64,000 bases of DNA, taken from Obrimoposthia wandeli. Taxonomy: Eukaryota. Made by a program: the position numbers and the translations under genes. This document shows, piece after piece, positions 1 through 64,000 of the stretch; the first letter of the stretch is position 1; the number at the start of each line of letters is the position of its first letter. The stretch spans positions 992,001-1,056,000 of the forward strand of contig CDROCS010000506.1 of NCBI GenBank assembly GCA_977020255.1. The letters are read 5' to 3'. The notes under the pieces were generated by a model. The model was not told the origin of the DNA. It saw only the letters and a list, made by a program, of their open reading frames with translations, and ran no database searches.

Positions 1-809
1 TGATGGATCAAGTTATCAAATTCATCCATATTCGCAGCATAAGGATACGCGATTAGAGCGATATTAATCTGACCACTTTTAAATTCAGCACGGTGATGCA
101 AGGTATCTTCTTCTGGCAAACGGTGTGGGAAATAATGAATATTAGCCACTGTCGGTACACCCGTCTTATCTTCCAGCCACTCCATTGCATTACCCAGCAG
201 TAATGGATCGCCACGGAATTTATTTAACACAAAACCTTTAATCAGCTTTTGTTCTGCCTCGGCAAGACACATAAACGTACCAAGCAGATGGGCAAAAGCC
301 CCACCCTTATCAATATCGGCAACCAAATAAACATCGGCATTACACGCCAAGGCCACACTCATATTAACAATATCACTGGCACGTAAGTTTACTTCCGCCG
401 GACTGCCCGCCCCTTCAATAACAATCTGTTGAAAATCTTGCTGTAAATCACCCAGTGCTCTTTCAACATGCTCAAAAAGATGCGACTTGCGTTCCATCCA
501 CGGAATGTTACTTAGCTCAGGCGCAGGTTTACCATTAAGGATCAGTTGGCTTTGAGTATCGGCATTGGGTTTGAGTAACACTGGATTCATGCGTACATCA
601 GGTTGTACTTTCGCAGCAATTGCTTGTAAGTATTGCGCACGGCCAATTTCAGCACCTTGCGCAGTGACAGCGGCATTATTACTCATATTCTGTGCTTTAA
701 AAGGGGCGACGCTGACACCACGATTAGCAAACATACGGCATAATCCGGCGACAACGAAACTTTTACCGGCGTCGCTAGTACACCCCATTATCATGATTGG
801 CTTTGTCAT
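1..809 (-). CDS. cobQ: cobyric acid synthase, N-terminal part; runs off the window start and is missing from the ORF track
   Basis: Minus strand from ATG at 809 reads MTKPIMIMGCTSDAGKSFVVAGLC, the CobQ/CbiP N-terminal P-loop. Further on it reads ILNGKPAPELSNIPWMERK and IVIEGAGSPAEVNLR. Confidence 0.9.
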   Translation of the reverse strand, partial: MTKPIMIMGCTSDAGKSFVVAGLCRMFANRGVSVAPFKAQNMSNNAAVTAQGAEIGRAQYLQAIAAKVQPDVRMNPVLLKPNADTQSQLILNGKPAPELSNIPWMERKSHLFEHVERALGDLQQDFQQIVIEGAGSPAEVNLRASDIVNMSVALACNADVYLVADIDKGGAFAHLLGTFMCLAEAEQKLIKGFVLNKFRGDPLLLGNAMEWLEDKTGVPTVANIHYFPHRLPEEDTLHHRAEFKSGQINIALIAYPYAANMDEFDNLIH

Positions 810-844
810 TTTATCTTCTTGAGTTAAATATTAAGTGTAAGTGG

Positions 845-1552
845 TTACTGAAAAGTAAGATCGGTGAGTTTTAAATACGATTTACGGACGCCATGCTTAT
901 ACACTTCAACTTGCGCCAGCTGGTAATCTAATTTCGGTATAAACCAATAATAAGTCGCACGATTTTTCTTCTTTTTAACTTCTTTGACTTTAATCGCCAT
1001 CATGTCGCCGTATATCGTATTGATCGTTTCTTCTTGTACAACTTCAAATGCAATGGTTTCTAGTTTTTTTTCAAATACCCATTCGTAACTGAATGCAGTT
1101 TTGCCTAACTTAAGGTCATTTTGCACGACAATAGTCATGGCCCCTACATCCATCACATCCGGCTTTGATTTTATTTCGACATGACCATCTTTAAGGTCCA
1201 TTAAAATATCGCCATTATCCTCAAAAGAAGCTGATGACACATCGCCAAAACCCATTACCGATGTTTCATGTTCGTAACGGTCAGTCGTTAGTACGTTATC
1301 TTTAAAATCAAACCACGAATTATTGGTATAATCACCAGTGCCAAATAATACGCTTGCTTGCGTGGTCAGTTTGTAGCTATCACCATTTAAACGGCGCAAT
1401 GTACGTTCGCCACTACCAAATCTGACATCTTTGTAATACACCGCATACTTCGCTTGGAAAGGATAGATTTTAGCTTGGGCTGCAGATATGGTCATAGCAT
1501 AAGTCCCTATACTCAATATGATCATGTAAACAAATTTGGTTAATATCTTCAT
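845..1552 (-). CDS. exported DUF3108-like protein
   Basis: Signal-peptide-like N-terminus ending AQA, then a beta-rich body (FQAKYAVYY...GERTL...YWFIPKLDYQL) resembling DUF3108. Start moved to ATG 1552, which has a GAGGGAG SD. Confidence 0.6.
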   Translation of the reverse strand: MKILTKFVYMIILSIGTYAMTISAAQAKIYPFQAKYAVYYKDVRFGSGERTLRRLNGDSYKLTTQASVLFGTGDYTNNSWFDFKDNVLTTDRYEHETSVMGFGDVSSASFEDNGDILMDLKDGHVEIKSKPDVMDVGAMTIVVQNDLKLGKTAFSYEWVFEKKLETIAFEVVQEETINTIYGDMMAIKVKEVKKKKNRATYYWFIPKLDYQLAQVEVYKHGVRKSYLKLTDLTFQ

Positions 1553-1730
1553 TCTCTGAACTCCCTCAAAGTAGCTCTCATTAGTCAGATGCAAGCCTTG
1601 GCTTTTCTGGTCTATAAGACTTAATAATTTTAGTCTATAAACCTTAATATTTAAGGTCTATCACTACGTTTTTATATCACTACAGCCACGGCGCAGTACT
1701 ATTCTCAACAACTATTATATTTAATAACGC

Positions 1731-3299
1731 TTATTTTTTAGTAATTTGATAGTCGCGTAACTTATTGGCAATCGCGGTATGTGATACCCCTAAACGCTTT
1801 GCCAGTTGGCGCGTACTTGGGTAAGACGGATAAAGACGCTGTAATAACAGTTTCTCAAAGCGCTTGCAGGCCTCATCGAGTGAACCATCAAACAAAGCTT
1901 CATCAACGCTGGTATTTTTAGTCGTGGGTAAGTTTAAATCACATGGATTTAGCACATCACCTTCAAGTAATGTTAGTGCGTGATATAACACATTACGTAA
2001 TTCACGCACGTTGCCAGGCCAAGGATAAGATTGTAATAGCTCCAGGACATTACGGCTTAACTGTGGTTTAGTACGCTGAAGTTCATGACTAAAGACACTG
2101 CAGAACGAATGGCAAAGCGGAATAATATCTTCTTTACGTTCACGTAGCGCAGGTACTGTCATCGATAATACATTCAAACGATAATACAGATCTTGGCGGA
2201 ACTTACCGTCGCTAATCAGCTGTGGTAAATCATTTTGCGTGGTACAAAAAATACGTACATCAACACGGACTTCTTGTTCATCACCAACGCGGCGGAAACA
2301 ACCCGTTTCGAGTAACCGTAAAAACTTAGTTTGTAAGTACGGTGACATGTCGCCGATTTCATCTAACAGCACCGAGCCTTCATTGGCTAATTCAAAAATC
2401 CCGCGCTTGGTTTCACCGTCATCAGTGACAACACCAAACAGTTCTGATTCTGCAACAGCGTCAGGTACAGCAGCACAGTTAAGCGCTAAAAATTGATGTT
2501 GTGAGCGCCCACTCGCCTGATGACACGCTTTAGCGATCAGTTCTTTACCTGCGCCCGTTTCACCTAAGATCATTAACGGCGCATCCAACTTAGCTAATTT
2601 TTTAGCCGTGTTGATTAAGACATTCATTTTATCGCTTTTAGCGTGGATCTCATCAAATGCGGCAAACTGGAAGGTACGTAAAAAATTAAACTGCTTACCA
2701 ATACGGTCAACCGATTTAAGGATAATCACCGCGCCAACGAGTTCGTCAGGTTTCACGCTAATGACGGTTTTTGATAACGCCACTTGATTAACATCACTGC
2801 TGATACTCAAAGGCAGGATATCGCCAAGAAAATCTTCATCTAATAGTGTCAGCTTTTGGGTTTGCGCACAGACTTCCTCTGATTCGAGCCACTTAGCAAT
2901 GGAGAATCCTTTGACAAAATGACTAATACAATGACCTTTTACCTGCGACTCTAACAGCCCCAGCGCGGTCAATGCCGGTGTATTAACCAAAGACACCAAG
3001 CCTTTTACGTCCACCGAAAAGACAATGTCAGGTAGATTCGTCATCAAGGTTTGGATTTCTTGATGTTCAAGTTCAGAGGGCAGATAACTCACTGTTTTAA
3101 CGTCGCATACACCACTAATTCGGCGTAGGTTTGCCATCAGTGCCTGTAAGTCAGAAAATTCAAGATTCGGTGATTTAATAAATATCCGATCCGGTTGTTG
3201 GATCTCAATCGCAGATAAATTAATATCTCGCGCTAAAAAACAATCAAGGATTTCTCGACTGATACCGACTCTATCTTCACAAACTAATTCCAAACGCAT
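1731..3299 (-). CDS. tyrR: transcriptional regulator TyrR (ACT-PAS-AAA+-HTH)
   Basis: Starts MRLELVCEDRVG. Walker A GETGAGKE, ESELFG without a GAFTGA loop (as in TyrR), and C-terminal YPSTRQLAKRLGVSHTAIANKLRDY. Confidence 0.95.
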   Translation of the reverse strand: MRLELVCEDRVGISREILDCFLARDINLSAIEIQQPDRIFIKSPNLEFSDLQALMANLRRISGVCDVKTVSYLPSELEHQEIQTLMTNLPDIVFSVDVKGLVSLVNTPALTALGLLESQVKGHCISHFVKGFSIAKWLESEEVCAQTQKLTLLDEDFLGDILPLSISSDVNQVALSKTVISVKPDELVGAVIILKSVDRIGKQFNFLRTFQFAAFDEIHAKSDKMNVLINTAKKLAKLDAPLMILGETGAGKELIAKACHQASGRSQHQFLALNCAAVPDAVAESELFGVVTDDGETKRGIFELANEGSVLLDEIGDMSPYLQTKFLRLLETGCFRRVGDEQEVRVDVRIFCTTQNDLPQLISDGKFRQDLYYRLNVLSMTVPALRERKEDIIPLCHSFCSVFSHELQRTKPQLSRNVLELLQSYPWPGNVRELRNVLYHALTLLEGDVLNPCDLNLPTTKNTSVDEALFDGSLDEACKRFEKLLLQRLYPSYPSTRQLAKRLGVSHTAIANKLRDYQITKK

Positions 3300-3575
3300 T
3301 GCAGTAACCACCATAAAATACTATGCGTTTATAATAGCATGTAAACCGCGCCATCAATGCCAATAAAATGGTGTAAGCCATATTACGAACAGATGAGTTG
3401 ACGCGATAAATAAATCTTCGGCTAGGTTGTTAAATAATACCCAATCGCAGTAAAACAGACTGATATAAATCGACTTTTGCTTCATATTTAAAAAAAATTA
3501 ACTATTATGGTGTAAAAGCGCCAGATTAACTTGGTTGAACATTGCCTTAATGATAAATTAACAAGGTAAGTCTTC

Positions 3576-5201
3576 GTGATAAAAAATATGCATATTCTAA
3601 ATTTGATTAAAAATATACTGCCTTTAGCCGTTATCTTGTTGTTAACAGCCTGTGATGAGCAAACCCAAATTAAACAGAACGGTCTGTCTTATTGCACAGA
3701 AGGTAGCCCCAGTTCATTTAACCCGCAAACAGCCACATCTAATGTGACCCTTGATGCAACGACGAGTCAGCTTTACGATCGTCTGCTATTTATTGATCCC
3801 AATACACAGCAATTTAAAGCGGGTTTAGCCATTGACTGGGAAGTATCTGCAGATCGTCGATCATATCGCTTTTTCTTACGTAAAAACGTCCGCTTTCACC
3901 AAACTGATTATTTTACGCCGACACGACCGTTTAATGCCGATGATGTCATTTTCAGCTTTGCACGCATATTAGATAAGACACATCCTTATCATGATGTTTC
4001 GAAAGATGGCTATCCGTTTTTTGAAGGCATCGAGCTCGATCAACAAATCCAATCATTGGTCAAGATTGATGACTACACCGTCGAATTCAAACTCGCATTA
4101 CCAGATTCTTCATTTATCGCTAATTTAGCCAGCGATTTTAGCGTTATTTTATCTGCTGAATATGGCGATACTTTAATTGCGTTAAACAAACAAGCCGATA
4201 TAGATAATCTGCCAATTGGTACTGGCCCATTTAAATTTAAAGAATACCGCACTGATAATTTTATTCGCTATCAAAGACATGATGATTATTGGGGCGAAAA
4301 TGCCAAAATTGAACAGTTGATTTTTGATATCACCCCGAGTTCATCATCGCGTTTAGCCAAGTTATTAACCCAAGAATGCGATATTATGGCTTACCCCGCG
4401 GCAAGCCAAGTAGAGATGATCAGTGAACATGACCGGGTTAAAATATCAGTTGAAACCGGACTTAACGTGGCTTACTGGGCGTTTAATACTGAAAAAGCAC
4501 CGTTTAACAACCCTAAAATACGCCGTGCACTTGCTCATACCATTAATCAAGAAACCTTGCTTCAAGCGGTTTACTACAATACCGGCGTTAACGCGAAATC
4601 AATTTTACCGCCTGTGTCTTGGGCTTATAACCCTTATCTGAAAAGTTATAAATACAATCTTGCCTATGCCCGCCAATTAATCACTGAAGCCGGTTATCCC
4701 AATGGTTTCAAGATGAATATTATGGCGCTAAAGTCATCACAAGTTTATAATCCAGATGCGGTTAAAATGGCAGAACTGATTCAATCAGAGTTAGCGCAAA
4801 TTGGTATCGAAGCAAAGATTATTAAATATGAGTGGCAACTCATGGAAAATAAATTGCAACAGGGTGAATATGATAGTTACCTGCTGGGTTGGGTAGCAGA
4901 TAATAATGATCCTGATAATTTTTTCCGTTTTCAATTAAGTTGCAACGCGATTAACACGGGTTCTAATTATACTCGTTGGTGTAATTCCGAGTTTGATGAT
5001 TTGATTAATCAAGCGGTCACAGAAACAGAATACATTGAACGCGTCACGCTCTATTATCGCGCTCAAGAAATTATTCAACAAGAATTACCTCTTATTCCAC
5101 TGGCACACTCTTTGCGTTTACATGCTTATACCAGTGGAATAAAAGGTGTGGAAACGACTGCTTTCGGCGGTATCAATTTCATTAATACAGTGCGGCAGTA
5201 A
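3576..5201 (+). CDS. sapA: peptide ABC transporter substrate-binding lipoprotein SapA
   Basis: Lipobox LLTAC and family-5 SBP motifs (YCTEGSPSSFNPQ, PIGTGPF). First gene of a sapABCDF-type run. Confidence 0.85.
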   Translation: MIKNMHILNLIKNILPLAVILLLTACDEQTQIKQNGLSYCTEGSPSSFNPQTATSNVTLDATTSQLYDRLLFIDPNTQQFKAGLAIDWEVSADRRSYRFFLRKNVRFHQTDYFTPTRPFNADDVIFSFARILDKTHPYHDVSKDGYPFFEGIELDQQIQSLVKIDDYTVEFKLALPDSSFIANLASDFSVILSAEYGDTLIALNKQADIDNLPIGTGPFKFKEYRTDNFIRYQRHDDYWGENAKIEQLIFDITPSSSSRLAKLLTQECDIMAYPAASQVEMISEHDRVKISVETGLNVAYWAFNTEKAPFNNPKIRRALAHTINQETLLQAVYYNTGVNAKSILPPVSWAYNPYLKSYKYNLAYARQLITEAGYPNGFKMNIMALKSSQVYNPDAVKMAELIQSELAQIGIEAKIIKYEWQLMENKLQQGEYDSYLLGWVADNNDPDNFFRFQLSCNAINTGSNYTRWCNSEFDDLINQAVTETEYIERVTLYYRAQEIIQQELPLIPLAHSLRLHAYTSGIKGVETTAFGGINFINTVRQ

Positions 5202-5204
5202 CTC

Positions 5205-6170
5205 ATGTTTTTTTATATAATAAGACGAATTAATTTACTGGTCATTACCGTGACGGCATTAACCGTTATTGGTTTTTTCCTACGCAGTCGTGTACCGGGT
5301 GATTTAGCCCTCGATGGTAATATATTCAGTAATTACGTTGATTATTTACTCGCAATTATGCAAGGTGACTTGGGGGTAACCAGTGGTACTGGGCAACCTG
5401 TATTCGATGAGATATTAACGGTATTCCCCGCCACACTTGAGCTGTGCTTTAGTGCCTTTATTCTGTCTATTATTATTGGTGTACCGATTGGCACGATTGC
5501 TGGTATGCAACGTGGCAGTTCACTTGATAGCACTATCATGGGCATCTCACTGTTTATCTTTTCAATCCCAGTATTCTGGTTAGCGTCATTAGTGATGATG
5601 TACTTTGCCTTAAATTGGAATTGGCTGCCCGTAACTGGCCGCCTTAACTTATTGTATGAAATTGATTCCGTTACCGGTTTTATGCTTATTGATACGCTTA
5701 TATCCGACAATCCGCATAGCCAAGATGCATTTTACGACGCCCTTAAGCATTTATTATTGCCAACCATTGTATTAGCGACCGTACCTACGACTGAAGTTAT
5801 CCGCCAAATGCGTAATCACGTCAGTGATGTAATGAAGCAAAAATACATTAAAGCCGCAGCAAGCAAAGGCTTGAGTAAAACTGAAATTATTATGCGTCAT
5901 GTACTACGTAACGCGATCCCCAACATGATCCCGCATTTAGGGCTGCAATTCAGTACTGTATTGACCACAGCTATGGTCACTGAAGCGGTATTCTCATGGC
6001 CCGGTATTGGCCGTTGGTTAATCAATAGCATTTATCAACAAGACCATGCGGCGATTCAAGGAGGCATGTTGACAGTGGCTATTTTCGTGGTTACCGCCAA
6101 TGTATTAACCGAAATATTAACTGTTGTTATTCATCCAATTCGCAGGAAAGAACTTTATGCCCAACATTAA
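5205..6170 (+). CDS. sapB: ABC permease SapB
   Basis: Multi-TM permease with EAA-like loop (YIKAAASKGLS), directly after sapA. Confidence 0.85.
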   Translation: MFFYIIRRINLLVITVTALTVIGFFLRSRVPGDLALDGNIFSNYVDYLLAIMQGDLGVTSGTGQPVFDEILTVFPATLELCFSAFILSIIIGVPIGTIAGMQRGSSLDSTIMGISLFIFSIPVFWLASLVMMYFALNWNWLPVTGRLNLLYEIDSVTGFMLIDTLISDNPHSQDAFYDALKHLLLPTIVLATVPTTEVIRQMRNHVSDVMKQKYIKAAASKGLSKTEIIMRHVLRNAIPNMIPHLGLQFSTVLTTAMVTEAVFSWPGIGRWLINSIYQQDHAAIQGGMLTVAIFVVTANVLTEILTVVIHPIRRKELYAQH

Positions 6171-7047
6171 TATCTTTGCGGATGAACATATCCTGTCTCC
6201 TGCCGAACAAACCTGGAAACATTATTCATCACAGCAAATTGCAATGGCCGCATTATGGGCGCTAGGTTTATTATTTTTCCTTATGGTTTTTGCGCCGCTG
6301 ATTGCACCGCACGAACCCGATATACGCCAAGCAAATTTACTATTGCAACCACCATCGTGGGATGAACAAGGCACTGTTGATTACTTCTTTGGTACCGATG
6401 ACTTAGGCCGCGATATCCTCTCACGGTTACTATATGGTTTACGCTTAACCTTTGGTAACGCAGTATTAGTAAGTATTATCGCCTTGATTATAGGCACGAC
6501 TATTGGTATTACAGCCGCAATAAGTCGTGGTCTACTATCGAGCACCTTGCATCATATTATGGACACGGCATTATCGATCCCGTCACTATTATTAGCGATC
6601 ATCTTTATCTCTGTGCTCGGGCCTGGTTTAGAACACAGTTTGTTAGCGATTTTATTGGCCTCAATTCCCCAATTTATTCGGGGCGTCTACTTGTCGGTTT
6701 ATCAAGAGCTGCAAAAAGAATACATTATTGCCCTTAAACTCGATGGCGCCAATAACTACCGTATTATACGCTATGGGGTATTCCCTAATATTATCGAAAC
6801 ACTGGTGAACTTACTTACCCGTGCGATCTCATCAGCTATAATTGATATAAGTGCGTTAGGATTTTTAGGCTTAGGCGCACAGCGTCCGCTTTCAGAATGG
6901 GGCACTATGTTATCCGGTGCCACCGATCTGGTATTCATTGCACCTTGGACTGTTGTCCTGCCTGGATTAGCTATTCTAGTCACTATTTTTATTATTAATG
7001 TCGTTGGTGAAAGTTTAAGACAATCTGTCATTGCGGGAGTTGATTAA
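6157..7047 (+). CDS. sapC: ABC permease SapC
   Basis: [15 protein letters not shown] motif. ATG 6157 overlaps the end of sapB. Confidence 0.85.
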
Positions 7048-8060
7048 TGGCACTGCTCGATATTCGAAATCTCACGATTGAGATCGAAACACCGCAAGGT
7101 ATATTAAAAGCGGTAGATAAATTTAACATCACCCTGAGTGATGGTGAAGTACGTGGGCTTGTAGGTGAATCAGGTTCAGGAAAGAGTCTGGTTGCAAAAG
7201 CCATTATGGGCATCACTAAAGATAACTGGCGGGTCCAAGCAGACCGCTTACGACTCGGTGATATTGATTTATTGAACTTAACCCCAGTGCAACGCCGCCG
7301 TGTCATGGGCAAAGAAATCGGCATGATTTTTCAAGATGCCGCCGCACACTTGGATCCATCCGAAAAAGCCGGAGATCAACTTGCAGAAGCGATCCCGTGT
7401 GATCAGTTTACCGGTCATTTTTGGCAACGTTTTAACTGGCGTAAAAAACAAGCCATTGCCCTACTGCACAAAGTCGGTGTAAAAGATCATAAAAAGGTGA
7501 TGAACAGTTACCCTTTTGAGCTCTCTGAGGGACTTTGTCAAAAAGTGATGATAGCGATGGCGATTGCCAAAAAACCGCGCCTATTAATTGCTGATGAACC
7601 GACAACGGCAATGGAACCTAAAACCCAGAATCAAATATTACGTTTATTAGATAAATTAAATAAATTGTCCCACACCACCATTCTTCTGATCAGCCATGAT
7701 TTAGAAACGGTGAGCTTATTAGCGGATAATATGACGGTGATGTATTGCGGCCAAATGGTTGAAAGTGGCACGCGAGATCAGGTATTTAACCATACTCATC
7801 ACCCTTATACCGACGCCCTATTACGCGCCAATCCCGATTTTAGCCAAGTACCACATAAAGCACGGTTGAATACCTTGGCGGGACAAGTTCCACTACTACA
7901 CCATTTACCGATTGGTTGTCGACTCGGACCTCGCTGTCCGAACGCTCAAAAAAACTGTGTGATCACCCCGCCGATGCAAAAGATCAAAGGCCATTTATTT
8001 AGCTGTCACTTCCCGTTAAATGCCGATGAATTAAAAGGTAAAAAATGCCAAAAGAAATAA
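7047..8060 (+). CDS. sapD: ABC ATPase SapD
   Basis: Walker [17 protein letters not shown] signature variant typical of SapD, and C-terminal GCRLGPRCP. Confidence 0.9.
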
Positions 8061-8872
8061 TCAACAACGCAGCCACAAACCGTGTTCAGCCTTTATTACG
8101 GGTGGAAAAATTAGGCAAAACTTATATCAACCCGACCGGTTTTTTTAAACGTCAGGAAGTGGTTGCCGTTAATGACATTTCATTTAGTTTAAATCGAGGT
8201 GAAACACTGGCGATTATTGGTGAAACAGGATCAGGTAAATCAACCCTTGCACGGTTATTAGCTGGCGTCATACCACCTACAACAGGTCGTATCTATATTG
8301 ATGGTTGTAAACTTGATGGTAGTAATACCGATTTACGTTGTCGTTCTATTCGGATGGTATTTCAAGATCCTGAAACATCACTTAACCCGCGAACCAGTGT
8401 CGGGCAAATTTTAGATGCACCACTGCAATTAAATACCGATATGTCCGTCGCTCAACGTAGTGAGAAGATAACCGATACATTGCGCCTAGTCGGCTTGTTA
8501 CCTGAGTATGCGACCTTCTATCCGCCAATGCTATCAAGTGGCCAGAAACAGCGTATAGCGTTAGCTAGAGCGCTTATTTTAAACCCAAAGATTATCATTG
8601 CCGATGATACTTTATCGACACTGGATATTTCATTGCGCTCACAGATGATTAATTTGATGCTAGAACTGCAAAGAACAATTGGCATCTCTTATATCGTCGT
8701 TACCCATAACATGGGTTTAGTGAAGCATATAAGCGATAAAATGATTGTTATGCATCAAGGGGAATGTATCGAGCAGGGAAATAGTGAACAACTTTTCTCT
8801 AATCCTACAGCAGCGTTGTGCGGACAGATATTATCGAATCAATATAATATGAAAAAAAGCAGCTGTAAATAA
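8045..8872 (+). CDS. sapF: ABC ATPase SapF
   Basis: Walker [17 protein letters not shown], and degenerate Walker B IIIADD as in SapF. Confidence 0.85.
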
Positions 8873-8950
8873 TGAGCCGTAATAGCTAATAGCTTTATTC
8901 CTACGATATTAGTTACGGTATTGGTTACAGTACTAGCTCCATTGTTAGCA

Positions 8951-9325
8951 TTAATTGTAACGGTTGATCTTATTGTGTTCTAACGTCTCTTGCATGTTTT
9001 TCATCGCCTTTGCACGCAAGAAAAAACGCCACGTTTGACGTGGAACTCGCTGCTTAATCATATTATCACTCACCAATAAATACTCTGTACTTGCTAAATT
9101 CGTTATTACCGTCACCTTCTGACGTGAAATATCAAATTCGGCAGGCACATGGCTACCATCTTTAAACATACCGAATTCAGTGAACATCAGTCGTTCTGGT
9201 TTGCCATAGATATCATCTGTCGAAACCCACTCACCTAAAAGCGGATTAACTTTAGGTAAATAAAGCCATACTCCAATCGACAAGATAAGTATTGTCATCA
9301 CCAAGGCAATAATATATTTAATCAT
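8951..9325 (-). CDS. small single-TM membrane-anchored hypothetical protein
   Basis: N-terminal hydrophobic helix, then a beta-rich domain (LLGEWVS...). Start moved to ATG 9325. Confidence 0.6.
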   Translation of the reverse strand: MIKYIIALVMTILILSIGVWLYLPKVNPLLGEWVSTDDIYGKPERLMFTEFGMFKDGSHVPAEFDISRQKVTVITNLASTEYLLVSDNMIKQRVPRQTWRFFLRAKAMKNMQETLEHNKINRYN

Positions 9326-9344
9326 AAAGCTCGCTTTTAATAAC

Positions 9345-9379
9345 AAAAAATCTCGGTGCAATATAAATCACACCGAGAT
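9345..9379 (-). terminator. intrinsic terminator downstream of ppiD
   Basis: 9-bp inverted repeat atctcggtg/caccgagat with an A-run at 9345-9350 (U tail on minus). Confidence 0.6.
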
Positions 9380-9442
9380 CCAATTAACTCACTTAACACA
9401 GGCAAAGTTACCGCCTGGCTAGCTCTGTTGTTACGTTATGCT

Positions 9443-11347
9443 TTACTCTGCAGGTGCAGGGTAAGATACATCAGCAGCTTTAATCAACGTTTGTATCAAC
9501 ATCTCATAGTCTGCTTGCGCATTGATGTCTTTTAACGTATCCGCTAAACGTTTTGCTTCTTCAGTATTTGATTCAGCATCACGCACAGACGTAAATTTAA
9601 GCAAGGTAACATCACCATTAAGCGATGTTTCTGTTGCTACGCTTGCTTCTTCTGCAGCAGGTTTAGCCATTGAGAATAATTTACTCAATACTTTGAAGTC
9701 TGCTTTTGTATAATCAAAACGGCTTAGCCATTCCGGTGCAGTAAAGCTTGCATCAACACTTGCTAATTCAGTTGTAACATCGTCACCGGCATTGATTTTA
9801 GCTGACACAGTATCCATAAAGCTTAATGCTTTTTGCTCTGCTTTAGCCGCTGTTAAACGAGCCACGATTTCAGCATTAACATCTGTTAATGGTTTTGTCG
9901 TTTGCGGCTTGTATTCATTAATACGAACGACAATGCTTTGTGTATCAGACAGATTAATGATTTCAGAGTTTAACGCTTCCGCAATAAAGTCTTGGTCAAA
10001 TAATGTGCTCATGATTTTTTGATCGTTTAATGGTGCAGGGATAGCGTCTGCCGAGAACATTTCTGTAGAAACAATTGCTAAACCAGTTTCTTCAGATGCA
10101 ACATCCAGTGAATCTGGCACTTCAAATGCTTGCGCCGCTAATTGCTCAGCTAGCTCATCAAAACGAGATACCGCTTGCTCATTCTTCAAACGAGTTTCAA
10201 TCGTTGCTTTAACATCAGCAAATGCTTTCACTTTACCCGGTTCAACAGCCAGTAATTTAATGATATGGAAACCAAAATCACTACGTACCAGTTCAGTTGT
10301 TACATCGCCATCATTCACCAATGCAAATGCAGCAGCTTCGAATGCAGGGTCCATAATATCTTTTTCTAACCAATCTAATTCACCGCCATTTTCGCCGCTG
10401 AACGTATCATCTGATGATGATTTCGCTAGCTCAGCAAAGTCTGCGCCTGATTGTATTTGTGTTAGTAAATCTTGGGCTTTCAGTTCTGCAGCAGCTTCAT
10501 CATCATTGAATGCCACAAGGATATGCGCCACTTTACGCTTATCTTCTTGTGCATAAGATGCTTGATGTTCATTGTAGTAATTTTCAGCGTCGTCAGCGGC
10601 TAATTCAATACCAGCACTGATTTTCTTCATATCCACTAAGATGTAATCTACAGATGCTTGCTGTTGTGTCTGGAAAGACCCAGTGTTTGCATTGTAATAG
10701 TCACTTACTTCAGCGTCAGTAACGACAATATCAGCAGCAAATTTATTTGCTGGCACGATAAGTTGGCTTAATTGACGTTGTTGATTTTGTAATGAAGCTA
10801 ATTGCTGAACTTCATTTGGTAAACTAAATTCAGAGTTTACTAATGCATCAGTCAATTGCTGTTGAGCAAAGTCAGTACGTAGACGTTCAACAAATTGTGC
10901 TGGTGTCATACCACTTTGACGTAGCAAGCTAACATAACGGTCATCATTGAAAACACCGTCAGTTTGAAATTCTTGCATCGCAAAAATATAACCACGGATT
11001 TTTTCATCGCCAATACGTAATGCTAAGTCATCTGTCATTTGCTGTAATAAATTTTGCGCAACTAACGTATTAAGAGACTGTTGACGTACTTGATTTTGAA
11101 ATGCAGGTTGTTCCCAACGCGCGGCGAATGATTCACCTTGTTGAGACTCTAAACGAGAACGATCGGTTCTCACTTGATTTTCGAGTGCTTGTGTTGAAAT
11201 ATCGACACCATTCACTGTTGCAGCGGATTGAGCGCCACCAGTACCTAGATAGCTACTTACACCAGCAAGGGCAAATGTAACGATCACTGCGCCTAAAATA
11301 ATCTTAGCACCAGGCCCTTGTGAACCTTCGCGAAACTTCTCTAACAT
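9443..11347 (-). CDS. ppiD: periplasmic chaperone / parvulin PPIase PpiD
   Basis: MLEKFREGSQG N-terminus with TM anchor, SurA-like domain, rotamase motifs (VAHIL, FAELAK..S.D, GGELDW, SDFGFHIIK). Follows hupB as usual. Confidence 0.95.
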   Translation of the reverse strand: MLEKFREGSQGPGAKIILGAVIVTFALAGVSSYLGTGGAQSAATVNGVDISTQALENQVRTDRSRLESQQGESFAARWEQPAFQNQVRQQSLNTLVAQNLLQQMTDDLALRIGDEKIRGYIFAMQEFQTDGVFNDDRYVSLLRQSGMTPAQFVERLRTDFAQQQLTDALVNSEFSLPNEVQQLASLQNQQRQLSQLIVPANKFAADIVVTDAEVSDYYNANTGSFQTQQQASVDYILVDMKKISAGIELAADDAENYYNEHQASYAQEDKRKVAHILVAFNDDEAAAELKAQDLLTQIQSGADFAELAKSSSDDTFSGENGGELDWLEKDIMDPAFEAAAFALVNDGDVTTELVRSDFGFHIIKLLAVEPGKVKAFADVKATIETRLKNEQAVSRFDELAEQLAAQAFEVPDSLDVASEETGLAIVSTEMFSADAIPAPLNDQKIMSTLFDQDFIAEALNSEIINLSDTQSIVVRINEYKPQTTKPLTDVNAEIVARLTAAKAEQKALSFMDTVSAKINAGDDVTTELASVDASFTAPEWLSRFDYTKADFKVLSKLFSMAKPAAEEASVATETSLNGDVTLLKFTSVRDAESNTEEAKRLADTLKDINAQADYEMLIQTLIKAADVSYPAPAE

Positions 11348-11385
11348 AATTCTATTCTCTAAACTGCAATACAGTAAATAACAAT

Positions 11386-11407
11386 AAAAACGCACCCCAT
11401 GGTGCGT
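11386..11407 (-). terminator. intrinsic terminator of hupB
   Basis: acgcacc-ccat-ggtgcgt stem-loop with A5 at 11386-11390. Confidence 0.6.
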
Positions 11408-11435
11408 CTCTACTCAATAATTCTTAACGAATAGC

Positions 11436-11711
11436 TTATGCTTTTAATGCATCTTTTAATAATTTCCCAGCTTTAAAAGCGGGAAGTTTAGATGCTGCTA
11501 TTTGAATTTCTGCGCCTGTTTGTGGATTACGGCCAGTACGTGCCGCACGATCTCGTACACTAAAAGTACCAAAACCCACTAGCGTAACAGATTCGTCTTT
11601 TACTAGTGTTTCAGTTACCGATTCGATCATTGCATCAATAGCACGACCAGCAGCAGCTTTAGAAATATCAGCTTTAGCGGCAACACTGTCTATCAGTTGA
11701 GCTTTATTCAC
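11436..11711 (-). CDS. hupB: DNA-binding protein HU-beta
   Basis: [11 protein letters not shown]...GFGTF...RTGRNPQTG; lon-hupB-ppiD synteny. Confidence 0.97.
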
Positions 11712-11781
11712 TTTCTTCCCCTAATCTTAGTTATCTATATAATAAGATATAAATAGAACTAACGTTTAAGCGTTTATAACA

Positions 11782-11823
11782 AGGTTAGGGTGACTATTCA
11801 AGTCTGAATAGTCACCCTAACCT
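11782..11823. repeat. perfect 19-bp inverted repeat with 4-nt loop between lon and hupB
   Basis: aggttagggtgactattca-agtc-tgaatagtcaccctaacct read directly. Confidence 0.9.
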
Positions 11824-11836
11824 ATAAACAATCACA

Positions 11837-14188
11837 CTATTTTGATACCACTTCGAAAGCATCTGGATGATTCTCTAGCGCAAGCACCAGAACTTCTTCA
11901 ATCCAACGTACCGGATGGATCTCAAGATCACCTATCACGTTTGCTGGAATTTCTTCCAAATCACGTTCGTTTTCTTTTGGAATCAAGACTCGCTTGATGC
12001 CACCACGATGCGCCGCAAGTAACTTCTCTTTCAAGCCACCGATAGGTAATACTTCACCTCTTAACGTGATTTCACCTGTCATTGCAACGTTTGCACGTAC
12101 AGGGTTACCCGTTAAGCTCGATACTAGCGCGGTACACATAGCAATACCAGCACTTGGACCATCTTTTGGTGTAGCGCCTTCAGGTACGTGTACGTGAATA
12201 TCACGTTTCTCGTAGAAGTCGTTATTAATGCGTAGTTTTTCAGCACGAGAACGAACAACTGTCATCGCAGCTTGAATAGACTCTTGCATCACTTCACCTA
12301 ATGAACCGGTGTAGTTAAGCTTGCCTTTACCAGGTACTGATGTGGTTTCAATAGTCAGTAGTTCACCGCCTACTTCAGTCCATGCTAGACCTGTCACCTG
12401 ACCAACACGACTTTCACTTTCAGTCTTACCAAAATCAAAGATTTGTACACCTAGATATTCTGATAAGTTTTCTTGAGTGATCGTCACTGATTTAAGTGAT
12501 TTATTCAGCAAAATCTGTTTTACCGCTTTACGGCATAATTTAGAAATCTCACGTTCAAGTGAACGCACACCCGCTTCACGCGTGTAATAACGGATAATAC
12601 CCATTATTGCGCTATCTTCGATGTTAATTTCTTTGGCTTTTAAACCGTTACGCTCAATTTGCTTGTCTAACAAATGCTGTTTAGCAATATTCAGTTTTTC
12701 ATCTTCGGTATAACCCGATAAACGAATCACTTCCATACGGTCAAGCAGTGGACCTGGAATATTCATTGAGTTCGATGTCGCAACAAACATTACGTCCGAC
12801 AGATCGTAATCAATTTCTAAATAGTGATCATTAAACGAGGTATTTTGTTCTGGGTCGAGTACTTCCAGTAATGCCGATGCTGGATCGCCACGCATATCCG
12901 ACGCCATCTTATCAATTTCATCTAATAAGAACAGGGGATTACGCACTTCAACTTTCGCCATTTTCTGGATAATTTTACCCGGCATAGAACCGATATAAGT
13001 ACGGCGATGTCCACGAATTTCCGCTTCATCACGTACGCCACCAAGGGCCATACGAACATACTTACGTCCCGTTGCTCTCGCAATCGATTGGCCTAACGAT
13101 GTTTTACCAACACCAGGAGGACCGACAAGACATAAAATAGGGCCTTTGAGTTTATTCACTCGGCTCTGTACTGCAAGATATTCTAAAATGCGTTCTTTTA
13201 CTTTATCCAAACCAAAATGGTCTGCATCAAGTATTTCTAGCGCTTTAGCGATGTCTTTTTTAACTTTTGAACGTTTCTTCCAAGGAACTGAAACCATCCA
13301 ATCGATATAACTACGTACTACAGTTGCTTCTGCAGACATAGGCGACATCATTTTTAATTTATTTAACTCAGCAATGGTTTTAGCTTTTGGTTCAGCAGGC
13401 ATTTGTGCTTGCTCAATTTTCTCAGCTAATTGTTCAAATTCATCAACACCATCTTCAGATTCACCAAGCTCTTTTTGAATCGCTTTCATTTGCTCATTCA
13501 AATAGTATTCGCGCTGGCTTTTTTCCATCTGCTTTTTAACACGTGTACGAATTTTCTTTTCCACGTGTAATAGGTCGATTTCAGATTCCATTTGTGCCAT
13601 TAGGAACTCAAGACGTTCTGCAACGTTACTCAGTTCTAATACCACTTGCTTGTCTTCTAATTTCAACGGCATATGTGCTGCCATTGTATCTGCAAGACGC
13701 GCAGCTTCGTCGATCGCCATCACTGATGTAAGTACTTCAGCAGGGATCTTTTTGTTTAGTTTGATATAACCTTCAAACTGACCGATTGCAGTGCGAATAA
13801 GTACATCTTCTTCTTTGTCAGATACTGACTCAGAAATAATGTATTCAATCTCGGCTTGGAAGTAATCGTCGCCATCACTCAAGCTATTTAATTTAGCTCG
13901 TTGTGTGCCTTCGACCAATACTTTAACCGTGCCATCAGGCAATTTTAACATCTGTAAAATATTAGCGACTGTACCGACGCTATTCAGATCATCAACTTGG
14001 GGATCATCTTGAGCTGCATCTTTTTGTGCAACTAAGAATATTTGTTTATCTGTATCCATTGCGGCTTCAAGACAACGAATTGACTTTTCTCGGCCAATAA
14101 ACAAAGGAATTACCATGTGGGGATAAACCACAACATCACGCAATGGTAATACAGGGATATTCACGCTTTCCGTACGCTCAAAACTCAT
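11837..14188 (-). CDS. lon: ATP-dependent Lon protease
   Basis: Walker [10 protein letters not shown] and catalytic PKDGPSAG; 783 aa. Confidence 0.98.
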
Positions 14189-14231
14189 CTTGTCCTCACT
14201 TATAAAACTGGACTAAGGGCTAATATTGAAT

Positions 14232-14260
14232 ATATAGGGGTTATTACTCAACAATCAATG
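14232..14260 (-). promoter_or_regulatory. possible sigma32 promoter of lon
   Basis: Minus strand reads caTTGATT-12 nt-CCCCTATAT versus consensus CTTGAAA-N13/14-CCCCATAT. lon is a canonical RpoH gene, but the match is imperfect. Confidence 0.4.
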
Positions 14261-14289
14261 CTAGGAGCTTAAATTATGGAAAAAAATAT

Positions 14290-14316
14290 AAAAAAAGGGG
14301 CATTGCGCCCCTTTTT
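14290..14316 (-). terminator. intrinsic terminator after clpX (A and T runs on both sides)
   Basis: aaaaaggggc-attgc-gccccttttt. Confidence 0.8.
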
Positions 14317-14342
14317 AACAGTAAGTGTTTAAAAATCTAACA

Positions 14343-15617
14343 CTAGTCTGCTGATACTGCTTTGTTTTCAGTATTTTCATAAATCAAAATTGGTGCTGAT
14401 TCTTCTTTAATTACAGATTCATCAATAACAACTTTGCTAATATCTTCAACTGAAGGAAGATCGTACATCGTATCCAGTAAAACAGCTTCTACAATTGAAC
14501 GTAAACCACGTGCACCAGTATTTCGAGACATGGCTTTTTTAGCAATTGCAGTTAATGCATCTTCACGGAACTCAAGTTCAACACCTTCTAAATCGAATAA
14601 TGCAGCATACTGTTTAGTCAGTGCATTTTTCGGTTCAGTTAAGATTTGAATCAATGCAGCTTCATCAAGTTCTGTTAATGTCGCAGTCACAGGTAGACGA
14701 CCGATAAATTCAGGAATAAGACCGAATTTAACTAAATCTTGTGGTTCAACTTTAGCAAATACTTGTGATAACGTTGCTTTGTCAGCTTCGCCTCTCACTT
14801 CTGCTGTAAAGCCAATGCCACTGCCTACGTTACTACGCATTTCGATTACTTTCTCTAAGCCAGCAAATGCACCACCACAGATAAATAAAATCTTAGATGT
14901 ATCTACTTGTAAAAACTCTTGTTGAGGATGCTTACGACCACCTTGTGGTGGTACTGAAGCAACAGTCCCTTCAATCAGTTTTAACAGTGCTTGTTGAACA
15001 CCTTCACCCGATACGTCACGAGTAATAGATGGATTATCAGATTTACGTGAAATTTTATCAATTTCATCAATATAGACAATACCGCGCTGGGCTTTCTCTA
15101 CATCATAATCACATTTCTGTAATAATTTCTGAATAATATTTTCAACATCTTCACCAACATAACCAGCTTCAGTTAATGTTGTTGCATCAGCCATAGTAAA
15201 AGGTACATCAAGAATACGTGCTAATGTTTCAGCTAATAATGTTTTACCACTACCAGTTGGACCAATTAACAAGATATTACTCTTACCTAGTTCTACACCA
15301 TTAGATGTATCACCATTGCGTAAACGCTTATAGTGATTGTATACAGCAACTGCTAATACTTTCTTCGCATGGTCTTGACCAATAACGTAATCGTCTAACT
15401 TGCTACGAATCTGATGCGGTGTCGGTAATTCATCACCTTCACGTTTTGGTGCAATTTCTTTAATCTCTTCACGAATAATATCGTTACAAAGATCAACACA
15501 TTCATCACAAATGTAGACAGATGGGCCGGCAATTAACTTACGTACTTCATGTTGGCTTTTGCCACAAAAAGAACAATAAAGTAATTTACCGTTATCCCCA
15601 CTTTTTGTTTCTGTCAT
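14343..15617 (-). CDS. clpX: ATP-dependent Clp protease ATPase subunit ClpX
   Basis: Zn finger CSFCGK...[12 protein letters not shown], and IGF loop (GSGIGF). Confidence 0.98.
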
Positions 15618-15699
15618 TCGATAACCTCACATTACAGATAGAAAGTCTTATGCCTAATCTTAATTATGGCTAAAAGAGGCTCTACCTGTCAAAAATTAC

Positions 15700-16323
15700 T
15701 TAATCACGTTTTGTAATTACTGTATCGATAAGACCGTAATCCATCGCTTCAGCTGCCGTCATATAATTATCACGGTCAGTATCTGCCGCAAGACGATCAT
15801 ATTCTTGACCTGTATGCGCAGCTAATATTTCATTCAATTTACGCTTAGTTTTAAGAATCTCATTGGCGTGAATTTCAATATCAGATGCTTGACCTTGATA
15901 ACCACCTAAAGGTTGGTGAATCATGATCTTAGCGTTAGGTAATGCGTGACGCTTACCTTTTTCGCCACCAGCAAGAAGGAATGCACCCATGCTCGCAGCC
16001 ATACCCATACAAATTGTAGACACATTTGGTTTGATAAACTGCATGGTGTCATAAATTGACATGCCAGCACTTACAGAACCGCCTGGTGAATTAATATAAA
16101 GAAAAATATCTTTATCTGGGTTTTCTGATTCTAAGAAAAGTAGCTGTGCAACAACTAGATTAGCCATGTGGTCTTCAACCTGGCCAGTCAAAAAGATTAC
16201 ACGGTCTTTTAAGAGTCGAGAATAGATGTCATAAGAACGCTCACCTTTAGCTGTTTGTTCAACAACCATAGGCACTAACGCGTTTGACGGAGACTCTGTG
16301 ATATCATTAAAGAATTTTGACAT
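15700..16323 (-). CDS. clpP: Clp protease proteolytic subunit ClpP
   Basis: [11 protein letters not shown], active-site AASMGA and MIHQP. Confidence 0.98.
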
Positions 16324-16339
16324 ATTATCATCCCTAAAT

Positions 16340-16378
16340 AAAAATGGCCCAAGTGAAATACCCCCACTCGAGCCATTA
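16340..16378 (-). terminator. possible terminator/hairpin between tig and clpP
   Basis: aatggc...gccatt stem with internal agtg/cact pairing and an A-run at 16340-16345. Confidence 0.4.
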
Positions 16379-16417
16379 TAGCGCTTAATTACGTATTTTG
16401 TTCAATCGAATCAACAA

Positions 16418-17728
16418 TTATGCGTTTTGAGTCGCTTTATTCATTAGTTCTTCAAACGCAACTTCTTTTTCTGTAACGTTTGCTTTTTCTAATACTAAAT
16501 CAATAGCTTGGTCTTCAACAGCTACGTTACGAACGTTTTCTAGAGCTTGTTCGTTGTCTTTGTAGTGTGCGATAACTTCAGCTGGATCTTCGTATGCAGA
16601 CGCCATAGATGCGATCATGTCTTGAACACGAGCGTCATCAGCAGTGATTTCGTTTACTTTGATGAATTCACCAAGTACTAGACCGATGCGAACACGACGG
16701 CTAGCTTGCTCTGTGAATAACTCATCAGGAAGTTCAGGTGCGTTTTGTGGAGCCATTTGACCAAAACGTTGCATAGCTTGCTCACGTAATGTAACGATTT
16801 CTTGCTTAACTAGTGCAGCAGGAACGTCGATGTCATTTGCTTCAACTAATGCGTCAAGCACTTTAGTTTTTGTGTCAGCTTTGATAGCTTGCTCAAGTTC
16901 ACGGCTCATGTTTTTGCTGATTTCAGCTTTTAGAGACTCAAGAGTACCGTCTTCAACGCCGAATTTACCTACGAATTCTGCATTGATTTCTGGAAGTTCT
17001 TGCGCTTCAACAGCGTTTAGCGTGATAGCGAAGCTTGCAGTTTTACCTTTTAGGTTTTCTGCATGGTATTCTTCAGGGAAAGTTACTTCAACAGTGAACT
17101 CTTCGCCTGCAGATTTACCTACGATGCCTTCTTCGAAACCAGGGATCATACGACCTTGGCCCATAGCTAGTGTGAAGTCTTCAGCTTTGCCGCCTTCGAA
17201 TTCAACACCATCGATGCTACCGTTGAAGTCAACTTTAACTTGGTCGTTAGCTTCAGCAGCGCGATCAGCAGTAACCCACTCAGCGTGTTGCTTACGTAAA
17301 GTTTCGATCATGCCATCAACATCAGTGTCTGTTACTGAAGATACTGATTTTTCGATTGTGATAGCTTCAATGCCAGCAACTTCGAATTCAGGGTAAACTT
17401 CAAGTGTTGCAGTGAAAGAGAAGTCTTCGCCTTCTTTAACAGCTGCAGGCTCAAGAGTCGGAGCACCAGCAAGGTTTAATTTTTCAGCTACGATTGCTTC
17501 GTAGAAGTTACGTTGCATGATTTCACCAGCAACTTCTTCTGCTACAGCAGCGCCAAAGCGTTTTTTGATTACTTTAGCTGGTACTTTACCTGGGCGGAAA
17601 CCGTCGATACGTTGAGTTTTTGCTAAACCACGTAAACGATTGTCGATTTCTTTGCTAACTGTTGCAGCTGGAACTGTGATAGTTAAACGGCGCTCTAGGC
17701 CTTGAGTCGTTTCTACAGAAACTTGCAT
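16418..17728 (-). CDS. tig: trigger factor
   Basis: [14 protein letters not shown], signature [12 protein letters not shown] domain (MIPGFEEGI), strong highly-expressed codon bias. Confidence 0.98.
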
Positions 17729-18105
17729 TTAGATACCTCTAATGAATTTATTAACATTTCCAACTGGAAATTTAAGACGCGATATTATAACTAGCAGCAA
17801 TAAAAAAATCGAGCATTGCCACTCTAAATAGCACATTAATATTTTATTTGCTTATAATGTATGGATGAAAAGTTAAAATTCAAGAACAAAAATGATTTTT
17901 ATGGCGAAATAAGAGGAAAAACTACAAATTTACAGTGTTATAACTTCACTTTGGTTAATTACTCACCATCACAAGAAAATCCCTAATCTCTTACTTTCAC
18001 CGACAATGAACAATATCGACGAGTCAGTATAAAATTAAAATGTACACTATAATCAATTTGACGTGAGCCGGAACAACCTGCTTTAGATTGCTATTAGGAG
18101 TTTTT

Positions 18106-18378
18106 ATGACCCTTGTCGAAATTGAACGTGCATTTTTAGATTTTACCAATCAACTCGAATCACTCAAAGAAAAATACCCTAACCCTGAGATGATGCAGCA
18201 TATTGATAATTTGATGACCGATACCCAAATCATCAAACTAAAGGTGATGCGCTTAGATAGCGTCAAAGAACAGGATCAGCAAGACTTGTCACTATCGGTT
18301 GCCTGCCACATCAAGAAATTACAAGAACAGATATCAGCACTCAAAAAATCTTTTGAAATAGTCACCTTTAATGCGTGA
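18106..18378 (+). CDS. small helical hypothetical protein (90 aa)
   Basis: AGGAG SD 5 nt before ATG 18106. Amphipathic/coiled-coil pattern; no family recognised. Confidence 0.6.
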   Translation: MTLVEIERAFLDFTNQLESLKEKYPNPEMMQHIDNLMTDTQIIKLKVMRLDSVKEQDQQDLSLSVACHIKKLQEQISALKKSFEIVTFNA

Positions 18379-18423
18379 AACACGACAGATAAAGTAGTTT
18401 ATCTTCATCATAAATAGCGCAAT

Positions 18424-18438
18424 TAACATTTCTGTAAC
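18424..18438 (-). promoter_or_regulatory. possible ArcA box upstream of coxB
   Basis: Minus strand GTTACAGAAATGTTA, 12/15 to GTTAATTAAATGTTA, with GTTA-N7-GTTA spacing. Confidence 0.4.
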
Positions 18439-18561
18439 TATACTTCGGCAAATAACAGTGGATTGTTAAATGCTGATAGTTGTCGCAGAAAGCTAACACA
18501 ATTCACTCATTATCTAATCTATATTTTGCGAGTCATTATGGATAATTTTGAGGGAGGTTAT

Positions 18562-19707
18562 GTGCGCTTATCTAAACTAACGATAACATTAGTCGCATTT
18601 GTACTAGGGATGGGATCAACACCGCTATTTGCCCAGCAATCAACACTGAATATGACCGAGGGCGTGACGGGAATCAGTAATACCGTTTATAACTTACACA
18701 TGACCATTCTCTATATATGTATTGCAATTGCGGTCATTGTATTTGGCATTATGTTTTGGTCTTTATATCGTCACCGTAAATCCAAAGGTGCCGTTGCAGC
18801 TAAATTTCATGAAAGTACCACTGTTGAAATTATTTGGACTGCGATCCCGATTGTCATTTTAATTGCGATGGCAGTCCCTTCCACACAAGCGTTAATCTTA
18901 ATGGAAGATACTTCAGAAGCAGATATCACCATTCAAATTACGGGCTCACAATGGAAGTGGCATTATCGTTATTTCGATGATGATCTTGAGTTTTACAGCC
19001 GTTTAACCACCAGCCAAGCAGAGATTAATAACGAAGTAGAAAAACAGCCCCACTACCTCAAAGAGGTCGATAATCCACTGGTATTACCCATCAATAAAAA
19101 AATCCGTTTCTTGATCACCGCTGATGATGTGATCCATTCATGGTGGGTCCCCGCCTTTGCAGTAAAGAAAGACGCCAACCCCGGTTTTATTAATGAAGCT
19201 TGGACCAAAATTGATACAGCAGGAACCTACCGCGGCCAATGCGCTGAATTATGCGGTAAGGATCATGGCTTCATGCCTATTGTGGTGACAGCGCTAGAAC
19301 CTGCTGCATATGATGCTTGGTTGGCACAAGCAAAAGTAACAGCCAAACAACAGTTACAAGCAGAACAGGATAGTCTAACCCAAACGCTAGACATGCCCGC
19401 GATGATGACGCTCGGCGAAGCCGTCTATAACCGCACTTGCGCTGCTTGCCATCAAGCGGGAGGCCTCGGTATTCCAGGTGCATTCCCTGCTCTTAAAAAC
19501 AGTCCGATTGCACTTGGCGATGTCAATAAACACATTGATATTGTTCTGCACGGAGTATCCGGCACCGCGATGGCAGCCTTTGCCAAACAGTTAACTAAAA
19601 AAGAGCTCGCAGCAGTTATCACCTATGAACGTAATGCTTGGGAAAATAACACCGGTGACATTGTACAGCCAGCGCAAATTGACACTGCATTAAGCAATAG
19701 CAACTAA
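18562..19707 (+). CDS. coxB: cytochrome c oxidase subunit II with fused C-terminal cytochrome c (caa3 type)
   Basis: CuA ligands HSWW and CAELCGKDHGFM, plus heme motif CAACH. GTG 18562 follows a GGAGG SD. Confidence 0.93.
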   Translation: MRLSKLTITLVAFVLGMGSTPLFAQQSTLNMTEGVTGISNTVYNLHMTILYICIAIAVIVFGIMFWSLYRHRKSKGAVAAKFHESTTVEIIWTAIPIVILIAMAVPSTQALILMEDTSEADITIQITGSQWKWHYRYFDDDLEFYSRLTTSQAEINNEVEKQPHYLKEVDNPLVLPINKKIRFLITADDVIHSWWVPAFAVKKDANPGFINEAWTKIDTAGTYRGQCAELCGKDHGFMPIVVTALEPAAYDAWLAQAKVTAKQQLQAEQDSLTQTLDMPAMMTLGEAVYNRTCAACHQAGGLGIPGAFPALKNSPIALGDVNKHIDIVLHGVSGTAMAAFAKQLTKKELAAVITYERNAWENNTGDIVQPAQIDTALSNSN

Positions 19708-19729
19708 TCGGTAATTCAAGGGACTGCAC

Positions 19730-21352
19730 ATGAGCGATATACAAGTAAAAGATAATGCAGAGCAAGTAATAAACTCTACTCCTGAAGCACTGCACGATGA
19801 CGGACACCACGGCGCGCCAAAAGGCTATAAACGTTGGTTATTTTCGACGAACCACAAAGACATTGGCAGCCTGTATCTGTGGTTTAGCTTAACCATGTTT
19901 TTTATTGGTGGCGCTATGGCCATGATCATTCGTGCCGAGTTATTCCAACCCGGCCTGCAATTAGTCGAACCGAACTTTTTCAACCAAATGACTACCTCAC
20001 ACGGTTTGATCATGGTGTTTGGCGCTGTGATGCCTGCCTTTGTCGGTTTAGCTAACTGGATGTTGCCTTTGATGATAGGTGCGCCAGATATGGCGCTGCC
20101 ACGGATGAATAACTGGAGTTTTTGGATCTTGCCGTTTGCCTTTTCATTATTGTTGTTATCACTCTTTACAGAAGGTGGCGGCCCTAACTTTGGTTGGACC
20201 TTCTATCCCCCGTTATCAACTAAATACAGTCCCGACAGTACTGCGATGTTTGTATTCTCCGTACATTTAATGGGGATCAGTTCGATAATGGGCGCGATTA
20301 ACGTCATCGTCACTATTTTAAATATGCGCGCACCGGGCATGACATTAATGAAAATGCCAATGTTCGTGTGGACTTGGTTAATTACCGCATTCCTATTGAT
20401 TGCTGTTATGCCAGTATTGGCAGGTGCAGTGACCATGATTTTGACCGATAAGTATTTTGGTACCAGTTTCTTTGATGCTGCTGGCGGTGGCGATCCGGTA
20501 CTCTTCCAACATATATTTTGGTTCTTTGGTCATCCCGAAGTTTATATTATGATCTTGCCATCATTTGGCATCATCTCTGCGATCATTCCGACCTTTGCTC
20601 GTAAACAGCTATTTGGTTATCACTCGATGGTATACGCGACTGCATCCATTGCTATTTTAAGTTTCACCGTGTGGGCACATCACATGTTTACGGTCGGTCT
20701 ACCACTTGCCGCAGAACTATTCTTTATGTATTGCACCATGCTGATATCGGTCCCGACGGGGGTTAAAATATTTAATTGGGTGTCAACACTCTGGCGTGGT
20801 TCGATCACCTTTGAAGTACCCATGCTATTTTCACTGGCGTTCATTGTGCTGTTTACGATTGGTGGGTTTTCAGGATTAATGCTGGCGATCACCCCTGCTG
20901 ACTTTCAATACCATGATACTTATTTTGTTGTGGCTCACTTCCATTATGTACTAGTGACTGGCGCGGTATTCTCTATTATGGCAGCAGCCTATTACTGGAT
21001 ACCAAAATGGACCGGACACATGTTCAATGAAACATTGGGTAAATGGCATTTTTGGTGTTCACTTATCTCGGTCAACATCCTGTTTTTTCCAATGCATTTC
21101 TTAGGGCTTGCCGGTATGCCACGTCGTATTCCAGACTACGCACTGCAATTTGCCGACATTAACAAGATAGTCAGTATTGGCGGGTTCTTGTTTGGCCTCT
21201 CGCAATTGATTTTTGTTGCTGTGGTTATTATGGCAGTTCGTGGTGGTCAAAAAGCCCCAGCTAAACCATGGGAAGGTGCTGAAGGGTTAGAATGGACGGT
21301 ACCGTCACCAGCGCCTTATCACACCTTTGATACACCACCAGAGGTGAAATAA
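19730..21352 (+). CDS. coxA: cytochrome c oxidase subunit I (A1 type)
   Basis: WFFGHPEVY, VWAHHM, VVAHFHY and GMPRR. Confidence 0.97.
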   Translation: MSDIQVKDNAEQVINSTPEALHDDGHHGAPKGYKRWLFSTNHKDIGSLYLWFSLTMFFIGGAMAMIIRAELFQPGLQLVEPNFFNQMTTSHGLIMVFGAVMPAFVGLANWMLPLMIGAPDMALPRMNNWSFWILPFAFSLLLLSLFTEGGGPNFGWTFYPPLSTKYSPDSTAMFVFSVHLMGISSIMGAINVIVTILNMRAPGMTLMKMPMFVWTWLITAFLLIAVMPVLAGAVTMILTDKYFGTSFFDAAGGGDPVLFQHIFWFFGHPEVYIMILPSFGIISAIIPTFARKQLFGYHSMVYATASIAILSFTVWAHHMFTVGLPLAAELFFMYCTMLISVPTGVKIFNWVSTLWRGSITFEVPMLFSLAFIVLFTIGGFSGLMLAITPADFQYHDTYFVVAHFHYVLVTGAVFSIMAAAYYWIPKWTGHMFNETLGKWHFWCSLISVNILFFPMHFLGLAGMPRRIPDYALQFADINKIVSIGGFLFGLSQLIFVAVVIMAVRGGQKAPAKPWEGAEGLEWTVPSPAPYHTFDTPPEVK

Positions 21353-21903
21353 TGACAGAGCCGAAAATTAAAAAACACTTACGGCTGCTCATTTTTAGCG
21401 CCGTTGGTATGTTCGGTTTTGGTTTTGCCTTAGTGCCACTCTATGATGTTTTTTGTGACATTACCGGGCTAAACGGCAAAGACTATAGCCGAGAGTCATC
21501 CGTACCGATGACAACTGTCGATGAGTCTCGCACTGTGAAAGTCGAGTTTGTCACCTATCTAAACAAGCAACTGCCTTGGAAATTTAAACCTGAGATTAAC
21601 AGTATTGAGTTGCATCCAGGTGAACGTTATCAAGTTAGCTTTGTCGCCACAAATCAAAGTGATCAAGACACCTTTGGTCGAGCCGTCCCGTCGATTAGCC
21701 CTGGGTATGGCGCGCAGTACTTAGTTAAAACAGAGTGTTTTTGTTTTCAAGAACAAATGTTAGCAGCCAATGCAGAGGCGATGATGCCACTTATTTTTTA
21801 TATCGACCCAAATATCCCCGCTGATATATCAACATTAACTCTCGCCTACACCCTGTTTAAAAACGAGCCTACAACTGATTTAGCAATGAGCCAACAAAAG
21901 TAG
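21352..21903 (+). CDS. ctaG: cytochrome c oxidase assembly protein CtaG/Cox11
   Basis: VPLYDVFCDITGLNG and Cu-binding ECFCF. TAATG overlap with coxA. Confidence 0.93.
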   Translation: MTEPKIKKHLRLLIFSAVGMFGFGFALVPLYDVFCDITGLNGKDYSRESSVPMTTVDESRTVKVEFVTYLNKQLPWKFKPEINSIELHPGERYQVSFVATNQSDQDTFGRAVPSISPGYGAQYLVKTECFCFQEQMLAANAEAMMPLIFYIDPNIPADISTLTLAYTLFKNEPTTDLAMSQQK

Positions 21904-21924
21904 CGATGCGCTAGGAGCCTTGTA

Positions 21925-22821
21925 ATGCAAGATAATAACGAATATGCCAAAGCACCCAAAAATTACTACGTACCAGCCAGTAGTGTTTGGCCTTTAGTCG
22001 GGGCAATTGCACTATTTATTATTGCCATTGGCGCTGCGACCACAGTACAACTCGTCGGTAAGGAAGGCAGTAATACTGGCATACCCATTTTATTTGTCGG
22101 TATCGCCATCTTATTATTCATGCTGTTTAGTTGGTTTCGTAATGTCATTAGCGAATCGATGAAAGGACTCTACAATGAACAGCTCGACCGCTCATTTCGC
22201 ATGGGTATGTTGTGGTTTATCTTTTCTGAAGTGATGTTTTTTGTGGCGTTATTTGGGGTTTTATTTTATCTGCGTAACTTGTCGATTCCTTGGCTCGGTG
22301 GTGAAGGTAATAATGCCATGACTCATAACGTGCTGTGGTCTGAATTTATCCCTACATGGCCACTCACTACGACGCCTGATGGTCGGGTAACCCAAGCAAT
22401 GCCTTGGTACGGATTACCCTTAATTAATACTGTCATTTTAATTAGCTCATCAGTCACGCTGCATTTCGCTCACCATAACCTGATCGCCAAACATCGTGCG
22501 AAGTTAATAACTTGGTTAGCGATTACTGTGACTCTTGGGGTTACTTTCTTATTTTTCCAAGCAGAAGAGTACATACACGCTTATCAAGCACTATCATTAC
22601 GCTTTGATTCGGGTGTCTATGGCAATACCTTTTATATGCTTACTGGCTTTCATGGTATGCACGTTACCTTAGGTGTGATCATGTTAACAGTGATGTTATT
22701 GCGGGTTATCAATGGCCATTTCACTCCAGGTAAGCACTTTGCTTTTGAAGCGTCAGCTTGGTACTGGCATTTTGTGGATGTCGTTTGGATTATTTTATTT
22801 ATTTTTGTCTACATTGTTTAA
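21925..22821 (+). CDS. coxC: cytochrome c oxidase subunit III
   Basis: WFIFSEVMFF, TGFHGMHV and WYWHFVDVVW. Confidence 0.95.
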   Translation: MQDNNEYAKAPKNYYVPASSVWPLVGAIALFIIAIGAATTVQLVGKEGSNTGIPILFVGIAILLFMLFSWFRNVISESMKGLYNEQLDRSFRMGMLWFIFSEVMFFVALFGVLFYLRNLSIPWLGGEGNNAMTHNVLWSEFIPTWPLTTTPDGRVTQAMPWYGLPLINTVILISSSVTLHFAHHNLIAKHRAKLITWLAITVTLGVTFLFFQAEEYIHAYQALSLRFDSGVYGNTFYMLTGFHGMHVTLGVIMLTVMLLRVINGHFTPGKHFAFEASAWYWHFVDVVWIILFIFVYIV

Positions 22822-23165
22822 TCTTTCTGTATCGCGTCACCCTCCTCTCTAGAATATTGCTCGAGGGGAGTAAATACACACTACCACTTTAGGGTGCAAA
22901 GTTAGGTTTTGTGATGTCCGTTCGATACGCTAACAGCGCCATTGAGATGTACTTATTTCAACCAAATAACCTCACATTTAGACGAATAACTCTAAAGGTG
23001 TATAAAATTCAACCTCACGTAAACAGGCGATATATAAATCTAAGTAAACACAAGTAAGCAACTGTAAATTCTTCCTGTTGATCAATAAGCAGTGGTTCAT
23101 GTATATTTTAATCAAGTTCAATTATACATTCTCGCTGTATACGCGTTAATCTTACAAGGAAGAAG

Positions 23166-24416
23166 ATGGAAAATTCAATCAGTCTTATTACCAACGATGC
23201 TGTGGTAATGGGTTTACTCGCAGTAATTTTGGGCGCAGTGTTCGTTACTGAAAAAAGTGAGCATCCTTTTTGGAAGAAATTCTACAAGTTCGTTCCAGGC
23301 CTCTTATTATGCTATTTCCTACCCTCGCTACTTAATACGTTTGGTATTATCGATGCGAGTTCATCAAACCTCTACTTTGTAGCGAGCCGTTATTTATTAC
23401 CAGCCGCCTTAGTACTACTGATCATTTCAGCTGATTTGAAGAAGATAATGGGACTGGGCTCAAAAGCCATTATCATGTTCTTAACCGGTACATTCGGTAT
23501 TATGATTGGTGGACCAATTGCGATTCTTATTATTGATCAAATAAACCCTGATATTGTAAGTGGCGATGTATGGCGCGGCCTAACAACAGTTGCCGGTTCA
23601 TGGATTGGCGGCGGTGCGAACCAAGCTGCAATGAAAGAAGTATTCACGGTTGATGATAACTTATTCTCAGCAATGATCACGGTTGATGTTATCACTGCCA
23701 ACATTTGGATGGCGATTCTATTGATTATGGCTGGTAATCAAAAACGCGTGGATAAATGGCTTAAAGCTGATACCACTGCAATTGATGAACTTAAAGAAAC
23801 CGTAACTAAATATGAAGCAGAAAATGCACGTCCAATAACAACCACAGACATCATGTCAATTGTTGCTGTTGGTTTTGGTTTAACCGGTCTTGCACATTAT
23901 TTCAGTGATAAAATTGCCCCTTGGATCCAAATTAACGCACCTGAATTGGCAAAATATAGCTTAACGTCTGGGTTCTTCTGGTTAATCGTATTTGTAACGA
24001 CATTTGCACTGATTGCATCTTGCTTACCTATGTCTCGTAAGCTTGAAAATGCTGGCGCGTCAAAAGTTGGCTCAGGCTTTATTTATATCTTAGTTGCAAC
24101 TATTGGTATGAATATGGATATCACCGCTATTTTTGAAAATCCAGGTTATTTCTTGATTGGTATTATCTGGTTATCAATCCATGCAATTCTAATGATTGTT
24201 GTCGCTAAAATGATCCGAGCACCGTTATTCTTCCTGGCTGTCGGTAGTCAAGCTAACGTCGGTGGCGCCGCATCAGCACCAGTTGTTGCTGCTGCATTCC
24301 ACCCATCACTAGCACCTGTTGGTATCTTACTTGCTGTATTAGGTTACGCCCTAGGAACATACGGCGCTTATATCAGTGGCCTAATGATGCAGTGGGCTGC
24401 TAGCTTCGGCATGTAA
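23166..24416 (+). CDS. DUF819-like polytopic membrane protein
   Basis: About 11-12 TMs with motifs GSWIGGGANQAAM and GSQANVGGAASAPVVAAAF recalled from DUF819. Confidence 0.75.
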   Translation: MENSISLITNDAVVMGLLAVILGAVFVTEKSEHPFWKKFYKFVPGLLLCYFLPSLLNTFGIIDASSSNLYFVASRYLLPAALVLLIISADLKKIMGLGSKAIIMFLTGTFGIMIGGPIAILIIDQINPDIVSGDVWRGLTTVAGSWIGGGANQAAMKEVFTVDDNLFSAMITVDVITANIWMAILLIMAGNQKRVDKWLKADTTAIDELKETVTKYEAENARPITTTDIMSIVAVGFGLTGLAHYFSDKIAPWIQINAPELAKYSLTSGFFWLIVFVTTFALIASCLPMSRKLENAGASKVGSGFIYILVATIGMNMDITAIFENPGYFLIGIIWLSIHAILMIVVAKMIRAPLFFLAVGSQANVGGAASAPVVAAAFHPSLAPVGILLAVLGYALGTYGAYISGLMMQWAASFGM

Positions 24417-24480
24417 TTAATTTTATAGCATTATTTATAAAGTTACTTATGAAGTAGTTGATAACATTATTGATAAAATA

Positions 24481-24523
24481 GAGGCCAAGTAAGCGAATCT
24501 TAACAGTCAGCTTACTTGGCCTC
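24481..24523. terminator. 14-bp inverted repeat (terminator-like) between the DUF819 gene and pyrC
   Basis: gaggccaagtaagc-15 nt-gcttacttggcctc, followed by atcttttctt. Confidence 0.6.
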
Positions 24524-24552
24524 ATCTTTTCTTATCAATTAGGGCTACGTCT

Positions 24553-24581
24553 TTGACTTCCCCAAGATTAATCTTTAGAAT
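24553..24581 (+). promoter_or_regulatory. sigma70 promoter of pyrC
   Basis: TTGACT-17 nt-TAGAAT, 28 nt before the ATG. Confidence 0.65.
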
Positions 24582-24609
24582 CTGCGGAAATTAGCGATGG
24601 AGAAATCAA

Positions 24610-25641
24610 ATGGAAACTTTAACGATCACCCGCCCAGACGACTGGCACTTACACCTTCGAGATGGTGATGTTTTAAAACATACTGTTGCTGACATTAGTC
24701 GTTACATGGGTCGTGCTATCATTATGCCTAACCTTGTACCGCCAGTAACAAACGCTGAGATCGCCAAAGAATATCATCAACGTATTTTAGCTAACGTACC
24801 TGCGAATTCTTCATTTAGTCCATTAATGACTATCTACCTTACTGATCAAACAACGGCTGAAGATATCCACGCTGCAAAAGCAACGGGTATTGTTTATGCG
24901 GCAAAGCTTTATCCTGCTGGCGCAACAACAAATTCATCATCAGGCGTGACTTCAATTAAAAATGTTTACCCTGCACTACAAGCTTTACAAGACGCTGGTA
25001 TGCCATTGTTATTACATGGTGAAGTAACAGATGCAGACATCGATATTTTTGACCGTGAAAAAGTCTACTTAGATACAGTATTAAAGCCAGTTGTTGCTGA
25101 TTTCCCCAATTTAAAAATTGTACTTGAGCACATCACGACTGCAGATGCAGTTGAGTTCGTGAATAACGCCAGCGACAATATTGCAGCAACAATCACAGCT
25201 CATCATTTACTATTCAATCGTAACCACATGTTAGTTGGCGGTATTAAACCACACTACTATTGCTTACCAATTTTGAAGCGTAATACCCATCAAGCGGCAT
25301 TGATCCAAGCAGCAACGAGCGGTAGCAATAAATTCTTCCTTGGAACAGATTCAGCACCACACGCCGATGATAAGAAAGAGTCTGCTTGTGGTTGTGCTGG
25401 TGCTTACACATCGCATGCTGCAATTGAGCTTTACGCAGAAGTATTCGAGCAAGAAAATGCGCTTGATAAACTAGAAGCATTCGCTAGCTTCAATGGTCCT
25501 GATTTTTACAACTTACCACGCAATGCTGACACGATCACGTTAGTAAAATCTGCATGGCAAGTACCAACAACGCTGCCGTTTGGTGACGCGAAGATGGTCC
25601 CAATCAGAACTGGCGAGACTATCGCTTGGCAAGTAAAATAA
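24610..25641 (+). CDS. pyrC: dihydroorotase (type II)
   Basis: [22 protein letters not shown] and FLGTDSAPH. Confidence 0.98.
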
Positions 25642-25663
25642 CTCAACTGTAGTTATGTGTTGC

Positions 25664-25688
25664 TATCCCAGTACCCTGTACTGGGATA
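25664..25688. terminator. 11-bp hairpin after pyrC
   Basis: tatcccagtac-cct-gtactgggata. Confidence 0.55.
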
Positions 25689-25793
25689 TTACTCTGCAAG
25701 TTACTTATAAATTTAACCTTTCTACTGTTTACCTCCCTTTCTATTAAAACAACTCTATGCTTAATTGCACGCCGCTATTGATCGAGAGTAGAT

Positions 25794-26519
25794 ATGCAAA
25801 CTCATGTTGATGCCATACCTAAAGCTAACGCTAAGCTAAAATATAAGCAGCCTAAACGCTTAATTGGGTTTGTGATTTTTAGTCTATTGGCCGTCGGTAT
25901 CTGTATGAAACTGGGACTCTGGCAACTTGCCCGTGCGCAAGAAAAGCAAGCGCTATTAGATATTGAGCAAGTCGTCATCACGACATTAAGCCAAGTAACA
26001 GCGAACAACTTACATCATCAAGTATCGTTGCAAGGTTCTTTTGATAATCTAAAGCCTATATTGCTCGATAATCAGATCAACAATAAACGTATCGGTTATC
26101 ACTTATATTTACCTTTTCACAACGATGAACAAACCATACTGGTTAATCTTGGCTGGCTAGCAGCATCGCCATCTCGGCAGATACTGCCCGTGATACCAAA
26201 GTTCACTGGCCTCTATCATCTAAACGGTACATTGAGCGCACCACAAGGCTCTCCCTTGCTACTTGGTGACAATATCAGTGCAAGTACAGACAATGTACTG
26301 GTAGTGCAACGCACCGACATCTCACAACTGCAATCCCATGTAGGCACACCACTGACGCCACTATTGTTACAACTGGAACCTAATTCCCCGATTGGCTTTA
26401 GTAAAACCTGGCAGATCACCGTCATGCCACCAGCAAAACATACCGCTTATGCAGTGCAATGGTTTGCCTTAGCATTTGCATTAAGTCTGTGCAGCGGTTA
26501 CTGGATTAAGAAATATTAA
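25794..26519 (+). CDS. SURF1/Shy1 family heme insertion factor
   Basis: LGLWQLARA, ILVNLGW and HTAYAVQWFALA. Confidence 0.9.
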   Translation: MQTHVDAIPKANAKLKYKQPKRLIGFVIFSLLAVGICMKLGLWQLARAQEKQALLDIEQVVITTLSQVTANNLHHQVSLQGSFDNLKPILLDNQINNKRIGYHLYLPFHNDEQTILVNLGWLAASPSRQILPVIPKFTGLYHLNGTLSAPQGSPLLLGDNISASTDNVLVVQRTDISQLQSHVGTPLTPLLLQLEPNSPIGFSKTWQITVMPPAKHTAYAVQWFALAFALSLCSGYWIKKY

Positions 26520-26559
26520 CGCTAACAAATAAAAATAATACGCAAGATAAGGATTAGTC

Positions 26560-27069
26560 ATGCAAAAGAAACCATTATTTATCATGCTCGGATTATTCAT
26601 TACCCCCATTTTAGTTGCAAAACTAGTACTGGTTAATGATTGGTATCAGGGGGCTAAAACCAATGCCGGCACATTAATAACACCACCTCTCGCACTCTCA
26701 TCAGCCCCTCAGGCATGGTTACTACTCTACAACCCAGCGGATCATTGCAGCACCGTTTGCCAAGAAAGTCTCTGGCAGATCCAGCAAGTGCATACGCTAC
26801 TCGCCTCTGAAGGCAGTCGTGTGCAACGATCTATCACCGCTATCCCGGCATTAGAGTCCGAATATATTGATACGCAGACGCTCACAAAATTACAATTAAG
26901 CACTGCCAATCAACAGCAGTTAAGCGCGGATACACTATATTTAGTTGACCCACTAGGTAATATTTTCATGCGTTATCAATTCCCTGCAGATAAAACAGCG
27001 GCATTGAAAGTATCAGCGGGTTTATTAAAGGATTTAAAACGCTTACTGAAAATATCGAAAATAGGGTAA
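26560..27069 (+). CDS. oxidase-assembly-associated membrane-anchored protein (degenerate thioredoxin/SCO-like fold)
   Basis: N-terminal TM, C-x3-C (HCSTVC), YLVDPLGNIFMRY and LLKDLKRLLK. Occupies the conserved slot between SURF1 and ctaA. Confidence 0.7.
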   Translation: MQKKPLFIMLGLFITPILVAKLVLVNDWYQGAKTNAGTLITPPLALSSAPQAWLLLYNPADHCSTVCQESLWQIQQVHTLLASEGSRVQRSITAIPALESEYIDTQTLTKLQLSTANQQQLSADTLYLVDPLGNIFMRYQFPADKTAALKVSAGLLKDLKRLLKISKIG

Positions 27070-27092
27070 GTCGTAATACACAAGGATGGTCC

Positions 27093-28130
27093 ATGCAAAA
27101 ACTGCTCAATCTAACGATAGTGTTAGCTTTCATCGTTATTATTCTTGGCGCTTATACGCGCCTTACCGACGCTGGGTTAGGCTGTCCAGACTGGCCGGGC
27201 TGTTACGGCTTTAATGCAGTGCCAGCCAACGCCCAAGACATAGCCTCAGCACAACTGGCTTACCCAGATAAACCATTACACGCAGAAAAAGCCTGGAATG
27301 AAATGATCCATCGCTATATTGCCGGGCTACTCGGTATTTTTATCCTCATCATTTTCATCGTTAGTGGCAAACAAAAACAGCAACTGCGATTAGCAACCAC
27401 ACTCATCCTCTTAGTTTTATTTCAAGCTGCGCTAGGGATGTGGACTGTCACCATGAATTTACAGCCTATTATCGTCATGGGACATTTATTGGGTGGCTTT
27501 AGTATTTTATCTCTGTTGATATTATTCCGATTACGCTTATCTCAACCACCAATGACACCCAACCTATTAACTCAGCCTTTAGGTGAGCACCAGCAAGGAC
27601 TTATATTACCTCTTCACAGGCAACGTTTAGCGCGAGTGCAATTATATTGCGCCATTGCACTGCCGATTGTCATCATTCAAATTGCACTTGGCGGTTGGAC
27701 AAGTTCAAATTACGCTGCCATTGTCTGCACTGAATTGCCGATTTGTAATGGTGACTGGTTAAGTCGTTTTGATCTCAATGATGTATTTAGTCTCAGTCCC
27801 GTGGCAGATACCTACCAGTATGGTGTACGAGATACTATCGCCAGAATGAATATCCACATCACCCATCGGATCTGGGCTGGCGTAACGATCATTTATCTGC
27901 TGCTCACCACCTATCAATTACTCAAACATCAAACAGAAAGAAAGATACGTGTCATGGCTATTGCCTTACTTGTCGTTCTTTGTCTACAAGTCAGTTTAGG
28001 TATCGCTAATGTGTTATTTCAGCTACCGCTAGGCATTGCAGTGGCGCATAACCTAGTTGCGGCGATCTTATTGATCACTTTAATCACCCTACTTTGGCTC
28101 AACCAACAGCAACTGCAAGAGGTGCTATGA
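27093..28130 (+). CDS. ctaA: heme A synthase CtaA/COX15
   Basis: [16 protein letters not shown], and conserved His residues in TM helices. Confidence 0.93.
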
Positions 28131-29023
28131 ACACACAATCCATTAAATTAACGCTTACCCCTAACTGGCGCGCCTACTATCAACTCACCAAACCTAAAGT
28201 GGTGGCGCTGTTACTGCTCACTGCATTAGTCGGTATGGTACTGGCGCTTCCGACATTACCTTCATTAAATTTATTAGTCCCAGCATTAGTGGGTATTGGA
28301 CTATTATCTGCAGCGGCAGCGGCCTACAACCATATTCTCGACCAACGTATTGATGCCATCATGACTCGAACCCATCAGCGTCCGTTAGTGCAAAACACTA
28401 TTAGTACAGCAAAAGCCTTGGTCTTTGCGACGAGTATGGCAATCATAGGTATGGCGACTCTATTTGTATTTGTAAATGCGTTAACCGCGTGGTTAACCTT
28501 TGCGAGTCTGATTGGTTATGCGGTGATTTACACCATGTATTTAAAACGCGCGACACCACAAAATATTGCCATCGGTGGACTGGCAGGCGCAACGCCACCA
28601 CTGCTTGGTTGGACAGCTATGACAGGAGAAGTAACCGGGCAAGCGTTACTGCTAGTGATGATTATTTTCATTTGGACACCACCGCATTTTTGGGCGCTGG
28701 CGATTCATAAAGAAAAAGAATATGCCAAAGCTAAGATCCCAATGCTGCCAGTCACTCATGGCGCTGAGTATACTAAAACCCTGATACTGCTTTATACACT
28801 GCTACTCTTACCTGTCACTTGGTTACCTTGGCTCACGCAACTCAGTGGTTTACTCTATTTGGCTGGTTCAACCGTCCTCGGGCTGAGTTTTATTTATTAC
28901 GCTTATCGCTTAAAATTCAAACCCACCCGAAAAACTGCTTTCCAAACATTTAAATTCTCTATCATCCACCTAATGGTATTATTTCTATTATTGTTAGTCG
29001 ATCACTGGGTTATTCACTATTAA
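28127..29023 (+). CDS. ctaB: protoheme IX farnesyltransferase (heme O synthase)
   Basis: [19 protein letters not shown] and [13 protein letters not shown] 28127 overlaps the ctaA stop (ATGA). Confidence 0.95.
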
Positions 29024-29060
29024 CAAAAATACACCGACACCTTTCTAAGTAACTAATAAT

Positions 29061-29105
29061 TAAAGGTAATAATTACGCTGAAAATAAGGCTTTTTATTAC
29101 CTTTA
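29061..29105. repeat. 12-bp inverted repeat after ctaB
   Basis: taaaggtaataa-21 nt-ttattaccttta. Confidence 0.6.
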
Positions 29106-29373
29106 TCTTTAAATTAACCCGCCTAAATAAAACCAGCAAAGCTTTACACTGCAAATTTTAAATATAATGAATTGTTATATGGGATCAATCTCTAATTAAC
29201 AGTGCTGCCTACTATATTGCTAGTTGTTTTTTAGAATTAAATCGCTATCATAGCGAAATAAAAATTTGAGAGATTAAAAAAAAGTTTAATCCTCGTTATT
29301 CTGCCTAACAAGAGACTGTTAGCGCGCTAATTATTTAAGCTTATATAACTTAAGCATCTGCTGAGGAATTACT

Positions 29374-30765
29374 ATGATCAGTGTATTCGATATCTACAAA
29401 ATTGGTATTGGTCCATCAAGTTCTCATACTGTTGGTCCAATGAAAGCTGCCAAACAATTTATCGACGACCTACGAGCGACAGGGAAGATCCGCGAAGTCA
29501 CTCAAATCACAGTGGATGTGCATGGTTCATTATCGTTGACTGGTAAAGGTCACCACACTGATATTGCTATCATCATGGGTTTAGCAGGTAACTTACCTGA
29601 AACTGTTGATATTGATGCAATCCCAGAGTTTATTCACCGTGTTGAACAAACACGTCGTTTACCAATCGGTCTACACTGTCATACTGTTGATTTTCCCGCT
29701 TCAGCTATGAACTTTATCGATGAACCACTTGCACTTCACGAAAATGGTTTGAAAATTCACGCTTACATCGATGGCGAAGTTGCATTCACAAAAACTTACT
29801 ACTCTACGGGTGGTGGTTTCATCGTTGACGAAGAAAACTTCGGTCTAACACAAGGTGAAACAGCTGACGTTAAATACCCATTTAACAGCGCAGCAAAACT
29901 GGTTGAACACTGCCAAGATAATGCCTTATCTATGAGTGCATTAATGGCTGAGAATGAAAAATCATTCCGTACTGAACAAGAAACACATCACTTGTTTTCT
30001 GGCATTTGGACTGCAATGTCTGAAGCGATTGAACGCGGTTGTAAAACAGAAGGTTTACTTGCTGGTCCATTACGTGTGCCACGTCGTGCAGCAGCACTTA
30101 AACGCCAACTAGAAGCAAGCGATGGCTTTAACACTGATCCAATGACTATCATTGACTGGGTTAACATGTTTGCACTTGCAGTAAGTGAAGAAAATGCTGC
30201 CGGTGGCCGTGTAGTAACAGCACCAACTAACGGTGCTGCTGGTATCATTCCAGCTGTATTAGCATATTATGACAAGTTTATCCGTCCGCTAACACGTGAT
30301 GAATACACTAAATTCTACCTTGCATCTGGTGCTATCGGTATCCTATACAAAACTAACGCATCTATCTCAGGCGCGGAAGTTGGTTGTCAGGGTGAAGTTG
30401 GCGTATCTTGCTCAATGGCAGCAGCGGGTCTTGCTGAACTTATGGGTGCAAGCGCATCACAAGTTTGCCAAGCAGCTGAGATCGGCATGGAACATAACTT
30501 AGGTCTAACTTGCGATCCTGTTGGCGGCCAAGTACAAGTACCTTGTATCGAACGTAACGCGATTGCAGCAGTTAAAGCGATCAACGCTTCACGTATGGCA
30601 ATGCGCCGTACGAGCGAGCCTTGTGTATCGTTAGACAAAGTTATCGAAACTATGTACGAAACAGGTAAAGACATGAATGCTAAATACCGTGAGACTTCTC
30701 AAGGTGGTTTGGCAATTAAAGTATTAAATGTTGGCGATATCAAAAAAGCCCACACTTGTACTTAA
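29374..30765 (+). CDS. sdaA: L-serine dehydratase (Fe-S), copy 1
   Basis: [40 protein letters not shown] and PCIERN. Confidence 0.97.
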
Positions 30766-30811
30766 TCTGTCGTACGCCTAGATAACAAACATTATTTAGG
30801 CTCAGAAAAAT

Positions 30812-30849
30812 AAAAGCCAGAATGTGCTCGTCACTATTCTGGCTTTTTT
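30812..30849 (+). terminator. intrinsic terminator of sdaA copy 1
   Basis: aaaagccagaat...attctggctttttt. Confidence 0.85.
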
Positions 30850-30861
30850 ATATCCGCAGTT

Positions 30862-30928
30862 TTTATATTCATAATTTATATCGATAACTTTATATCGATA
30901 GCTTTATATTGATAGTTTATATTAATAG
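30862..30928. repeat. degenerate tandem array of five 13-14-bp units (TTTATATYGATAR)
   Basis: tttatattcataa / tttatatcgataac / tttatatcgatagc / tttatattgatag / tttatattaatag. Confidence 0.85.
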
Positions 30929-31228
30929 TCATGTGCCCGACTTATCTTCAACTCCCCGACCTTGCTTTACCCTATCTTCAAATACATCACCTCAAACCAC
31001 CCAATAACAGGTATTAACCAGCCCTCACTCCTTTGATTACTGATTTATCTCAATATGCAGTAACCCCTGAGAAAAAGCATCATACTTTTAGGTGTAAATA
31101 GCAGTGATTAGGCTTGGCTCTAATGACTTTGCAGCTTAACTACTTTCTACTCCAGCATTAGGTCACTTATTCTATTTTATCGCACGACGTAACCAGCTGT
31201 CCGCTCTGCCAACATTAGGGAAATTTTC

Positions 31229-32833
31229 ATGAAAGCGCTCACTCTACCCGATATGGGATTTCTGTATTGCGAAACGGTATCACGCCCAAATCATGTTGCT
31301 GCAATGCAAGTTTTTGATATGCCAGATAACTACCAAGGTGATTACGGTGAAGATCTATATCAACAATTGATGCAATTTACACAAATCGAAAAGCCATTTA
31401 ATTACAAGTTACATACTGCTTATTCTGGATTAATGTATTGGCAAGAGGATGACAACATTGACCTTGATTATCATGTTCGTCAGGTCCGTTTACCTAACAC
31501 GGGCGACAGAGAGCAATTGCTTGAATACATAGAACACGCACATTCTAACCTGATGGATCGTAACCGCCCATTATGGGAAATGCATTTAATTTCAGGGCTT
31601 GCTAACGGTCAATTTGCCGTTTACCTGAAAATGCACCACGCATTTACTGACGGCGTTAAAGCGAATAGCATTCTGCTGAGTTATTTAACCACACGGGCTA
31701 ATGGAAAATTAAAAGCATTTTGGACTCAAACAGGCTTTGAAAGCAAACAACCTGATACTGAAGTCAAAGCCAGTATGGTGAGTAAATTAAAGCAGAGCAG
31801 CGCGGTAATAACGAAAAAAGTACGCACAATTCCATCAATATTAGGGCTTGGTTCGAAGTTAATATTACAAGGCGTGAATATCTATAAAGCCAATATCATC
31901 ACACCATTTACCTCACCTAAAACCCCCTTTTCAGTCAGCCCGAAACGAGCTCGTCGGGCATCAACCAGCATGCTGCCGCTATCACGGGTAAAAAATATAG
32001 GCAAAATAGCAGGGGCTACAGTTAATGATGTCGTCGTCTGTATTTGTGATATCGCATTACACCGCTACCTATCTGATCTTAACTACCAACTTAAGCAACC
32101 GCTGACCGCACAAATTCCGGTGAGTCTACGCGATGCAAACGACATTACCTCTAATAACCGTATCGCGATCACCATGATTGAACTTGCCCACAGCAGTGCT
32201 ACGCCACTCACTCGGCTAATGGCAATTAAAGATGCTTGTAACAAGCTAAAACAAGAAACCAGTTTATTATCAGATGAAGCATTAACAAGTTATACCCTTG
32301 CCAGTCAGGGATTAGCGGTGATAAGTGAATTATTGAATCTAGATAATGTATTGCCACCCGTCGGGAATGTACTGATTTCTAATGTGCCAGGTCCACGCAA
32401 GCCGATGTATATGATGGGGGCAAAAATGCAAGAATGTTTCCCGCTATCAGCTTTACCGCCTGGCATGTCACTCAATATAACTTTATACAGTTATATGAAT
32501 AACATTAATGTCGGTTTAATTGCTTGCCGCTCAAACCTACCCGATTTGACCAAGTTATCGAGTTATATCGATGACGCATTTACAGAGCTAGAGCAAGTTG
32601 TCATGAATAGCGCGATTGATATTGTCAGTGAGCAAATCGCACGACTAGAACACGATGATATATTATCAAATAGCATGCATGAATTGATTAGTGTCGTTAA
32701 CGATAATGCCTGTTCGACCATCATGCTAGATACAGCAAAAGATGCCGTAGTCACAACAAAAAAAGATATTCAGAAAAGTAATAAAAGGCAGGTAGGCAAG
32801 GTCGTAGAACAAACTGAAGATGTTTTAATCTAA
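31229..32833 (+). CDS. wax ester synthase / acyl-CoA:diacylglycerol acyltransferase (WS/DGAT)
   Basis: Catalytic HHxxxDG (MHHAFTDG), IDLDYHV, MDRNRPLWEMHLI, TVNDVV and NVLISNVPGP. Confidence 0.92.
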   Translation: MKALTLPDMGFLYCETVSRPNHVAAMQVFDMPDNYQGDYGEDLYQQLMQFTQIEKPFNYKLHTAYSGLMYWQEDDNIDLDYHVRQVRLPNTGDREQLLEYIEHAHSNLMDRNRPLWEMHLISGLANGQFAVYLKMHHAFTDGVKANSILLSYLTTRANGKLKAFWTQTGFESKQPDTEVKASMVSKLKQSSAVITKKVRTIPSILGLGSKLILQGVNIYKANIITPFTSPKTPFSVSPKRARRASTSMLPLSRVKNIGKIAGATVNDVVVCICDIALHRYLSDLNYQLKQPLTAQIPVSLRDANDITSNNRIAITMIELAHSSATPLTRLMAIKDACNKLKQETSLLSDEALTSYTLASQGLAVISELLNLDNVLPPVGNVLISNVPGPRKPMYMMGAKMQECFPLSALPPGMSLNITLYSYMNNINVGLIACRSNLPDLTKLSSYIDDAFTELEQVVMNSAIDIVSEQIARLEHDDILSNSMHELISVVNDNACSTIMLDTAKDAVVTTKKDIQKSNKRQVGKVVEQTEDVLI

Positions 32834-32844
32834 ATTAAAATACT

Positions 32845-32872
32845 CTCGGCTAAACTAAAAGTATTAGCCGAG
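32845..32872. terminator. hairpin between convergent WS/DGAT and cysB
   Basis: ctcggctaa-10 nt-ttagccgag. Confidence 0.5.
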
Positions 32873-32886
32873 TGCACAAAATCTCG

Positions 32887-33873
<987 letters not shown>

Positions 33874-33944
33874 CTATATTCCAAATAATTAATTGTATTC
33901 TAACAAAACCAGAGCAGAATACTGTTATTTCTTGCTAATAAGAT

Positions 33945-34703
33945 ATGCTAGGCATCATTACTTTTATGCTAGTTAAAGATATGATAACACCATTAGACGA
34001 TAACATTAAACCAAGTAAAGACTCTGTGGATTATGCGCTGATCCTGACATCTGCTGTACATGATATGAAAAATTCATTATGTCTGTTACTACAATCCATT
34101 GAATCTATGTCCGCAGAGAGCAACGCCGAATACGATAAACAAACCCATACAGCTAAACTAGCTGACTTACACTATGAGGTATTACGACTGAATAGCGGTT
34201 TAATTCAGGTACTGTCGCTCTATCGTGATGAAAAAGATCAGCTGCCATTAAATATTGCAGAATGTTTTATTGCCGATTATTTCACTGAATTTTGTATTAA
34301 AAATCAATTGTACAGTGACAGTCATCATATCGAAATTGACGTTAACATTGACCCAGATCTTGCTTGGTACTGCGATCATAATTTAATTAGTTACCTATTA
34401 TCCGATGTCTTTATCAACGCCTTACGCTATAGCAAGGGTAAGCTCCTCGTAACTGCAAATATTGTTAATAATCAGCTTGAAATAGAGATCGCCGACAATG
34501 GTAACGGCTACCCCGACAGCATGTTACAAGCTCAGCACAACTCCATGTCAGCGCTAAGTTGTAAACAAGGGCGTACTGGATTAGGTTTATATTTTGCCCG
34601 TTTAATTGCAAATGCACATGTAATTAAAGGAAAAAAAGGACACATTTCACTGCGTAATGGCGGCACTCTGGGTGGCGGTATATTTACCTTACTACTACCT
34701 TAA
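33945..34703 (+). CDS. cytoplasmic histidine kinase (DHp + HATPase_c, no sensor or TM domain)
   Basis: H box SAVHDMKNSL, N box INALRY, G1 DNGNGY and G2 GLGLY. Confidence 0.85.
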   Translation: MLGIITFMLVKDMITPLDDNIKPSKDSVDYALILTSAVHDMKNSLCLLLQSIESMSAESNAEYDKQTHTAKLADLHYEVLRLNSGLIQVLSLYRDEKDQLPLNIAECFIADYFTEFCIKNQLYSDSHHIEIDVNIDPDLAWYCDHNLISYLLSDVFINALRYSKGKLLVTANIVNNQLEIEIADNGNGYPDSMLQAQHNSMSALSCKQGRTGLGLYFARLIANAHVIKGKKGHISLRNGGTLGGGIFTLLLP

Positions 34704-34758
34704 CTAGGGTATTTATAGTAGTATCTTGATACCGCAGCAAATTTAGGTTTATAACACC

Positions 34759-35532
34759 ATGAAGCTCACCCTTATCGTCATCGCCATTGCTGTGCTACTT
34801 TTTTTAGTTATCGGCTATAACATCATTTTGCAGTTCAAGCGTAAAGCTGAAACAGAAAAACGTCAGATCATCATCAAACATAAACAAGTCATTCAAGAAA
34901 CTGAAGAATTGCTACTCAACGCCACATCACTACCGTACAGTAAAGTACTTACGTTAGTGCTGCACAGTCGTATGCATGACTCGCTCGCTTCAACCTTGCA
35001 AATGGACCCGAGTTTGCCGCAAGCACGACAACGTTTAGCGAATGTCAAAGCGCAAATGGCGCAATTAAGAGAGTCTCCGGCTCAAATCGAAGAAAAGATG
35101 TTCCGCTCTCCCAATTCTGATCGTGAAGCCATTGTATTACTTCAACAAATTAAAAAAATTCGAGCCGTATTACGTGCCGAGCATGCAAAAAGTAAACTGA
35201 ACACCCAAACCTTCGTGATTGAAGATCGTAAACTTGAATTAATGCAGCTGAATGTCAATATCGATAATTTATTGAAACGTGCTTATGAAGCGCGTGCAAC
35301 GAGTCAGTTCGGTTCTTGCAAGCAATTATTGCGTAAAGGCATTGATACCTTAAATAACATTAATGATAAGAATGAATCACTTATTACTAAACAACAGAAG
35401 TTGACGTCCTTGCTTAACGACGTTAATGAACAGCTTACTCAAGCCTCTTCAGATGATTTAAAAGATCGCCAAGAAAAAGAAGATGAAAAGAACGAATTAG
35501 ATTTACTGTTTCAACCAAAACAAAAATGGTAG
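34759..35532 (+). CDS. conserved single-TM helical protein (family often auto-labelled 'DNA repair protein' in Vibrio/Shewanella; function unproven)
   Basis: N-terminal TM, long helical/coiled-coil body, C-terminal ELDLLFQPKQKW. The family link is from memory. Confidence 0.65.
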   Translation: MKLTLIVIAIAVLLFLVIGYNIILQFKRKAETEKRQIIIKHKQVIQETEELLLNATSLPYSKVLTLVLHSRMHDSLASTLQMDPSLPQARQRLANVKAQMAQLRESPAQIEEKMFRSPNSDREAIVLLQQIKKIRAVLRAEHAKSKLNTQTFVIEDRKLELMQLNVNIDNLLKRAYEARATSQFGSCKQLLRKGIDTLNNINDKNESLITKQQKLTSLLNDVNEQLTQASSDDLKDRQEKEDEKNELDLLFQPKQKW

Positions 35533-35649
35533 GAATTTAAATTATAGAATAAAACACGTTGTGAGAGCTTCATTAATATTAATGTCACTATCACAACGCA
35601 ATTCCCTTACTAATTCAATTCAATACATTGCCTTACCAATACCAATAAA

Positions 35650-36930
35650 TTACTTTTCCTGTAGACGTTGATCTCGACGCTCTACAGAGCCAAACTCTGC
35701 CGCTAAGTCTAATCCTAACAACGCGCGTCTCAGCATATCTAATGCAATATATAACGCGACAGTACGGATACCTTGGCGCCCCCAACGTGGGATAAATAGC
35801 AGCTGACTATAGGTACGTGTTTTAGTGGCCAGTGCAAAAGCCACCGTGCCAACTGGTTTTTCATCACTGCCGCCACCAGGGCCTGCAATACCTGACACCG
35901 CAATACCAAAATCAACACCAGCATTAAGCATCGCGCCTTCAGCCATCTCGGCTGCAACTTCGATTGATACTGCGCCGTGGTTAGCCAATGTAGTTTGCTT
36001 CACATTCACTAAACGGCTTTTAGACTCATTACTATAAGTCACATGGCTTGAATCGAGATAACCAGAGCTACCAGCCACGGCAATTAATTCACTCGCTATC
36101 ATGCCGCCAGTGCACGATTCGGCAAGTGACAAGGTTTGTTTTTTATCAAGCATCAGGTTTTGCAAGTATTCAGCAAACGATGTATCGCCTTCAAACAGAA
36201 TAAAACCAGCTAACTCAGTAAGTACTCGCGTTCTTGCCAACGCTAAATCAGCGCTATTAGTCGACAGTAATTTGACTTCAACCATGGGAAAATCAACGCG
36301 AAAACCTAAGGTGATCGAGTCTGGTAAATTTAACGTCTGCAATTGCTCATTCATCACAGCTTCAGAAATACCAAAGGTTTTGATTTTGATTAAAGTCGGG
36401 ACTTTCACCGCAGCAAACCGTTGTTGAATATCCGGTAATATTTGTTCTGATACCATATGCTTAAATTCACTTGGTACACCAGGCGTAAAATAAAAACGCG
36501 CGCGATTGAATTGAAAACTAAAACCGCACGCAGTACCAACCGCATTATCAACCACTTCACTGCCTTGCGGTAACCAAGCTTGTTTTTCATTACTCGCAGA
36601 CAAAGGTCGATTGGATTTAGCATATTTAACCACGAGATGATCAAACCATGCTTGCGAACGCACTAAAGGTACGCCCATTGCTTTGGCTGCAGCCTCTGCA
36701 CTGAGATCATCCGATGTAGGCCCTAAACCACCATTCATGATCACGACATCTGCACGATGGCTGGTTTCGGTGATAATGTCGATAAGCGACGCTAAATCAT
36801 CAGCCACCGTATGGCGGCGGGTAAACGAGCGACCTTGGTCAAAAAAAAGTTGTGATATCCACGCGGCATTGGTATCAACAATTTGGCCTGATAATACTTC
36901 GTCGCCAGTACTAATAAATTCAATACGCAT
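35650..36930 (-). CDS. cinA: CinA family protein (MocF-like domain fused to PncC NMN deamidase)
   Basis: STGDEVLSGQIVDTN, GGLGPTSDD, LAESCTGG and SGIAGPGGGSDEKPVG. Confidence 0.92.
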   Translation of the reverse strand: MRIEFISTGDEVLSGQIVDTNAAWISQLFFDQGRSFTRRHTVADDLASLIDIITETSHRADVVIMNGGLGPTSDDLSAEAAAKAMGVPLVRSQAWFDHLVVKYAKSNRPLSASNEKQAWLPQGSEVVDNAVGTACGFSFQFNRARFYFTPGVPSEFKHMVSEQILPDIQQRFAAVKVPTLIKIKTFGISEAVMNEQLQTLNLPDSITLGFRVDFPMVEVKLLSTNSADLALARTRVLTELAGFILFEGDTSFAEYLQNLMLDKKQTLSLAESCTGGMIASELIAVAGSSGYLDSSHVTYSNESKSRLVNVKQTTLANHGAVSIEVAAEMAEGAMLNAGVDFGIAVSGIAGPGGGSDEKPVGTVAFALATKTRTYSQLLFIPRWGRQGIRTVALYIALDMLRRALLGLDLAAEFGSVERRDQRLQEK

Positions 36931-38117
36931 TAACTGTCCTTATTTGCTCTATCCGTTAATATGAAATAACTGAGAAACGATAATATCCCACAACCGCTAA
37001 TCACCATGATCATCGGCAGCGGCGTGCCGTCATGCAAAACACTAACAACTAAACCTGAAATAGCACCAAAACCAAAACGGATTGTCGCCGATAAAGCCGA
37101 TGCTGTGCCGGATATATGTGGAAATTCAGCCAATACCCCTGTCATCACATTCGAACCGATAAGGCTAATTAACGAAATATAAGCAACGGTAGAAACAACT
37201 AATCCAGCTAAACCAAATGTCAGGTTCATATTTAATAACCAAAATAACACCGACACCACAGCGCTAATAATAATACCCGCACGTAATATCTGGTGATAAC
37301 CAAAACGCATGACTATTTTGGCGTTTATCCAAGTCACCACCATCATACCGAGAATATTACACGCAAATAGATAGCCGTAAGCTTGCGCATCAATACCAAA
37401 ATATTCGATATAGACAAATGGCGATGCGGTGAGAAATGCGAACATTCCAGAGACATTAAACCCACCACACAGCATCAAACCAAGTACTTTACGATTACGT
37501 AAAATAAGCCCGTAATTACGAAATACCTGCGGTAAATTAAAGACAACGCGACGCTCTTTCGGTAATGTTTCTTTAATGCCGATAAAGCTCACGAATAAAC
37601 ATATAGTCGTCACTACAGCGAGAGCAACAAAAATACTCGGCCAACTAAACCATACCAATAACTGCGCGCCAATTAGCGGGGCAACCAGCGGAGCAAGTGT
37701 CATAGAGAGTACGACATAAGACATCATTTTAGAAAACATCGAGCCGGAAAATAGATCGCGTAGTAATGAGCTCACGACCACAGATGCAGCCCCACCTCCG
37801 ATGGCTTGTAATAACCGTAACCATTTAAATTGTTCAATAGAATCGCCGTAAACAATACCAATACTGGCAATTAAATAGGTGACTAGTCCACAGATAAGTA
37901 CCGGTTTACGGCCATAACTGTCTGCTAATGGGCCATAGAAAAGTTGGCCAATGGCAAAGCCTAATAGGTAGGTACTGAGTGTGGTTTGAATGACTTCAAT
38001 AGAGACATTAAAATCGCTGGCAATACTTGGCATTGCCGGCAAATACATATCAACAGCAAGCGGTGTTAATGCTGATAATAATGCAAGAAAAGGAATTAAA
38101 AAATAAGTTTTCATCAT
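36930..38117 (-). CDS. Bcr/CflA family MFS efflux transporter
   Basis: LAVDMYLPAMP, GPLADSYGRKPV, and 12-TM pattern. TAATG overlap with cinA. Confidence 0.9.
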   Translation of the reverse strand: MMKTYFLIPFLALLSALTPLAVDMYLPAMPSIASDFNVSIEVIQTTLSTYLLGFAIGQLFYGPLADSYGRKPVLICGLVTYLIASIGIVYGDSIEQFKWLRLLQAIGGGAASVVVSSLLRDLFSGSMFSKMMSYVVLSMTLAPLVAPLIGAQLLVWFSWPSIFVALAVVTTICLFVSFIGIKETLPKERRVVFNLPQVFRNYGLILRNRKVLGLMLCGGFNVSGMFAFLTASPFVYIEYFGIDAQAYGYLFACNILGMMVVTWINAKIVMRFGYHQILRAGIIISAVVSVLFWLLNMNLTFGLAGLVVSTVAYISLISLIGSNVMTGVLAEFPHISGTASALSATIRFGFGAISGLVVSVLHDGTPLPMIMVISGCGILSFLSYFILTDRANKDS

Positions 38118-38220
38118 AAGCCAAGCGATTGGAATGGCTTATGAGTATATACCGAAACAATGACAAGATGCAGTGATAAGATGAAGTCTTATCACTTTTT
38201 AAGCCTATTTAAACGATAGC

Positions 38221-40332
38221 TTAATTCCAGTCTTTAGCTAATTGGGTATTATCCTTTTTAAACAGTTCACGCTGGTATTTATCTTTCGCCTCTTCAAGGT
38301 AAGCCGTAAAGATATCAATAGCCTGTTGATAACATACTAGCCCCGCTTCAAAGTCAGCAGGTAACAATAACACTTTAATTATCATCGCATGACAGTGCTG
38401 CATAGTGCCACGTAACATCTCAACTAAAAATGAGTCCTTCGTATCATATTTACTGTGTAATAAAATGAACTGTTGGTGTAATTGCTGCAGTGCGTCATAA
38501 CGAGTTTCAACTGCCGGTTTTATTAATGCAATCATCTCATCAACAAAATCTGGAAATACACTTTGCTCTAACACGGCACTATATTGCACCGCTAAATCAC
38601 GGGTATCTGAAGAATAATGAGCTAACATACGGTCAACTAACTCGACTTTATCCAATGTCACATCAGGCAATGTAATATCTGTTTGATAGGCAGAGATGGT
38701 ATTGTCAATTTTGATACCGTTACCTAGGTTATAGCAATTTACATCCGGATAGAAAGTTAATAACTCCCCGAGTCCTTTTGCCGACATTTGGAAAATCATC
38801 GTTGTTTCAACTTCTTCAACATGATTACCAGGCGCGACAAAACCAGATAAGGCTTTTTTATCAAACAATAATTTATCATCGCCAGCTTTATCATAATAAA
38901 TACTTTTCTTACTGTGATGCGCTTCGCCGCTAAAACCAAGGTCCACACCAAAAAAATAAATATTTTTAAAGCCCATTTTGGTGAAATAAGAAAGCGCAAG
39001 ATTGGAAACAGTTGGGTTCGAATATGTTAATAGCGCTAAACGATCCTTATCAAAACCAAGCGCTTCGTTCTGAAGAATATACGTGGATGGTTCAACCGCT
39101 TTCAGGCCCATTAACTTACGATCAAACAAATCCGTTACATCGGGGGTAATAGTATTTAATGTTAACAAAGGTATAGATTTTACATATTCATCATCACTAA
39201 TCGTTTTCAATACTGAATAGGTCTGTTTAGTACGTTCCATTTCCAGATGAAAATCAGGCTTGATACCATATTGGTGTAATGCGCGCAGTGTCGTACCGCA
39301 ACTCGCCAACAAGACTTTGTCACGATTCGCAATGATGTAATCAATATGCTCATCCAGTGATGGGCCATTACCTAATATAAAGACAGGTAGCGTCTCGCAT
39401 TCAGGTAAAGGGTCGGTTACAGCAAGTAAAGGGACGTGTTGATTTAGGGTGTGGTACTGATGTGCTAACGCCAATAATGAATCATCAAAAAATCCAAGAC
39501 CAAATGCGATATGATAATTTTGGGCATTGAATTTTTCTAGCGCCTTATTGACTTGCTCACTTTGATAATGTTGATAGCAAAAGTTAAAAGTCGCATCATA
39601 GCGCCCTTTTACCATTATCTCATTAGAGATATCAGTAAAGAATTCATCTTCATCCGCACCGAGGCAGAAATGAATGCTGCCGCCATTCTCATCGAGCTGT
39701 TTTAAAATACCAGCCCAATCGAGCGTAAATAAACTCGCATAGAAAAAATCATTTTCAGGCTCATAAATATACAGGCGTTTAACACTATGTTTACCCAGCA
39801 TTTCCGGTAAAAAATAACCTAAACCTAAACCAAAGCAAACCATCATATTGATTGCTTCAGGCAAGATAAACTCTTCTTTATGTTTCTCGTGATAACCACG
39901 CCACAATCTGATTAATTGATTTAAGTATTTAACGTGGATGAAGTCAGCGACTGAATCTGCTTCTTTATTAAAATCAAGACGAGCCATCTTAGGATTAATA
40001 CGATATTGTTCAAAATCAATCAAACTATCACGATAATATTCTTCACCCAGCACAAAGTTATTATCGATATCAACCAGGTGTAATAACTCATCAACTTGTG
40101 CTAATTCGAATTTAGCCGGTCGGTAAGTCGAAAACACGTTATAAATATCAGGGATATAATCCTGAAACGCCTGCATATTGGCTTCATATATGGCGATAGG
40201 ATCTACTTTAGGTTGAGTACTAGCATGAATCGCATCGATTTCATATGCTAAACTAACCTGTTTTTTTCGCTGGGTTTGTTGTGATTCTAAAGCAGCAATC
40301 TGGGCTGCGATATCGACGTTTAATTGACTCAT
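38221..40332 (-). CDS. maf: motility-associated factor (Maf; DUF115/MptE-like) putative flagellin glycosyltransferase
   Basis: ILGNGPSLD, SCGTTL, KPDFHLEMER, PTVSNLA and IYFFGVDLGF motifs; lies directly after fliS-fliT. Confidence 0.85.
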   Translation of the reverse strand: MSQLNVDIAAQIAALESQQTQRKKQVSLAYEIDAIHASTQPKVDPIAIYEANMQAFQDYIPDIYNVFSTYRPAKFELAQVDELLHLVDIDNNFVLGEEYYRDSLIDFEQYRINPKMARLDFNKEADSVADFIHVKYLNQLIRLWRGYHEKHKEEFILPEAINMMVCFGLGLGYFLPEMLGKHSVKRLYIYEPENDFFYASLFTLDWAGILKQLDENGGSIHFCLGADEDEFFTDISNEIMVKGRYDATFNFCYQHYQSEQVNKALEKFNAQNYHIAFGLGFFDDSLLALAHQYHTLNQHVPLLAVTDPLPECETLPVFILGNGPSLDEHIDYIIANRDKVLLASCGTTLRALHQYGIKPDFHLEMERTKQTYSVLKTISDDEYVKSIPLLTLNTITPDVTDLFDRKLMGLKAVEPSTYILQNEALGFDKDRLALLTYSNPTVSNLALSYFTKMGFKNIYFFGVDLGFSGEAHHSKKSIYYDKAGDDKLLFDKKALSGFVAPGNHVEEVETTMIFQMSAKGLGELLTFYPDVNCYNLGNGIKIDNTISAYQTDITLPDVTLDKVELVDRMLAHYSSDTRDLAVQYSAVLEQSVFPDFVDEMIALIKPAVETRYDALQQLHQQFILLHSKYDTKDSFLVEMLRGTMQHCHAMIIKVLLLPADFEAGLVCYQQAIDIFTAYLEEAKDKYQRELFKKDNTQLAKDWN

Positions 40333-40341
40333 AATAACAAC

Positions 40342-40659
40342 CTAAAATTGTTTAATAGCAAGATACCGATTAATCGATTTAGATCTACGTTTAGTGGTAA
40401 CTTGTTGGGATTCGATGTCTGATTTAAATGCGTTTAATCGCGTGATTTGGGTTTTATCATCAGCCATAACTTGCGATAAAAAAGCGTGTGTTCGAGGGCA
40501 TTGAGCAGGGTTAGCTAACGCAACCAACTGCTCAATTAAATGCTGACGTTGAAACAACAGTTCATCACATAGTGCCAACTGTTCAGAACTAATAGCAGCT
40601 ATTGCGTCTACAGATAGCGCTTTAATATTAGCCATCAATTCAACGTCACTACAATCCAT
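40342..40659 (-). CDS. FliT-like flagellar chaperone
   Basis: 105-aa helical protein after fliS with LLFQRQHLIEQL and C-terminal NRY; the call rests mostly on position. Confidence 0.65.
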   Translation of the reverse strand: MDCSDVELMANIKALSVDAIAAISSEQLALCDELLFQRQHLIEQLVALANPAQCPRTHAFLSQVMADDKTQITRLNAFKSDIESQQVTTKRRSKSINRYLAIKQF

Positions 40660-40661
40660 TG

Positions 40662-41084
40662 TTAAGCACCGCGACCTTGATTACGGATCGACTCAGCTTT
40701 TAATTTTTCTGCTTGAGGAATGTTTAGCCACGCATCTTTAATCGGAGTTACGAGTGTCGTAATTTCATCTAATGGTTCTATCGATTGCTCTAATGACGCA
40801 TCATTTAAACGTAGTTGTATGTAACGATATAGCGCATCAAAGTTTTCCCCGATCTCCGGGTGAATTTTGTGGTTGATGCCATCAATTAATCCTGATGTGA
40901 TATTAATTGATTTATTAATCGCTTTTGCTCGACCTTCAATATCTTTGCGTAAAACACAACCCTTTGCGATAGCAACAGAGTCTAACAATCCTTGTAACAA
41001 CATAAAAATAACCTGGTGGTTATCAGCCGTTGAAATACCACTTTCACGACTTACTTGCTGATAACGTCTTATATTAGCTCTCAT
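40662..41084 (-). CDS. fliS: flagellin export chaperone FliS
   Basis: YQQV, HQVIFMLLQG, NFDALYRY and IKDAW. Confidence 0.92.
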   Translation of the reverse strand: MRANIRRYQQVSRESGISTADNHQVIFMLLQGLLDSVAIAKGCVLRKDIEGRAKAINKSINITSGLIDGINHKIHPEIGENFDALYRYIQLRLNDASLEQSIEPLDEITTLVTPIKDAWLNIPQAEKLKAESIRNQGRGA

Positions 41085-41132
41085 GCTTTTTACCTAACTA
41101 TTAATGTATATAAATATTAAAAAACAATATCA

Positions 41133-42527
41133 CTAGCCTAATACATTACGAATATAATCACCGGTGGCGTTGTATCGTGTAACCGTATTATCTAAGGCTG
41201 TGTATTTTTTTCGTAATGTATTCTCAAATGATGAAATATGTTCATCTAATTTAATGCGATCATCTTCAATATCGCGCAAGTTACTGTTCAGCATGTCCTG
41301 CTGCACGGAAATCATACCTCGATTTCCTAAACTATCAGACAATACCTTATTTACTTGAGCGGCAATGCCATTATCCCCTGCAAAAAGTTTGCCAAGATCG
41401 TCTAATGAATTACTTACTGCATCATTTAAGCGCTGGGTACCCGATTGACTACCATTTTTCCCAAACGGACTGATGGACAACATGCCCCCTTCTTCCAAGG
41501 ATATACCTGCAGAATATAACGTGTTTAGCTGCTTATTAGCGCCTTCAACCACACCACCAGTAATCGTCTGCAGTTGCTGCTTCACGCTACGAGCTGTTGG
41601 GTCTAACTTAAGTACACCCGTTTCAGGATTAGTTAAAACATTGATCGTATCCATCAAACTATTATAACCGTCAACAAACCCATACACTAAATCCTCAACA
41701 GCGGCATGATCGGTCGCTGTTGAAAAATTAGCTGGTTCGTTAAGGTTCGTCAAACTATTGGCAGTTATAGTGATACCTGATACTGCATGATTAAAGATAT
41801 TACTATCTTTAGTTATCATATTGCCATCAACGGTAATAATTGCATCAGAGGCTGACTGCCCCACCATACTAGAAGATATGCGAGCAAGGCTTGAATCGGA
41901 AGTAAAGACGGTTAAATCATTTTCTTTACCCATCTTATCTGAGGTATAGATAATTTTAGCACCGACATCAGAGCTAATCACGTTAGCACTAATACCATAG
42001 TTATCAGGTGCATCATTAATTTTCATCTGAATGTCTTGCAAAGTATCGGTGACATTGACATCCACTTGGAAAGTATTCTTACCCGCATCAAAATACAGCA
42101 TACCTTGACCCGGTTTTGAATCACGATCAGGTAAAAAATCAGATTCTAAACGAGCACCTTGAGCAAGTTGTTTAACTTCAACATCAAATGCGCCTTTAGG
42201 CACTACGCCTTTTGTTTGAATAGTAATAGGTAAATTAGCACTATCACTACCAGCATCGGCTGACGTTTGTTCGACATTACGGCCCTGATAGCGAATATTC
42301 GTTTTACTCTGAAAAAAAGAATCTGTATTACCGACTTGAGCCGATGTCGCCTTAAAATCTGCAAGCGCAGACTTCAAGGTCCCAACACCAGATAGCTCTG
42401 TAGTGACCGCGACTTCTTTTTTATTCAGTCGAGTCTCTTTTGGCATTTTTTCAGCGCTTACAAATGAGGTAATGATAGATTCAAGATCTAAACCAGAGCC
42501 TGAGCCTGCCATCGTTATACCAGCCAT
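41133..42527 (-). CDS. fliD: flagellar filament cap FliD
   Basis: GSGSGLDLESII N-terminus, VKQLAQ, DAIITVDG, and C-terminal LRKKYTALD. Confidence 0.93.
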   Translation of the reverse strand: MAGITMAGSGSGLDLESIITSFVSAEKMPKETRLNKKEVAVTTELSGVGTLKSALADFKATSAQVGNTDSFFQSKTNIRYQGRNVEQTSADAGSDSANLPITIQTKGVVPKGAFDVEVKQLAQGARLESDFLPDRDSKPGQGMLYFDAGKNTFQVDVNVTDTLQDIQMKINDAPDNYGISANVISSDVGAKIIYTSDKMGKENDLTVFTSDSSLARISSSMVGQSASDAIITVDGNMITKDSNIFNHAVSGITITANSLTNLNEPANFSTATDHAAVEDLVYGFVDGYNSLMDTINVLTNPETGVLKLDPTARSVKQQLQTITGGVVEGANKQLNTLYSAGISLEEGGMLSISPFGKNGSQSGTQRLNDAVSNSLDDLGKLFAGDNGIAAQVNKVLSDSLGNRGMISVQQDMLNSNLRDIEDDRIKLDEHISSFENTLRKKYTALDNTVTRYNATGDYIRNVLG

Positions 42528-42553
42528 ACATATCCTTAATTTTCATCTATAGA

Positions 42554-42587
42554 TAATGTAAGAGGCAATTATTTGCCTCTTACATTA
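42554..42587. repeat. perfect 15-bp hairpin between flaG and fliD
   Basis: taatgtaagaggcaa-ttat-ttgcctcttacatta. Confidence 0.85.
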
Positions 42588-42618
42588 AACATTCGACTAT
42601 TTTATCACGCTATTAAAA

Positions 42619-43032
42619 TCAGACCATTTCATCAAATAAAAGTCCTGAACTAGCTGATACATTATCCTGAAATTTTTCAATGTTAGCAGCCATCTTCAAT
42701 ACAGCCTCTGACGGCAGTTCTTTCAGAATTTCACCACTCTCAGGATCCACAATTTTAACAAGCATGCGGCCTGTATCGTCATGGATACTAAAATTTAACT
42801 TCTTATTATTAACATCGAAATGAGCTTGCAGTGTATCCTTTGCTTCAAGCAATTTTTGTTCCAGATCTATATTATCGGCAGGTTTAGGGATAGATAGCTC
42901 TGTTTTTTCAGGTAATGGGCTTTCGCTAGGTGAAATTAAAACGGCAGGATTGGTAATGACGGCTTCTTTTGTCACTACAGGGTCGGGATAAAAATGAGTG
43001 TTCTTATTATCCACATTGTTATCAATGGACAT
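42619..43032 (-). CDS. flaG: flagellar protein FlaG
   Basis: LNFSIHDDTGRMLVKIVDPESGEILKELPSE...GLLFDEMV. Start moved to ATG 43032 (GGGGG SD). Confidence 0.9.
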   Translation of the reverse strand: MSIDNNVDNKNTHFYPDPVVTKEAVITNPAVLISPSESPLPEKTELSIPKPADNIDLEQKLLEAKDTLQAHFDVNNKKLNFSIHDDTGRMLVKIVDPESGEILKELPSEAVLKMAANIEKFQDNVSASSGLLFDEMV

Positions 43033-43049
43033 GGTAACCCCCAAAGACT

Positions 43050-43078
43050 AAAATGCCCCGCAAAGTGCAGGGCAAAAA
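43050..43078 (-). terminator. stem-loop/weak terminator after flagellin 1
   Basis: Minus strand ugccc-u-gca-cuu-ugc-g-gggca followed by U4. Confidence 0.5.
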
Positions 43079-43091
43079 TAAACTTAATCGT

Positions 43092-43910
43092 TTACAGTAG
43101 AGATAATGCTACTTGTGACGATTGATTTGCTTGACTTAACATTGAACTAGCAGCTTGCTGCTGTACTTGTGTTTGTGCCAAAGACGCAGATTCTGCTGCA
43201 AAATCTGTATCCATGATACGAGATTTAGACGCAGATACATTTTCTGATACATTCGTAATGTTACGAATTGTTGATGAGAAACGGTTTTGTTTCGCACCCA
43301 ATTCTGCACGTGTGTCGGTTACAACAGCAAGCACTGAATCTAATTTTGAAATTGCAGCTTGTGCGCCACCAGCAGATGAAAGAGTCACAGTAGCAGTTAA
43401 ACCAAGTGCTACAGCGCCCATGTTTTGTGAAATGGTAAGGTTAATGGTTTGACCAGAATCCGCTCCTACTTGAATATCTGCAGCGTATGTACCATTAAGT
43501 AGCTCTTCACCCGCAAATGTAGTATCCGTTGATACGCGAGTAATTTCTTCTTTTAATTGACCAAACTCTTTATCCAACGCAACACGGTCAGCATCACTGT
43601 TTGAACCATTCGCAGATTGAATTGAAAGCACACGCATACGTTGTAACATATTTGTCGTTTCATCTAACGCGCCTTCAGCTGTTTGAGCAAGCGAAATACC
43701 ATCATTGGCATTTCGTGCGCCTTGGTTTAGACCATTTACTTGTGACTCTAAACGTGAACCGATTTGTAAACCAGCAGCATCATCAGCAGCGCTATTAATA
43801 CGTTTACCTGATGATAAACGTTCGAAAGAAGTTTGTAAGTCGTTCGTCGCATTCGATAAGTTACGTTGTGAATTTAAAGATGCTACATTGGTATTTACAT
43901 AAACAGCCAT
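43092..43910 (-). CDS. fliC: flagellin 1 (272 aa, sigma28-type promoter)
   Basis: Flagellin D0/D1 motifs ([39 protein letters not shown]). Confidence 0.97.
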   Translation of the reverse strand: MAVYVNTNVASLNSQRNLSNATNDLQTSFERLSSGKRINSAADDAAGLQIGSRLESQVNGLNQGARNANDGISLAQTAEGALDETTNMLQRMRVLSIQSANGSNSDADRVALDKEFGQLKEEITRVSTDTTFAGEELLNGTYAADIQVGADSGQTINLTISQNMGAVALGLTATVTLSSAGGAQAAISKLDSVLAVVTDTRAELGAKQNRFSSTIRNITNVSENVSASKSRIMDTDFAAESASLAQTQVQQQAASSMLSQANQSSQVALSLL

Positions 43911-44001
43911 ATTCGTCTCCTAAAAGAAATCCTGTAAAGGACTGCTGTGTATGTAAAATACAGCCCTTATTCATAATCGGTTATTTGTATCGTCATAAAA
44001 G

Positions 44002-44028
44002 TTATCGACACCAAAAATACTTCCTTTA
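44002..44028 (-). promoter_or_regulatory. sigma28 (FliA) promoter of flagellin 1
   Basis: TAAA-15 nt-GTCGATAA on the minus strand (consensus TAAA-N15-GCCGATAA). Confidence 0.8.
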
Positions 44029-44220
44029 GAGTTATTTTGTTTTTTTTCTATTTTTTTTCTTAAAAACAGAAACACTAAAATAAAAATGCTATTTTTCAGT
44101 GACTTATGAATTTAAATTTTATTTAGTCGAATTTTTATATTATTGATAATCATAAAGATATGAAATAACTGAGGCTGAACATTAAAAATTTTAAATATAG
44201 AAGAGCGTTTAGTGCGGTGC

Positions 44221-44246
44221 TATTTTGGCTCTTGCGAGCCAAAATA
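44221..44246 (-). terminator. 11-bp GNRA-capped hairpin after flagellin 2
   Basis: tattttggctc-ttgc-gagccaaaata; the loop reads GCAA on minus. No U tail. Confidence 0.55.
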
Positions 44247-44267
44247 ATAATATTAGTTTTACAGCAA

Positions 44268-45095
44268 TTAGCCTTGCAGTAATGACATAGCCACTTGTGA
44301 TTGCTGATTAGCTTGGCTAAGCATGGTACTTGCTGCTTGTTGTGATACTTGATTCTGCGCCAGTTTTGCTGACTCTGCAGCAAAGTCGGCATCCATAATA
44401 CGTGATTTAGACGCTGACACATTCTCTGAAATATTAGACAAGTTACGAATAGTTGATGAAAAACGATTTTGTTTCGCACCTAAGTCCGCTCGAATATCCG
44501 TTACCGTTGCAATAGCGGAATCAATATCTGTAATAGCGTCCTGTGCTGCAGTTGCAACAAGCAGGTTCGCCATTGTAGAGCCGACACCTAGACCTGCGGC
44601 ATTGGTATTCGTTGTAATTTTTACATTAATAATTTGATTGGCATCGGGGCCGATTTGAAAATCTTGATCAAAGGTCGCGTTAAGTAAGTCCATACCACCG
44701 AATGTCGTATCATCAGCAACACGGTTGAGTTCTTCTTGTAACTGACCAAACTCTTTATCAAGCGCTACACGATCAGCATCGCTGTTTGAACCATTGGCAG
44801 ATTGAATTGAAAGCACACGCATACGTTGTAGCATATTCGTTGTTTCGTCTAATGCCCCTTCCGCTGTTTGCGCAAGAGAAATACCATCATTAGCATTTCG
44901 AGACGCTTGATTCAAACCGTTAACTTGAGATTCTAGACGAGAACCTATTTGAAGACCTGCTGCATCATCAGCCGCTGAGTTAATACGCTTACCAGAAGAT
45001 AGACGCTCAAATGATGTTTGTAACGCATTTGTAGAGTTCGTCAAATTACGTTGTGAATTTAAAGATGCTACATTTGTATTTACATATAAGGCCAC
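44268..45095 (-). CDS. fliC: flagellin 2 (275 aa, GTG start, sigma54-type promoter)
   Basis: Flagellin motifs as above; GAAGGAAG SD before GTG. Confidence 0.97.
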
Positions 45096-45151
45096 GGTAT
45101 CTTCCTTCTTCGCTATTTCAAATTAAATAAATGTTATATACCTAAAGATAT

Positions 45152-45167
45152 AGCAATCACTGTGCCA
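45152..45167 (-). promoter_or_regulatory. sigma54 promoter of flagellin 2
   Basis: TGGCAC-AGTGA-TTGCT, exact -24/-12 consensus. Confidence 0.88.
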
Positions 45168-45508
45168 AATAGATGGACGATAAAAACAAAAGTTTAAAGT
45201 GTTGATTTTTAACAGGTTTAGCCAATTAAAAATAAAATTTCTCACATTAGTTATACTTATAACACTCGCATTTTCCGCCAAAGCCAAAAAATTGCCGCTA
45301 GAGTGCCGGAAATGAGCCAAAAAACAAAGCGTTCAATGATACACAATACGCGAGTAAGTAAATTGGTTAGTGGGAATAATGATGAATAGATTCATTACTC
45401 ATGCAGCAGCACAGACGAGTAAAATAAGCTGCGATAATAGCTAGCGTAAATAAGATGAGGACGTGTGTTAAGTAGTCATCGTGATGGGAAAAATAAAGAA
45501 ATATAGAA

Positions 45509-45616
45509 GAAAAAAATACTTTTACCTATACGCTTAATAAGGGCTGTCGCGATAAGGATATAGGTAAAAGCAATATATTAGGCGGCCCCAAAAGGGGCCA
45601 GAGGGAGCCCGCCCTC
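45509..45616 (-). ncRNA. candidate 3'-UTR-derived small RNA of flagellin 3
   Basis: Three hairpins ending in a 12-14-bp stem plus U7. The loop carries ACAGCCCUUAUU, complementary to the flagellin 1 5' UTR (43960-43971). Confidence 0.5.
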
Positions 45617-46435
45617 TTAGCCTAATAGCGACATAGCAACTTGAGATTGCTGATTCGCTTGACTTAGCATAGTACTTGCAGCTTGTTGAGATACTTGATT
45701 TTGAGCAAGTTGTGCAGATTCAGCAGCAAAGTCAGCATCCATAATACGAGATTTTGACGCTGATACATTTTCAGCAATATTCGTTACGTTACGAATAGTT
45801 GATGAGAAACGGTTTTGTTTAGCACCCAGGTCAGCTCGAATATCAGTTACCTGTGCAATCGCACTGTCTAAATCAGCAATCGCGCCTTGCGCAGTACCCG
45901 AAGAAGCAATACTTGCAGAGTTAATCGATAAACCTGTCGTATTCATTGCTGTCGTAATTTTAACATTAATAACTTGGTTAGCATCAGCACCAACTTGAAA
46001 GTCATTATTAAACGATGCATCAAGCAGCGTCTCACCACCAAATGTAGTGTCTTTTGCAACACGATTAATCTCGTCTTTTAATTGACCAAATTCTTTATCT
46101 AACGCCGTTCGGTCAGCCGCACTATTCGAACCATTCGCTGATTGAATAGAAAGCACACGCATACGTTGTAGCATGTTAGTTGTTTCGTCTAACGCACCTT
46201 CAGCCGTTTGCGCCATTGAGATACCGTCATTAGCATTTCGAGCGCCTTGGTTTAAACCATTTACTTGTGCTTCTAAACGAGAACCAATTTGTAAACCTGC
46301 AGCATCATCTGCAGCTGAGTTGACACGTTTACCCGATGATAAACGTTCAAATGATGTTTGCAGGTCATTTGTTGAATTCGTTAGATTACGCTGCGAGTTT
46401 AAAGACGCAACGTTAGTATTTACATATATAGCCAT
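45617..46435 (-). CDS. fliC: flagellin 3 (272 aa, sigma54-type promoter)
   Basis: Flagellin motifs; first flagellin after flgL, the position of Vibrio flaA. Confidence 0.97.
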
Positions 46436-46541
46436 TCGTTTTCCCTCTGTATATAACGTGATTAAGCAATGACATGATTTTCATGACGTCGTGCTTAACG
46501 GTTAGTCTATAAATTATTATATGTTCATTGATTAAATAAAT

Positions 46542-46557
46542 TGCAAATTGTGTGCCA
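46542..46557 (-). promoter_or_regulatory. sigma54 promoter of flagellin 3
   Basis: TGGCAC-ACAAT-TTGCA, immediately after the flgL stop. Confidence 0.88.
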
Positions 46558-46559
46558 AA

Positions 46560-47798
46560 TTAAGCAATTGAATTAAATAAGCTTAAGTTATTGATTTTAT
46601 TAAATGACTTGTAGCTCATTTCTAAAACATTCTGTTCTTTAGTCAGGTCCGTCATTGCCGCGGCAAGATCTGCCTCGGTAAGAATTGCCATCGCTTCTTG
46701 GTTAATGACCTTAAATGATTCGTTTGATTCAGTAACACGTTCAATCGTGTTGTTACGACCACCAATCGTTGACATCGTTGACATCACCGAGTATTTCGCA
46801 TTCTCTATACCAACTTGAGCATCAGCCATTCGTTCCCGAAAGCCCTCTTTCGAAAGTGAAGTATCAAGTAATGATTCTTTTAAGGTTTCAAGCGTGTTCA
46901 AAATATTGACATTGTTAGGTGGTGCTAGCGAAATATCGACACTACCAACAGCACTGCCTGTTGCCATAATCTTGACACCATTAAATTGGATGCCTTGATC
47001 TGAACTGAAATTACCGCTTTGTAATACCGCATTACTACTATCAAGCAGTTCAAACGTATCGCTATTGCCCGGTATCACTGGCGCGATAACGTTAAGTTTA
47101 AAGGTATTATTCGCAGGGTTATTATGATCATAATTACTGGCATGGAAATTATCGAACTGCCCCTGATTAACAACTTCTGTTTCCGCAGCAATGACATTAC
47201 CGCTCAAATTAGTCGTATTCATCATTAATCGTGCGGGGGCTGATTCAAAAACACGTTTACCGTTATCACCGCCATTAACATAAACGTTGGTGGCAATTTG
47301 AATGTCATTATCTTGTTCATTACCACGGTAGGTATATTGGCCAGTTTGCTCATCTTTAGCATACGCTTGTAAATGTGAAGCTGTGCCGGAAAAAATGAAA
47401 TCACCATTCGCACTTTTCGTATTGATTAAGCTGAACACTTCTTTTTGTACTTGGCCAATTTCTAATGAAATAGCGAATCTATCTTGCTTATCGACCGTAC
47501 CATTGAGCGCTCGAACAGAGAGCACACGGCCACGTTCCATTGCTGTATGCAAGTTGCTAAGGGTTGTTTCTTCTAAGCCCAATGTACCTTTGAGCATTAA
47601 ACCATTAGTTTGATATTGGGTATTTTTTTTAATTTCATCATTCAAATAATTCGATTTAGCCACCTCAGCAGGGGCGTCACCCGAGGTTCTGAACTTCTCT
47701 TGTGATGTCACTTGTGAATGCGCTACATTTAAACGTTTTTGCGTTTGTGACATATCTTGCATCGAGCGTGAAAATATTTGATTGTTAGTAATTCTCAT
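46560..47798 (-). CDS. flgL: hook-filament junction protein FlgL
   Basis: MRITNNQIF N-terminus, GDFIFSG, and C-terminal LSLFNSI. Confidence 0.95.
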   Translation of the reverse strand: MRITNNQIFSRSMQDMSQTQKRLNVAHSQVTSQEKFRTSGDAPAEVAKSNYLNDEIKKNTQYQTNGLMLKGTLGLEETTLSNLHTAMERGRVLSVRALNGTVDKQDRFAISLEIGQVQKEVFSLINTKSANGDFIFSGTASHLQAYAKDEQTGQYTYRGNEQDNDIQIATNVYVNGGDNGKRVFESAPARLMMNTTNLSGNVIAAETEVVNQGQFDNFHASNYDHNNPANNTFKLNVIAPVIPGNSDTFELLDSSNAVLQSGNFSSDQGIQFNGVKIMATGSAVGSVDISLAPPNNVNILNTLETLKESLLDTSLSKEGFRERMADAQVGIENAKYSVMSTMSTIGGRNNTIERVTESNESFKVINQEAMAILTEADLAAAMTDLTKEQNVLEMSYKSFNKINNLSLFNSIA

Positions 47799-47803
47799 AC
47801 TGA

Positions 47804-49783
47804 TTACCTCGCCGCGTTCAGAATAGTGTCAAATATTTCTTTTGAAATATTCACGACTTGTGCTGAAGCATTGTAAGCTTGCTCATAGCGCACCATGTTT
47901 GCCGCTTCTTCGTCTAAGTTGACACCTGAAACACTTTCAATCCAATTTTGACTCTGTGTTAATTTGGCTTCATTAGCAGATGAATCAACCCGAGCCGCAC
48001 GAGTTTGGTTACCGACGGTAGAGATTAAGGTTGAAATACCTTCCGCAAAGGTCATCTGATTCTCGCCGTTATTATGATGATTTTTTCGCAACTTATCGTC
48101 ATTTTCCAAACCAGCAAGCTTTAAACCGTTACTGTTATCTGCTATTGAATCGCGGTTATAAGCCAAGGTAAAACTTTCACCTGGGTTTGGTTTCCCATCC
48201 ATTTTAATTTCATAACCAACACCAGGGTTTAATGGTGGAATGGCATTGCTGAATAAATCCTGACCATTTAACGCACCTGAACTCGTTGCCATGTACGTAC
48301 CATTACCATCGAAAATATCAAAGTCACCGCTATTGTTTACAGTGACTTGTTGCGGCGCCGTTATGCTTAAATTATTATTCGAAAAAGATAAACTAGCGTC
48401 CGATATTTCCGTTACCGCGAGTCGACTCATCGTCGTATTCGTTGCGCTAGTCTTAGTTTGTAAGATGGATGCTAAGGCAATATCTTCTGGTTGTGTATTG
48501 GTAATGTCATAGTCATTAAGATTAAACAAGGTCGGACTCATCAAAAATTTATCACCACTTTGGAAACCACCGGCAGCGGCAGAAAAGTCAATTTCAAAAC
48601 CATGTTCTGCTATTTCGACGGGACCAGGGTAAGCACCATTGACGGTGAGTGGATTAGTACTACGTTCACCGTTTTTAATTTCAAAAACATCGAAGGTGAC
48701 CGCGCTAGTCATCGAAATCTGATATTGACTGGTCGTTAACGAACTACCCTCACCCGCAATCATCTGAGAATTAATTACATGCGCAGGGTTAGAGTTAGCT
48801 GAAAAATGCTTAGCTTGCGTTGGGGGAATGGTATATATGTCTTTTCCCATATTACCGTTTAAGTCCAAACCCATTTTATTTTGGCTATTGACTGCATCTG
48901 CAATACCAAGGCTCAACTGGCCAATTTCTCGCAATGATGAATAAACAGTGTGATCGCGAAACTCAAGTAAAGCGCCAATCCGGCCACCAAGATTAACGTC
49001 TTGCAAAGGCATGGTATTTTTATCAATATTTAATACCAGTTCTATGTTGCTAGATTCAGGATCACCCGTTACAGCAGAGAATTGACTCACGTTGTTTTGC
49101 ATAACCAAAGGTTGGCCATTCAGTAAGTTAATTGAGATACTTTTGTTGTCATTGACTATCGTTGATATATCCAGCTCTTTCGCTAATGATTCTATCGCCA
49201 CATCTCGCTGATCAAGTAATGCGCCCGAGGCGCCACGAGATGTGCCGTCTGCAATCATCACCTGCTTATTCAAACCATGTACGTCTTGAATTAATGAATT
49301 CAGTAATGCGGGTTTTTCGGCTATCTCACTGTTGGCTGTTTGCGCTTGGTTATTTAATTGTTCGCCGACATTACGAAAACTTGCCGCCAACGTTTTTGCA
49401 TCGGAGACCGCTAATTGACGGTTTGAAATCGATGTAGGATCATCATTGGCGGTATGAAAAGATTCAAATAACTGTGATATACCAGCAGCCATGTTATTTG
49501 ATTTATCAGATAACACTTGGTCGGTACGGGTGATTTCTGCCAAAAACTTCTCTTTGTTACCAAAGGCGCTGGTATCAATTAATAATTCAGCTTGGGCAAA
49601 TTTGTCGACTTCTCGGCCAGTGAAAGAACGAGCAAGGCCCATATTATCGGTTTGCGAATTATGCTGAGTACGCTGACGGCTATACCCATCGGTATTAACA
49701 TTCGAGATGTTATTACCTGTGGTCTGAAGCATTTGCTGGTGACCTAAAACACCAGAAGTACCTATTTGTAATAAATTCGCCAT
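47804..49783 (-). CDS. flgK: hook-associated protein FlgK
   Basis: TTGNNISNVNTDGYSRQ and SGVNLDEEAANM..YEQAYNASA. Confidence 0.96.
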   Translation of the reverse strand: MANLLQIGTSGVLGHQQMLQTTGNNISNVNTDGYSRQRTQHNSQTDNMGLARSFTGREVDKFAQAELLIDTSAFGNKEKFLAEITRTDQVLSDKSNNMAAGISQLFESFHTANDDPTSISNRQLAVSDAKTLAASFRNVGEQLNNQAQTANSEIAEKPALLNSLIQDVHGLNKQVMIADGTSRGASGALLDQRDVAIESLAKELDISTIVNDNKSISINLLNGQPLVMQNNVSQFSAVTGDPESSNIELVLNIDKNTMPLQDVNLGGRIGALLEFRDHTVYSSLREIGQLSLGIADAVNSQNKMGLDLNGNMGKDIYTIPPTQAKHFSANSNPAHVINSQMIAGEGSSLTTSQYQISMTSAVTFDVFEIKNGERSTNPLTVNGAYPGPVEIAEHGFEIDFSAAAGGFQSGDKFLMSPTLFNLNDYDITNTQPEDIALASILQTKTSATNTTMSRLAVTEISDASLSFSNNNLSITAPQQVTVNNSGDFDIFDGNGTYMATSSGALNGQDLFSNAIPPLNPGVGYEIKMDGKPNPGESFTLAYNRDSIADNSNGLKLAGLENDDKLRKNHHNNGENQMTFAEGISTLISTVGNQTRAARVDSSANEAKLTQSQNWIESVSGVNLDEEAANMVRYEQAYNASAQVVNISKEIFDTILNAAR

Positions 49784-49858
49784 CAGATTACAGCCCTAAC
49801 TATCAGTTCATCACTCAAAAATAAGATTATCTTTATGCTACCAAGACACTAACCAGCG

Positions 49859-50836
49859 TTATTTAAATGCATCATGCTTCATCACATTCTGTATTTTCGC
49901 TGCGTAATTAGGATCCGTGGCATAACCCGCTTGCTGTAAACCATTCAAGAACTGTGCCGAATCTGCAGAATTACTCAATGCATCACTATAACGGTCACCC
50001 GATTGCAAGAAATTAGCAAAATCATTAAAGCTCGATTGAAAGTCTTGATAACTTCTAAATTGATGATTTTCACGTTTCGCCACACCGTCTTTAAACTCTA
50101 ACGTATCAACACTTGCCGTTGGACCTTCCCAACGCTTATCAGCTTTAATATTGAATAAATTATGTGAGCTATCACCTTGATTATCTGTAGATACTTTCTT
50201 ACCCCAGCCTGTTTCTAGTGCAGCTTGAGCAAGTAACACATCAGGAGATACATTCAAACGTTTCGCAACCACATCAGCAAAAGGGGCGAGTGAAGCGACA
50301 AACTCTTCAGGGCTATTGAACTGCATCTTTGGCGCTGCAGCTAAAGGGACTCCCGTCGAATCAGCTACGGGGTTACCGTCAGCATCAACAACAGGGATTG
50401 CTGGACTTTCGCTATCTTCCGGTAACGCTTTCTTTGCAGTCGCGTCAGCGTTGTTCGATCTCAAGTTCTGCAATGGGTTGCTATCACCATTTAATGACGA
50501 AGCTGGCATATAATTGCCGCCATCATTGGATAATTGCTTAACAATGACATCTGCTAACCCAAGGCTACCGGTTTGGCTCATGTCGGCTGCCATCTGCTTA
50601 TCTTGCATGTCACGATAAAACTGGGTGTAGTTATTATTCATTGGGCTGTCGGTTTCAAATGCAGCATTGGCTTCACGCATACTTTTCATCAACATGTTGG
50701 TAAACAAGGATTCAAATTGTTGCGCGACTTCTTTCAATGCGCCTTCATCGTTACCTTGCGCACGCTTACGCAAAGAATCCAGATTATGCGTATCTAAGAC
50801 GTTACTGTTCACATTTGTTTTAAATGAATTATCCAT
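49859..50836 (-). CDS. flgJ: flagellar rod assembly protein / muramidase FlgJ
   Basis: AQQFESLF rod-binding domain plus LAQAALETGWG, NLFNIKA and GYATDPNYA. Confidence 0.96.
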   Translation of the reverse strand: MDNSFKTNVNSNVLDTHNLDSLRKRAQGNDEGALKEVAQQFESLFTNMLMKSMREANAAFETDSPMNNNYTQFYRDMQDKQMAADMSQTGSLGLADVIVKQLSNDGGNYMPASSLNGDSNPLQNLRSNNADATAKKALPEDSESPAIPVVDADGNPVADSTGVPLAAAPKMQFNSPEEFVASLAPFADVVAKRLNVSPDVLLAQAALETGWGKKVSTDNQGDSSHNLFNIKADKRWEGPTASVDTLEFKDGVAKRENHQFRSYQDFQSSFNDFANFLQSGDRYSDALSNSADSAQFLNGLQQAGYATDPNYAAKIQNVMKHDAFK

Positions 50837-50868
50837 ACCCAGCCCGTTACTCTTTTCGATTGTATTAT

Positions 50869-50906
50869 TTAGATCGTTATTTCAGGTGATTAGCTTAGAT
50901 CGTTAT
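50869..50906. repeat. 12-bp direct repeat in the flgJ leader
   Basis: ttagatcgttat at 50869-50880 and 50895-50906. Confidence 0.8.
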
Positions 50907-51038
50907 GTTTCAGTCAGTTATTCTGTTACAAAATGAATGATTTAATATCACTGCCATTTATCCGTCGCTATTCAGCACAATAGAATCAACAACTTAAGAT
51001 ATAAACAACCAATTAACGCTAATCGTTATAGATAACAT

Positions 51039-51054
51039 AGCAATTCTTAGACCA
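51039..51054 (-). promoter_or_regulatory. sigma54 promoter upstream of flgJ
   Basis: TGGTCT-AAGAA-TTGCT with GG-N10-GC spacing. Confidence 0.7.
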
Positions 51055-51081
51055 ACTAACGGATTAATAAAAAATAGACAC

Positions 51082-51121
51082 AAAAAAAGCGCTAAACCAC
51101 ATCAACGGTTATAGCGCTTTT
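51082..51121 (-). terminator. intrinsic terminator after flgI
   Basis: aaaagcgcta...tagcgctttt with inner aacc/ggtt and A7 at 51082-51088. Confidence 0.8.
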
Positions 51122-51167
51122 ACATAACGGGTCTAGCAACAGATCAAAACTGAGCTAGCTTACCGCC

Positions 51168-52322
51168 TTAAATAATAATCAATTGCCCGTCCAGCGCCCC
51201 AGCATCCTTAAGCGCTTCTAAAATAGACATTAAGTCACCCGGTGCAATACCGACTTGGTTAACCGCTCGGATCAAATCATCGAGCGTCGCGCCAGCATCT
51301 AACTTAAACATACGCGCATCTTCCTGCGTGACATTAATGGTCGACTTATTCGTTACCACCGTTTCGCCGTTAGCAAACGCATTTGGCTGTGATACTTCTT
51401 GCGTTTCATTAATGGTCACAGTCAAACCACCATGCGTTATCGCCGCAGGCTTAAGCTGGACATTTTGACCAATAACGATAGTACCAGTACGAGAATTAAC
51501 AATAATTTTTGCTGATTCATCCGCCATTTTTAATTCGAGGTTTTCTAATGTCGCCAAATAAGCCACTCGCTGCGAAATATCACGCGGCGCAAGCACACGC
51601 ACTGACGTTGCATCCATAGGATAAGCGGTATTAGGGCCAACAAGATTGTTAATTGAGTCCGATAAACGTTTGGCGTTAGAAAAGTCACCACGATGTAAGT
51701 TGAATGTCAGATAATCACCATCACCAAATGGTGTCGGGACTTCTTTCTCCACAATAGCACCACTACTAATACGGCCAACAGTCGGTGTGTTAATGGTTAC
51801 CTGCGAACCATCTCGACCTTCAACACCAAGACCACCAACAACCAAACTACCTTGTGCTAATGCATACACTTGACCATCGGCACCTTTCAAGAAAGTTTGC
51901 AGTAGTAAACCGCCACGTAAGCTCTTTGCTTCACCAATCGCAGCAACTGTCACATCGATGGTTTGACCTGGTTTGGTAAATGCAGGTAATACTGCACTCA
52001 CAGCAACAGGGGCTACATTTTTAATTTTAACTTTCGCGCCTTCTGGCATGGTGATACCAAAATTATTCAACATTGTTTTAAAGCTTTGTTCAGAAAAAGC
52101 GTTACTTTTCTCACCAGTGCCCGGTAAACCAACAACCAGACCATAGCCGATTAATTGGTTATCTCGAACGCCTTGCACAGAGCTAATATCTTTAATGCGA
52201 GCAGCATTCGCAGAATTGATGGTAAGCACAAAAAAGCTTAATAAGACAATACTTATACCCAACAATATATTTTGCTGCAGCTTAACTTGAGTTGCTAACG
52301 TGATCCGTGTTGATAATTTCAT
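51168..52322 (-). CDS. flgI: flagellar P-ring protein FlgI
   Basis: [22 protein letters not shown] and AKSLRGG. Confidence 0.97.
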
Positions 52323-52438
52323 CTAGATAACCTGTGCCATTAAAATTGTCATTATTTGCTACGCTGTCATTATTTTGATTTATATTTTTACTGCCAAAAT
52401 TATGACTACGGTTAAATAATCTCAGTTATATAGCTAAA

Positions 52439-52454
52439 AGCAATTGTCATACCA
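52439..52454 (-). promoter_or_regulatory. sigma54 promoter upstream of flgI
   Basis: TGGTAT-GACAA-TTGCT with GG-N10-GC spacing in a 233-bp intergenic gap. Confidence 0.72.
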
Positions 52455-52555
52455 AGATGTAATTTACACACTAGGCCTGGGTATATTAGCGCTGATAATC
52501 AGTACTTACATCATTGCTATATACGCTTAATATTTTTATCGACATGCAATATTCG

Positions 52556-53311
52556 TTAGAAAGGCCATTTGCTGCCGTTAAGGAATTTAGTTGCCCAGCC
52601 TTGTATTTGCGCCTCGCCTAAATCATCAACCGCACCATATTGAATACGCGCATTGGCGATTAGCGCCGAATTAACTTTATTGTCAGCGTCAACATCTTGT
52701 GGACGTAATAAGCCGGTAAGACGAATAAACTCATTACCATTATTGAGCATTAGCCATTTTTCACCACGTATAACTAGGTTGTTATTAGGTAACACTCGGA
52801 TGACCGTGACGGAAATATTACCGTCTAAGCTGTTACTCTGGTCAGCAGAACCATTACCCGAGAAAGAACTGGTTTGATTCAAACTACCTTCAATCTTATA
52901 ACCACCAATCACCACATCTTCGCCGCCCAGGCTAATTGGCTCTAACTCAAATGAATTGTCTTTACCTAGGTTAGAACTCGCCTGTTTCTTAGCACTCGTC
53001 GATTCTGTTAACGTCACGGTAATGATGTCACCGACGCGGCGTGCTTTAATGTCAGAAAAAATATTATTATTGTATTGTGGGTTAAATAACGATCCCGTCA
53101 CCTTCGCTTGTAAAGGATTATCATCAGGCACAATCGGAGCATAATCTGGTGAATCTTGCTGTGGCGTTTCATTTACATCAGCAGGTTCTTTCGCGTCTTC
53201 AGTTTTTGTGGCGTCTTCATTTTTAGCGACCACATTTTCTTTTACTTTAACTAAAGACGAACAACCTGCAAGTTGCATAAGCACAAATACAGCAAAGATA
53301 AAATTACGCAT
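52556..53311 (-). CDS. flgH: flagellar L-ring lipoprotein FlgH
   Basis: Lipobox LAGC, DIKARRVGDIITV, NLVIRGEK and ARIQY. Confidence 0.97.
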   Translation of the reverse strand: MRNFIFAVFVLMQLAGCSSLVKVKENVVAKNEDATKTEDAKEPADVNETPQQDSPDYAPIVPDDNPLQAKVTGSLFNPQYNNNIFSDIKARRVGDIITVTLTESTSAKKQASSNLGKDNSFELEPISLGGEDVVIGGYKIEGSLNQTSSFSGNGSADQSNSLDGNISVTVIRVLPNNNLVIRGEKWLMLNNGNEFIRLTGLLRPQDVDADNKVNSALIANARIQYGAVDDLGEAQIQGWATKFLNGSKWPF

Positions 53312-53346
53312 GACAATTCTCGATCATAGAGTTAACGGTTAAGCAT

Positions 53347-53378
53347 TAGTAACTAAATTAAATAGTAACTAAATTAAA
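53347..53378. repeat. 16-bp exact tandem duplication overlapping the flgG stop
   Basis: tagtaactaaattaaa x2. Confidence 0.85.
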
Positions 53379-54162
53379 GCTGCTGATTGGTGTAACTTAA
53401 CATTTCATCAACCGCTGATATTACTTTTGAATTCATTTCGTATACACGCTGACTTTCAATCAAGTTTACCAATTCTTCTGTCACGTTGACATTCGATGTC
53501 TCAATCGCGCCCTGTACTAATTTACCTAGACCTTCATTGCTTGGTAAGCCCTGTACCGGATCACCACTGGCTCCCGTTTGAATATACATATTTTGTCCAA
53601 TAGGCTGTAAACCACCCGGATTAACAAAATCAGAAATATTGATCTGCCCCACAGTTTGGTTGTTGGTTTGCCCTGGGAGGCTAACTGAAATCTCACCATC
53701 TTCCGATACCGTCACCGTCTGTGCATCCGCTGGAATTTGGATCTGTGGCTGTAAAGGATAACCAGTACCCGGTGTCACAATAATACCTTCATCATTTAAG
53801 GTAAATTGACCATTACGGGTATATGACGTTGAACCATCAGGCATTTCAATTTCGAAAAAACCACGACCGCTGACCATTAAGTCTAACGAGTTATCAGTCG
53901 TTAGCATGTTACCTTGCGAGTGATCTTTTTGCGTTGCGACAACACGTGCACCAGAGCCAATCATCAAACCCGATGGTAACTTGGTGTTTTGAGTTGATTG
54001 ACCACCCGGTTGATTAACCGCTTGATACAATAAATCTTCAAAAATTGCGCGTTCTTTCTTAAAACCAACCGTACTCGCATTGGCCAAGTTATTTGAAATT
54101 GTTGAGATATTTGTTTGCTGTGCTTCTAAGCCTGTTTTACTTATCCATAATGCCGGATTCAT
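53374..54162 (-). CDS. flgG: distal rod protein FlgG
   Basis: MNPALWISKTGL, NNLANASTVGFKK and ETSNVNVTEELV. Confidence 0.98.
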   Translation of the reverse strand: MNPALWISKTGLEAQQTNISTISNNLANASTVGFKKERAIFEDLLYQAVNQPGGQSTQNTKLPSGLMIGSGARVVATQKDHSQGNMLTTDNSLDLMVSGRGFFEIEMPDGSTSYTRNGQFTLNDEGIIVTPGTGYPLQPQIQIPADAQTVTVSEDGEISVSLPGQTNNQTVGQINISDFVNPGGLQPIGQNMYIQTGASGDPVQGLPSNEGLGKLVQGAIETSNVNVTEELVNLIESQRVYEMNSKVISAVDEMLSYTNQQL

Positions 54163-54210
54163 AACGCTTTCCTCGTCAAATTTATGCTAATTGGGACTCA
54201 TCAATGAAAA

Positions 54211-54954
54211 TTAACCGATCCGTAATAGTGTATCGGATGCTTTGTCATTTTCTTCTGCTGTCTTCATCATTTTTACCTGCATTTCAAATTGGCGTTGCAG
54301 ATTAATCATTCCGGTGAGTTCACCAACAGCACTTACATTACTGGTTTCTAGTGCACCACCTGCCACCTGCACGTTCAAATCAACCGCGGCTGGTGTGCCG
54401 TCAGCTTTTCGAAACATACCATCATAGCCTTTCACTAAATTACGGACATCGGGATTAACCAATTTTAATTGATCAACTTCTTCCAATGCATTTGCTGGGG
54501 CACCTTGCGGACGAATCTCGATACGACCATCAGCATGAATTTTAATTTGTTCAACGGGTGTTGGAATAACGATAGGACCATTTTCACCAATGACAGGACG
54601 ACCAGACGATGTCAATAACTCACCTGTAGGGCCCATATGTAAACTGCCACTACGGGTATAGCTTTCTTTATTCTGATCATCCATGACTGTTAACCAACCA
54701 TCGCCTTGGATCGCAACATCTAATGCGTTACCCGTTTGCTGTAATGCTCCGCCGGTAAAGTCTTGCCCTGGACTTTCAGTCATCGCAAATACACGCGTTG
54801 GCAGACCTTCACCAAAAGCTTGCATTGAACGTGCTTGTTCAAAGTCAGATTTAAAGCCATGTGTATTCACGTTGGCGATATTATTGGCACGAACAGCCAA
54901 TGCATTCATATTTTCTTTGGCACCCGACATCGAGATATAAAGCATATTGTCCAT
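54211..54954 (-). CDS. flgF: proximal rod protein FlgF
   Basis: MDNMLYISMSGA, ANNIANVNTHGFK and LQRQFEMQVKMM. Confidence 0.97.
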   Translation of the reverse strand: MDNMLYISMSGAKENMNALAVRANNIANVNTHGFKSDFEQARSMQAFGEGLPTRVFAMTESPGQDFTGGALQQTGNALDVAIQGDGWLTVMDDQNKESYTRSGSLHMGPTGELLTSSGRPVIGENGPIVIPTPVEQIKIHADGRIEIRPQGAPANALEEVDQLKLVNPDVRNLVKGYDGMFRKADGTPAAVDLNVQVAGGALETSNVSAVGELTGMINLQRQFEMQVKMMKTAEENDKASDTLLRIG

Positions 54955-55015
54955 TCGTCAATCCTCTGTCACTTTTCGTTAAAATCGTTAATTACCCGTC
55001 TAATACCAGTAATAA

Positions 55016-55031
55016 AGCAATTAAAGTGCCA
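55016..55031 (-). promoter_or_regulatory. sigma54 promoter of flgF
   Basis: TGGCAC-TTTAA-TTGCT, exact consensus. Confidence 0.88.
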
Positions 55032-55036
55032 AAATG

Positions 55037-55066
55037 AAAAAGCCACCCTAAATAGGATGGCTTTTT
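55037..55066 (-). terminator. intrinsic terminator after flgE
   Basis: aaaaagcca-cccta-aa-tagga-tggcttttt. Confidence 0.8.
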
Positions 55067-55141
55067 ATCAAGAAAGAATTTATACGGATAGCTTAAATAG
55101 TGCTTAAACCCGCTTTCTATATGGCTTAACAGCCCGCTACG

Positions 55142-56449
55142 TTAACGGATCTGTAATACCGTATCTTGTAGTTTAGAATTCACTTCTAAGGTTCTTGAGT
55201 TAGCTTGGTAGTTACGTTGCGCCGTAATTAAGTCAACCAGTTCGCTGGTCAAGTTTACATTTGACTGCTCGAGGGCCGATGAATTAATTTTACCAAAAGT
55301 ACCAGAGTTGGGTTCACCAGCAATCGCATTACCAGACAACTGTGATGCGCGCCAGCCCGTATCGCCCGTTTGACTTAAACCTTGTTCATTGGCAAATTTC
55401 GCCATAGCGACCATACCCAATTTGTCATTACGTCCGTTACTATAACTCGCAGCAACCATACCATCAGGACCGATATCAATACCTGTTAAACGGCCTACTG
55501 TCGCGCCATCTTGCTCTAGTTTTGTTACTTCAAACGCAGATGCAAACTGAGTTGGATTATTAATATTAACTTTAATAGTCTGAGTAGTATCTGCACCATT
55601 GGTTAAAATTGCCCCCAGTGGAGCAGTCTCTGCGATCGCAGGTAGTTGCTGTTGTAATAAACCTGAAGAATCAAATGTCAGACGTAATGCTGCTGGTTTT
55701 GCTGGCGTTCCCGGCGCTGCCGCAATAGCCTGTCCGCCAACAATATCAAGTGGCTTATCATCAACATAGTTAAACTCTAACCAAGAGTTAGCAGGCGCGC
55801 CAGCCGAACCATCTTTAATATAATAAGTAGATAAAGTATGCGACTCACCGAGTGAATCATAGATAGATACAGACGTCGCTGAAGTAAATGTACCACTATC
55901 AGCAGGATCAAATTTAGTAGGGTCTAAAACCGGAGACGTCGCCGGTAAATTCATCGTCATATCAATATTACTAGTTGATTCCGGTACACCGGCGGTATCT
56001 GGTATTTGCAATGGTTTGGTTGACGCCATACTCACGGCTTTTGGTGAACCATCGTCATTAACATCATAAACTTGCAGATAGTTACCTGCCGAGTTTGTCA
56101 CAAAACTATTGGCATCAAGCTTAAAAGCACCAGCACGAGTATAGTTACGGTCCATTGATTCAAGATCATCTGACATAACAAAGAAACCATTACCGTTAAT
56201 CGCTAAATCCAGCGAGTTCTCAGTAAAATTCAAGCTACCTTGTTGAAACTGCTGGGCAACATGTGCGGTTGCCACACCGTTACCAACCGATGTTTTAGCA
56301 TTCGAGAAAATCGATGTTGCATACACATCACCAAACTCAGCGCGCGACTCTTTAAAACCCGTGGTATTAACGTTAGCAATGTTATTTGCCGTTGTATTAA
56401 GGTCTTTCTGAGCAGCATTGATCCCACTCAAGGCGATGTTAAATGACAT
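55142..56449 (-). CDS. flgE: flagellar hook protein FlgE
   Basis: MSFNIALSGINAAQ, NNIANVNTTGFKESRAEF and LEQSNVNLTSELV. Confidence 0.98.
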   Translation of the reverse strand: MSFNIALSGINAAQKDLNTTANNIANVNTTGFKESRAEFGDVYATSIFSNAKTSVGNGVATAHVAQQFQQGSLNFTENSLDLAINGNGFFVMSDDLESMDRNYTRAGAFKLDANSFVTNSAGNYLQVYDVNDDGSPKAVSMASTKPLQIPDTAGVPESTSNIDMTMNLPATSPVLDPTKFDPADSGTFTSATSVSIYDSLGESHTLSTYYIKDGSAGAPANSWLEFNYVDDKPLDIVGGQAIAAAPGTPAKPAALRLTFDSSGLLQQQLPAIAETAPLGAILTNGADTTQTIKVNINNPTQFASAFEVTKLEQDGATVGRLTGIDIGPDGMVAASYSNGRNDKLGMVAMAKFANEQGLSQTGDTGWRASQLSGNAIAGEPNSGTFGKINSSALEQSNVNLTSELVDLITAQRNYQANSRTLEVNSKLQDTVLQIR

Positions 56450-56473
56450 AAATTTTCCTTTTATTCAATAAAT

Positions 56474-57190
56474 TTAATAATTTTTCGAGGCAACTTCTGT
56501 TGCTTGGCTTAGTGGTAAACTACCCATGCCTTTTAAGTTCAGCATAATGCCGTTACCGGTATTACCAATGTTGACACTTTCAACATGCTGGAAACTTGAT
56601 ATTTTAAGGTCTTGAGCATTGCCGTCTATCGACGCAGACGCTTTTAAGCGGTAACTTCCTTCCGCTACTTTATTGCCGTTCATGTCAGTGCCGTCCCAAT
56701 CAAAAGGAATTGCACCGGCCTTCTGTTCACCCATATCAATCACTTTAACCACTTCGCCAACTTGGTTAGCTATTTGTAAGCGCATATTAGGTGCGCCCTG
56801 CGGTAAATCAATACGTCCAGATACATTTTCATCCGCAGATAAAAATGCCGACGATGCAGGCGCAAGTACCTTGCTACCGACTAAGCTTGACGCTTGCAGT
56901 GCTTGGTTCGAGCTCATGATCGTATTTAACTGTTCAAACTTACTGTCCATGTTAGAAATACCATCAGCGGTGGTAAACGACGCCATTTGCGCCACCATCT
57001 CCGAGTTTTCAACAGGTTTGAACGGGTCTTGATAAGCCAGTTCTTGCGTAAGTAACGAGAAAAAGTCTTCTTGACCGAGCTCTTTGCGGGTAGTTTCTGC
57101 CGCCTGCTCTGCCGCATCCTTTTTTTCTGTTTTAAACTGACTGCTAAAGTCAGCGATGTTATTACTATTGTTAATTGTCGTCACAACCAA
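56474..57190 (-). CDS. flgD: hook capping protein FlgD
   Basis: LGQEDFFSLLTQELAYQDPFKP and FDWDG; start could be TTG 57190 or GTG 57184. Confidence 0.96.
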   Translation of the reverse strand: MVVTTINNSNNIADFSSQFKTEKKDAAEQAAETTRKELGQEDFFSLLTQELAYQDPFKPVENSEMVAQMASFTTADGISNMDSKFEQLNTIMSSNQALQASSLVGSKVLAPASSAFLSADENVSGRIDLPQGAPNMRLQIANQVGEVVKVIDMGEQKAGAIPFDWDGTDMNGNKVAEGSYRLKASASIDGNAQDLKISSFQHVESVNIGNTGNGIMLNLKGMGSLPLSQATEVASKNY

Positions 57191-57199
57191 ATACCTCTA

Positions 57200-57619
57200 T
57201 TAACCTTTACCTAACGCCAATGTTTTAGTTAACATTTGTTTAGCAGAATCAGCTATTTGCACGTTAGTTTGGTATGAACGAGATGCGCTAATCATATTGG
57301 CCATCTCTTCCATAACGTTTACATTAGGACGATATACATAACCATCTTCGTCTGCCAATGGGTGATTAGGATTAAACTCATTTACTAATGGTGCATCACT
57401 CTCTACAATCCCTGCAACATTCACGCCAACTGCATCATTTTGAGCTGCGTTAGCTTGATCTAATTGTGCTTGGAAGATTGGATAGCGGGCTTTATAGGTT
57501 TCACCAGCACTACTACTCACTGTATTTGCGTTAGCAAGATTACTCGCAGTGGTATTTAAGCGTACCGATTGTGCACTCATTGCCGAACCGGCAACATCAA
57601 AGACTCGAAATAAACTCAT
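57200..57619 (-). CDS. flgC: rod protein FlgC
   Basis: AQSVRLNTTASNLANA and HPLADEDGYV. Confidence 0.98.
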   Translation of the reverse strand: MSLFRVFDVAGSAMSAQSVRLNTTASNLANANTVSSSAGETYKARYPIFQAQLDQANAAQNDAVGVNVAGIVESDAPLVNEFNPNHPLADEDGYVYRPNVNVMEEMANMISASRSYQTNVQIADSAKQMLTKTLALGKG

Positions 57620-57621
57620 AA

Positions 57622-58017
57622 TTATTGTCCTTTAATTGCCTTGCTCAGCGTTTGAAACTTGCTACTTAAGAATGACAGTGATGCCTGATATTCCATACTG
57701 TTCTGCATGAAGTTAGAACGCTCTTCTTGCACATCAACAGTATTGCCGTCACCGGTGTCTGGTTGGTTAGGAACTCTAAACTGCACATCAGAGGCAATAC
57801 CTCTGCCGCCTGATATATGACGTTCACTGGTATTTGATAAATTAAAGCTAGATCCCTGAGTTGCACTTGCTAATGCATCTTTAAAACTTAAATCTTTAGC
57901 TTTAAAACCTGGGGTATCCGCATTGGCAATATTACTCGCGAGTACTTCTGCGCGTCGCTCTCTTACGCCGAGCGAATATTGGTGTATACCTAATGCATTA
58001 TCAAAATTAATAGCCAT
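57622..58017 (-). CDS. flgB: rod protein FlgB
   Basis: [17 protein letters not shown] and DGNTVD. Start moved to ATG 58017 (GGAGG SD). Confidence 0.97.
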
Positions 58018-58081
58018 GAACGCCTCCAAAATATTTATATCGTAATCAATCGCATGATAATTACGATGATGCAAAGGATAA

Positions 58082-58097
58082 AGCAACATGTGTGCCA
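58082..58097 (-). promoter_or_regulatory. sigma54 promoter of flgB
   Basis: TGGCAC-ACATG-TTGCT, exact consensus. Confidence 0.9.
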
Positions 58098-58329
58098 TAA
58101 AAAAATATTTTAGATTTACATTCTTAACACATGGGTTTTAGCATTACAAAACAACAAGTTAATGTTTACCATGAGTTGTTCTAGGTAGGTATTGAAGGGT
58201 AAATAAGGCAGTCTAAAATGAAGATGTTCAGAAAAGTCGTTGAAAAACAATTTTTTGACGCTGTGTTTGGGTCAGTTACCGCCAATAAATGAACATCCTT
58301 GTTCATACACTAACTAGCCGTAAAATAGA

Positions 58330-59154
58330 CTATTTCAGTTTGTAGACAATACCTGGATTACAACGGACCATTTCGAACTTATCCGTTAATCCAGTCAGGG
58401 ATTCTGATGCGCCTAAAAACAAATAACCACCCGGTTTTAATGAGGCGGCAAATTGATTCAGGATCTGACTTTTAATCTTTGGTGAAAAATAAATCAGTAC
58501 ATTGCGGCAAAAAATGATGTCGAACTTGCCTAACAAAGCATAACTTTCTAACAAGTTAATCTCACGAAATGAAGTTAATTGCTGAACCTCACGATTCACC
58601 TTCATTTTTTCATCAGGTAATGTCGTAAAGAACTGACGTTTACGCTCAGGTGATAAACCACGGCCAAGCGCAAGACGATCATAAATCCCATCTTTACAGT
58701 GCTTAATCATGGTCGGAGAAATATCCGTACCGACAATTTGCACATTAGGTTTACCCAAACGTTTAATTCTTTCCTGTGTTTCAATCGCAGACATCGCAAT
58801 CGAAAACGGTTCTTGACCAGACGATGATGCCGCAGACCAAATTTTTACTGGTAAGCCTTTATTGATGAATTCAGGTAAAATCTTAGCTTGTAAATACTCA
58901 AACGGATACACGTCGCGAAACCATAACGTTTCATTCGTCGTCATCGCATCAATAACATCATTACGTAAATCACGCGCTAACATGGTCATCGATTTTTGTA
59001 CTAACTCAGTTAAACTGGCCATATTATGTTTTGCCAATAGCGGCAATAAACGACTTTTAACTAAATATTGTTTATTTTGCCCCAATACAATACCGCACTG
59101 AATCTCAAGAAATTCACTAAAACGGCTATATACTTCATTTGACAATGTTTGCAC
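58330..59154 (-). CDS. cheR: chemotaxis methyltransferase CheR
   Basis: TTNETLWFRD, IWSAASSSGQEPFS, GTDIS and FCRNVLIYF. Confidence 0.97.
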   Translation of the reverse strand: MQTLSNEVYSRFSEFLEIQCGIVLGQNKQYLVKSRLLPLLAKHNMASLTELVQKSMTMLARDLRNDVIDAMTTNETLWFRDVYPFEYLQAKILPEFINKGLPVKIWSAASSSGQEPFSIAMSAIETQERIKRLGKPNVQIVGTDISPTMIKHCKDGIYDRLALGRGLSPERKRQFFTTLPDEKMKVNREVQQLTSFREINLLESYALLGKFDIIFCRNVLIYFSPKIKSQILNQFAASLKPGGYLFLGASESLTGLTDKFEMVRCNPGIVYKLK

Positions 59155-59221
59155 TATTTTTTACTCAACTTTCTATCTAAAGATATTTGTATTTGACTAT
59201 TTATTCGAAATGCTAGTTAAC

Positions 59222-60157
59222 CTAACTAGGATCAGCTGCTTTTAACGCTTTCAATACTGCACCGGCAAGTTCATCAGGGTTAAATTTAGCAATAAAGTCA
59301 TTTGCGCCAACTTTAGCAACCATCGCCTGATTGAACACACCGCTTAACGATGTATGCAAGATAATATATAAATCATTTAATGCCGGGTTATTTCTCACTT
59401 CTGCTGTAAGAGTATAACCGTCCATTTCTGGCATTTCGATATCTGAAATCATTAACGCAACCTGCTCAGAAATCGGTCCATTAACAGCCATCTCACGTAA
59501 CTTATTTAAGCCATCACGACCATCTTTAGCCAGTACAATCTTAAAGCCAAGATCAGACACTGCTTTCTTGATCTGATTTCGCGCCACACTTGAATCATCA
59601 ACAACAAGGATCACTTTCTCGATTGCTGCTTTATCAATTTCAGAAACAGTTTCTAGCACTTTTTCACTAATTACCATACTAACAGGTGCAACTTCATGAA
59701 GAATTTTTTCCACATCTAATACTTCAACAAGTTCGTTATCAACTTCAGTCACCGCCGTTAAGTAGCTAAAGCGACCAGTCCCTTTTGGCGGTGGTAAAAT
59801 TGATTCCCAGTTAATGTTAATAATACGCTCAACGCTTGATACTAAAAACCCCTGCACAGAACGGTTGTATTCCGAGATAATAATAAATGCTTTACTCAAA
59901 TCTTGGATAGGACGACCGCCCGTTGCTAAGCTTAGGTCAATTACCGAGATCGTTTGCCCACGAATATGTGCAACACCGCGAACAACACGATTCAGCTTAG
60001 GTAAAATAGTTAATGGCGGACATTGCAGTACTTCTTTCACTTTAAATACATTAATACCGAAACGCTGACGTCCGTTTAAGCGAAACATAAGTAGTTCTAG
60101 ACGGTTTTGGCCCACGAGTTGTGTGCGTTGATTGACCGTATCGAGTAATCCTGCCAT
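59222..60157 (-). CDS. cheV: chemotaxis protein CheV (CheW-receiver)
   Basis: NRLELLMFRL..FGINVFKVKEV plus receiver motifs VVDDS, SDIEMPEMDG and AKF. Confidence 0.97.
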   Translation of the reverse strand: MAGLLDTVNQRTQLVGQNRLELLMFRLNGRQRFGINVFKVKEVLQCPPLTILPKLNRVVRGVAHIRGQTISVIDLSLATGGRPIQDLSKAFIIISEYNRSVQGFLVSSVERIININWESILPPPKGTGRFSYLTAVTEVDNELVEVLDVEKILHEVAPVSMVISEKVLETVSEIDKAAIEKVILVVDDSSVARNQIKKAVSDLGFKIVLAKDGRDGLNKLREMAVNGPISEQVALMISDIEMPEMDGYTLTAEVRNNPALNDLYIILHTSLSGVFNQAMVAKVGANDFIAKFNPDELAGAVLKALKAADPS

Positions 60158-60194
60158 TATTTATCCTCAGCTAAAGTAGCTATTATAATCAAAG

Positions 60195-60210
60195 TGGCTT
60201 AAATATTGCT
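60195..60210 (+). promoter_or_regulatory. sigma54 promoter of flgA
   Basis: TGGCTT-AAATA-TTGCT with GG-N10-GC spacing. Confidence 0.72.
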
Positions 60211-60255
60211 CTTACCACTGTATTATCCAGTTATATTGTCGTTTACGGTATAAAT

Positions 60256-60271
60256 AGCCAAAATTTTGGCT
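60256..60271. repeat. perfect 16-bp palindrome in the cheV-flgA intergenic region
   Basis: agccaaaattttggct. Confidence 0.85.
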
Positions 60272-60303
60272 CTCAAATCACTTTATACGTAACCTTTAAT
60301 CTT

Positions 60304-60330
60304 ATATCGGCTTAGAAACCTAAATGTTTA
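60304..60330 (-). promoter_or_regulatory. sigma28 promoter of cheV-cheR, overlapping the flgA start codon
   Basis: TAAA-15 nt-GCCGATAT on the minus strand. Confidence 0.75.
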
Positions 60331-61025
60331 AATATTTTTTCTCATTGTTATTTTTATATAGCTTCAGTGTAGTGAGCCATTTACCCTACGCCTACGCAAA
60401 AACAGATAATCATCAAGTTTTTGAAGAGTTTGCGGAATCTTTTATCAAATCGCAACTATTTAGTGACGAGAATGAAAGAGTAAGCATAGAAGTAACTAAA
60501 ATTGACCGCAGAATAACAGTAAGTCAGTGTGAAGGTAACATGACTGCAGTATTAGTCGGCAATAAAAGCTTACAACGCTCTGCTACCGTAAGAATACGTT
60601 GTGATAATACTGATAATTGGCAAATTCACATACCAGTGAAGATTATTCGACTAGTTCCGGTTGTGGTCAGTAACCGACCATTATCAAAAGGTACCCTATT
60701 AACTAAAAACAATACTAAAATAGAGTATATGAACCGGGTATTATTACGCTCTGGTTATATATCTGATTTAGCATTTGTAAATAGAGCACGCCTAAAACGC
60801 CAACTTTCAAGTGAGCAAATGATCTCAACACGGGATATTTGTCTTGTGTGTAAAGGTGAAAGCGTTACAATTACCAGTTCAGTGGGAAATTTGACTGTAA
60901 AAACAGATGGTGTAGCTTTATCAAATGGCGTTCTTGGTGACAAAATCAATGTGCGCAACAAAAAATCGAAACGAATCGTTTCAGGGATTGTCCAAGCAGC
61001 AGGCATAATCCAAATAAACTATTAA
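60324..61025 (+). CDS. flgA: P-ring assembly chaperone FlgA
   Basis: Signal peptide, SAF domain, VCKGESVTI, and G.ALSNG.LG..I.VRN.KS.RIV.G.V. Confidence 0.95.
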   Translation: MFKYFFSLLFLYSFSVVSHLPYAYAKTDNHQVFEEFAESFIKSQLFSDENERVSIEVTKIDRRITVSQCEGNMTAVLVGNKSLQRSATVRIRCDNTDNWQIHIPVKIIRLVPVVVSNRPLSKGTLLTKNNTKIEYMNRVLLRSGYISDLAFVNRARLKRQLSSEQMISTRDICLVCKGESVTITSSVGNLTVKTDGVALSNGVLGDKINVRNKKSKRIVSGIVQAAGIIQINY

Positions 61026-61032
61026 AATATGC

Positions 61033-61059
61033 TAAAGTTTTATTATCAGGGGTCGATAA
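61033..61059 (+). promoter_or_regulatory. sigma28 promoter of flgM-flgN
   Basis: TAAAGTTT...GTCGATAA with a 15-nt spacer. Confidence 0.85.
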
Positions 61060-61098
61060 TATTTTAGTACACCTGTTTACTATTCAATAGGTAGAGAA

Positions 61099-61413
61099 AT
61101 GGCCATAAATTTAACCAATTTAAATAATCGTAGTCTCCAGCTTGATCAAGCGAGAAGTGCACAGCAAAAAGCCAACGTAAGTGGTGATAATGCGACGCAA
61201 GCTTCACCGCAACGTATCGCGCAAGGCGACTCGGTTAACATTACATCACAAGCCAAAAGTTTGACCGCTATGGAACATGATTTAGCTCAAGGTACACCCG
61301 TTAACGAGTCAAAAGTAGAAAGTTTGAAAAAAGCCATTGCTGACGGAAGCTATCAAGTTGATGCAACGAAATTAGCAAAGAACATGTCTAACTTCGAAAC
61401 TTTACTCGCATAA
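61099..61413 (+). CDS. flgM: anti-sigma28 factor FlgM
   Basis: DSVNIT...KVESLKKAIADGSYQVDATKLA. Confidence 0.95.
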   Translation: MAINLTNLNNRSLQLDQARSAQQKANVSGDNATQASPQRIAQGDSVNITSQAKSLTAMEHDLAQGTPVNESKVESLKKAIADGSYQVDATKLAKNMSNFETLLA

Positions 61414-61433
61414 CCAGTACACTGTAGATACAG

Positions 61434-61862
61434 ATGACAATAAGAACATTAACTGAATTACTTGGTTTACAAGTATCTTATGTAGAACAATTAATGGCTC
61501 TATTAACGGCTGAAAAATCAGCGTTAGAGTCACGCGATGTCACAGCTTTAGAAAAGCTCAGTCAAGACAAGCAACAGAAGATAACGCAAATTGCCGAACT
61601 TGATGTCAAGATCAGTCAGCATGCAGACGCAGGCGAATTGCTATCGACCTACCTATCTCAAAAACAACAAATTGAAATCGAACTCACCCAATGCCAAGAA
61701 CTAAATGATGTGAATGGTAAACTGATTGAACTCAATTTACGTAATACTAAACGACTTACCGATACCATCATCCGCAGTCGCTCACGTAATAATATTACCT
61801 ATGACAAGTTAGGCCGTACTCGCGGTTCATTCTCAACACTTGGTATGACGTTTAAATCATAA
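61434..61862 (+). CDS. flgN: export chaperone FlgN
   Basis: LLTAEKSAL, CQELNDVNGKLI and TYDKLG; follows flgM. Confidence 0.9.
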   Translation: MTIRTLTELLGLQVSYVEQLMALLTAEKSALESRDVTALEKLSQDKQQKITQIAELDVKISQHADAGELLSTYLSQKQQIEIELTQCQELNDVNGKLIELNLRNTKRLTDTIIRSRSRNNITYDKLGRTRGSFSTLGMTFKS

Positions 61863-61951
61863 CCGCGCTTCGGTTTATGAATATTCCCCTTAACGTACTC
61901 TATCTATACTATCGATCACATCCTCTATTACATTATCTATCACACGCTTGA

Positions 61952-63319
61952 TTAACAGACTGTCACATTAATAGCCAAACCACCTTTTGATGTTTCTTTG
62001 TATTTATTCTTCATATCATCGCCTGTGGCTTTCATGGTCTTAATCACCTGATCAAGTGATACCTTATGATCGCCAGCACCCATACGCGCCATACGCGAGG
62101 CATTAATCGCTTTAACCGCACCAATGGCATTACGTTCAATACACGGTATCTGCACTAAGCCCGCGACAGGATCACAGGTTAAACCCAAATTATGCTCCAT
62201 ACCAATTTCAGCAGCGTGTTCTACTTGCTCTAACGTACCGCCTCTGATGGCAGTCAATCCAGCGGCGGCCATAGAGCAAGCAACCCCGACTTCACCCTGA
62301 CAGCCCACTTCAGCACCAGATATAGAGGCATTCTTCTTATATAAGGTACCAATCGCGGCGCAAGTAAGCAGATAGGTTTTAATTTTGTCTTCCGTTAACG
62401 GACTAACAAATTGATCATAAAAATACATAACCGCAGGAATGATACCCGCTGCGCCATTGGTCGGTGCCGTTACCACACGCCCACCTGCTGCATTTTCTTC
62501 ATTCACCGCCATGGCATACATGTTGACGAAGTCCATGCCGTGGAAAGTATCATCCTTCGCTTCTGGCGCTTGTAACTTTTCAAATAATCCAGGCGCGCGG
62601 CGACGTACCTTTAAACCACCCGGTAAGATCCCTTCATTACGACAACCACGATGGATGCAATCGACCATGATGCTGTGTAGTTGCAATAGTTTCTCATCGA
62701 TAACCGCATCGGTATTTAATTGGCGTTCATTTTCATACATCAACTTAGCAATCGACAGACCGTTGGCACGGCATGTAGTCAGTAACTCTTCGGCGCTATC
62801 AAATTTATACTTGGGTGGTGTTTGCGCATTTTCTTCTAATGGTTTATCGATATGGTCATGATCCAGAATAAAACCGCCGCCAATAGAATAATAAGTCTTG
62901 CTGAGTAAAATATCATCGCTACCTAATGCCGTGATGGTCATTGCATTACTGTGGTAGGACAACGTTTTGCGTTGATGCAATATGATATTTTCAAGACGTG
63001 TAAAAGGCACAAAACCAATATCAGCTAAGTTAATCCCCTGATCTACCTCGATGGTCGATAAGATAGATGGAACGAGCTCTGAATCGATGCGATCAGGTTC
63101 ATAACCGGCTAACCCTAAGATAACGGCAATATCACTGCCATGACCAACTCCTGTTTGCCCTAACGATCCAAACAAAGCAGCATTAATACTGACTATCGAT
63201 TGGCGATTATCGAGCGCTTTAAGGTGTTGTAAAAAGTCAAAGGCTGCACGCATAGGGCCTACAGTATGTGAGCTAGACGGTCCAATCCCAATACTAAACA
63301 TGTCAAAGGTACTGATCAT
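61952..63319 (-). CDS. sdaA: L-serine dehydratase (Fe-S), copy 2
   Basis: [34 protein letters not shown] and PCIERN. Start moved to ATG 63319 (GGGAG SD). Confidence 0.96.
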   Translation of the reverse strand: MISTFDMFSIGIGPSSSHTVGPMRAAFDFLQHLKALDNRQSIVSINAALFGSLGQTGVGHGSDIAVILGLAGYEPDRIDSELVPSILSTIEVDQGINLADIGFVPFTRLENIILHQRKTLSYHSNAMTITALGSDDILLSKTYYSIGGGFILDHDHIDKPLEENAQTPPKYKFDSAEELLTTCRANGLSIAKLMYENERQLNTDAVIDEKLLQLHSIMVDCIHRGCRNEGILPGGLKVRRRAPGLFEKLQAPEAKDDTFHGMDFVNMYAMAVNEENAAGGRVVTAPTNGAAGIIPAVMYFYDQFVSPLTEDKIKTYLLTCAAIGTLYKKNASISGAEVGCQGEVGVACSMAAAGLTAIRGGTLEQVEHAAEIGMEHNLGLTCDPVAGLVQIPCIERNAIGAVKAINASRMARMGAGDHKVSLDQVIKTMKATGDDMKNKYKETSKGGLAINVTVC

Positions 63320-63494
63320 AAAATGCTCCCTAATTAATGAATAAGACTTACTGTAGGTATAGCACATGATTGTTGATGCAATTTTATTACTTTATTGAAA
63401 ATTTATTACGACCATAATTAGTTATAAACCTACATACACTCTGCCGATAAAGGCAGCATTCACGTTATGTTTGTGCTGTTTAAGCGATTTTAAG

Positions 63495-63509
63495 TGTAAT
63501 AAAATCACA
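63495..63509. promoter_or_regulatory. putative HexR operator
   Basis: TGTAATAAAATCACA, one mismatch from the recalled Shewanella-type HexR motif TGTAATwwwATTACA; lies between divergent sdaA and hexR. Confidence 0.6.
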
Positions 63510-63689
63510 AAAGGCCGCTTTACTATGCTAAAAATAATTAAAAAATGTAATAATAGTTCGACTTAGTTCATATTTTTTACATAATTGACGTAATAAATAT
63601 TCAGTAAGGTTTATAATGCCGCTATAGATTCGCATTTATCTTAATCACTTTCATCATGCGCCCATTGCGGAGCTTGCCAGGAAAATATC

Positions 63690-64000
63690 ATGAGTATGCT
63701 CGAAAAAATTATCCAAAATTTAGAAATATTCAGTAAGTCTGAAAAAAAGGTTGCTGATGTTATTCTAGAATCTCCGCAATCTGCAATTCATTCAAGTATC
63801 GCGACACTGGCTAAAGTGGCTGATGTAAGTGAGCCGACAGTAAACCGTTTTTGCCGTCGTTTAGATACCAAAGGTTACCCTGATTTTAAATTGCATTTAG
63901 CGCAAAGCTTGGCGAACGGTACGCCGTACGTAAACAGAAATGTTGAAGCAAATGATGGCCCTGAAGTTTACACTCAGAAAATATTTGAAACGACAATCGC
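63690..64000 (+). CDS. hexR: RpiR-family regulator HexR, N-terminal part; runs off the window end and is missing from the ORF track
   Basis: MSMLEKIIQNLEIFSKSEKKVADVILESPQSAIHSSIATLAKVADVSEPTVNRFCRRLDTKGYPDFKLHLAQSLANGTPYV. Confidence 0.93.
   Translation, partial: MSMLEKIIQNLEIFSKSEKKVADVILESPQSAIHSSIATLAKVADVSEPTVNRFCRRLDTKGYPDFKLHLAQSLANGTPYVNRNVEANDGPEVYTQKIFETTI

What the first reader, a model, noticed from the sequence alone, without database searches (positions are those of the whole stretch)
45509..45616. Candidate flagellin 3'-UTR-derived sRNA with a 12-nt seed complementary to another flagellin's 5' UTR
Seen: after the stop of the sigma54-driven flagellin 3, the minus-strand RNA folds into two GC-rich hairpins (45600-45617, 45584-45599). 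A third hairpin has a 12-14-bp stem (cuuuuaccuaua/uauagguaaaag) followed by U7, i.e. a terminator. Its loop region holds ACAGCCCUUAUU (45547-45536), the exact complement of AAUAAGGGCUGU in the 5' UTR of the sigma28 flagellin 1 (43971-43960, -61 to -50 from AUG). My rough estimate for a chance 12-mer between these two ~100-nt UTRs is about 4e-4 assuming uniform base composition; it is far less significant if all flagellar intergenic DNA is searched. Established: 3'-UTR sRNAs with C-rich loop seeds are a known class. From memory (please verify), V. cholerae has a ProQ-bound sRNA, FlaX, downstream of sigma54 flaA that regulates other flagellins. Inference: an RNA link from class III flagellin transcription to class IV flagellin translation, probably undescribed in this lineage.
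Basis: partly seen in the sequence, partly recalled or inferred. Interest (0 to 1): 0.85.

Follow-up and report, generated by a model that had tools for sequence, protein, structure and literature searches.

The report
Conserved flagellin mRNA tail, variable loop
The stretch after this Moritella flagellin gene is a strongly conserved folded RNA tail, but the 12-letter match to another flagellin's leader lies in its one freely evolving loop, so the proposed regulatory link is at best recent and specific to this lineage.

Summary

The organism is a Moritella. In 16 distinct versions from the genus, the 3' UTR is a four-helix module. P1 pairs the last codons with the 'linker', P2 and P3 are GC hairpins, and P4 is a long hairpin.

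The 85-nt core is 98-100% identical in species whose fla3 four-fold sites are only 55-73% identical. Downstream DNA is scrambled. So this is a functional RNA, and it has no Rfam match.

The 'seed' lies in the P4 apical loop, the only part that drifts. It is replaced in a relative with 90% FlgL identity and absent from the deep clade, whose loops are short.

The target is one arm of a stem-loop that is invariant across the genus. That stem-loop also occurs in Motilimonas, which has no P4.

Loop-to-target pairing beats shuffles only in this genome (p about 0.003). A flgK ribosome-site change specific to this genome also fits the seed.

No data on RNA ends were available. My verdict is a conserved 3'-end stability or chaperone module. 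A FlaX-like link is possible here (about 0.2) but is not conserved.

The parts
45617..46435 (-). fla3, a 272-aa flagellin directly after flgL. It has a sigma54-type promoter, TGGCAC-N5-TTGCA, at 46557-46542.
   Evidence: ORF list, sequence, same gene order with Pfam Flagellin_N/C in relatives.
45620..45627 (-). P1 5' strand. The last sense codons (UAUUAGGC, Leu-Leu-Gly) pair with the 'linker'.
   Evidence: P1 appears in the MFE of 14 of 16 species versions and in the RNAalifold consensus. The last two codons, UUA GGC, are invariant in all 16 although synonymous sites elsewhere are 40-73% identical.
45600..45617 (-). P2 hairpin, GAGGG / CCCUC, starting at the last base of the stop codon.
   Evidence: The stem is kept in all 16 while the loop differs between clades.
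45584..45599 (-). P3 hairpin, GGCCCC-UUUU-GGGGCC.
   Evidence: The register shifts in the deep clade but the hairpin is kept. Motilimonas has the equivalent hairpin followed by a U-tract, which there serves as the terminator.
45576..45583 (-). P1 3' strand (GCCUAAUA).
45517..45572 (-). P4 long hairpin. It has a 15-bp lower stem that is invariant in 16 sequences, a one-base gap, and 4 bp of CUUA/UAAG.
   Evidence: Three G-U changes and one compensatory change are consistent with pairing. There is no other copy in the 64-kb window (covariance model R1).
45537..45552 (-). Variable apical loop of P4. It holds the proposed seed, ACAGCCCUUAUU (45547-45536).
   Evidence: It is the only non-conserved part of the element. 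The loop is 16-21 nt in the near clade and about 8 nt in the deep clade. A strain variant with indels at 45535 and 45546 was seen in run X1.
45510..45516 (-). U7 tract after P4, the likely intrinsic termination point in this genome.
   Evidence: Sequence. In relatives the tract is weak or absent: UAUUUAC, UAUUUCCCCC, and UAGCAG in L013.
43960..43971 (-). Proposed target, AAUAAGGGCUGU, in the fla1 5' UTR at -61..-50.
43937..43968 (-). Conserved fla1 5' UTR stem-loop, AAGGGCUGU / GCAGUCCUU (9 bp), with a variable loop. The target is its 5' arm.
   Evidence: Fold. The stem is invariant in 10 distinct Moritella leaders, with G-U to A-U and U-G to C-G changes in L013. A similar stem is present in Motilimonas.
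44002..44028 (-). Sigma28-type promoter of fla1, TAAAG-N15-CGATAA.
   Evidence: Sequence, conserved in relatives.
49790..49797 (-). flgK ribosome-binding site, AGGGCUGU. It gives 8 bp with the seed and is specific to this genome.
   Evidence: Relatives have UGGAGCAGU or UGGAGUCGU at the same place.

Best explanation
The interval is the structured 3' end of the sigma54-dependent flagellin (fla3) mRNA of a Moritella species. It is a genus-conserved four-helix RNA module.

P1 closes the last three codons against the so-called linker. P1 encloses two GC-rich hairpins, P2 and P3. A long, AU-rich, roughly 20-bp hairpin, P4, follows and in this genome ends in U7, where transcription most likely stops.

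Shown: the structure, its extreme conservation, and its absence from Rfam.

Inferred: the module acts in cis. It protects the 3' end of this abundant mRNA from 3' exonucleases and/or serves as a docking site for an RNA chaperone of the ProQ/FinO or Hfq type. It may survive as a stable 3' fragment.

The 12-nt complement to the fla1 leader sits in the P4 apical loop, which is not under detectable constraint. It is therefore not the conserved function of the element. It is either chance or a young add-on specific to this lineage.
For: Conservation:
- The 85-nt core (element without the apical loop) is 98-100% identical to 9 relatives whose fla3 four-fold degenerate sites are 55-73% identical.
- It is 85-89% identical in the deep clade, where four-fold sites are 40-57% identical.
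- The 150 nt downstream are at background identity, about 0.55-0.65 (alignments).

Structure:
- MFE z-score is -4.9.
- RNAalifold recovers P1-P4 in 16 sequences.
- P1 forms in the MFE of 14 of 16 versions. The synonymous positions of the last two codons are frozen.
- There is no Rfam family at E up to 10 apart from spurious hits.
- The element occurs once per locus.

The loop is unconstrained:
- There are nine different loops among near relatives.
- The relative with 93% FlgL identity keeps 10 bp, two of them G-U. The relative with 90% has an unrelated loop. The deep clade has loops of about 8 nt.
- Pairing with the fla1 leader beats loop shuffles only in the window (p=0.003). It is 0.08 and 0.13 in two relatives and 0.27-0.99 in the other eight.

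The target is conserved independently of the seed.
Against: - No RNA 3'/5'-end or abundance data exist for this organism.
- Metatranscriptome contigs of the same or a very close strain run 150-300 nt past P4. Termination there is therefore not shown, although DNA carry-over cannot be excluded.
- Simple exonuclease protection does not explain the sequence invariance of the P4 stem, as opposed to mere structural conservation. Something sequence-specific is implied, such as a protein, RNase III or another RNA.
- In this genome the same seed fits two flagellar mRNAs (fla1 with 12 bp, the flgK RBS with 8 bp). The flgK site is a derived change specific to this genome, which is what a young trans-acting link would look like.
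- The U-tract is poorly conserved, so 'terminator' cannot be the whole conserved function.
Confidence: 0.6

Rival explanations
1. FlaX-like trans-acting 3'-UTR sRNA in this species. The fla3 3' end is released or terminated as a small RNA. Its P4 apical loop invades the fla1 leader stem-loop at -61..-50 and covers the flgK Shine-Dalgarno sequence. This would couple sigma54 flagellin transcription to translation of the sigma28 flagellin and the hook-filament junction protein.
For: - Exact 12-nt complement, p about 4e-4 pairwise and 1.4e-3 for the loop against 19 flagellar leaders.
- Accessibility-corrected energy is -8.4 to -10.7 kcal/mol, and fla1 ranks first of 57 gene starts in the window, with flgK second.
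- The flgK RBS matches the seed only in this genome (p=0.017 against loop shuffles).
- The gene positions match FlaX/flaA/flaB exactly.
- The sister lineage keeps 10 bp through C-to-U changes that preserve G-U pairs.
- Environmental contigs carry the same seed, and one strain variant still keeps 10 of the 12.
Against: - The seed is not conserved. The relative with 90% FlgL identity and the deep clade lack it.
- Loop divergence is about the same as at neutral sites.
- The target is conserved without the seed and is buried in a 9-bp stem, with an opening cost of 5-7 kcal/mol.
- Cluster-wide, the duplex energy is no better than for shuffled loops (p=0.28).
- There is no evidence of a discrete RNA.
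- Seeds inside terminator loops are unusual for enterobacterial-type 3'-UTR sRNAs (my own knowledge).
Confidence: 0.22
2. Constant scaffold with an evolvable seed. P1-P4 is a conserved chaperone-binding scaffold. The apical loop is retargeted in each lineage to a different flagellar mRNA.
For: - In JT01 and sp. 5 the loop has an 11-nt perfect complement to the flgC ribosome site (p=0.017).
- The L014 loop has a 10-mer complement (p=0.023).
- In M. viscosa the loop gives 12 bp, three of them G-U, at the flgD start.
- In M. dasanensis the loop gives 10 bp, two of them G-U, at the flgK RBS.
- Fisher combination of the longest-match p-values is about 0.007 with the window and about 0.06 without it. 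I computed this by hand.
Against: - Without the window, which was picked after the fact, the signal is marginal.
- Energy-based statistics show nothing in any species.
- Cognate loop-flgK pairs are no better than non-cognate pairs.
- The deep-clade loops are too short to carry a seed.
Confidence: 0.1
3. An ordinary intrinsic terminator with a chance match. The conservation would then be a by-product, for example of gene conversion among flagellin copies, or of a DNA-level protein site for the downstream sigma54 promoter.
For: - Stem plus U7 in this genome.
- P4 is a perfect DNA palindrome about 350 bp upstream of the fla2 sigma54 promoter.
- Flagellin genes are paralogous.
Against: - The 3' UTRs of fla2 and fla1 are unrelated to this element, so gene conversion cannot explain it.
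- The U-tract is the least conserved feature, whereas ordinary terminators diverge freely in stem sequence.
- The spacing between the palindrome arms varies from 17 to 31 nt, which fits an RNA hairpin and not a dimeric DNA site.
- P1 involves coding sequence.
- The built-in terminator scan did not call it.
Confidence: 0.08

Closest known systems
FlaX of Vibrio cholerae and V. parahaemolyticus (PMC11879080; bioRxiv 10.64898/2026.08.28.747715)
   Same: - It lies in the 3' UTR of the sigma54-dependent flagellin that follows flgL.
- The candidate partner is the leader of the sigma28 flagellin that precedes flaG-fliD.
- The 3' UTR is conserved within the genus.
   Different: - FlaX is 265 nt (over 300 nt in V. 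parahaemolyticus), against about 105-125 nt here.
- FlaX uses three binding sites, including the SD, and both partners are conserved across Vibrio. Here there is one site, the seed is not conserved, and the SD is not covered on fla1.
- RNase E processing and ProQ binding are unknown here.
- Sequence homology could not be tested, because no Vibrio locus could be fetched.
FliX of E. coli (3' UTR of fliC, Hfq-bound; PMC10578931)
   Same: It is an RNA derived from the end of a flagellin mRNA that feeds back on flagellar gene expression.
   Different: - FliX is sigma28-dependent and about 200 and 100 nt long.
- It includes a REP element and pairs inside coding sequences (fliC, the S10 operon).
- It has no similarity in architecture to this element.
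ProQ/FinO-type 3'-end ligands and 3' stabilising hairpins (for example the protection of mRNA 3' ends by ProQ cited in PMC11879080)
   Same: - It is a multi-hairpin, highly structured 3' end with a terminal hairpin and a short U tail.
- It sits on a very abundant mRNA.
   Different: - No binding data exist.
- The invariance of the P4 stem sequence goes beyond what is known to be needed for ProQ recognition (my own knowledge).
First-flagellin 3' UTR of Motilimonas (L019:16410-16450)
   Same: - The gene order is the same.
- A GAGG-type hairpin follows the stop codon directly, and then a GC hairpin.
   Different: - There the second hairpin carries the U-tract and is the terminator.
- P1 and P4 are absent, and covariance model R1 finds no match.

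Membership tests
FlaX (Vibrio flagellin 3'-UTR sRNA) | Encoded in the 3' UTR of the sigma54 (class III) flagellin next to flgL | tested here: met
   Gene order flgK-flgL-fla3, with a TGGCAC-N5-TTGCA promoter.
FlaX (Vibrio flagellin 3'-UTR sRNA) | Sequence or structure homology to Vibrio FlaX | not tested
   No Vibrio locus could be fetched. FlgL is at most 27% identical outside Moritella. The top 120 FlgI hits contain no Vibrio. The paper's supplement is not held. Rfam gives no match. The lengths differ: about 105 nt here against 265 nt.
FlaX (Vibrio flagellin 3'-UTR sRNA) | Pairs with several sites in the leader of the sigma28 flagellin upstream of flaG, including the ribosome-binding site | tested here: not met
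   There is one strong site at -61..-50. Only a 5-bp CCUAA/UUAGG match lies at the SD, and that strand is engaged in P1.
FlaX (Vibrio flagellin 3'-UTR sRNA) | Seed and target sites both conserved across the genus | tested here: not met
   The target is invariant and the seed is variable or absent.
FlaX (Vibrio flagellin 3'-UTR sRNA) | Released by RNase E as a stable RNA and bound by ProQ | not testable with these tools
   Only assembled contigs of metatranscriptomes were available, and they show no ends.
Rho-independent terminator | Stable stem-loop directly followed by a U-rich tract | tested here: met
   This holds for this genome: a 15-bp stem plus U7. The stem is AU-rich with a 28-nt loop, and the consensus scan did not call it.
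Rho-independent terminator | U-tract retained in orthologous elements | tested here: not met
   Relatives have tails such as UAUUUAC, UAUUUCCCCC and UAGCAG.
Base-pairing 3'-UTR-derived sRNA (general) | The conserved single-stranded seed is the best-conserved part of the RNA | tested here: not met
   The proposed seed is the least conserved part. The conserved 'linker' is paired in P1.
Base-pairing 3'-UTR-derived sRNA (general) | Discrete, abundant short transcript | tested here: inconclusive
   RNA-library contigs cover 45207-45910 and 45361-45827 at lower depth than the coding sequence. There is no end information.
Any Rfam 15 family | Covariance-model match | tested here: not met
   The only hit is a spurious Histone3 stem-loop match on P3 (20.8 bits against a gathering score of 34).

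The most novel reading that the evidence does not exclude
The Moritella fla3 tail is a fixed, protein-binding RNA scaffold. Its apical loop is a fast-evolving, exchangeable seed. Each lineage would then wire the sigma54 flagellin transcript to a different flagellar mRNA: fla1 and flgK here, flgC in JT01 and sp. 5. In this genome the flgK ribosome site has co-evolved towards the seed.
Probability: 0.1. Interest if true: 0.8.

Novelty: new member of a known kind. Interest (0 to 1): 0.4.

Why it matters
RNAs derived from flagellin 3' UTRs (FlaX, FliX) are a recent addition to flagellar regulation and so far are known in Vibrio and E. coli. A genus-wide, almost frozen 3'-UTR module on the equivalent flagellin gene of a different family (Moritellaceae) shows that selection acts on flagellin mRNA tails more widely.

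It also gives a compact, testable RNA of about 105-125 nt for work on stability or chaperone binding.

The negative part matters as well. It shows how a striking 12-nt complement can sit in the one unconstrained loop of an otherwise conserved element. Comparative data, and not the match itself, should therefore decide such calls.

Tried and rejected
1. Rfam scan of 40000-50000 at E up to 10 gave nothing relevant.

2. RNA evidence. Two run searches and the single read-laying run gave only assembled contigs. They show no transcript ends, and depth is not interpretable as sRNA abundance.

3. Fetching a Vibrio flgL-flaA locus to test homology with FlaX failed.
   - FlgL finds nothing closer than 27% identity outside Moritella.
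   - The best 120 FlgI hits are from Aeromonas, Motilimonas and Psychromonas.
   - The supplement of the FlaX paper is not held.

4. The 'linker' as a conserved anti-SD seed. RNAcofold paired CCUAA with the fla1 SD in most species. I rejected this because that strand pairs in cis with the last codons as P1.

5. An apparent conserved 11-bp linker target upstream of fliS. It arises because fliD ends with codons similar to those at the end of fla3. Rejected as a by-product.

6. Covariation between loop and flgK RBS. One compensatory position looked promising by eye. The matrix of cognate against non-cognate pairs and the shuffles show significance only for the window.

7. A small ORF in the element. 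Loop lengths differ by amounts that are not multiples of three, so no frame is conserved.

8. A repeated or mobile element. Model R1 finds only the element itself in the window and nothing in four loci outside the genus.

9. RNAcofold cannot represent loop-to-mRNA pairing. I therefore wrote a contiguous-helix plus accessibility score.

Full report
**What is there**

All genes in this part of the window lie on the minus strand. Their order is flgK (49783-47804), flgL (47798-46560), three flagellin genes, then flaG, fliD and fliS. The flagellins are:
- fla3, 46435-45617;
- fla2, 45095-44268;
- fla1, 43910-43092.

fla3 and fla2 are preceded by TGGCAC-N5-TTGC(A/T). fla1 is preceded by TAAAG-N15-CGATAA. 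So the sigma54 and sigma28 assignment by motif is right.

The MFE is -44.5 kcal/mol with z = -4.9.

The 12-mer at 45547-45536 is the exact complement of 43971-43960, at -61..-50 of fla1. It gives 1.4e-3 for the loop against 19 flagellar leaders, and 1.5e-2 for the whole 3' UTR against those leaders.

**Organism and relatives**

FlgL places the window in Moritella. It is 84% identical to Moritella sp. JT01 and M. dasanensis, 82% to M. viscosa, and 93% and 90% to metagenome contigs. A deeper clade is at 64-68%.

I collected the locus from 3 genomes, 6 metagenome contigs found with a 23-nt pattern from the element, and 7 contigs fetched through FlgL homologues. All have the same gene order.

**The 3' UTR is a strongly selected RNA**

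In 16 distinct versions, the sequence from the stop codon to the end of the long hairpin is almost invariant. Alignment collapses immediately downstream.
- Near clade: the 85-nt core without the apical loop is 98-100% identical, while four-fold degenerate sites of fla3 are only 55-73% identical.
- Deep clade: the core is 85-89% identical, against 40-57% at four-fold sites.
- The next 150 nt are at background identity.

When the end of the coding sequence is included, a further helix appears. This helix, P1, encloses both GC hairpins. It appears in the MFE of 14 of 16 versions and in the RNAalifold consensus. The last two codons, UUA GGC, are invariant, including their synonymous positions.

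The element is therefore P1-P2-P3 plus the long hairpin P4. P4 has an invariant 15-bp stem and 4 further base pairs. The few changes are G-U or compensatory changes.

It has no Rfam match. It occurs once in the window. Model R1 does not find it in Motilimonas, Psychromonas or two other flagellar loci. Motilimonas has the same gene order, with two hairpins after the stop, and the second one is a canonical terminator.

**The seed is the one unconstrained part**

The P4 apical loop differs in nearly every lineage.
- Relative with 93% FlgL identity: keeps 10 bp with the target, two of them G-U.
- Relative with 90%: has an unrelated, longer loop.
- M. dasanensis: has almost no complementarity.
- JT01, sp. 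5 and the MAGs: keep 5-6 bp.
- The four deep-clade versions: have loops of about 8 nt with no seed at all.

Tested against composition-matched shuffles of each loop, pairing with the cognate fla1 leader is significant only in the window (p=0.003). It is marginal in two relatives (0.08 and 0.13) and random in the other eight. Loop divergence between the window and its sister is about the same as at four-fold sites.

**The target is conserved for its own reasons**

AAGGGCUGU is the 5' arm of a 9-bp stem-loop (with GCAGUCCUU) in the fla1 leader. The stem is invariant in ten distinct Moritella leaders, while its loop varies. In L013 a G-U pair becomes A-U and a U-G pair becomes C-G.

The stem-loop is present in the deep clade, which lacks the seed. 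A similar stem stands in the sigma28 flagellin leader of Motilimonas, which lacks P4.

**What still speaks for a link in this genome**

I used a contiguous-helix score corrected for accessibility.
- The loop-fla1 interaction scores -8.4 to -10.7 kcal/mol and ranks first among 57 gene starts in the window.
- flgK is second, with ACAGCCCU pairing to AGGGCUGU across its Shine-Dalgarno region.
- flgJ has a 6-bp match. This confirms the companion note s1-208584.

The flgK site is derived. Relatives carry UGGAGCAGU or UGGAGUCGU there. The cognate duplex beats loop shuffles only in the window (p=0.017).

Against this, when bulges and G-U pairs are allowed across all 19 leaders, shuffled loops do as well (p=0.28).

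**Other lineages**

- JT01 and sp. 5 have an 11-nt perfect complement to the flgC ribosome site (p=0.017).
- L014 has a 10-mer complement (p=0.023).
- Other hits are at chance level.

Combined, the idea of an evolvable seed is marginal once the window, which was chosen after the fact, is left out.

**Expression**

Only assembled contigs of public runs could be laid on the window. Two marine metatranscriptome runs carry the identical seed. Their contigs span 45207-45910 and 45361-45827, so they run past P4, at lower depth than the coding-sequence contig. One run shows a strain variant with indels at 45535 and 45546 that keeps 10 of the 12 positions. This neither shows nor excludes a short RNA.

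The U-tract after P4 is good here but weak or missing in most relatives. Termination therefore cannot be the whole conserved role.

**Literature**

Work in V. parahaemolyticus adds FlaY and FlaZ, and activation of other flagellins. FliX of E. coli comes from the fliC 3' UTR (PMC10578931). Nothing was found on Moritella.

**Conclusion**

The conserved object is a new, structured 3'-end module of a flagellin mRNA. It most likely acts in cis, in stability, 3'-end definition or chaperone docking. The proposed seed-target link is not a conserved feature. It remains a possibility specific to this lineage, at about 0.2.

Noticed in passing
window 43937-43968 (-); L019:16640-16690: The fla1 5' UTR carries a 9-bp stem-loop (AAGGGCUGU/GCAGUCCUU). 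It is invariant across Moritella and recognisable in Motilimonas. Two GGA motifs follow it (ACAGGAU and UAGGAGA). Its function is unknown. It may be a protein (CsrA-type) or ribosome-standby element.
   Followed up: partly
window 49790-49797 (-): The flgK ribosome-binding site reads UAGGGCUGU only in this genome. All relatives have UGGAG(CA/UC)GU. The new version shares the 9-mer AGGGCUGUA with the fla1 leader.
   Followed up: partly
window 45281-45309 (-): A conserved block (CCGGCA..CTAGCGGCAATTTTTTGGCTT) sits in the otherwise scrambled fla3-fla2 spacer, about 120-150 bp upstream of the fla2 sigma54 promoter. It is a candidate activator (enhancer) site.
   Followed up: no
window 44229-44250 (-): The fla2 3' UTR has its own conserved hairpin (UUUUGGCUC-GCAA-GAGCCAAAA), with the U-run on the 5' side and no U tail. 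It is unrelated to the fla3 element.
   Followed up: no
window 45601-45608 (-) and about 46442-46449 (-): The 3' arm of P2 (UCCCUCUG) is an 8-nt complement of fla3's own Shine-Dalgarno region (CAGAGGGA), and this holds in every species examined. It could allow end-to-end pairing of the mRNA, or it may be incidental to a GAGGG/CCCUC hairpin.
   Followed up: no
L015:234-2210: In this metagenome contig flgK is split into two ORFs (192 and 431 aa). This is either a frameshift or an assembly error.
   Followed up: no
window, downstream of fliS; for example L010:17534-19645: A 703-aa Maf-type gene (Maf_flag10_N plus MptE-like, a flagellin-modification family) follows fliS in all Moritella loci and in Motilimonas. 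It goes with the short flagellins of about 272 aa.
   Followed up: no
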